DNA from: Candidatus Thorarchaeota archaeon
GTDB lineage: Archaea > Asgardarchaeota > Thorarchaeia > Thorarchaeales > Thorarchaeaceae
NCBI GenBank assembly: GCA_003345595.1
Contig: PRDI01000021.1
Coordinates: 1-16,046 of the forward strand
DNA: 16,046 bases
Direction of reading: 5' to 3'
The translations under genes were made by a program, and so were the position numbers. Position 1 is the first letter of the stretch, and each line of letters opens with the position of its first letter. This document shows positions 1 through 16,046 of the stretch, piece by piece. The notes under the pieces were generated by a model, which did no database searches, had not been told where the DNA came from, and saw only the letters and a list, made by a program, of their open reading frames with translations.

Positions 1-91
1 AAGCGTAAGTCTCAAGTATCCCGGGATCCCTGCTGATGTTCTGAGCCCCAACGATTGCCGTCAGTGCGCTGTAGATATTCTCCTCGAGCAT
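1..91 (-). CDS. FAD-binding oxidoreductase (GlcD/VAO-like), N-terminal fragment; continues beyond the left edge
   Basis: Not in ORF track. ATG at 91-89 directly follows the TAG of the upstream gene and is preceded by GGAGGTGGTGAG. Translates MLEENIYSALTAIVGAQNISRDPGILETYA, matching the N-terminus of the paralog at 2850 (IVGPENVSDDPSRLREY). Confidence 0.8.
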   Translation of the reverse strand, partial: MLEENIYSALTAIVGAQNISRDPGILETYA

Positions 92-1363
92 CTACTCACC
101 ACCTCCAATGCTTCTTGCCACGAGCTCTGTGAGATCATAGAATTCCAAGGGACTTCCTCTCTCCCTAATCCCGTCACGGAAGTTTGTGGAGCAGAAGGGG
201 CAACATGACACAAGCGCCTGTGCACCTGTCGACTCTGCCTCCTCAAGCCGATTCTGTGCTGTGGACAATGCAAAGTCCGGATAGGCGGCTTTCACACCTG
301 CGCCGGCTCCGCAGCAATATGCGTACTCCCTGATGCGTTCCATTTCAACAAGCTCGATACCTGGTATCTGTCGCAGCACGTTTCTTGGGGCGTCGTATTC
401 TCCACGCGCCCCAGTTCTGATCGGTTTTGGAGGATCATGCATATACACTAGAGCTAAAACCTCCACGAGTTTTCCTTCCCATTTCTCATACGGCTCTGAC
501 ATGCGGCCGAGGTGGCATGGGTCATGATATGTGACCTTCAGAGGAACAGGATTAGCCAGTTTGAGCTTGCCCTTAGCAAGAAGCTTCTCAATCAACTGGG
601 ATATGTGAACGACTTCGAAGTCAAAATCCACAAAGCGTGGATACTCGACCTTCAGCATATTGTAGCAGCCAGAACAACTCGTCACGATCCTCTTGATACC
701 TTGCTGCTTGAACCTCTCAACATTCTGCTTCATTATGTCGATGGCTCGTTTCCTGTCGCCGACGCGATACACCGGACTGCCACAGCAGGATTCATCCGAT
801 CCTAGGATGGCGAACGGCTCGTGAGCTGCATTCAGTATCCTTGCAGTGGCTTCCGCTATTTCCTGTCTCCTATAAGCTGCAGTACAACCCACGAAGTACA
901 AGGTTTGAGAGGCTTCATCCACATCAACGTCCTTTGGCAGCCATGCCTGCCGCTTCTCTGCCTCCTCGCCATACGGGTTGTGAACTCGGTCTACGAGTTC
1001 GATGTACTTCTTATGCTTGGGCATCGGCGCGACACCAGACTCAACAGCCGTCGCCCTGAATTCGCTGATGATCTCATTGGGCTCGATGTCATAGTACATC
1101 TTACAGGTAACCTCACATGCTCCACAGTTCGTACACTTGTATAGGGCATCTAGCATCTCATCGGAGAAGCCGATTCTGCCCTTGTAGAGGGCATTAGCCA
1201 TGATCACTCTGCCCCCACCGGAGTAGGCATGAAGGTTGTACATCTGAATAGACGGGCAGACTTGAGAGTACTTCTTGCTCTTTACAAGAATCCCGTCCAG
1301 AAACTTGCACTTAGAGCAGCGGACACATCGGTCCATCATTTGTTCAAAGTCAGCTAGTGTCAC
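92..1363 (-). CDS. (Fe-S)-binding oxidoreductase, GlcF/HdrD-like (two 4Fe-4S motifs plus two CCG domains), ~423 aa
   Basis: CVRCSKC...CP and CTNCGACEVTC ferredoxin motifs. CCG-domain motifs FVGC, ESCCGS, TSCSGC, YHDPCHLGR, YCCGAG, SCCPFC. Start moved from 1498 to GTG 1363 because of the SD GAGGAGGTGA and a GTGA overlap with the upstream stop. Confidence 0.9.
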   Translation of the reverse strand: MTLADFEQMMDRCVRCSKCKFLDGILVKSKKYSQVCPSIQMYNLHAYSGGGRVIMANALYKGRIGFSDEMLDALYKCTNCGACEVTCKMYYDIEPNEIISEFRATAVESGVAPMPKHKKYIELVDRVHNPYGEEAEKRQAWLPKDVDVDEASQTLYFVGCTAAYRRQEIAEATARILNAAHEPFAILGSDESCCGSPVYRVGDRKRAIDIMKQNVERFKQQGIKRIVTSCSGCYNMLKVEYPRFVDFDFEVVHISQLIEKLLAKGKLKLANPVPLKVTYHDPCHLGRMSEPYEKWEGKLVEVLALVYMHDPPKPIRTGARGEYDAPRNVLRQIPGIELVEMERIREYAYCCGAGAGVKAAYPDFALSTAQNRLEEAESTGAQALVSCCPFCSTNFRDGIRERGSPLEFYDLTELVARSIGGGE

Positions 1364-2850
1364 TCTTTCACCTCCTCGGAGTACAGAGCGCCTGGGTTCA
1401 GCACGGCGTTCGGGTCGAATATCGCCTTCACTTTTCTCATCGCGGTGATGGTTTCGGGCGTGGTCCTTCTGTAAACAGCTTCCGCCACGGGTCCGCAAGG
1501 TCTGCTGAAGTATGCACCCTTGTCCATCAACTGCTCACAGCCCTTTGAGTACAGGCTCCGCGCTACGTCTGCTTTCGCCTTACGCTTGGCATCATAGTAG
1601 ATGTCGAACTCACAGTGGACGTTTGCTCCATGGAGAGTGGGCTGAATGTAGACACCTACATCACTGAGTGGAAAGCCCTCTTCAGTCGCAGTCTCCTCGA
1701 AGACCTCGACCAACCCAGGTGTTTTGTCTAGAGTGGTAATGAAGAACACCTCTTGACATCCTCCTCGGAGTCTGAGCTTCCAGTATGGTTCCTTGCTAGG
1801 AGCTTCCAAGAGGGAAGCAAGCCCGGCCGAGGTCACACCCTTTGTTTCCCTCGCAAGAACTAGACCGGATTCCCTTGCCACGTCGAGCGTGTCTGCTAGT
1901 CTATACTCCAGCTCATCCTCTGCTAGAATGCCATGGCCCGAAACACTCAGTATGAGTGACCATTTAGGCAGGATATCACGAACCGCTTCGATCTTCGGCT
2001 TGTTAGTTTCCAAGGCGCATGCTAGATTCGTGGAATTCAGTATGAAGAGGTCGTCTACGAGTTTGCGTCTGAAGATCGAGTACATGAAGTCTTGAAATCC
2101 GGTCAAAGTGTCATAGCCAGAAACAAGAACGCTCTGAACATCGGGAGCCACTTCACACTTCACAGTGGCCCAGGTGACGATTCCCATAGTCCCCTGCGAG
2201 CCCTGGATTATTCTGAACGGATCGAACTGCGAAGGCCCCATGGGGTTCTTCTGTGCCTGACCCGAAGCCCATTGCTGGTCCAAGTTGCCCGGACCCGCTG
2301 CTGCTCCAGTTCTGAAAAGGTCGCCCGAACCAAATACAACTTCCGTGCATAGAAGAGGGTCAGATGAGTCCCAGTGAAACCTAGGCATTGTGATGGGTTC
2401 CCTGTCTAGGCAGTTGGCTACGGCAGATTTCAGGCTCTTCGGCAGAAGGGGCATCAGAATCCTCAGACCATGCTCCTTCAGCTCATCAATCAGCTGGGAG
2501 TAGGTGACTCCAGGCTCAATCATGGTAACCTTGTTCTTTCTGTCAACTCGAAGAATCCGGTTCATGCGTCTAAGATCGACAGCAATCACGCCGCTGACTT
2601 TGGGTGCCGACTCCCCACGAAGCCTCGGTTTCCCAGAGCTTACGGGTATCAACGGGACTGACTCTCTGTTTGCCAGTTCCACAATCTGCTGAACTTCCTC
2701 TGTTGACCCGGGCATCACGACAGCGCTTGGAAATACAGTGTCGAAGAGCGTCGCCTGTTCGTATTCTCTCAGCCTGGAAGGGTCGTCAGACACATTCTCA
2801 GGTCCGACAATCTTTCTCATTCCATCAAGCAATTTCCTTGGGACTCGCAT
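1360..2850 (-). CDS. FAD-binding oxidoreductase (FAD_binding_4 / VAO-GlcD superfamily), ~496 aa
   Basis: PSAVVMPGSTEEVQQIVELAN, VDLRRMNRIL, IEPGVT, GSQGTMGIVT and C-terminal KVKAIFDPNAVLNPG. Start moved to ATG 2850 (MRVPRK), preceded by AAGAGGT. Confidence 0.9.
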   Translation of the reverse strand: MRVPRKLLDGMRKIVGPENVSDDPSRLREYEQATLFDTVFPSAVVMPGSTEEVQQIVELANRESVPLIPVSSGKPRLRGESAPKVSGVIAVDLRRMNRILRVDRKNKVTMIEPGVTYSQLIDELKEHGLRILMPLLPKSLKSAVANCLDREPITMPRFHWDSSDPLLCTEVVFGSGDLFRTGAAAGPGNLDQQWASGQAQKNPMGPSQFDPFRIIQGSQGTMGIVTWATVKCEVAPDVQSVLVSGYDTLTGFQDFMYSIFRRKLVDDLFILNSTNLACALETNKPKIEAVRDILPKWSLILSVSGHGILAEDELEYRLADTLDVARESGLVLARETKGVTSAGLASLLEAPSKEPYWKLRLRGGCQEVFFITTLDKTPGLVEVFEETATEEGFPLSDVGVYIQPTLHGANVHCEFDIYYDAKRKAKADVARSLYSKGCEQLMDKGAYFSRPCGPVAEAVYRRTTPETITAMRKVKAIFDPNAVLNPGALYSEEVKE

Positions 2851-2900
2851 CGTCACGACCTCTTGACTGATGAGTGCTCGTTGGGCAGGTTTACCGCCAG

Positions 2901-2907
2901 TTATAAT
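2901..2907 (-). promoter_or_regulatory. Possible TATA box for the minus-strand oxidoreductase operon
   Basis: ATTATAA on the minus strand about 50 nt upstream of ATG 2850, with purine-rich sequence upstream of it. Confidence 0.35.
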
Positions 2908-3057
2908 GATTCCTTGTTCGCCATAGGTCCTCGCAAGTTTGTCTGTTAACAGAGGACTGCCACAGAATTGCCGCACGGCCCTTCGGACAACGTACCTCGT
3001 ACGCAAGAAGCATCTCAGCGGCCAACAATCGTGGTCTTCTAGGGACCTAGGCGATTA

Positions 3058-3065
3058 TTTATATA
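3058..3065 (+). promoter_or_regulatory. Archaeal TATA box of the acr3 operon
   Basis: TTTATATA about 80 nt upstream of the acr3 ATG, in the most AT-rich patch of the intergenic region. Confidence 0.65.
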
Positions 3066-3090
3066 TCGAGATTATTCGATGATTCTCGAT
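3065..3090. promoter_or_regulatory. Candidate ArsR operator (overlapping ATCGA-N6-TCGAT boxes)
   Basis: ATCGAgattatTCGAT (3065-3080) is a perfect 5-6-5 inverted repeat, overlapped by tTCGAtgattcTCGAT (3075-3090). The outer arms ATCGAGA/TCTCGAT are also complementary. It lies immediately downstream of the TATA box, and an arsR gene is in the cluster. Confidence 0.65.
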
Positions 3091-3143
3091 GCAGCAGGAC
3101 TACGAGATCTATTGGCGATAACAGCTTCAGAGTGTAGAAACAG

Positions 3144-4280
3144 ATGAACGGTTCCGGTTCTTCGAGCGGCGGTTCATCAGCAGAACCAAGTGCAAAGACA
3201 ACGCTGACTGGCCCGACCAAGGGCCTGAGCACTCTTGATAAATTCCTCCCAGTGTGGATCATCCTAGCCATGGTGTTGGGGTTGCTGCTGGGGTATGTCG
3301 TTCCGGGCATGGCAGAGGCACTCGATTTCTGGAGGATCGACACGGTTTCGCTCCCCATTGCGATAGGACTTCTCTGGATGATGTATCCCGTGCTGGCCAA
3401 AGTGAAGTATGAAGAACTAGGCAAGCTGAAACGCCAAAAGAAGATGTTCGGAGTATCGCTCTTTCTCAACTGGCTGATCGGTCCGTTTCTCATGTTTGCT
3501 CTCGCATGGTTGTTCCTCGCAGACCTGCCTGACTATCGTACCGGGATTATACTTGTGGGACTCGCTCGATGTATAGCCATGGTTCTGATATGGAACATGA
3601 TGGCAGGAGGATGCAGCGAATCTTGTGCAGTGTTAGTGGCACTCAACTCCATCTTTCAGATAGTGATGTACAGTCCAGAGGCATGGTTCTTCGTCACGTA
3701 CCTGCCGTCCGTGGTATCTCCCGGAGCAGGTTCTGTGGTCGAGGTGTCAATACTGGACATTGCAAAGAGCGTTATCATCTTCTTGGGCATTCCATTGGCT
3801 GCAGGTGTGATCACAAGGTTCAGTCTGATTAGACGTCGCTCGAAAGAGTGGTATGACAAGGATTTCGCGCCAAGGCTTGGACCCTATGCCCTCATTGGTC
3901 TCCTATTCACGATCGTTGTGATGTTCTCCTTGAAGGGTGATGTTATCCTCTCGCTGCCCTTTGACGTTGTGAGAATCGCAGTTCCGCTCCTGTGCTACTT
4001 CATTCTCATGTTCTTCGTTTCCTTTGCGATATCCTACGCCTTCAAGTTCGGATATGACAAGAACGTGACAATATCCTTCACAGCAGCGAGCAACAACTTC
4101 GAGCTTGCCATTGCTGTGGCAATCGGAGTGTTTGGAATTCACTCTGGACAGGCACTTGCGGCGGTAGTAGGACCGCTAATAGAAGTGCCAGTGCTTGTTG
4201 GCCTAGTCTATGTCGCGCTGTGGCTAGGTCGGAAGCTCTACGCTCGTAGGCCAGGTGACCCAATCCAATGCGAATCATAG
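3144..4280 (+). CDS. acr3: ACR3-family arsenite efflux transporter
   Basis: About 10 hydrophobic segments. Hallmark motifs MMYPVL, NWLIGP, GLARCIAMVLIWN, SNNFELAIAVAI, VGPLIEVPVL. Confidence 0.96.
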   Translation: MNGSGSSSGGSSAEPSAKTTLTGPTKGLSTLDKFLPVWIILAMVLGLLLGYVVPGMAEALDFWRIDTVSLPIAIGLLWMMYPVLAKVKYEELGKLKRQKKMFGVSLFLNWLIGPFLMFALAWLFLADLPDYRTGIILVGLARCIAMVLIWNMMAGGCSESCAVLVALNSIFQIVMYSPEAWFFVTYLPSVVSPGAGSVVEVSILDIAKSVIIFLGIPLAAGVITRFSLIRRRSKEWYDKDFAPRLGPYALIGLLFTIVVMFSLKGDVILSLPFDVVRIAVPLLCYFILMFFVSFAISYAFKFGYDKNVTISFTAASNNFELAIAVAIGVFGIHSGQALAAVVGPLIEVPVLVGLVYVALWLGRKLYARRPGDPIQCES

Positions 4281-4342
4281 GATCTGATACCGGGCTCAAC
4301 GAGAGAGCCGGCGGTCTGTGCGTAACAGAGGTGCTATAGAAC

Positions 4343-4717
4343 GTGAATCCTGAGAAACCCAGATTCATAATGTGTGTGTGTACAGGCAAGTGTCCAGGTT
4401 TTGCTAAGATGGACATATGGGACTTCATCAACACTGTCCGAATGACTCTCCCTGTGAACCATGCAGTCATTCACCCTCAGCTCTGCGAGCAAGATGGAGA
4501 CCGATACCTCGAGGACACACTCAGGCCAGAACAAAAGGTCATCGTCGCTGGATGCGCCCCAGCGATGCAGGTCAAGCTGTTTCGTGACGCGTTTCAGAGA
4601 AAAGGTATGGACGTGAAGAGGGATCTTGTGCCAATCGACATCCGTGACATGACAACTGAGCAGGCCTTGGAGAAAGTCAAGGCGGAACTCAAGAGGCTTG
4701 GATACGATGTCGAGTGA
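4343..4717 (+). CDS. Small Cys-rich protein resembling the N-terminal Fe-S domain of heterodisulfide reductase subunit A
   Basis: GTG start after GAGGTG. Pattern CVC...C, HPQLC, VIVAGCAP...KLFR, IDIRD parallels the HdrA N-terminal pattern (CxC, LC, VVAACSP..FR, NIRE). No FAD-binding part. Confidence 0.65.
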   Translation: MNPEKPRFIMCVCTGKCPGFAKMDIWDFINTVRMTLPVNHAVIHPQLCEQDGDRYLEDTLRPEQKVIVAGCAPAMQVKLFRDAFQRKGMDVKRDLVPIDIRDMTTEQALEKVKAELKRLGYDVE

Positions 4718-5027
4718 ATCCGGAAACGGAACCACCTTCATGGGCGTCGCACGCGAGAAGATCTCTTGGTGGCCAAGCATAGACACTGAGAGGTGTGATG
4801 GCTGTAGCGGGGAATACGACTGCCTCAAATTCTGCCCGCATCAGGTCTACAGGCCCTTGACCAGCCCCGCGAAGGTAGCTGTCGAAAACCGATACAACTG
4901 CGTTGTGTTCTGTCAAGCCTGCAGGAAGATGTGCCCGAAAGACGCCATCTCATTTCCGCAAAAGGGAGAGATTCTGAAGGTGATTAAAGAGGAACTGAAA
5001 AAGCGAGGTGAGCACAGCGGTCCGTAA
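4707..5027 (+). CDS. 2x[4Fe-4S] ferredoxin-family protein, ~106 aa
   Basis: IDTERCDGCSGEYDCLKFCP and NCVVFCQACRKMCPKDAISF motifs. ATG 4707 follows AAGAGG and overlaps the end of the upstream gene. Confidence 0.88.
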   Translation: MSSESGNGTTFMGVAREKISWWPSIDTERCDGCSGEYDCLKFCPHQVYRPLTSPAKVAVENRYNCVVFCQACRKMCPKDAISFPQKGEILKVIKEELKKRGEHSGP

Positions 5028-5856
5028 GTACATCCTACCATGTGCCGGATACGACCGACCAGGTGGCAACACAAGCAGGAGGGCTGCCGAGAAACTCGCA
5101 TCTCATCACGGTGATGTGACCATCGGCAGCATGGGCGCGTTGTTTACACAGCGGCCTGGAGAGATGCGGGAGCTGAGGTCTTCACGTGTGATCTGCATCG
5201 ATGGATGTGGAACGAAGTGCGCCTCTGTACTCGCCGATGCGAGAGGTGTCAAAGACGCTTTGATTATCTCGATACCTGAGGTGTCCTCCGCCGTCAAAGG
5301 TGATCAGGACAAAGCTCAATCAGTGGTCGATGCCGTAGAAGCGGTCTTCGTCCGTGAGGCCGCTGGCGAAAAGCAAACTCAAGCACCTGAAGAAGAAGCG
5401 GGTCCAGAGCTGCTTGAAGAAACGTTCGACAAGTTCACCCTTCGTGTCAAGGGGGACCTTAGATACTCTGACAATGATTTCTGGGTGAGTGTCGAAAACG
5501 GGAATGTTCGCGTGGGTGTATCTGACTTTCTCCAGCAGATGATGTCCGATGTGTACTACGTCCGACTGGCCGAAGTGGGCACGCACATACAGATGTTTGA
5601 CGAAGCTGGAGCAATGGAGTCTACAAAGACATTGCTGGAGATTATAGTCCCTGTGTCGGGGACTATTGTGGAGCGTAACAGCAAGCTAGAAGACAGCCCC
5701 GAGTTGATCAACGAGGATCCGTACGGAAGAGGATGGTTGTACGTTGTCAATCCTGACGACATCACCGAATTAGAGTTGCTGAAGAATGCATCCGAATACA
5801 TGACACATGCCCTATCAAAAGCAAAGAAGGAGATTGGAAAGAAGGTGAAGGACTAG
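5008..5856 (+). CDS. Fusion of a DGC (putative metal-binding) domain and a glycine-cleavage H-like lipoyl-carrier domain
   Basis: N-half: PCAG...IDGCGTKCA (DGC pattern). Acidic linker EKQTQAPEEEAGPE. C-half: WV...VRVGVSDF.Q, MESTKT (lipoyl Lys207, codon 5626-5628), PVSGTIVERN, LEDSPELINEDPYGRGWL. Continuous reading frame. Confidence 0.88.
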   Translation: MSTAVRKYILPCAGYDRPGGNTSRRAAEKLASHHGDVTIGSMGALFTQRPGEMRELRSSRVICIDGCGTKCASVLADARGVKDALIISIPEVSSAVKGDQDKAQSVVDAVEAVFVREAAGEKQTQAPEEEAGPELLEETFDKFTLRVKGDLRYSDNDFWVSVENGNVRVGVSDFLQQMMSDVYYVRLAEVGTHIQMFDEAGAMESTKTLLEIIVPVSGTIVERNSKLEDSPELINEDPYGRGWLYVVNPDDITELELLKNASEYMTHALSKAKKEIGKKVKD

Positions 5857-5859
5857 ACG

Positions 5860-6246
5860 ATGAAGAAAGTCGTTGTTCCTTGCAGTGGGATTGGAAAAGC
5901 GTTTGGAGCAGTATCAAGGGAAACCACACATCTATTGACTCAGGGAATGCATTCTACCGACTACCGAACGGTATGCCTTCCTCTCCTCATGACCGACGAT
6001 ACGGAAGCCAGGCAAGTCATCGAGGAGTCGGAAGTCTACGTAGTCGATGGCTGCCCGATGAAATGCGCGTCTGTCGTGGTCAAACATGCTGGGGGCAAGC
6101 CGGTGATGGAGATCATCGTACCGAAAGTCTTGGCTGTCAATAAGGACCACAGACCTGCCACTGTGCTTGACATCGGTGAGGGAGGACGCCTCCTCTGTGA
6201 GGACATCGTTCGCATAATCATTGAACGTGGAGGCAAGGATGAATGA
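5860..6246 (+). CDS. DGC-domain (putative zinc/metal-binding) protein
   Basis: VVPCSGIG...TVCLP...VVDGCPMKCA, the four-Cys DGC pattern. Confidence 0.85.
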   Translation: MKKVVVPCSGIGKAFGAVSRETTHLLTQGMHSTDYRTVCLPLLMTDDTEARQVIEESEVYVVDGCPMKCASVVVKHAGGKPVMEIIVPKVLAVNKDHRPATVLDIGEGGRLLCEDIVRIIIERGGKDE

Positions 6247-6647
6247 GCTTTACGCCTAAGGTCGGCATTGTATCGTGCAGCGGCGAGGACTGCTTTGGCG
6301 GTGGCGTTTCCCGCATGGCCACTCTAGAAGTGCTTCACCGACTAAGGCCGACTGACACCGTGACAATATGCCTTCCCCTGTTTCTCGCAGGAAGTGGAGG
6401 GGAGCGTGAGTTCGCCAAGAGCTTTCCGACTATCACAGTTGATGGTTGTGCAAAGATGTGCGCCGCGAAAGGAACCGCCAAATACAGCAGCGAACCGGCT
6501 GTCAGAATCAATGTCAGCGACTACATGGACGACCCCTGCTCCAAGGTTGACGGAGTGGCAAAAGCAGGTGAAGTCTCGGTTGTTGTGCGGCGAGTTGCAA
6601 GCGATATCGCTTCGCATGTCGACCGACTGAGATCCCAGTGGAGATGA
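6243..6647 (+). CDS. DGC-domain (putative zinc/metal-binding) protein
   Basis: IVSCSGEDC...TICLP...TVDGCAKMCA. ATGA overlap with the upstream gene. Confidence 0.85.
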   Translation: MSFTPKVGIVSCSGEDCFGGGVSRMATLEVLHRLRPTDTVTICLPLFLAGSGGEREFAKSFPTITVDGCAKMCAAKGTAKYSSEPAVRINVSDYMDDPCSKVDGVAKAGEVSVVVRRVASDIASHVDRLRSQWR

Positions 6648-6922
6648 AAAACATGCCAAGAATAGTGAAGGTCAGAGTGTTTCTGCCGGTTGGAGTCTGC
6701 GGCTGCAGTCAAACCGACTTCATTGCCCGCACATACCAGGCAGTGCGGAAGCATCCAGACATTGTCGACTATGGGGAAGACTCGGCCGGAAGTGAGGCTG
6801 CCAAGAGAGCAGGTGTTACCTACAGAGGGATACTCATAGGTCGCCGCTTGCTTCAAGGCAATCCCACATCAGACCAGATTGAAGAGGCGATTCTTGCCGA
6901 GGCCAACAGGACAGAGGACTAG
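6644..6922 (+). CDS. Small thioredoxin-fold / ArsD-like protein with a CGC motif
   Basis: ATGA overlap at 6644 (alternative start ATG 6653). VRVFLPVGVCGC and ILIG...GNPTSDQIEEAI loosely resemble ArsD (GVCG; GxYPT) and small thioredoxin-like proteins of ars operons. Confidence 0.55.
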   Translation: MKNMPRIVKVRVFLPVGVCGCSQTDFIARTYQAVRKHPDIVDYGEDSAGSEAAKRAGVTYRGILIGRRLLQGNPTSDQIEEAILAEANRTED

Positions 6923-6934
6923 GAGAGAGACCTA

Positions 6935-7231
6935 ATGAGCGCTGATAGAGAGATGGAGTGGAGGGTCCAGTTTCACAGAGCTCTGAGCAATCCTGTTCGA
7001 CTCAGGATTGTAGAGTTCTTGGCTGATGGAGAGCAATGTCAGTGCAACATCTTTCCGAAGATAGGTCTCTCCCAGTCTACTGTTTCGGCCTATCTCACCC
7101 AACTTGTGAGGGCAGGAGTCCTGGGAGTGAGGCGTGACGGGACAAGAAAGCTATACAGTCTCAGCGACCGAAAAGTCAAGAGGATGATTGATGATGCCCG
7201 AGCAATTGCCCATTACAGGATGACATCTTAA
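6935..7231 (+). CDS. arsR: ArsR/SmtB-family transcriptional repressor
   Basis: FHRALSNPVRLRIVEFL, GEQCQCNI (equivalent of the As(III)-binding ELCVCDL box), LSQSTVSAYL...LVRAG, RRDG...YSL winged HTH. Confidence 0.92.
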   Translation: MSADREMEWRVQFHRALSNPVRLRIVEFLADGEQCQCNIFPKIGLSQSTVSAYLTQLVRAGVLGVRRDGTRKLYSLSDRKVKRMIDDARAIAHYRMTS

Positions 7232-7328
7232 GAAGGGAGCCGAAGACCTCTTGGGCTTGAACTGACAAGTGACTATGCGGCTTAGCTTTCCAAAGAAACT
7301 TTCGGCGGAAATTCGGTGGCGTGCTAGG

Positions 7329-8084
7329 ATGAATGGACAGGAATGGCGTATTCTCATCTCTTGTACAGACGACGCCGCATTGAACTTGGCTATCGATGAG
7401 TCGCTGATCAGGAATTTGGTGAAGCGTGGAGCCCCGAGCACCATACGTGTCTGGCAGAACCGACCCTCCATCATCATAGGCCGTTCGCAGGATGCACGTG
7501 CAGAAGTGAACATTGATGTGTGCCGAAGACTGGGCATACCAGTTATTCGACGTTTCTCAGGAGGGGGCACCGTATACACTGACAAAGGCTGCTACAACTA
7601 TACTGTTGTCACTCCAACTCAGGAGATTCGCGGCCCACGAACACTTCAAGCCATGCACGGATTCATCTGCTCTGCAATAATGAATGTAATCTCTCGCTTC
7701 GGCTCCACCCCGTTGCTCATTCCCCCTTCAAGCATTTTCGTGCTAGGACGGAAGGTTTCCGGTTCCGCTCAATACCTCCTGCACGATTGTCTACTCCAGC
7801 ACGGCACTCTGCTGGTTGACTCGAATCTTGGGGTATTGCGGTCAGTTCTTTCACGAAACGGTCGAATGGCTGCTCTTTTGCACTCTGTTCCGAGCACGCC
7901 AGCGCCTGTCGCAAATCTTGCTGAGCTGATAGGGCGGCATCCGAGTCGAGGAGAAGTCTATGACGCCATGATTCATGAACTGACGTCGTTGTTTGGGCAA
8001 CCTTGCAGGCGAGGCTCACTATCGAGCGCAGAAGATGAGATGGCTCGCCGCTTGCTCAGGAGCGACCACTCTGCATCAAGCTGA
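7329..8084 (+). CDS. lplA: Lipoate-protein ligase family protein (catalytic domain only), ~251 aa
   Basis: NLAIDESL, WQNRPSIIIGRSQ, RRFSGGGTVYTD, GRKVSGSAQ (catalytic Lys), QHGTLL. Start probably ATG 7329 (MNGQEWRILIS); the ORF extends upstream to 7269. Confidence 0.88.
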   Translation: MNGQEWRILISCTDDAALNLAIDESLIRNLVKRGAPSTIRVWQNRPSIIIGRSQDARAEVNIDVCRRLGIPVIRRFSGGGTVYTDKGCYNYTVVTPTQEIRGPRTLQAMHGFICSAIMNVISRFGSTPLLIPPSSIFVLGRKVSGSAQYLLHDCLLQHGTLLVDSNLGVLRSVLSRNGRMAALLHSVPSTPAPVANLAELIGRHPSRGEVYDAMIHELTSLFGQPCRRGSLSSAEDEMARRLLRSDHSASS

Positions 8085-8253
8085 CAGCAAGTCTATCGAT
8101 GGCTACGCTCTAAGCCCGACTCCGTCTGAGGAACGCTAAATACTGTCCCTGAGCCTAATAGAAACCGATTGGCGAAACGCGCGAGGTCGTTCTTCCGCCG
8201 CTAGTACTGTGACCCCGGCGAATAGCGTGTCAGATGTATATGGAGGACAGTGC

Positions 8254-11200
8254 ATGAACAAATCCTCAATCCATTGCAGTCATGTGCCGAACGTCGGTCT
8301 GGGATACAAACCCGTTGCAGCTCTCCTCAGGGTTGCTTTGCTCGCAATCGCGGCACTACTGATATTGATGCCGGTTTCGGGGCCGGTCACGTCCTCACCA
8401 GACATCGTGAGTGAGCCCGTTCTTGTGAACGAAACATTCTCCGAGGCATCGAACTTCATCAGGATGAGCCTTCCTTATCCTGTCAAATCAATCGCTGTGG
8501 GTACAACATCACAGGGGTCTGGTATCGCCTACGTGCACGGGGATCTTCTCAGGTTCAAGAACCCTGTTAGCTTGGCTGATGATTCGGTGTTCATTGGCAC
8601 GGAAACTGTGCTACATCGAACTCTAACCAGCGCGGACATGGATGGTGATGGTCACTCTGAGTTTCTAATAATGAAGTTCGGCCTGCTGCCTGCTTCTTGC
8701 CTAGTGGTCGACTTCGATAACCATTCTTCTAAGGAATTCAGTTGCCCGGTGGCTGACCCGATTGAGATTCTCACAGGGGATTTCGATGGGAATGGCGTGA
8801 CTGACTTCGCAGTCTACAATGTGGGTAGTCTTGTTATCATGAACATGACTGATGGCAGTCTAATGCTGAGCTACAACTTCCTTGGCGACGTGGTCCGGGC
8901 ATGTGTGGGCAATTTCACATTAAACCCGGGTGACGAGATAGCAGTCCTGTACAACGCCGTATTCGGTCTAGCTGTCATGACTTTCAGTGGCCTTGGACCC
9001 ATCGGATCCGACTCTATGGGCCTAGTTGTTGGTTGTGACATTGCCACATTCCATTATGGTGCCGGGTTCGATGATATCGCAGTCACCTTTGTCGATGCTA
9101 CCGGCACCGGCGATCCGAGTTACCTGAAAACATACTACGGGGATCTGACAGAGATATACACAGTAGGCAATCCTAGTTCAACGGGGGCTGCCTTTGTCAA
9201 GACGGGTTACTTCAATGGTGACTCACAGGAGGACTTGGCCGTCTTGTCCAGGACAAGGGCGCTTGCATGGTTCGCAGACGGAAATGATGGGTCAACAGTG
9301 AGAACCTCTGTTGAGGAGTACTATGGAGCTAACTGGAGAGCATTCGCCACTGCGATACTCGACTCTGACAACTACACTGATGTCGCAGTTGAAGGGCCTC
9401 GCAGTCAGCTCTCACTGATAAGAGGAGTCAATGGTGAAACAGGATATGAGGAACCAAGGTCACCCGGGCCGTTCGCGCAGGTCTTGACGTATGACATTGA
9501 CAGCGATGGCAGAAGCGACATCGTGGCTCTTACCGACCAGATCACTATTCTGCTAAGCGATATTCAGGCCCCATCAGTCAGTCTCGAACCTCTCTATCCT
9601 GCCCATCCTACATTCTATGATAGCTACGTCAAAATTGAGTTAACGGCTACAGACGAATTGGAGGTCAGAGGTGCAATTATCTACATCAAACCCGCAGGCG
9701 CCATTCTGACCATGACTTATCAGGCGCACGAGATGGTCAAAGCACCAAACGGAAGGTACCTATTCATCATGGCAGGTCTTCAACCAAGCGATTTCGATTA
9801 CTACATAGAGGTGACAGATCCTTACCTGAATACCTACTCCTACGGTAACGAATCAAACCCTAACACCCTTACTGTGGAGGGCCATTTCGCTTGGGGGCAC
9901 TTCTTCAATACCACAATAGAGCAGGGCCAGACGCATGCGCTAGCTTTGGGAAACAATTCGGCAGGAGAACAGCTACTACTAGCGATGACGCTGGAGCCTA
10001 CACTGGGCACAGCTACTCTGCGAGTCTTCAGTACACAGGGTACAGAAGTCACACAGGCAGAGATTCTCAGCTCGTCACGGGACTTCAAGTTCGAAGTCTA
10101 CTCGGGTATGCTTGATGCAGACAACATTCTGGATCCGGTGGTAATAGGATACAATGCAACGCACACTAGGCTCTGGGTTCTCCATGGAAACAATATGACC
10201 TTCTGGAGGAGCGACATGCAGTCGGTTCCGTCTACTACGATGAACAACGGCTTGCTGGTATTCGACGACGACGAGGACCAGACGGACGAGATTCATTACG
10301 TGGGGACCAATGTAACAGCGTATTTCCTCATGAGGGCTGATGACGGCTTCTCCTCATGGGTCAATGCTACTCTTCCTGGCAATTCCTCCATCGTTGGAGC
10401 AGCTTGTGCCTCAATCTACGCTCTTCGCCCCCAGATAGGAGTACTCAGGGGTGACAAGAAGCTGGACATCTACCAAGCGTACAATGTGACTTGGTTGAGA
10501 ACCTTGGATTACTCTTCACCGGGGTCTACTCCGAATGATCTTCCCATGATGATTACGACATACCACAATTCAAGCCGTCCAACAGACCAATTCCTGACAG
10601 TCTATGGGGGATGGGTGCTTGACACACCTGTGACATACATGTGCCTCGTCGGCAGTGAAACATCGACTGTGGGGGACGATTCTTCCCACACAATCTTGGG
10701 ACGCCATTTGAGTATGGTTGCACTCTACGACATGGATACTGATTATACAGATGAGCTACTGTTCTTCGACAACGTCGGCAATGTTTCTTTGTTTGACTTC
10801 TCCTATGCCGAGATCAGGCGGTGGACTGTCTTCGTGAGCGAAGCCGGGCCTCTGAGTAGTGCCTTACTGGATTACGATGGCGATGGTTCGGACGAGTTCC
10901 TGATATCGACATCGGACGACAAGCTCACTGCTATTGGACTTGGCGGTGTTCAGGACTATCAGGCCGCCGCAGGCATGTTGTTCAACATGATCAACATCGG
11001 CAATGTCGACCCAGGTTTGGGTGAAGATCTCGCAGCATTTCCTATTCTGAGGGCTAGAAGTACTCTGGGAGCAGTAAGGAACATAGAACTCTTCTACGTC
11101 CTAGAGGTCGGCTTTGGGCTTGAGTCCAGCGTCATCCTCCAAGGCACGAACCTTTGGGCGAACACCACTGTCCTGAACGTTTTCCACGAGCCAGTATCCG

Positions 11201-13863
11201 ACGCCTTTGTGTCATTGACCGCACAGTACAGGTATGGTGCTGGTATTTCGGAACAGAGCTTGGGGTCCATCTACGACAACTCCTCGCATCGATACTCTTC
11301 AATCATCTCGCCCAACTGGCCGATTGGCATGGTCAACATGTCCCTCGCAATCAGCCATGAATACTATGACTCATACTCTGCCAGCTTTGTCAATGCCTTG
11401 AAAGTGGTGAGCCCCTTGACCGTTTCCCTATTCGCCGACTCACAGGTTCAACAAGGTGAGGATCTGCCGGTGAACGCCTCGGTTACAGATTCTCTCGGAG
11501 GAAGAGTCACAGATGCGGAAGTCAACGTGACCCTGGATGGCATTATGTATCCGGCGTACTACAACGAAGAGTTCTACCATGTCATACTGACAAACATCAC
11601 TCTGGCGCCGGGAAACCACAATCTTGCTGCAAGTGCAGACCATCCGTACTCTGTTGGAATTGCAAACAGGGCTCGAACCTTCTCTGTGTTCGCGTCAGCA
11701 CTCATCATCGTTAGGAATTCACCATCATTAGTAGAGCAACACTCATCCTTCGCCATTGAGTTGAGCATCGCAGACCTCTACGGACACCCCATAGTTGGCG
11801 CAAGTGTAATGATTGATTTTGGCATCCTCAAGATCCCGATGTCGCAAACAGGTCCTGGCTTGTACTTGCTGAATCATACAGCCGATATGCCTGTTGGCAA
11901 CTACACGTGTGAGGTCCAGGTCAATCACCCGTTTATTGAAGCAGGCAGCTTCGATTCTTTCAGCATCGGCGTGATTGGCAATCTCAACCCGGTTGTGCGA
12001 TATGAGGGCTCTGTCGAGCAGGGTTCGTTCTTCAACGTTTCAGTGTTTGTGTACGATGGCTACGGGACTATACCAGCCGGGGCTAACGTCACTATCGAAG
12101 CAGGCGGCTTCATCTATCGCGCCAATTCCTCAGGCAGCGCGGAGTTCAAAGCTACCGTCCTTGCCGACTTCCCAATTGGCCCCAACAGCTTCACTGTCTT
12201 CGTTCAGGCCACATTCGGTCATATGACTTCAGTGTCCTGCGGGATAGAAACTAGAAGTCGTGCCGTGGCAACCGTTCTCACTCCCGTTCTTGGCGGGTCA
12301 TACGTTCAAGGGGACGATGACATAGCATTTGCATTGGATGTGGCCGATAGTCTTGGGAACGCTGTAACACAAGCCTACGTCAGGATTCTCATCAGCGAAA
12401 CCACCTACATGCTGACTGACCATCTCAATGGTACGTACACGGCTATCGTCACAACGTCCGGTTGGGCACCGGGGAACTACAGTTACGTAGTCTTTCTGAC
12501 ACGCGACTTTCTCGACTATACTGATCCCATAGGCGGAAATGTTACAATCCAAGGCAAAATCACGCTTGACATCACTCTTTCAACTTCATCTCCTGAGCAG
12601 AACACGACAGTCACAGTTACAGTGCGTGTTGCTGATTGGTATGCACATTCGATCTCAGGTGCATACGTAACCTTGGAGTTCGGGGGCACAACAAGGGTTG
12701 TTCCTGAAACGTCCACACCTGGCCTCTATGAAATGGAAGTTGACGTCGGATTCATTCCTCATGGTCAACATAACCTTACGCTCTGCGCAGAGCACCTGCT
12801 CTGCAGGCGGGCGAACAGCACACTGTTGTTGCAGGTTACTGTAAAGGCGCCCCAGATTGCCATGAACACACAGACCTTCATGTTTGGGTCCGGCTTGTCA
12901 TTCTTGGTCAGCTTCGTTGGTCTACTGATCTACTTCAGAATCTCGTCGTCACTAGCAGTTGTCGATGTCAGCAGCAAAGCCATGGTGAAAAGCATCCGTA
13001 GGATGGATGTGCTTTACGGGGCCATTGTTGGTCTCGGAGGGCTAACGCTCGTGCATTCCTACGTGTCAGCACAGGCAGGAGATTTCGGGCTGGCGCTGGG
13101 TGAGAGCGTGCTACTGCTCGGTATCTCTGTACTTCTGTACGGGATCTGGCTATACAGAGATGCGAACTACGCGATCATCCAAGCCAAGAAACTCAGCAAG
13201 AAGAGGATGATAGCTGGCCTGTGGCACCTGATATTCGTCCCGCTCGTCATCGCGCAGATATTCGTGTGGGGCGGACGCATCGAATGGTTCCAGTACTGGG
13301 TGCTCGAGTCGACTTTCAACCTGGGATCTGTCGCCATACCTATGATAATGCTGACAATCTTTGCGACCTATGTTTCATCCATAGGCATAGTAGTCGTGAA
13401 CCTGTACAGGGAGATAAGAAACAGCCTAACACGACTTGAACGGATGGCAGGCGCCGGGACTCCCCCCGCAGTCGTCGCGGAGGAACGTCTGCAGCTCGTA
13501 GGGAGGTTGGGGTCTTCAATCCGCATCAAGTTCTTCATGTTCCTCGTGATTCTTGCAGGGACAACAGTCATGACCATGGAATTCCTGAGAAGCTACTCTC
13601 TCGGCGTCATCGTCCTCATGCCAGTGGTGTTCTTGATCTTGATTCCATACGTGTCGTCAAAGATGCTGAAAGGAGCTTCGAGAGTTTCGGGCAAGATGCG
13701 AGAGAGAAGGCCGACTGCTGGCCCTTCACTAACAGAAGTGGCCGACAGTGTCACCGAAGTGTCCGGACGAGTCGAGAAGGAATCGTATGAACCCCCGGAC
13801 AAGGCAGTCTCCGGAACAGACATGGACTGGAAACCGGGCGAAGAATCGGACGAAGAGAAGTAG
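8254..13863 (+). CDS. Large surface glycoprotein: signal/anchor, FG-GAP/VCBS-like propeller regions, Ig-like repeats, C-terminal 7-TM domain, ~1869 aa
   Basis: ATG 8254 follows GGAGG. Hydrophobic N-terminal stretch VALLAIAALLILM. Many DxDxDGxxD/E motifs and six ~95-aa beta-rich repeats. Seven hydrophobic segments at ~12877-13655, then a charged tail. Confidence 0.85.
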   Translation: MNKSSIHCSHVPNVGLGYKPVAALLRVALLAIAALLILMPVSGPVTSSPDIVSEPVLVNETFSEASNFIRMSLPYPVKSIAVGTTSQGSGIAYVHGDLLRFKNPVSLADDSVFIGTETVLHRTLTSADMDGDGHSEFLIMKFGLLPASCLVVDFDNHSSKEFSCPVADPIEILTGDFDGNGVTDFAVYNVGSLVIMNMTDGSLMLSYNFLGDVVRACVGNFTLNPGDEIAVLYNAVFGLAVMTFSGLGPIGSDSMGLVVGCDIATFHYGAGFDDIAVTFVDATGTGDPSYLKTYYGDLTEIYTVGNPSSTGAAFVKTGYFNGDSQEDLAVLSRTRALAWFADGNDGSTVRTSVEEYYGANWRAFATAILDSDNYTDVAVEGPRSQLSLIRGVNGETGYEEPRSPGPFAQVLTYDIDSDGRSDIVALTDQITILLSDIQAPSVSLEPLYPAHPTFYDSYVKIELTATDELEVRGAIIYIKPAGAILTMTYQAHEMVKAPNGRYLFIMAGLQPSDFDYYIEVTDPYLNTYSYGNESNPNTLTVEGHFAWGHFFNTTIEQGQTHALALGNNSAGEQLLLAMTLEPTLGTATLRVFSTQGTEVTQAEILSSSRDFKFEVYSGMLDADNILDPVVIGYNATHTRLWVLHGNNMTFWRSDMQSVPSTTMNNGLLVFDDDEDQTDEIHYVGTNVTAYFLMRADDGFSSWVNATLPGNSSIVGAACASIYALRPQIGVLRGDKKLDIYQAYNVTWLRTLDYSSPGSTPNDLPMMITTYHNSSRPTDQFLTVYGGWVLDTPVTYMCLVGSETSTVGDDSSHTILGRHLSMVALYDMDTDYTDELLFFDNVGNVSLFDFSYAEIRRWTVFVSEAGPLSSALLDYDGDGSDEFLISTSDDKLTAIGLGGVQDYQAAAGMLFNMINIGNVDPGLGEDLAAFPILRARSTLGAVRNIELFYVLEVGFGLESSVILQGTNLWANTTVLNVFHEPVSDAFVSLTAQYRYGAGISEQSLGSIYDNSSHRYSSIISPNWPIGMVNMSLAISHEYYDSYSASFVNALKVVSPLTVSLFADSQVQQGEDLPVNASVTDSLGGRVTDAEVNVTLDGIMYPAYYNEEFYHVILTNITLAPGNHNLAASADHPYSVGIANRARTFSVFASALIIVRNSPSLVEQHSSFAIELSIADLYGHPIVGASVMIDFGILKIPMSQTGPGLYLLNHTADMPVGNYTCEVQVNHPFIEAGSFDSFSIGVIGNLNPVVRYEGSVEQGSFFNVSVFVYDGYGTIPAGANVTIEAGGFIYRANSSGSAEFKATVLADFPIGPNSFTVFVQATFGHMTSVSCGIETRSRAVATVLTPVLGGSYVQGDDDIAFALDVADSLGNAVTQAYVRILISETTYMLTDHLNGTYTAIVTTSGWAPGNYSYVVFLTRDFLDYTDPIGGNVTIQGKITLDITLSTSSPEQNTTVTVTVRVADWYAHSISGAYVTLEFGGTTRVVPETSTPGLYEMEVDVGFIPHGQHNLTLCAEHLLCRRANSTLLLQVTVKAPQIAMNTQTFMFGSGLSFLVSFVGLLIYFRISSSLAVVDVSSKAMVKSIRRMDVLYGAIVGLGGLTLVHSYVSAQAGDFGLALGESVLLLGISVLLYGIWLYRDANYAIIQAKKLSKKRMIAGLWHLIFVPLVIAQIFVWGGRIEWFQYWVLESTFNLGSVAIPMIMLTIFATYVSSIGIVVVNLYREIRNSLTRLERMAGAGTPPAVVAEERLQLVGRLGSSIRIKFFMFLVILAGTTVMTMEFLRSYSLGVIVLMPVVFLILIPYVSSKMLKGASRVSGKMRERRPTAGPSLTEVADSVTEVSGRVEKESYEPPDKAVSGTDMDWKPGEESDEEK
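8620..11040 (+). repeat. FG-GAP/VCBS-like Ca-binding repeats (protein level), in two groups
   Basis: Group 1: DMDGDGHSE, DFDGNGVTD, NFTLNPGDE, YFNGDSQED, LDSDNYTD, DIDSDGRSD. Group 2: LDADNILD, DDDEDQTDE, DMDTDYTDE, DYDGDGSDE, NVDPGLGED. An Ig-like segment (~9559-9880) separates the groups. Confidence 0.75.
11100..12850 (+). repeat. Six tandem Ig-like (Big-1-like) repeats (protein level)
   Basis: Motif xQG...V(T/A)DxxGxxVxxAxV recurs at 11170, 11482, 11767, 12049, 12340 and 12628 (spacing 282-312 nt). Confidence 0.75.
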
Positions 13864-13923
13864 ACGACTCGACTGGCACTCCTGCAGCCCCGTGCCAAGC
13901 ATGGCATTTCTTCTACCGAGCAG

Positions 13924-13930
13924 TTAATAT
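13924..13930 (+). promoter_or_regulatory. Possible TATA box for a leaderless transcript
   Basis: TTAATAT about 27-30 nt upstream of GTG/ATG 13954/13957, with no SD visible. Confidence 0.35.
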
Positions 13931-13956
13931 CTGGTCTATCGTCTAGAAACCTCGTG

Positions 13957-16046
13957 ATGCCCCGGCCGGCTCTTGCTCTGGTGCTGTCTTGTCTTATTCT
14001 TCTGCCCTTCGGTCAGTTACCGACGTTCTCTGAAACCGAAGCAGAACGACAGATTGCCTTGGCTCCTGCAGACATAGTCCGGGATTGGACAATCCATATC
14101 GTGACAGTGGGCTACAGACATGACCTGATCAACTGGCCGACACTTCTCGCAGGTCTGCCGACTCAAAGGGACATCCCGTTTGGCAGCCAGACCATCATCT
14201 ACAATATCGGATATCAACTCTCTTTCGCAAACGACTCGTACCTCGAAGACGTCCGGGGAATCGTAATGTCCAACTCAGTAAATGGTTCTGAAACCGGCAC
14301 AGGGTTGGACGAGTCGAATCTCCTTTATCAGAAGGAGAATCCCGATGAGCCTCAATGTATCTTCCGCCCTAGGGCCGGGAGATGCATAGATGCTTATATT
14401 GTTGAAGACTGGCTCATCGCAAACCCCGCAGTCACTCCTCCTGCATTGGGCTATGTTCTGTACATGCTAAACTTCTCAGATCTCGACACGCCCGGACATG
14501 GCATTGAGCACTGGTACGACGCTCATCCAGTAGATACGGACAGCGGCCAGAAACAGGATTGGTTCAGACTCGAGTGGGATAACGCGCAGAATCCGAATGT
14601 CACTCTAGAGTATGCTGGCTTTGGAGGAAGGGGAAACATCTACGTCCTTGACCCTTCAGCCGATCAGTGGTATCTTCGCTGGGCTAGGATATGGTGGAGC
14701 GACCCGCCGTATGAGAATGAGTATGAACATTGCACCATGGACCTAGAGGACAAGGTGCAGTCTGTCGACCTGAGTACCTCCGCGGGCAGGGCATCTCTCA
14801 ACACGTACCTAGGCAACTATCTCTATGACCCAATCGCATATCTTATGATGCCCGGGCAGCACGCACCCGCCGCCTACGTCAACTCGGGACTGCTAAGGGT
14901 GCTTGTCTTCTGTATGGACGTGGCAGACGGCATTCCTGTTGAGAGCCTGACATGGATTACAAATGACGCAGTGCAAAGGGCGCACCTCAAGGAGCTCCTA
15001 CCGTTCATCCCGTGGCAGACAGAGATCGACTATCTCGATATCAATGACTTCCCCGTCTGGAAGACCCTGTTCTCGACTTACTCACAGGTCATAGATGGAA
15101 AGGTGATTGCCGATGGTGGCCCCATGTTTGACGCAATATATGAGCAGATGAGATGGCAGTATGTAGATCCGAGCGACCCAGACGTGAATGTGTTCGGCGT
15201 CGTTTTTGTGAAGAAGAACATGGAAATGCAAGTGTACGGCAGGACCTACACCGGTCTCGGGGGAGGTGGTCAGACGGTCGTGTGGAAAAGCTGGGAACGC
15301 TACTATCGTCCAGACAATGTCACCCCGAAAAGCGGGGTTTCCTCAACACAGCTCCACGAAACAATGCATGCAATGGGACTTGGTCACACATGGGACTACT
15401 ATCACTATGTGGCTGACTTCAGCTACAGTCCTCTGGGCTACTTCGGTTCTCACAACGGCACGTCAAGATTCGATCAGAACTGGGTGCAGAGCACATATCT
15501 CGACCAGATGGAGTTGGACCTGAGAAACTACTTCAGGTATTGTCTGAACCAATGTGCTTCGAGCACTCGCCCCGAAACCGCACTAGCAGAAACGAAGACC
15601 ATCGTGAGTCTCGATGAGGCCGTGGCCCTCTACGACCGAATGGACTGGCAGGGATGCTTCAGGAAACTGAGTGCCGCGCACGATTGGATAAGGAGGATGC
15701 TCTATTCGAGCGTGGATGACGAGGCACCCGTAGTCAGACATTGGGGAACAGTCCCAGAACCGCTCAACTTCTCAGCGTTTCTTGTTTGGGCTCAGGTCGA
15801 TGATGATTTCGCTGGTGTTGAGAACGTGACCGTACACGCTTTGGTCAATGGCATCTCAGAGCATGTGTTCGAGTGCGCATTTGATGGCGGCAACTGGACC
15901 GCAACACTCCTGGGCTTCGAAGACTCAGTCTCACTAGAGGTGTGGGTGGATGCATGGGACTGGGGAATGAACAGAGCCGAAACCCCACGGGTCACCTACA
16001 CCAGAGAAACAATGGAGGATTCCCTGAGGGGTGCTATCCTACTTGG
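13957..16046 (+). CDS. Secreted/membrane-anchored metzincin-type zinc metalloprotease with a C-terminal Ig-like domain (partial, >=696 aa)
   Basis: Not in ORF track. Manual translation is open from ATG 13957 to the window end. Signal-like MPRPALALVLSCLILLPFG, HETMHAMGLGH (HExxHxxGxxH, 15355-15387), Ig-like DDEAP...AWDWGMN, and it ends entering a hydrophobic stretch (GAILL). Confidence 0.85.
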   Translation, partial: MPRPALALVLSCLILLPFGQLPTFSETEAERQIALAPADIVRDWTIHIVTVGYRHDLINWPTLLAGLPTQRDIPFGSQTIIYNIGYQLSFANDSYLEDVRGIVMSNSVNGSETGTGLDESNLLYQKENPDEPQCIFRPRAGRCIDAYIVEDWLIANPAVTPPALGYVLYMLNFSDLDTPGHGIEHWYDAHPVDTDSGQKQDWFRLEWDNAQNPNVTLEYAGFGGRGNIYVLDPSADQWYLRWARIWWSDPPYENEYEHCTMDLEDKVQSVDLSTSAGRASLNTYLGNYLYDPIAYLMMPGQHAPAAYVNSGLLRVLVFCMDVADGIPVESLTWITNDAVQRAHLKELLPFIPWQTEIDYLDINDFPVWKTLFSTYSQVIDGKVIADGGPMFDAIYEQMRWQYVDPSDPDVNVFGVVFVKKNMEMQVYGRTYTGLGGGGQTVVWKSWERYYRPDNVTPKSGVSSTQLHETMHAMGLGHTWDYYHYVADFSYSPLGYFGSHNGTSRFDQNWVQSTYLDQMELDLRNYFRYCLNQCASSTRPETALAETKTIVSLDEAVALYDRMDWQGCFRKLSAAHDWIRRMLYSSVDDEAPVVRHWGTVPEPLNFSAFLVWAQVDDDFAGVENVTVHALVNGISEHVFECAFDGGNWTATLLGFEDSVSLEVWVDAWDWGMNRAETPRVTYTRETMEDSLRGAILL

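Follow-up and report, generated by a model that had tools for sequence, protein, structure and literature searches.

Arsenite, As(III), is bound avidly by the vicinal dithiols of dihydrolipoamide, and lipoic acid is a classic cellular target of arsenic. Among the known systems closest to the locus described here is the canonical ArsR-regulated ars operon, in which arsR is combined with acr3 or arsB, with or without arsC, arsD/arsA and thioredoxin-type accessories. In Pseudodesulfovibrio mercurii ND132, an arsR-arsP-arsE(Thioredoxin_3)-DGC operon is induced by arsenic (bioRxiv 10.1101/2022.10.17.512643). A triad of the ND132 type is found in 10 to 13 of 30 Desulfobacterota DGC loci, and the canonical DGC genes of this phylum are mostly located beside ArsP-family permeases, Thioredoxin_3 and DsbD-like genes.

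The window analysed here, a stretch of 16,046 nts from a Candidatus Thorarchaeota genome, contains nine co-directional, overlapping or abutting genes on the + strand between positions 3144 and 8084 (Table 1). A preliminary description of this DNA had proposed this acr3-to-lplA cluster, and its gene set, coordinates and strand were all borne out. Downstream from acr3, the successive junctions are a 62-nt gap before the gene of the 124-aa protein, 20-nt overlaps at both ends of the ferredoxin gene, a 3-nt gap between the DGC-GcvH fusion and DGC protein 2, overlaps of 4 nts between DGC proteins 2 and 3 and of 10 nts between DGC protein 3 and the 94-aa thioredoxin-like gene, and gaps of 12 nts before arsR and 37 nts before lplA. 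The Fe-S pair (124-aa protein and ferredoxin), the DGC-GcvH fusion and the two DGC proteins are referred to below as the five-gene cassette. As in canonical ars operons, Acr3 is matched at the equivalog level, ArsR carries a CxC motif at the type-1 As(III) site, a single promoter contains a dyad operator and a small thioredoxin-fold thiol accessory is encoded. In contrast, arsC is absent from the Thorarchaeota operon, and the cassette (five of the nine genes), together with the lipoate ligase, is without counterpart in described ars operons. A CCG/HdrD-like gene lies upstream of the cluster in divergent orientation.

Table 1. Features of the acr3-to-lplA cluster and the evidence for their assignment.
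Feature	Coordinates	Strand	Evidence or remark
17-bp dyad operator TATCGAGATTATTCGAT	3064..3080	.	64-80 bp upstream of acr3 ATG
acr3, arsenite efflux permease	3144..4280	+	TIGR00832, 435 bits vs cut-off 283
124-aa Fe-S protein, like N-terminal domain of HdrA	4343..4717	+	weak HdrA matches
dicluster [4Fe-4S] ferredoxin, atypical Cys spacing	4698..5027	+	Fer4, 25.8 bits vs cut-off 21.1
fusion of three-Cys DGC domain and GcvH-like lipoyl carrier	5008..5856	+	PF08859 + PF01597
DGC protein 2	5860..6246	+	PF08859; four invariant Cys
DGC protein 3	6243..6647	+	PF08859; invariant C12, C43, C69, C73
94-aa thioredoxin-fold protein	6638..6922	+	AF2 model; GVCGCS (CxC) motif
ArsR/SmtB repressor, CQC motif	6935..7231	+	HTH_5, NF033788
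second, divergent LplA, catalytic domain only	7269..8084	+	profile matches

The tight packing of the nine genes behind a single promoter with a genome-unique operator suggests co-transcription, and acr3, the cassette and its own lipoate ligase appear to form one transcription unit controlled by ArsR. The dyad overlaps a TATA-like TTTATATA at about 3057-3064 and occurs only once in the 2.73-Mb genome, even when up to two mismatches are allowed. The same dyad is found in at least five other Thorarchaeota lineages, 37-45 bp upstream of the cassette (loci L002/L003, L005, L006, L118 and L119) and likewise before acr3 in L001 and L119, before an lplA operon in L001 and before the Trx-like gene in L119. 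It marks units even kilobases apart, and unrelated loci totalling about 1.3 Mb gave only two loose matches. The dyad is presumably the target of the cluster's ArsR, and, because acr3, the cassette and lplA share this operator, they may constitute one putative regulon in Thorarchaeota. The spacing of the ArsR CQC motif to the HTH equals, as we take it, that of C32/C34 of R773 ArsR (ELCVCDL motif). The CxC is retained in eight of the nine regulators adjoining the cassette, including where acr3 is absent; such sites in ArsR/SmtB proteins can also sense Cd, Pb, Zn or Sb.

Within the whole genome (83% complete), this acr3 is the sole match detected. The window contains no arsC, arsA, arsM, gcvP/T or E3 gene; elsewhere in the genome, contig C75 encodes canonical gcvT/gcvH, C58 an E3-like gene and C2 a housekeeping lplA. 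The system had been presented as lacking ArsC, which holds for the window and fails genome-wide, since a typical LMW-PTP ArsC is encoded on contig C13 (C13:122-547). In addition, arsC adjoins the cassette in one Acidobacteriota genome, in which the entire acr3-arsC-arsR-cassette-lplA set is found again. Both observations weaken the earlier option of an ArsC-independent arsenate reductase, and plain arsenate reduction is thus an unlikely role for the cassette.

The Fe-S pair could provide the cassette with electrons. The 124-aa protein matched no Pfam family; its alignment to the Fe-S domain at the HdrA N-terminus is weak but consistent (NCBIfam E=0.0057), and its profile matches PDB 7bkb_A (E=0.008) with agreeing Cys positions. 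Five of its Cys are invariant (C11, C13, C17, C48 and C71; motif CVCTGKC), and archaeal and bacterial copies are 57-77% identical. The family is rare: a set of 1.84 billion proteins contains 131 representatives of it. In the cassette loci examined, the ferredoxin gene is invariably downstream of that of the 124-aa protein, and, in the loci compared, the Fe-S pair and the fused DGC domain are either present together or missing together, which fits with an electron-input submodule composed of these three elements.

The predicted lipoyl site of the DGC-GcvH fusion, Lys207 within 'ESTK', is invariant in 12 homologues. The fused DGC domain contains exactly three invariant Cys (C12, C67 and C71), and the cassette-linked H domains branch as one clade, separate from canonical GcvH (SH-aLRT 95, in a tree that does not include LbpA). 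The LplA of the cluster, 30% identical to the housekeeping LplA and 40% to the cassette-linked LplA of locus L001, is presumed to be dedicated to the fusion. DGC protein 3 was modelled (AF2) as a flavodoxin-like alpha/beta fold (pLDDT 91.7), for which structural comparison gave no specific relative. Sequence-family searches with the 94-aa protein returned no match; its AF2 model (pLDDT 86) has a thioredoxin fold, with CxC in place of the CxxC of thioredoxin, and other Thorarchaeota encode homologues downstream of the cassette or of acr3.

A search for gene neighbourhoods combining acr3/arsR, DGC, GcvH-like and LplA proteins, as proposed in the preliminary description, was positive in six phyla, and the linkage of GcvH/LplA to ars genes is hence not confined to one genome. 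The five-gene cassette, or a reduced form composed of GcvH and two DGC genes, was found in Thorarchaeota, Bacillota, Acidobacteriota, Vulcanimicrobiota, Thermodesulfobacteriota and Chloroflexota. In the fetched loci, acr3 was present in 9 of the 15 cassette loci versus none of the 69 canonical gcvH loci (Fisher p=1.4e-8), and an ArsR with arsenite-type Cys usually adjoins the cassette. Bacillota and some Thorarchaeota carry the cassette without acr3, in some copies without any within 10 kb; for example, Eubacterium callanderi has two such copies, each adjoined only by a CVC-type ArsR. In Syntrophales and Syntrophobacteraceae, a radical-SAM gene and lplA accompany the cassette, with an E3-like gene in one locus (L012). 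A literature search found no paper describing the cassette, nor any describing an ars pathway that uses a lipoyl carrier, in agreement with what had been stated earlier.

These observations lead us to propose, tentatively and as a reading that stands just short of probable, that the operon encodes a lipoyl dithiol relay, driven by ferredoxin and serving DGC Cys proteins, that is expressed with Acr3 as part of an ArsR-controlled arsenic response. ArsR would come off the promoter's dyad operator in response to As(III), and LplA would attach the lipoyl group to Lys207 of the fusion. The lipoyl disulfide would be reduced with electrons from reduced ferredoxin, relayed by the dicluster ferredoxin and the 124-aa protein. 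The latter would use an extra cluster-adjacent Cys in the manner of ferredoxin:thioredoxin reductase (FTR) and dock on the three-Cys DGC domain of the fusion. The dihydrolipoyl arm would then act as dithiol donor to DGC proteins 2 and 3, with four Cys each, and to the thioredoxin-fold protein with its CxC. These acceptors may free or form As(III) for export by Acr3, starting from an arsenical that is oxidised or bound to thiols. In the reduced bacterial form, an E3-like flavoprotein would replace the Fe-S input. We infer both the direction of electron flow and the substrate of the relay. Supporting this proposal, dedicated lipoylation (the second lplA) and reducing input travel with the cassette. 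Against it stand the standard ArsC of this genome and of the Acidobacteriota locus, the cassette copies without acr3 and the wider metal range of ArsR/SmtB CxC sites. Furthermore, the DGC proteins may bind structural zinc only, as their Pfam/NCBI names imply, and the likeness of the 124-aa protein to the HdrA N-terminus is weak (E about 0.006-0.008). Because the only detected arsenite pump is apparently co-transcribed with the lipoyl set behind one arsenic-type repressor site, lipoic acid itself may serve arsenic defence in this sediment Asgard archaeon.

The proteins could alternatively buffer or chaperone arsenite, the dihydrolipoyl arm and the three- and four-Cys sites of the DGC proteins binding As(III), shielding essential lipoyl enzymes and passing the metalloid to Acr3 by thiol exchange, as ArsD does to ArsA, while the Fe-S proteins merely keep the arm reduced. 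The avid binding of As(III) by dihydrolipoamide agrees with such a role, as does the number of invariant Cys in the fused DGC domain, which is that of an S3 site, the usual As(III) geometry in ArsR, ArsD and ArsA chemistry. Moreover, a CxC thioredoxin-fold protein accompanies acr3 or the cassette, and canonical lipoyl proteins that could be so protected are encoded in the genome. However, a system with its own source of electrons (the Fe-S pair, or the E3 of L012) seems made to turn over and not to bind As(III) stoichiometrically, the cassette is also found without a nearby pump and a sponge would require very high expression, making this explanation rather unlikely.

Less likely still is a defence against thiol or peroxide stress placed under an arsenic sensor, in which a lipoyl-dependent disulfide or hydroperoxide reductase would repair arsenic damage and not act on arsenic, after the models of Lpd-lipoyl protein-AhpD/AhpC or H-protein-OsmC/Ohr. 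An OsmC gene is located within the reduced cassette of an Anaerolineales locus (L023), a Usp gene adjoins the cassette in Syntrophobacteraceae, and there is precedent in GcvH-like proteins for which electron donation to OsmC/Ohr has been proposed or shown (bioRxiv 10.64898/2026.10.01.755906, citing Nyvltova 2016, Cussiol 2010). Nevertheless, a peroxidase-type gene is absent from the window and from the five-gene form, and the constant partners are DGC proteins, otherwise found in ArsP/Trx/DsbD loci and not in peroxidase loci.

Thioarsenates are common in sulfidic sediments, and the organism names indicate that cassette carriers are anaerobes of sediment or sulfidic habitats. The arm could carry sulfane sulfur, as in sHdr-LbpA, or process As-S species to As(III) and sulfide. 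The HdrA-like fragment, lipoyl carrier and dedicated ligase recall sHdr, the divergent CCG/HdrD-like gene would be in keeping with it and ND132 makes thioarsenicals. Yet a check of the cassette loci examined turned up no gene for HdrB/C, DsrE, TusA, rhodanese or sulfur transport, and the regulators have metalloid-type CxC sites instead of a BigR/SqrR-type Cys pair, so that this role is doubtful. Finally, an unrelated redox module adjacent to ars genes by chance would account for the copies distant from any acr3, but is highly improbable given the recurrent acr3 linkage over six phyla, the operator common to cassette and acr3 and the metalloid-type-Cys ArsR adjoining nearly every copy.

Several known systems share elements with the proposed relay. 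The 124-aa protein is comparable to the FTR catalytic subunit in its small size (about 115-125 aa) and CxC motifs. FTR owes its ability to reduce a disulfide with a one-electron donor to a [4Fe-4S] cluster beside a reactive Cys. FTR has six catalytic Cys versus five invariant Cys in the 124-aa protein, and the likeness, like the role drawn from it, is one of analogy only. Lipoyl-dependent peroxide reductases, i.e., Lpd-DlaT-AhpD-AhpC of M. tuberculosis, the H-protein/L-protein-OsmC of Trichomonas and Ohr, use a lipoyl protein as dithiol donor to a small Cys protein, as proposed for the cassette, and OsmC is shared with L023. In contrast to these, the Thorarchaeota operon includes no peroxidase-type gene, its input is apparently ferredoxin/Fe-S rather than NADH/E3 and its acceptors would be DGC proteins.

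With sHdr-LbpA, which has its own ligase sLpl(AB) and LipS1/LipS2, the cluster shares a GcvH-like carrier outside glycine cleavage, a dedicated LplA-type ligase, a single Fe-S element related to Hdr and, in bacterial variants, radical-SAM genes beside the ligase. Unlike sHdr-LbpA, the Thorarchaeota operon has no HdrB/C CCG subunits, full HdrA flavoprotein or DsrE3/TusA, and its regulator and pump indicate arsenic, not sulfur. The cassette H domains separate among the sampled sequences, LbpA itself being outside the tree. With the ND132 operon, the Thorarchaeota operon shares a PF08859 DGC protein and a small thioredoxin-fold partner under ArsR. The ND132 operon combines one canonical DGC protein (95-124 bits) with an ArsP permease, without lipoyl carrier, ligase or Fe-S pair, whereas the Thorarchaeota operon combines three divergent DGC paralogues (45-57 bits) with a lipoyl domain and an Acr3 pump.

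Judged by its pump and its regulator, the locus is a genuine ars operon. All nine co-directional genes named in the preliminary description were recovered in the window by gene calls and family scans, in the order acr3, a gene for a 124-aa HdrA-N-like protein, ferredoxin, a DGC-GcvH fusion, DGC2, DGC3, a gene for a 94-aa protein, arsR and lplA. Their close junctions, at which neighbours overlap by 4-20 nt or are 3-62 nt apart, fit a single operon, and the GC content is about 0.52 throughout the 16,046 bp. Acr3 was assigned at equivalog level (TIGR00832, 435.1 bits against a cut-off of 282.8, model positions 1-327 covered) and ArsR is an ArsR/SmtB winged helix-turn-helix protein (PF01022, E=1.2e-10; NF033788, 68 bits against a cut-off of 55). 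LplA contains the catalytic domain and the ferredoxin is of the dicluster type, while the family scan of the window genes detected no arsC, arsA, arsM, gcvP/T or E3. The FG-GAP repeat protein downstream of the operon is syntenic in another Thorarchaeota locus (P0004), where it has 2058 aa, and an unassigned ORF also lies downstream within the window. The divergent GlcD-like oxidase and CCG pair adjoins acr3 in P0004 and is found upstream of it, at a distance of about 3 kb, in a further Thorarchaeota locus (L004). The third GcvH-like gene of the genome, on C39, has a similar pair about 1.3 kb away. The pair might be a 2-hydroxyacid-driven source of reductant for lipoyl proteins, or plain synteny.

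Coordinates of the features in the window, on other contigs of its genome (C13, C39) and in comparison loci (L-numbers)
Feature	Location	Strand	Remarks
CCG (HdrD/GlcF-like) Fe-S protein	window 92-1498	-	divergent unit; no conserved linkage to the cassette
GlcD-like FAD oxidase and CCG/Fer4_8 protein	window 92-3006	-	upstream, divergent from the acr3 promoter region
Putative operator, 17-mer TATCGAGATTATTCGAT	window 3064-3080		overlaps TATA-like TTTATATA
Nine-gene operon	window 3144-8084	+	acr3 to lplA
1884-aa protein with FG-GAP repeats	window 8209-13863		directly downstream of the operon
LMW-PTP ArsC, 'ICSGNSARSQMAE'	C13:122-547		at the very start of the contig
Oxidase/CCG pair similar to that of the window	C39:41930-45992
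Operator, then DUF5714 (240 aa), 374-aa weakly LplA-like protein, LplA (275 aa)	L001:3189-5967		complete Thorarchaeota genome CP070761
acr3-like SBF gene, then SLAC1/TehA-type (tellurite-resistance family) transporter, then CxC thioredoxin-like gene	L119:13540-16170		Thorarchaeota
DGC3 with ~100-aa C-terminal extension starting with CxCS	L010:11236-11973		Acidobacteriota
DGC3 with ~100-aa C-terminal extension starting with CxCS	L023:2441-3154		Anaerolineales

The five genes from the 124-aa Fe-S protein to DGC3 form a cassette that recurs elsewhere. A neighbourhood search, proposed in the preliminary description, revealed that the co-occurrence of acr3 or arsR with DGC, GcvH-like and LplA genes is repeated in Thorarchaeota and in several bacterial lineages. 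The DGC-GcvH fusion was found in about 100 clusters, nearly all from Thorarchaeota, and its homologues were named as Thorarchaeota or Sifarchaeia, both Asgard archaea. In the Thorarchaeota loci the five-gene core is invariant, usually followed by the thioredoxin-like gene and often by ArsR. There, acr3 adjoins the cassette in the window, L004, L006 and P0004, lies 2.6-7 kb away in L001 and L119, and was not found within 8-10 kb in L002/L003 and L118. Among GTDB representative genomes, the core is also present in the bacteria Eubacterium callanderi, a Clostridium, a Vulcanimicrobiota, an unclassified bacterium and an Acidobacteriota, the last with the order acr3, LMW-PTP arsC, oxidoreductase, arsR, core, lplA and a DsbD-like gene. 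Other bacterial loci contain a reduced form, a stand-alone GcvH and two DGC genes without the Fe-S pair (the 124-aa protein and ferredoxin). In Syntrophales this form immediately follows acr3 and has radical-SAM and lplA genes beside it; in Syntrophobacteraceae it is accompanied by lplA, a radical-SAM gene and the gene of an E3-like flavoprotein; and in Anaerolineales the order is arsR, reduced form, OsmC, acr3. The cultivated acetogen E. callanderi has two five-gene cassettes (L008 and L115, on its contigs C5 and C16), each with a divergent CVC-type ArsR; genes for a DUF2703 protein and an XRE regulator stand ahead of one copy, and no acr3 was found within 10 kb of either.

In helix alpha3, immediately ahead of the helix-turn-helix, the regulator carries the CxC Cys pair of type 1, R773-like ArsRs ('GEQCQCNIF...SQSTVS'), with a CxC-to-'SQ' spacing which we take to be the same as in R773 (ELCVCDL...SQ, C32/C34). 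The pair is retained as CQC, CVC or CAC in eight of the nine cassette-adjacent ArsRs, and is kept in both E. callanderi regulators although acr3 is not nearby. A C-terminal Cys cluster (PCV.NFF.C) was found in two cassette-adjacent regulators, one of which, from the Acidobacteriota locus, has a single Cys at the CxC position. ArsR probably binds the conserved dyad operator, the sequence of which has no second occurrence in the genome when up to 2 mismatches are allowed. Copies of this motif precede the first gene of the cassette by 37-45 bp in L002/L003, L005, L006, L118 and L119. Others stand before acr3 (L001, L119), the DUF5714/LplA-like/LplA operon (L001) and the CxC thioredoxin-like gene (L119); in L002 the operator is part of a perfect 9-6-9 palindrome. 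A background check of about 1.3 Mb of unrelated loci returned two loose matches. Hence the pump, the cassette, the ligase and the thioredoxin-like protein of Thorarchaeota would constitute one putative regulon. The DUF5714 protein encoded behind an operator in L001 may be a further lipoylation accessory.

The lipoyl carrier of the operon is distinct from that of glycine cleavage. The GcvH domain of the fusion is well supported (PF01597, E=2e-34; TIGR00527, 117.1 bits against a cut-off of 115.85) and contains Lys207 within 'ESTK' (E-S-x-K on the H-protein fold), invariant across 12 homologues. Whether fused or free, the H domains from the 15 cassette loci all group in a single clade (SH-aLRT 95), with canonical GcvH proteins, including that of the genome itself, outside. 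The linkage to gcvT/gcvP and the orthology that mark a true GcvH are absent from the fusion, which belongs to its own clade and is fused to DGC, while the canonical gcvH, one of three GcvH-like genes in the genome, adjoins gcvT on contig C75. The operon is thus not a member of the glycine cleavage system.

Residues 5-92 of the 124-aa protein resemble the N-terminal Fe-S domain of HdrA, with matching Cys positions (NCBIfam, E=0.0057; profile against PDB 7bkb_A, E=0.008), and the protein matched no Pfam family. It is 57-77% identical between archaea and bacteria and contains an extra invariant Cys (CVCTGKC). Its family is rare: a search of 1.84 billion proteins at E<=1e-3 gave 131 representatives, nearly all small and stand-alone. 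The 94-aa protein matched no sequence family (Pfam at E up to 10; PDB profile). It is thioredoxin-like by its predicted fold, which alone settled the assignment: the AF2 model (pLDDT 86.3) has a beta-alpha-beta-alpha-beta-beta-alpha topology, and its Foldseek matches were all thioredoxins (probability 1.00, TM 0.6-0.7; best 2ipa_A, E=4.5e-4). A CGC motif replaces the thioredoxin CxxC at the N-terminus of helix 1. The protein has two conserved Cys, compared with Cys12-Cys13-Cys18 in ArsD, had no Pfam match (E up to 10) or PDB sequence match, and ArsD was absent among the listed Foldseek matches. The C-terminal extension of DGC3 in the Acidobacteriota and Anaerolineales loci was ruled out as a relative (hhalign probability 2%).

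The three DGC copies scored 42.9, 56.9 and 56.1 bits with PF08859 (cut-off 27). DGC2 and DGC3 share invariant C12, C43, D67-G68-C69 and C73, as well as G14, G20 and R24, while the fused copy lacks the second of the four Cys. DGC3 was modelled as a flavodoxin-like alpha/beta domain (pLDDT 91.7); the model strand boundaries and the alignment would place the Cys where strands 1-3 end on their C-terminal side, or immediately beyond. An identity with LMW-PTP arsenate reductase was rejected, the top Foldseek matches being ArsC structures but weak (E about 0.01, TM about 0.4, rmsd 9 A); the DGC loop is CX11R, as opposed to the CX5R P-loop of LMW-PTP ArsC. With VIA-align, the best match of DGC3 was 3pu6, an uncharacterised Wolinella protein (Z 9.0), followed by generic flavodoxin-like folds, and neither Foldseek nor VIA-align found a specific structural relative. 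DGC may be a member of the DsrE clan. When the fused DGC domain, DGC2 and DGC3 were co-folded as a possible DsrEFH-like heteromer, a control scored above the real set, and the prediction speaks neither for nor against such a complex. A search of longer proteins for fused DGC forms gave 3 matches.

DGC genes were found in 45 of 201 Desulfobacterota genomes. The most frequent neighbours within 1.5 kb of 30 canonical DGC genes (L085-L114) were ArsP_1 permeases (13), DsbD-type membrane proteins (11), Thioredoxin_3 (10), SBF/Acr3 (4), ArsR (3) and LMW-PTP (2). The canonical single DGC of Desulfobacterota is mostly found with an ArsP_1 permease, Thioredoxin_3 and a DsbD-like protein, and this widespread association appears to be functionally undescribed. 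In P. mercurii ND132, an arsR-arsP-arsE(Thioredoxin_3)-DGC operon is up-regulated by arsenic, in a report that assigns DGC no function (bioRxiv 10.1101/2022.10.17.512643). Because of these neighbourhoods and of the ND132 operon, DGC proteins generally seem to be paired with small dithiol proteins at loci of the ArsR type; the dithiol partner in the cassette would be the lipoyl arm.

In the assembly searched (2.73 Mb, 83% complete), DGC domains and the single acr3 are confined to the window. An E3-like gene is located on contig C58, and the housekeeping LplA on C2, which adjoins a radical-SAM gene, is 30% identical to the LplA of the operon. The absence of ArsC noted in the preliminary description holds for the window and fails for the organism, which encodes a typical thioredoxin-coupled LMW-PTP ArsC on C13 (CX5R 'CSGNSARS'; Cys8/Cys80/Cys87, the last two corresponding to Cys82/Cys89 of the B. 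subtilis enzyme). Since the genome encodes ArsC, and arsC also accompanies the Acidobacteriota cassette, plain arsenate reduction is an unlikely role for the cassette, and the earlier suggestion of an arsenate reductase replacing ArsC has been downgraded.

The mechanism that we propose, to which as a whole we give slightly less than an even chance, is an As(III)-derepressed, ferredoxin-driven lipoyl relay onto DGC and thioredoxin-like proteins, serving export by Acr3. As(III) would derepress the operon and the dedicated LplA would lipoylate Lys207. The ferredoxin and the 124-aa Fe-S protein would then pass low-potential electrons to the lipoyl disulfide; the extra Cys beside the presumed cluster of the 124-aa protein recalls, by analogy, ferredoxin:thioredoxin reductase. 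In the cassette loci, every fused three-Cys DGC domain is found together with the Fe-S pair, and loci without the pair lack the fused domain too, suggesting that together they form an input submodule, for which an E3-like enzyme may substitute in the reduced form. The dihydrolipoyl arm would serve DGC2, DGC3 and the CxC thioredoxin-like protein, which may process an arsenical or an arsenic-thiol adduct before Acr3 exports As(III). A broader proposal, tentative and somewhat unlikely, is that a widespread and hitherto unknown anaerobic enzyme system for arsenic detoxification uses protein-bound lipoate as its working cofactor; a ferredoxin-driven Fe-S disulfide reductase would charge the lipoyl arm, which with DGC proteins would chemically transform an arsenical. 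Candidate chemistries include the reduction of methyl-, thio- or other pentavalent arsenicals, for which we know of no prokaryotic reductases.

Other roles can be considered for the same genes. The lipoyl arm could buffer arsenite and hand it off to the pump, which we consider unlikely. A defence against thiol or peroxide stress that depends on the lipoyl arm, of the kind known from OsmC, Ohr and AhpD systems, would agree with the OsmC gene within one cassette variant, yet the operon contains no peroxidase-type gene and therefore does not match the lipoyl-dependent peroxidase systems described so far; such a defence is quite unlikely. Sulfur or thioarsenate handling is improbable, and no DsrE3/TusA sulfur relay genes were found among the scanned neighbours in the window and the comparison loci. 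Finally, acr3 was present in 9 of the 15 cassette loci versus none of 69 canonical-gcvH loci retrieved by the same scan (Fisher p=1.4e-8), and chance adjacency to ars genes is highly improbable.

Arsenite classically targets lipoyl enzymes. A lipoyl carrier that is encoded with a dedicated ligase in arsenic regulons, in organisms as far apart as Asgard archaea and acetogenic bacteria, would mean that cells have made a tool of this target. If the proposal is true, it would provide a first function for the DGC family and for a rare free-standing HdrA-N-like Fe-S protein. It would possibly also account for arsenic transformations in anoxic, sulfidic sediments for which we know of no enzymes. The question is testable, as E. 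callanderi is cultivated and has two copies of the cassette.

In agreement with the preliminary description, which knew of no ars pathway with a lipoyl carrier, a literature search found no description of a lipoyl carrier, a lipoate ligase or an Fe-S/DGC cassette in arsenic resistance. A 2026 preprint on lipoylation substrates mentions neither arsenic nor DGC (bioRxiv 10.64898/2026.10.01.755906). What is new is the lipoyl/DGC/Fe-S accessory system, hitherto undescribed, within an ars operon, with a real chance of a new kind of lipoate-dependent chemistry. The sHdr-LbpA system similarly has a dedicated lipoate ligase beside the carrier, as the operon has its second, divergent LplA. However, sHdr is encoded by shdrC1B1AHC2B2, with CCG subunits and a full HdrA flavoprotein, whereas the operon encodes only a 124-aa fragment resembling the HdrA N-terminus, and it is not an sHdr-LbpA system. 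If the function is confirmed, the carrier of the operon would give protein-bound lipoate another role, besides those in the 2-oxoacid and glycine cleavage complexes, sHdr sulfur oxidation and peroxide reduction.
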